From contig JAWBON010000025.1 of assembly GCA_038826135.1 (NCBI GenBank), forward strand, positions 8,859 to 17,346: DNA of 8,488 nt, given 5' to 3'. The position numbers and the translations under genes were made by a program. Origin of the DNA: Candidatus Odinarchaeota archaeon. Lineage in GTDB: Archaea; Asgardarchaeota; Odinarchaeia; Odinarchaeales; Odinarchaeaceae. This document shows positions 1 to 8,488 of this stretch, piece after piece. Numbering within the stretch: the stretch's first letter is position 1; the number at the start of each line of letters is the position of its first letter. The notes below the pieces were generated by a model. It worked only from the letters and a program-made list of their open reading frames with translations, did not search any database and was not told the DNA's origin.

Positions 1-116
1 TTGAGTGCATCATCTAATGCTTTGCTAACCGCTTCTCTGAAAAGCTCTCTTATAGATTTATCAAAATGCAGGTCTACTTTTGTTAACCCGACTCCGATTA
101 CCGCAACTTGTCTCAT
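1..116 (-). CDS. Acetoacetyl-CoA thiolase (archaeal acetyl-CoA C-acetyltransferase), N-terminal fragment truncated by the window edge
   Basis: Not in the ORF track. Minus-strand ATG at 116-114 reads MRQVAVIGVGLTKVDLHFDKSIRELFREAVSKALDDAL to the edge, matching the archaeal thiolase N-terminal pattern (VA.IGVG.TK...H...S..EL..EA...AL.DA). It starts 12 nt after the HMG-CoA synthase stop, with GAGGT in the gap. Thiolase next to HMG-CoA synthase is the established archaeal arrangement. Confidence 0.85.
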   Translation of the reverse strand, partial: MRQVAVIGVGLTKVDLHFDKSIRELFREAVSKALDDAL

Positions 117-128
117 TTTGATAACCTC

Positions 129-1211
129 TCATGTAGGTTGTCCTACAATATGACGTCTCCATTTAATATAACATTTATAACCGATCTGCTGTCTTCTAAG
201 AAGATAATCCTTTATTTTTAAGCAGAGATTCCTTTTCTCCTCGATCGCGTTTTTAACAATTATGTAAAAAGCATCGCTGCCAGCCCCTGAACCGTAGGAT
301 ACTGCTAGTATCTCATCTCCAGGCGCGGCTATGTCGAGAACTGCGGAGAGACCTAAAGGCACAGCAGCGGAGTAAGTGTTACCTATATTGGGTACTAGTA
401 AACCCGGGCTTAGCTGAGCTGTTGTGAATCCTAAGGTTTTAGCAACTCTTATAGGGAATTTGCCGTTAGGTTGATGGAATACAACATACTTGAAGTCTGA
501 TGGTTTTTTACTTAGCTCAGCCATTAAATGTCTAGCAGCTGATTCTATATGATGAAAATACGCGGGTTTACCTGTGAATGCTTCACCGTGTTGAGGGAAC
601 GGTCTTTCTGCTCTCCTCCAGAAGTCAGGGGTGTCTGTAACATACGAGTATGAGGCTTCTATTGTAGCCGCACAGTTTTCATCATCTCTAGAAACGATGA
701 ATGCGGCCCCACCGGATGCGGCTGAAAACTCTAAATCATCACCCGGAGCACCCTGAGCTACATCGGATCCTATAGCTAGACCGTATTTTATCATACCAGA
801 GGATACTAAACCCATACAGCATTGTAAGCCTTCTGTACCAGCTTTACAGGCAAATTCTAGGTCTGCTGATAAAATATTCGGAGTCGCCCCTATCGCTTCA
901 GCGACTATAGTACCTGTAGGTTTAACAGCGTACGGTTTAGATTCGCTTCCAACAAAGACTGCGCCGATTTCTTTAGGGTTTATTTGGGCTCTTCGCAGAG
1001 CGTTCTGAGCTGCCTCTATAGCGATCGTGGTTGTATCCTCGTCAGGCCCAGCTACAGATTTCTCATTAATCATTAAACCTTCTTTGTATCTTTCAGCGTC
1101 TTTACCCCATATTCTTGAAATATTCTCGACAGGTAACCTGTACTTTGGGATGTAGCCTCCCCACCCTACTATCCCTACCTTGTGATTGGGTTTCATTAGC
1201 ATTAATATCAT
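129..1211 (-). CDS. Hydroxymethylglutaryl-CoA synthase (archaeal type, mevalonate pathway)
   Basis: N-terminal [15 protein letters not shown] (catalytic Glu), EFACKAGT (catalytic Cys), FHQPNGKFP (catalytic His), IGNTYSA and [11 protein letters not shown]. The ORF track starts at TTG 1247, but the recognisable fold begins near [11 protein letters not shown], so the real start is more likely ATG 1211, 1202 or 1196. Confidence 0.95.
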
Positions 1212-1401
1212 CTCGAGTATATGCTCTCGTTTTAAATCGGTTCGCAAATACGTTATTATAGATAATATAGTTAAAAATCAAATCCGATTTTGGAATAAGT
1301 GTACTATGCTTAACTATAGGTGTGTAAAATATAATATAAATATTGCGTCTTTTTAGGTGATTATCATTATATTTTTATAGTAGTACTACGAAAAATATAT
1401 A

Positions 1402-1407
1402 AGGAGG
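1402..1407 (+). promoter_or_regulatory. Shine-Dalgarno-like site (AGGAGG) for the longin-like ORF
   Basis: AGGAGG lies 8 nt upstream of GTG 1416. A TTTTTATA TATA-like element is at 1372-1379. Confidence 0.6.
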
Positions 1408-1415
1408 CAAAAACC

Positions 1416-1892
1416 GTGGAGCGACTTAGAGAAGCGATAGAGAACGCTATCAACGTTGAAGCTAAAACGGAGAAACATGCAGGCGAGGAGTGCTTGGGTG
1501 ATTTCATAGAAGGCGTCTACATATTCGATGTAAACGGCCTCCTAGTTTACAGCAAAAACTTTAACAGTAATGAAGTCGATCCGGCGTTAGTGTCAGGCTT
1601 TTTTTCAGCTATCCAAACATTTACTAATACTATGATAAGCGAAAGGGACATGCTCCAAGAGATTACGCTACAGGAGAGAAAATTTATATTTAAATTAATA
1701 AGTGACAGCGACCTGGTGATTATGATATCTACTCGTAAAAACATGGAATGGGAGAGTAGGAAAATATTAGATAAAATCAGTTCTGATATAAACTACGTTT
1801 TGAAGAATACTAATTTAACTGTTAAAATGCTGAACAGCTTCCTAAACATATACGTAGAGAAGCTTCTACCCCGTCAAATATTTAACACGTAA
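1416..1892 (+). CDS. Stand-alone longin/roadblock-like domain protein
   Basis: 158 aa with a good RBS. Residues ~31-130 follow the longin topology: strand IEGVYIFDVNG, strand LLVYSKNF, helix DPALVSGFFSAIQTFTNTM, strands LQEITLQ / RKFIFK / LVIMIST, then helix ESRKILDKISSDI. The D..L.SGF.SAI..F helix is typical of Asgard longin-like proteins. Family recognised by eye. Confidence 0.7.
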   Translation: MERLREAIENAINVEAKTEKHAGEECLGDFIEGVYIFDVNGLLVYSKNFNSNEVDPALVSGFFSAIQTFTNTMISERDMLQEITLQERKFIFKLISDSDLVIMISTRKNMEWESRKILDKISSDINYVLKNTNLTVKMLNSFLNIYVEKLLPRQIFNT

Positions 1893-1993
1893 CATTCCCA
1901 TAAATTAGCATCATAACTGGTTTAGGTAAAATTGGGAGATGCTCTATACCATTGAAAACTTTTTACACCGTTGTCAGGTCGCATAAGAGCTGA

Positions 1994-2263
1994 TCATTCA
2001 CTTAATTTTCTACCACAACGAGGGCAGAACACGAACCGTTTATAAACGCGGGCGCCGCAGTGTGGACAGTAAAATAAGGGTTCAGACTCCTGATTCAAAA
2101 AACTATTAGACGGCTTAACAGTTTTCCCATGCTCTCTAAAAGAGTAAAGAAATGGCATTAAACCTATAATGAGAAAGAAGAACATACCTGTTAAGATTGT
2201 TATGACAAGAGATACTACTATACTTAAAACGAGGGTTAAGATGAAGACTGACCTTCTAAACAC
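1994..2263 (-). CDS. Small membrane protein with C-terminal zinc ribbon
   Basis: GTG start with GAGGTG 7 nt upstream (2276-2271). Residues ~6-41 are hydrophobic (one or two TM helices). The C-terminus has CPHCG-x9-CPRCG. Confidence 0.8.
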   Translation of the reverse strand: MFRRSVFILTLVLSIVVSLVITILTGMFFFLIIGLMPFLYSFREHGKTVKPSNSFLNQESEPLFYCPHCGARVYKRFVFCPRCGRKLSE

Positions 2264-2391
2264 GCTTTAACACCTCATATAAATCTTAAAAACAGTGTTC
2301 TGTTAAAAACTCTATTGGAGAAAGGAAACCCCTATTATATAATATTTCAGTAATAAATATTAAACAGATTTAATTATGGTTGGAGTTGAGA

Positions 2392-2931
2392 ATGACAGGG
2401 GAAATTAAGCTTTACACTTTGCACACAGGGGAGTGCGACCCTAAGAAGTGCACTTCGCTGAAACTAGCCCGTTTTAAACTTGTAAAATTAATAAAAAAAA
2501 TCATTTTTCTACCTGAAAATGTTATAGTACTTGACCCTTTCACTGGTAAATCAGTTTCAAAAGAGGATAAACCTATTATTGAAAGAAACGGGCTGGCGGT
2601 TTTAGACTGTTCTTGGAATAATGTTAAACCTGAAGTTTTTGAGAGAGCACCCGGAGAACATAGGGCTCTACCTTTTCTGGTAGCGGCTAACCCGATTAAT
2701 TACGGTAAACCGTGTAGGCTTAGCAGCGTGGAGGCTTTAGCTGCAACACTTATAATAATAGGTTATGTTAAACAAGCGGATGGGCTTCTAAACATATTCA
2801 AGTGGGGTCCTCATTTCAAAAAATTAAATGAAAACTATTTATCCAAATATAGTAGTGCGCAAACTAGCCTACAGGTTGTAGAAGAGCAGAATAAGATTAT
2901 AGAGAAAATGAGAGCTAGGTCAGGAGAGTAG
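2392..2931 (+). CDS. tsr3: 16S rRNA aminocarboxypropyltransferase Tsr3 (DUF367 family)
   Basis: Motifs ECDPKKCTSLKL, LDCSWN, HRALPFLVAANPINYGKPCRLSSVEALAA and FKWGPHF. ATG 2392 is preferred to the track's TTG 2380 because GGAG (2382-2385) lies upstream of it. Confidence 0.95.
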   Translation: MTGEIKLYTLHTGECDPKKCTSLKLARFKLVKLIKKIIFLPENVIVLDPFTGKSVSKEDKPIIERNGLAVLDCSWNNVKPEVFERAPGEHRALPFLVAANPINYGKPCRLSSVEALAATLIIIGYVKQADGLLNIFKWGPHFKKLNENYLSKYSSAQTSLQVVEEQNKIIEKMRARSGE

Positions 2932-3280
2932 CCCCCCTTCTGTTACGATGGTCTTGTTACCAAAACCATCCTAGCGGCATTAAACTAAGCGCCCTACCCG
3001 CTTTTTCAGCCAGGTTCTTCATCAAAAGCCTATTTGGGCTTGCTCCCCGGTGCGGGTCGTTTCAATATAACTCTTTAGGTCTTCAGCGGGAATACCGCCG
3101 TCGCCGACGGTTAACTCGAGAAACTCTCAGCCGCTTCATCACCATCTCAAAAGAGGTATGCCGTTTCTGTACCCGTACTATGAGTCTCCTCATGTGGCTT
3201 ATGCCACACCAGTACCTGGAAGGAGGGGGGAACTTCCTCAGTGCAGAGCACCGGAAGCCGCTCTTCCTCTCCTAGCTCTC
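2910..3280 (-). ncRNA. rnpB: RNase P RNA, archaeal type A
   Basis: The minus strand carries the conserved regions in order: GAGGAAGUUCCCCCC (3239-3225), ACAGAAA (3170-3164), UGAAAC (3064-3059), GGAGCAAG (3046-3039), GGUAGGGCGCUUAG (2998-2985) and AACAGAAGGGGGGCUA (2944-2929). Helices: P1 AGGAGAG/CUCUCCU, P2 GCGGC/GCCGC, P6 pseudoknot CCAGGU(3219-3214)/ACCUGG(3015-3010), and P15-P16 present. The exact ends are inferred from the P1 pairing. Confidence 0.95.
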
Positions 3281-3303
3281 ATATAATATTATATGAAGCA
3301 TCT

Positions 3304-3316
3304 TATTTATATTTAA
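3304..3316 (-). promoter_or_regulatory. TATA-box promoter for RNase P RNA
   Basis: The minus strand reads TTAAATATAAATA, centred about 27-30 nt upstream of the predicted 5' end near 3280, which is archaeal TATA spacing. Confidence 0.55.
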
Positions 3317-3483
3317 CCTAAAGTATTCTCGCTGAAAAAGTTCAAACCAGTGTGGGAATTCTTTAAAACATAAAATCAGATTAACGCATATGTGAAAGTT
3401 TAATTAAGATATTTTAATTAATATAATGGAATTGTTTAACTCTATGTTAAAACATTGATTGACCTGTTGTAAAGTTGATCTTA

Positions 3484-5406
3484 ATGAATGATAAAACAGT
3501 TCATATATTAAAGGAGACGCTGAGCGAAGAACATTATAAGAAACTTATGAAGGTAGAGAACGCTCAAGTTCACAGGTTCATAGCCAAATACATAAAGCTC
3601 TGTAAACCAGCGGATGTTTACATCTGCGATGACAGTGAAGAGGATAAAAGAGTAGTCAGAGAGTATGCTCTAACAAACCGGGAGGAGGCTAAACTTAAAA
3701 TTGAAGGGCATACAATCCACTTCGACAATTATCGCGATCAAGCGCGGGATAAAGAGCAGACGAAGTTTCTAGTCACCTCTGAAGATAACTTGGGAGAAGA
3801 GTTTAACACCCTGCCAAGAGAGGAGGGTCTTGAAGAGATACATCTTATTCTCAACAATATTATGAAAGGTAAAAGACTGTGGGTTTTATTTTTAACACTA
3901 GGACCGCTTAACTCTGTATTCACAATACCTTGTCTTCAACTAACCGATTCAGCTTATGTAGCTCACAGTGAACAGATTCTTTACCGATCAGGATATGAAG
4001 AGTTTATTAGAAGAGGTGAGAACAACAGATTCTTCAAATTCATACACTCACAGGGAGAGCTTGAGGAGGCTGGTCTCGGATTAAAAGTTAGTAAAAACCT
4101 AGATCTCCGTCGAATATACATTGACTTAAAAGATGAAACCATTTACAGCGTTAATACACAATATGGCGGTAACACAATCGGTTTAAAGAAGCTTGCAATG
4201 CGGTTAAGCATCAAACGCGCTGTAAAAGAGGGGTGGCTGACAGAACACATGTTCATAATGGGCGTCAACGGCCCAGCTGGCAGGGTGACCTATTTCACAG
4301 GCGCTTTCCCATCCATGTGCGGGAAAACAGCGACAGCGATGATACCGGAAGAGAGAATAGTAGGAGATGACATAGCTTTTATCCGCAGAATTAACGGTGA
4401 AATGAGAGCTGTTAACGTAGAAAAAGGCATGTTTGGAATAATAACAGGCATAAACTCCACTGACGATCCGATAATATGGAAGGCGCTCACAAGCCCGAAT
4501 GAGGTCATATTCTCTAATGTTTTAGTAACAGATGATAAAAGTGTTTACTGGATTGGAAAAAACGGTGAAATTCCTAAAAGCGGAGTTAACCATTCAGGAG
4601 AATGGTACATCGGTAAAAAAGACAGGGATGGGTGTGAAATACCCGCCGCTAATAAAAACGCAAGATTCACGCTTGAAATGAAGGTTCTAGATAATATCGA
4701 CCCTAGAATAGAAGACCCTGAAGGTGTTAAAGTAGAGGGAATTATTTACGGAGGCCGTGACTCTGACACATGGGTTCCAGTTGAAGAAGCTTTCGACTGG
4801 ATTCACGGAATTATTACAAAAGGAGCTGCATTAGAGTCAGAGACAACGGCGGCGACACTCGGACAGGAGGGAATTAGAGAATTCAATCCAATGGCAAACA
4901 TTGATTTCCTATCAGTGCCGATAGGCGAATACATTCGTAGAAACATAGAGTTCGGTAAGAGCCTGAAAAACCCGCCTAAAATCTTCGCCGTAAACTATTT
5001 TCTAAAAGGAATCGACGGCAAATATAAGACAGGGATAAATGATAAAAAAGTATATTTAAAATGGATGGAGATGCGGGTCCACAACGAAGTTAGAGCTATA
5101 AAAACACCCACAGGTTACGTCCCATACTATGATGATCTGAAAAAACTTTTCAACAGTATACTCGGACAAGAATATACAATAGAAGACTATGTCAGACAGT
5201 TTTCAACAAGGGTCACAGAGCATCTTCAAAAAATAGATAGAATCATAGACATATACAGTACCACAGTATCCGACACACCCCCCATACTATTCAAAGTATT
5301 AGAGGAGCAGAAGAGAAGACTCCTAAAAGCTCAAGACAAGTTCGGACCGCACATACCACCATTCATATTCTCAGCTTTGATCAAACACAGCCAAGAATTA
5401 TTTTAA
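3484..5406 (+). CDS. pckG: Phosphoenolpyruvate carboxykinase (GTP), archaeal type
   Basis: About 640 aa with YGGNT, LKKLAMR, WLTEHM, kinase-1 GAFPSMCGKT, kinase-2 VGDDIAF, NARFT, YGGRD and NYFLK. ATG 3484 is preferred to the track's TTG 3475, but the start is not certain. Confidence 0.96.
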   Translation: MNDKTVHILKETLSEEHYKKLMKVENAQVHRFIAKYIKLCKPADVYICDDSEEDKRVVREYALTNREEAKLKIEGHTIHFDNYRDQARDKEQTKFLVTSEDNLGEEFNTLPREEGLEEIHLILNNIMKGKRLWVLFLTLGPLNSVFTIPCLQLTDSAYVAHSEQILYRSGYEEFIRRGENNRFFKFIHSQGELEEAGLGLKVSKNLDLRRIYIDLKDETIYSVNTQYGGNTIGLKKLAMRLSIKRAVKEGWLTEHMFIMGVNGPAGRVTYFTGAFPSMCGKTATAMIPEERIVGDDIAFIRRINGEMRAVNVEKGMFGIITGINSTDDPIIWKALTSPNEVIFSNVLVTDDKSVYWIGKNGEIPKSGVNHSGEWYIGKKDRDGCEIPAANKNARFTLEMKVLDNIDPRIEDPEGVKVEGIIYGGRDSDTWVPVEEAFDWIHGIITKGAALESETTAATLGQEGIREFNPMANIDFLSVPIGEYIRRNIEFGKSLKNPPKIFAVNYFLKGIDGKYKTGINDKKVYLKWMEMRVHNEVRAIKTPTGYVPYYDDLKKLFNSILGQEYTIEDYVRQFSTRVTEHLQKIDRIIDIYSTTVSDTPPILFKVLEEQKRRLLKAQDKFGPHIPPFIFSALIKHSQELF

Positions 5407-5452
5407 AGCGAGTAAATCCGATATTAAAAAGATTAAAAGCAAATACAGTTGG

Positions 5453-5486
5453 TTTTTAAAACAAAATTAAAGTAAAAGAAGTAAAG
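5453..5486. terminator. Putative oligo-T terminator region between convergent pckG and 23S rRNA
   Basis: The minus strand after the rRNA 3' trailer reads TTTACTTCTTTTACTTTAATTTTGTTTT, and the plus strand has TTTTT at 5453-5457. Based on composition only. Confidence 0.4.
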
Positions 5487-5630
5487 GTGCATCACTAAAT
5501 TGCGCCAAACGAGAATCAACCTTAACAGCACGACGCTCGGACGATTAGTAGCGGCATGCTAAACTAGTCGGCCGAAGCCTTCTAGCGTACACACCCGCTC
5601 TATCAACCCGGTCTTCTACCGGAGTCCTCG

Positions 5631-5686
5631 TCCCTGACCAACCGTAACAGTCACCTATTACGGCCGGGTTACCCCGCGATCAGGGA
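5631..5686 (-). other. Expanded, branched helix 98 (ES39 position) of 23S rRNA
   Basis: A closing stem UCCCUGA/UCAGGGA encloses two hairpins: CGGG-GUAA-CCCG (5676-5665) and CCGUAA-10 nt-UUACGG (5663-5642). It sits where E. coli has only a short H98 hairpin. Confidence 0.75.
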
Positions 5687-5866
5687 GTGGCTATCTCTTT
5701 TCAGGCCGCGTTTCAGGCTTAGATGCTTTCAGCCTTTACCGCTTACGGCGTGGCTGCCCGGCATTGCCCACTCGGACAACCGGTAAACTAGTGGCCGCGG
5801 CGCCCCGTTCCTCTCGTACTAAAGGCACCTTACCCTCAGATAGCCAACACTCCCAGCAGATAAAAT

Positions 5867-5909
<43 letters not shown>

Positions 5910-6545
5910 TTAATAGGCGAACAACCTCACCCTTGGTGGCTGCTGCACCACCAGGATAGGAAGAACCGACATCGAGGTAGCAAGCCGCGGGGTCGATGTG
6001 GACTCTTGCCCGCGACGACTCTGTTATCCCCGGGGTAACTTTTCTGACACCTCCAGCCCTCACCAAGAGGGACATGAAGGATCGCTAGGCCAGTCTTTCG
6101 ACTCAGGATTCCTTTCGATTCAGAATCCTGTCAGGCCGGCTTTTGGCCTTGCCCTCTACGGCGGACTTCTAACCCGCCTGAGCCGACCTTTGGGCGCCTC
6201 TGATATCTTTTCAGAGGCGTGCCGCCCCAGCCAAACTGCCCACCTACAGGTGTCACCGAGGCGAACCTCGGATTAGGAATACAGTCATAGAAGGGTGGTG
6301 TTCCATTATCGCCTCCCCCAGCTCCCGAAGAGGCTGGGATCGACGGCTCCCACCTACACTCTGCATCCACAACCGTATCCCAACTGTAAGCTGCAGTAAA
6401 GCTCCACGGGGTCTTCTTTTCCCGCTGGGAGTCCCTAGACTGTTCGCTAGGCTGTAGGTTCACCAGGTTCTAGGCAGGGACAGCGGGGCGCTCGTTGTTC
6501 CCTTCATGCACGTCGGTACTTATCCGACAAGGCATTTGGCTACCT

Positions 6546-6575
6546 TTCTCTCGAGAAATCTTCTTGATTTCCCGT
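6546..6575 (-). other. 30-nt archaeal bulge-helix-bulge intron in 23S rRNA after E. coli-equivalent A1927
   Basis: ACGGGAAAUCAAGAAGAUUUCUCGAGAGAA interrupts the conserved CUCUUA|AGGUAGCC. It folds as ACU/GGU helix, AAA bulge, CUCU/AGAG 4-bp helix, UAA bulge, and a 9-bp intron stem with a 5-nt loop. Cutting after the second nt of each bulge rejoins the canonical sequence. Confidence 0.92.
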
Positions 6576-7388
6576 TAAGAGAGTTATAGTTACTCCCGGC
6601 GTTTAGCGGCGCTTCTTCCGGTTGAACCCGGCTTTCACGGACCGCCACTGGCCAGGATTCAGCTTCCGTACACACCCTTACGGGCTAGCGGAAACCTATG
6701 TTTTTATTAAACAGTCAGCACCCCCTAGTCACTGCGACCTAGGATCCCAAGCTGAGCTTAAGACCCCAGGCACCCCTTCTTCCGAAGGTACGAGGCTAGT
6801 TTGCCGATTTCCCTTGCCTAGAGTATCCTGATACGCCTTAGGCTCCTCACCTAGGGGCACCTGTGTTGGTTCTGGGTACGGGCATGGTGGATCCTTCCTG
6901 TCTTCCTTTTCACGGGTTCTCGGAGTTGATCGAAGCCCCCTATAACGGGAGCCCATTCGCGCTTTATCTTGGTTCTCGCCTTTACGGCCCTCCCCAAGGT
7001 TATACGCTTAGACAGGGCGAGAACCCTGCTCGACCTATCCGAAAACGTTGGAAAACAGGCTTGTGTCGCCACACGTACCTCCATGGTACCGGAATATAAA
7101 CCGGTTTCCCTTTTGACACTCTCGAGTTACGGAGTATCTTAGGACCGACTTACCCTCGGCTGACGACGCATCGCCGAGGAACCCTTGCCCTTTCGGCGGC
7201 CGAGATTCTCACTCGGCTGCGCTGTTACTACTACCGGGATCTGCACTTCCGATCGGTCCACTGGACCTTACGGCCCAGCTTCTACCCAACCGGGACGCCC
7301 TCCTACCAGATCACAACATACATTGTGCTCTGGGGTATCGGTGGCTGGCTTTAGCCCCGTCCATTTTCGGGGCCCACATCCTCGGTGG

Positions 7389-7431
<43 letters not shown>

Positions 7432-8488
7432 TACCTTCCCACTGTCTAAGGATGTGGACGCCCTTCGTTTTTACACTTAGCCAACACTTTGGGACCTTAA
7501 CCCCAGTCAGGGTTGTTCCCCTCTCGGTTCAGGAGCTTACCCCCTGAAACCCGTCTCCAGTCTTCTACGGCGCCTGCAAGTTCGGAGTTTAAAAGGAAAG
7601 CGAAAGCTCGCGCTTCCTAACTTCCCAATTAGTGCTCTACCTCACAGGCTGCCTCTGACTGGGCTTGGCTGGGACCCAACTTCGGAGGGAACCAGCTATC
7701 ACCAGGCTAGATTGGTCTTTTGCCCCTATCCCCAAGTTATGGGAGCGAATTGCACGTCAGCAACCCTTCAGTCCTCCACCAAGGTTTCCCTTGGCTTCAA
7801 CTTACTCAGGGATAGATCGCCTGGTTTCGGGTTTTATAATCGTGACTCCAGGCCCTTTCAGACCCTGCCCCTCACCGGTCAAGCCGGCTGCGGGCGTATC
7901 GGTTTCCCTTCGTCACTGGAGATAATCTCCTTAGACTCGCCACGACTATAAACTCCCCGGCCCGTGATTCGAGACGGAAGGCGTAACCTTGGTCCTCTTC
8001 CCTCGTTTCCTTCGGGAAGACTCTACCCTTTCAGGCTACGCCCCTCTTTAACCTTCTGGTTTCAGACACTTTTCACCCTCCTACCGGAGTACTTTTCAGC
8101 TTTCCCTCACGGTACTATTGCGCTATCGGTCTTGGGTAGTATTTAGGGTTAGGAGTTGGTGCCTCCTATCTTCCCGCGGGAATACCGACCCACGGTACTC
8201 TGGGACACCCGCCCAATACCTTTCCGATTACATCTACGGGGCTATCACCCTCTATGGCTCATCTTTCCAGATGAATTCAACTTCTCAGAGTAGGTAGAGG
8301 CGAGGCCCTGAACTCCACATCCCCTCTAAGTTTCCTTAGAAGGTTCGGTTTGCCCTTTTCCCCTTTCAGTCGCCCATACTCAGGGAATCCCTATTGGTTT
8401 CTCTTCCTCCCCCTACTAAGATGCTTCAGTTCGGGGGGTTCTCACTCCCATAAGGGAGCGCCAAACCTTATTAGGGTCTGGCAGGAAG

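Follow-up and report, generated by a model that had tools for sequence, protein, structure and literature searches.

A probable minimal bulge-helix-bulge intron at position 1927 of an Odinarchaeum-type 23S rRNA gene

Architecture of the insert

The single 23S rRNA gene of G000, the genome of a hot-spring Asgard archaeon (Odinarchaeum-type), carries an insert of 30 bases at E. coli position 1927 (L1927) that is, very probably, a minimal, ORF-less archaeal bulge-helix-bulge (BHB) intron spliced by EndA and RtcB. The host genome is a 1.26-Mb MAG of 105 contigs that is 93% complete; the window considered here, i.e., the whole stretch of DNA analyzed, is 8,488 nt long. Because contig C25 (17346) ends where the window ends (8488), the first 123 model positions at the 5' end of the 23S rRNA gene are absent. 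No 16S rRNA gene was found anywhere in the assembled MAG, and the rRNA operon is incompletely assembled. An initial annotation, prepared from the letters alone, had placed a 30-nt BHB intron at position 1927 in the 23S rRNA of a probable Asgard ribosome. The anatomy of the insert, its exact presence or absence in relatives, its pattern of conservation and comparative data all agree with the first part of this reading, and the second holds as well, given that the genome belongs to the same phylum as Atabeyarchaeia-1 (CP147779.1) and Loki_b32. The relevant features, in window coordinates, are as follows.

5525-8488, reverse strand: 23S rRNA gene (Rfam RF02540, LSU_rRNA_archaea, 2750 bits, model positions 124-2987)
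6546-6575, reverse strand: predicted BHB mini-intron, 30 nt, at E. coli position 1927 (L1927), delimited by the Rfam alignment insertion and by intron-less alleles
6578-6584, reverse strand: 5' exon part of the motif, with outer strand ACU (6584-6582) and central strand CUCU (6581-6578), read from the sequence
6575-6577, reverse strand: 5' bulge UA/A, predicted to be cut between 6576 and 6575, based on intron-less alleles and on variants in G002 and Loki_b32
6552-6574, reverse strand: intron hairpin, with a 9-bp stem (6574-6566 with 6560-6552) and a 5-nt loop (6565-6561), from the minimum free energy (MFE) fold
6548-6551, reverse strand: intron strand AGAG of the central 4-bp helix, read from the sequence; RGRG in 18 of 19 introns
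6545-6547, reverse strand: 3' bulge AA/A, predicted to be cut between 6546 and 6545, based on the sequence and on variants
6542-6544, reverse strand: 3' exon strand GGU of the outer helix, pairing with ACU 6584-6582
6592-6597, reverse strand: helix 69 5' strand GGGAGU, from the Rfam consensus structure line

The insert is the sole large insertion in the local Rfam alignment, where 31 positions of the gene stand against one model position, between CUCUUA and GGUAGC. In the RNA sense, the region reads ...AUA ACU CUCU UA / A CGGGAAAUC AAGAA GAUUUCUCG AGAG AA / A GGU AGCC, a parsing that, together with the intron limits, agrees letter for letter with that proposed initially. Excision of 6575-6546 restores CUCUUAAGGUAGCC, which corresponds both to the Rfam consensus region and to the intron-less sequence of two other genomes of the genus, G001 and G003; the earlier expectation that excision would restore the exon sequence is thus matched exactly by both genomes. 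A second copy of the intron was not found when the G000 genome was searched by blastn-short, and membership in a mobile hairpin family repeated in this genome was accordingly rejected. At 30 nt, the insert contains no reading frame and offers no room for a LAGLIDADG endonuclease.

The elements listed above compose a canonical hBHBh' motif, in which a 3-bp outer helix (ACU/GGU) is followed by bulges UAA and AAA placed around the central CUCU/AGAG helix and by a 9-bp inner helix. When a 57-nt segment containing the motif was folded, an MFE of -18.1 kcal/mol was obtained (z = -4.3), with none of 200 shuffled sequences being as stable. The MFE structure comprises a 5-bp central helix and a 3x3 internal loop in place of the 3-bp outer helix, and is a near-equivalent of the canonical BHB. 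In such motifs, each strand is cleaved between the second and third bases of its bulge. The cut sites were assigned from the alleles that lack the intron exactly, together with variants in the bulges: the 3' bulge reads ACA in G002 and UAA in Loki_b32, variants that are incompatible with a cut one position earlier and agree with a cut after the second base.

Distribution within the genus and across Archaea

Among the four genomes available for the genus, the intron is present in G000 and G002 and precisely absent from G001 and G003, which read CTCTTAAGGTAGCC without interruption at the insertion site. Over some 2650 nt of 23S rRNA, no other indel separates the four genomes, and the intron is also the only genus-specific insertion in comparison with eight other Asgard 23S rRNA genes. 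The introns of G000 and G002 differ at 5 of 30 positions, of which four lie in the 5-nt loop and one is the middle base of the 3' bulge, while all 22 paired bases are identical; the chance that all five changes would fall within the eight unpaired positions is small (hypergeometric p ~ 4e-4). The two copies are clearly homologous, although strongly diverged at free positions.

That the insertion is an artefact of assembly or binning is vanishingly improbable. The genome is admittedly a 105-contig MAG, with a contig ending inside the 23S rRNA gene, but the intron is also found, with substitutions of its own, in G002, an independent single-contig genome, and dozens of independent assemblies contain BHB inserts at L1927. 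Moreover, re-sequencing of the LCB_4 rRNA operon by long-range PCR gave a sequence identical to the assembly (PMC9246712), which likewise speaks against an artefact if G002 corresponds to LCB_4.

The relationships of the four genomes bear on the history of the intron. The 23S rRNA tree yields the quartet (G000,G001 / G002,G003), with a bootstrap value of 87 and with 20 informative sites, as compared to 2 and 5 for the other arrangements. Flanking non-rRNA DNA, in which G000 is the most divergent (~74% vs. 80-82% identity), weakly favours the same quartet. As the intron occurs on both sides of this split, at least two events are called for. G002 and G003 differ at only 26 of 2620 rRNA positions (99.0% identical 23S rRNA), yet only the former contains the intron; this near-identity, together with copies in G000 and G002 that are homologous yet diverged, favours an ancestral intron. 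As such, the ancestor of the genus probably had the intron, followed by two precise losses, a direction of change that we infer.

With this, the genus Odinarchaeum, probably including the closed Ca. Odinarchaeum yellowstonii LCB_4 reference genome, joins the hosts of L1927 introns. No mention of rRNA introns in Odinarchaeum was found in the literature searched, and a study of Asgard rRNA expansion segments states only that known intronic regions were removed (PMC7594248). Already known were the L1927 lineage in Crenarchaeota (PMC2602781) and BHB introns of less than 50 nt in the 16S rRNA of Thermoproteales (PMC4496867). In practice, organisms carrying the intron will show a 30-nt discrepancy in 23S rRNA annotation, in rRNA alignments and with probes or primers that cover the CTCTTAAGGTAGC region.

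The occupancy of L1927 was considered more broadly in a phylum survey, in which 139 genomes of a 400-genome sample gave a match, in a pattern scan of reference genomes, which offered at least 16 usable archaeal 23S rRNA sites among the matches listed (most of these being chance hits in bacteria) and so serves as a sample of archaeal sites, and in a scan of metagenomes. Within the phylum, inserts of 29-31 nt were found at L1927 in four genomes of Asgard family f9, including Loki_b32, along with a 49-nt insert in Atabeyarchaeia-1 and long inserts in G022, G151 and G286. Both intron-less (G001, G003) and endonuclease-bearing (the Odinarchaeota AUK032 MAG) alleles, the two kinds envisaged in the initial annotation, were seen in Asgard archaea. 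The metagenome scan provided 28 contigs with 17 distinct L1927 versions of 29-44 nt. Among the matches listed in the reference-genome scan, the L1927 inserts were of the following lengths.

Bathyarchaeia MAG: 26 nt
Sulfolobales MAG (as labelled): 33 nt
Pyrobaculum MAG (as labelled): 33 nt
Methanodesulfokora: 41 nt
Wolframiiraptor: 44 nt
Methanosarcinales MAG: 45 nt
Geocrenenecus: 57 nt
Fervidicoccaceae MAG: 131 nt
Pelearchaeum: 556 nt
Desulfurococcales MAG: 585 nt

The L1927 introns of the Sulfolobales- and Pyrobaculum-labelled MAGs are nearly identical, and both MAGs contain an extra insertion some 25 nt downstream, after CCTTGCCGGGTAAG; near-identical rRNA in MAGs labelled as different orders suggests a problem of binning or labelling.

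In total, 19 L1927 introns, ranging from 26 to 585 nt and drawn from at least five lineages (Asgard, Thermoproteota, Korarchaeia, Bathyarchaeia and Methanosarcinales), were tabulated. In 18 of these, RGRG precedes the last two intron bases and pairs at all four positions with exon CUCU, both bulges are of 3 nt and the inner helix comes next, with interiors being unrelated. GGU of the outer helix pairs at all three positions with ACU (or ACC) in all 19. The exception to the BHB pattern is a 251-nt AT-rich insert at L1927 in G151 (C165), which forms no BHB with the boundaries used. That RGRG/CUCU pairing and the bulges are kept despite unrelated interiors points to selection for the BHB rather than to an expansion segment.

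This pattern weighs against the possibility that the 30 bases are not removed from mature 23S rRNA, where they would form, beside helix 69, a small expansion hairpin specific to the lineage. Expansion segments are indeed known in Asgard rRNAs (PMC7594248), and the hairpin is stable, with folding at 37°C together with the 5' strand of helix 69 leaving that helix and a free hairpin in place. However, nothing in such a hairpin would account for 18 of 19 unrelated inserts keeping both an RGRG complementary to exon CUCU and a pair of 3-nt bulges. The insert is, moreover, exactly absent from the close relatives G001 and G003, and it interrupts a universally conserved segment next to the B2a bridge (PMC2602781). 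Retention as an expansion hairpin is thus considered highly improbable, with a spliced BHB intron remaining the preferred reading.

Other inserts were noted near L1927. Group-I-like inserts occur at 23S rRNA position 1923 in G141, G317, G073-075, G114, G112 and G135, and at position 1931 in G129; these Asgard inserts are of ~800 nt, contain a group-I-like GGGAGTCGTTAAATCTGGCTATATGCGGG and lie at a distance of four bases from the BHB site, on its upstream or downstream side. Consequently, the same few bases host both classes of intron within one phylum, and the 23S rRNA region around 1927, a well-known intron hot spot, proved to be one in this survey as well. In G202 (~30 nt) and G247 (~57 nt), inserts are found about seven bases upstream of L1927, between ...ACUAUAAC and UCUCUUAAGG. 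Falling inside the 3' strand of helix 69, these are possibly further mini-introns at another site.

Relation to the mobile L1927 lineage and other introns

Endonuclease-bearing introns at the same position offer the closest comparison. In the Odinarchaeota AUK032 MAG, a 583-nt L1927 intron (L068 954-1536) encodes a protein of ~168 residues (frame at L068:954-1457, reverse strand; LAGLIDADG_1, 1.5e-15), as does, in the Desulfurococcales MAG, the 585-nt L1927 intron (L089:880-1464; ~168 residues, LAGLIDADG_1, 8e-12). Among solved structures, the AUK032 protein is best matched by 3e54, described as an "rRNA intron-encoded endonuclease" (4.8e-42). This structure is of I-Vdi141I, encoded by intron Vdi141.L1927 (PMC2602781). 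In both MAGs, the LAGLIDADG frame extends to the last intron base and appears to stop only at TAG in the 3' exon (AGG TAG). The earlier statement that position 1927 carries longer LAGLIDADG introns in crenarchaeal thermophiles is upheld by Vdi141.L1927 of Vulcanisaeta and by the intron encoding I-ApeKII of Aeropyrum (PMC2602781), as well as by the AUK032 and Desulfurococcales introns described here.

The insertion point of the mini-intron within TTAA is the same as that of Vdi141.L1927 from Vulcanisaeta distributa and of the Aeropyrum pernix K1 intron (Nomura et al., 2008; PMC2602781). With the endonuclease-bearing L1927 introns, it shares the exon bases of the BHB, the first bases ACGGG... 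and the last bases ...CYCG-RGAG-AA. More broadly, the ends ACGGGA... and ...YCYCG-RGAG-AA are common to the mini-intron and to the AUK032, Desulfurococcales, Fervidicoccaceae, Pelearchaeum and Wolframiiraptor introns, although these shared ends are partly forced by the BHB, such that the free signal amounts to only ~4-5 base pairs. Unlike Vdi141.L1927 and the I-ApeKII intron, the mini-intron is of 30 nt and frameless, and is found in an Asgard host rather than in a crenarchaeote. Being of 30 nt and lacking a reading frame, it cannot home by itself.

The mini-intron is proposed to belong to the mobile L1927 lineage as a member reduced to its hairpin, most likely by decay; full-length members of the lineage encode a LAGLIDADG homing endonuclease of the I-Vdi141I type. 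When the insert was first described as an ORF-less relic, the absence of an ORF was correctly seen; its standing as a relic is plausible, resting on ends shared with endonuclease-bearing introns, with a signal of ~4-5 bp. What the survey brings to light is the endonuclease-bearing form together with hairpin remnants of 26-49 nt across Asgard, Thermoproteota, Korarchaeia, Bathyarchaeia and Methanosarcinales.

The target of I-Vdi141I reads CCTGACTCTC^TTAA^GGTAGCCAAA, a site common to the eukaryotic I-PpoI and the Aeropyrum I-ApeKII (PMC2602781). The mini-intron is inserted inside the TTAA of this target, and places the half-sites 30 bp apart. The split site had previously been likened to an I-CeuI-type target; instead, it is that of I-Vdi141I/I-ApeKII/I-PpoI (CTCTC^TTAA^GGTAGC). 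The I-CeuI site is the bacterial/plastid counterpart, with the intron at 1923. Homodimeric LAGLIDADG enzymes bind a contiguous site of 22-24 bp, and it is from such contiguous binding that protection of the mini-intron allele would follow. It is conceivable that the 30-bp separation of the half-sites would shield the single rRNA operon from an I-Vdi141I-type endonuclease circulating in Odinarchaeia.

Other introns resemble the mini-intron in part. Hairpin BHB introns of <50 nt are known in the 16S rRNA of Thermoproteales, such as Pog.S1205 (Jay and Inskeep, 2015; PMC4496867). These are alike in combining a BHB with a single hairpin, in occupying a conserved rRNA site and in being patchily distributed, yet differ in gene (16S rather than 23S rRNA), site and phylum. 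In 1991, Kjems and Garrett reportedly described ORF-less BHB introns of 56 and 54 nt in conserved domains of Staphylothermus marinus 23S rRNA, and are said to have proposed a conformational change of the rRNA upon splicing. Such a change recalls the competition between the BHB and helix 69 considered below, although the S. marinus introns are nearly twice as long. The same few conserved bases are also occupied by the Physarum group I intron PpLSU3, with I-PpoI, and by archaeal group I introns at LSU positions 1923 and 1931 (PMC2602781; Nawrocki et al., 2018, PMC6125680). Group I introns, however, are self-splicing ribozymes of several hundred nt, whereas the mini-intron has no ribozyme core and would depend on EndA and RtcB.

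Predicted splicing and competition with helix 69

In the pre-rRNA, exon positions 1919-1925 would pair with exon positions 1929-1931 and with intron AGAG, generating a helix, a 3-nt bulge, a 4-bp helix, a second 3-nt bulge and a further helix, atop the 9-bp intron hairpin. EndA would then cleave after base 2 of each bulge, following which RtcB would ligate the exons (predicted junction, CUCUUAAGGUAG) and probably also circularise the excised 30-mer. Only after splicing would bases 1919-1924 be free to serve as the 3' strand of helix 69. We infer cleavage, ligation and the 30-nt circle from the motif, the enzymes encoded and the published behaviour of this class of introns, and the known workings of BHB introns are unchanged by the mini-intron.

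Both enzymes are represented in G000. Three matches to PF01974 (102, 77 and 66 bits) were obtained for EndA, including one complete frame of 189 residues on contig C45; the two of the three that are found at overlapping ends of contigs C72 and C48 are probably one gene. [quoted passage not shown] RtcB is also present (PF01139, 495 bits). The gene, at contig C16:2586-5357, is one frame of 995 residues in which ~470 residues, resembling an intein, stand between the parts that match Pfam positions 1-50 and 49-426. Many tRNA genes of G000 are predicted by ARAGORN to be interrupted, with intron coordinates that are too unreliable for BHB geometry to be checked.

The presence of RtcB also speaks against the possibility that EndA excises the insert and the two halves of the 23S rRNA stay unjoined, leaving mature rRNA fragmented at 1927, as with bacterial intervening sequences. 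In archaeal tRNA and rRNA introns, BHB cuts are followed by ligation. Furthermore, the published Vdi141.L1927 has the same exon sequence at the insertion site as do the introns compared here (PMC2602781). In favour of fragmentation, unusual archaeal rRNA topologies, either circular or permuted, have been reported (PMC12918454, PMC7758197). Overall, fragmentation is given a very slight chance, and splicing with ligation of the exons is retained as the preferred reading.

Bases 6584-6579 (ACUCUC), which contribute to the BHB, are in mature rRNA the 3' strand of helix 69, paired to GGGAGU at 6597-6592 (Rfam). Because the same bases are used by both, the BHB and helix 69 are mutually exclusive, such that helix 69 could finally form only once the intron has been removed. 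When a 77-nt segment including both helix 69 strands was folded at 37°C, helix 69 together with a free hairpin was favoured over the canonical BHB (-16.8 vs. -13.5 kcal/mol). At 70°C, the corresponding values were -2.7 and -2.2 kcal/mol, and the MFE structure was BHB-like. Since helix 69 is locally favoured at 37°C, the BHB would need kinetic or protein help to form. This competition is no argument against splicing, given that all L1927 introns compared share these exon bases.

Through the six shared bases, it is conceivable that splicing controls when the B2a bridge helix can form, thereby acting as a checkpoint in large subunit assembly. Nonetheless, retention of the mini-intron for some benefit, whether such a helix 69 checkpoint or the protection from endonucleases raised above, rather than as a relic that is merely tolerated, is considered unlikely. 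G002 and G003 constitute a natural intron-plus/minus pair that could serve for tests of homing immunity and of a coupling between splicing and the folding of helix 69.

Elsewhere in the window, the RNase P RNA (2917-3273, reverse strand; Rfam RF00373, 191.5 bits) was seen to contain, relative to the model, a 25-nt hairpin insertion at ~2948-2972, near the 3' end. The four members of the genus all have this insertion, and several compensatory substitutions are seen in its stem. The flanks of the 25-nt insertion do not form a canonical BHB, and it may be a relaxed intron or a lineage-specific helix. A second insertion in the same RNA, of ~45 nt, is located in a variable helix.
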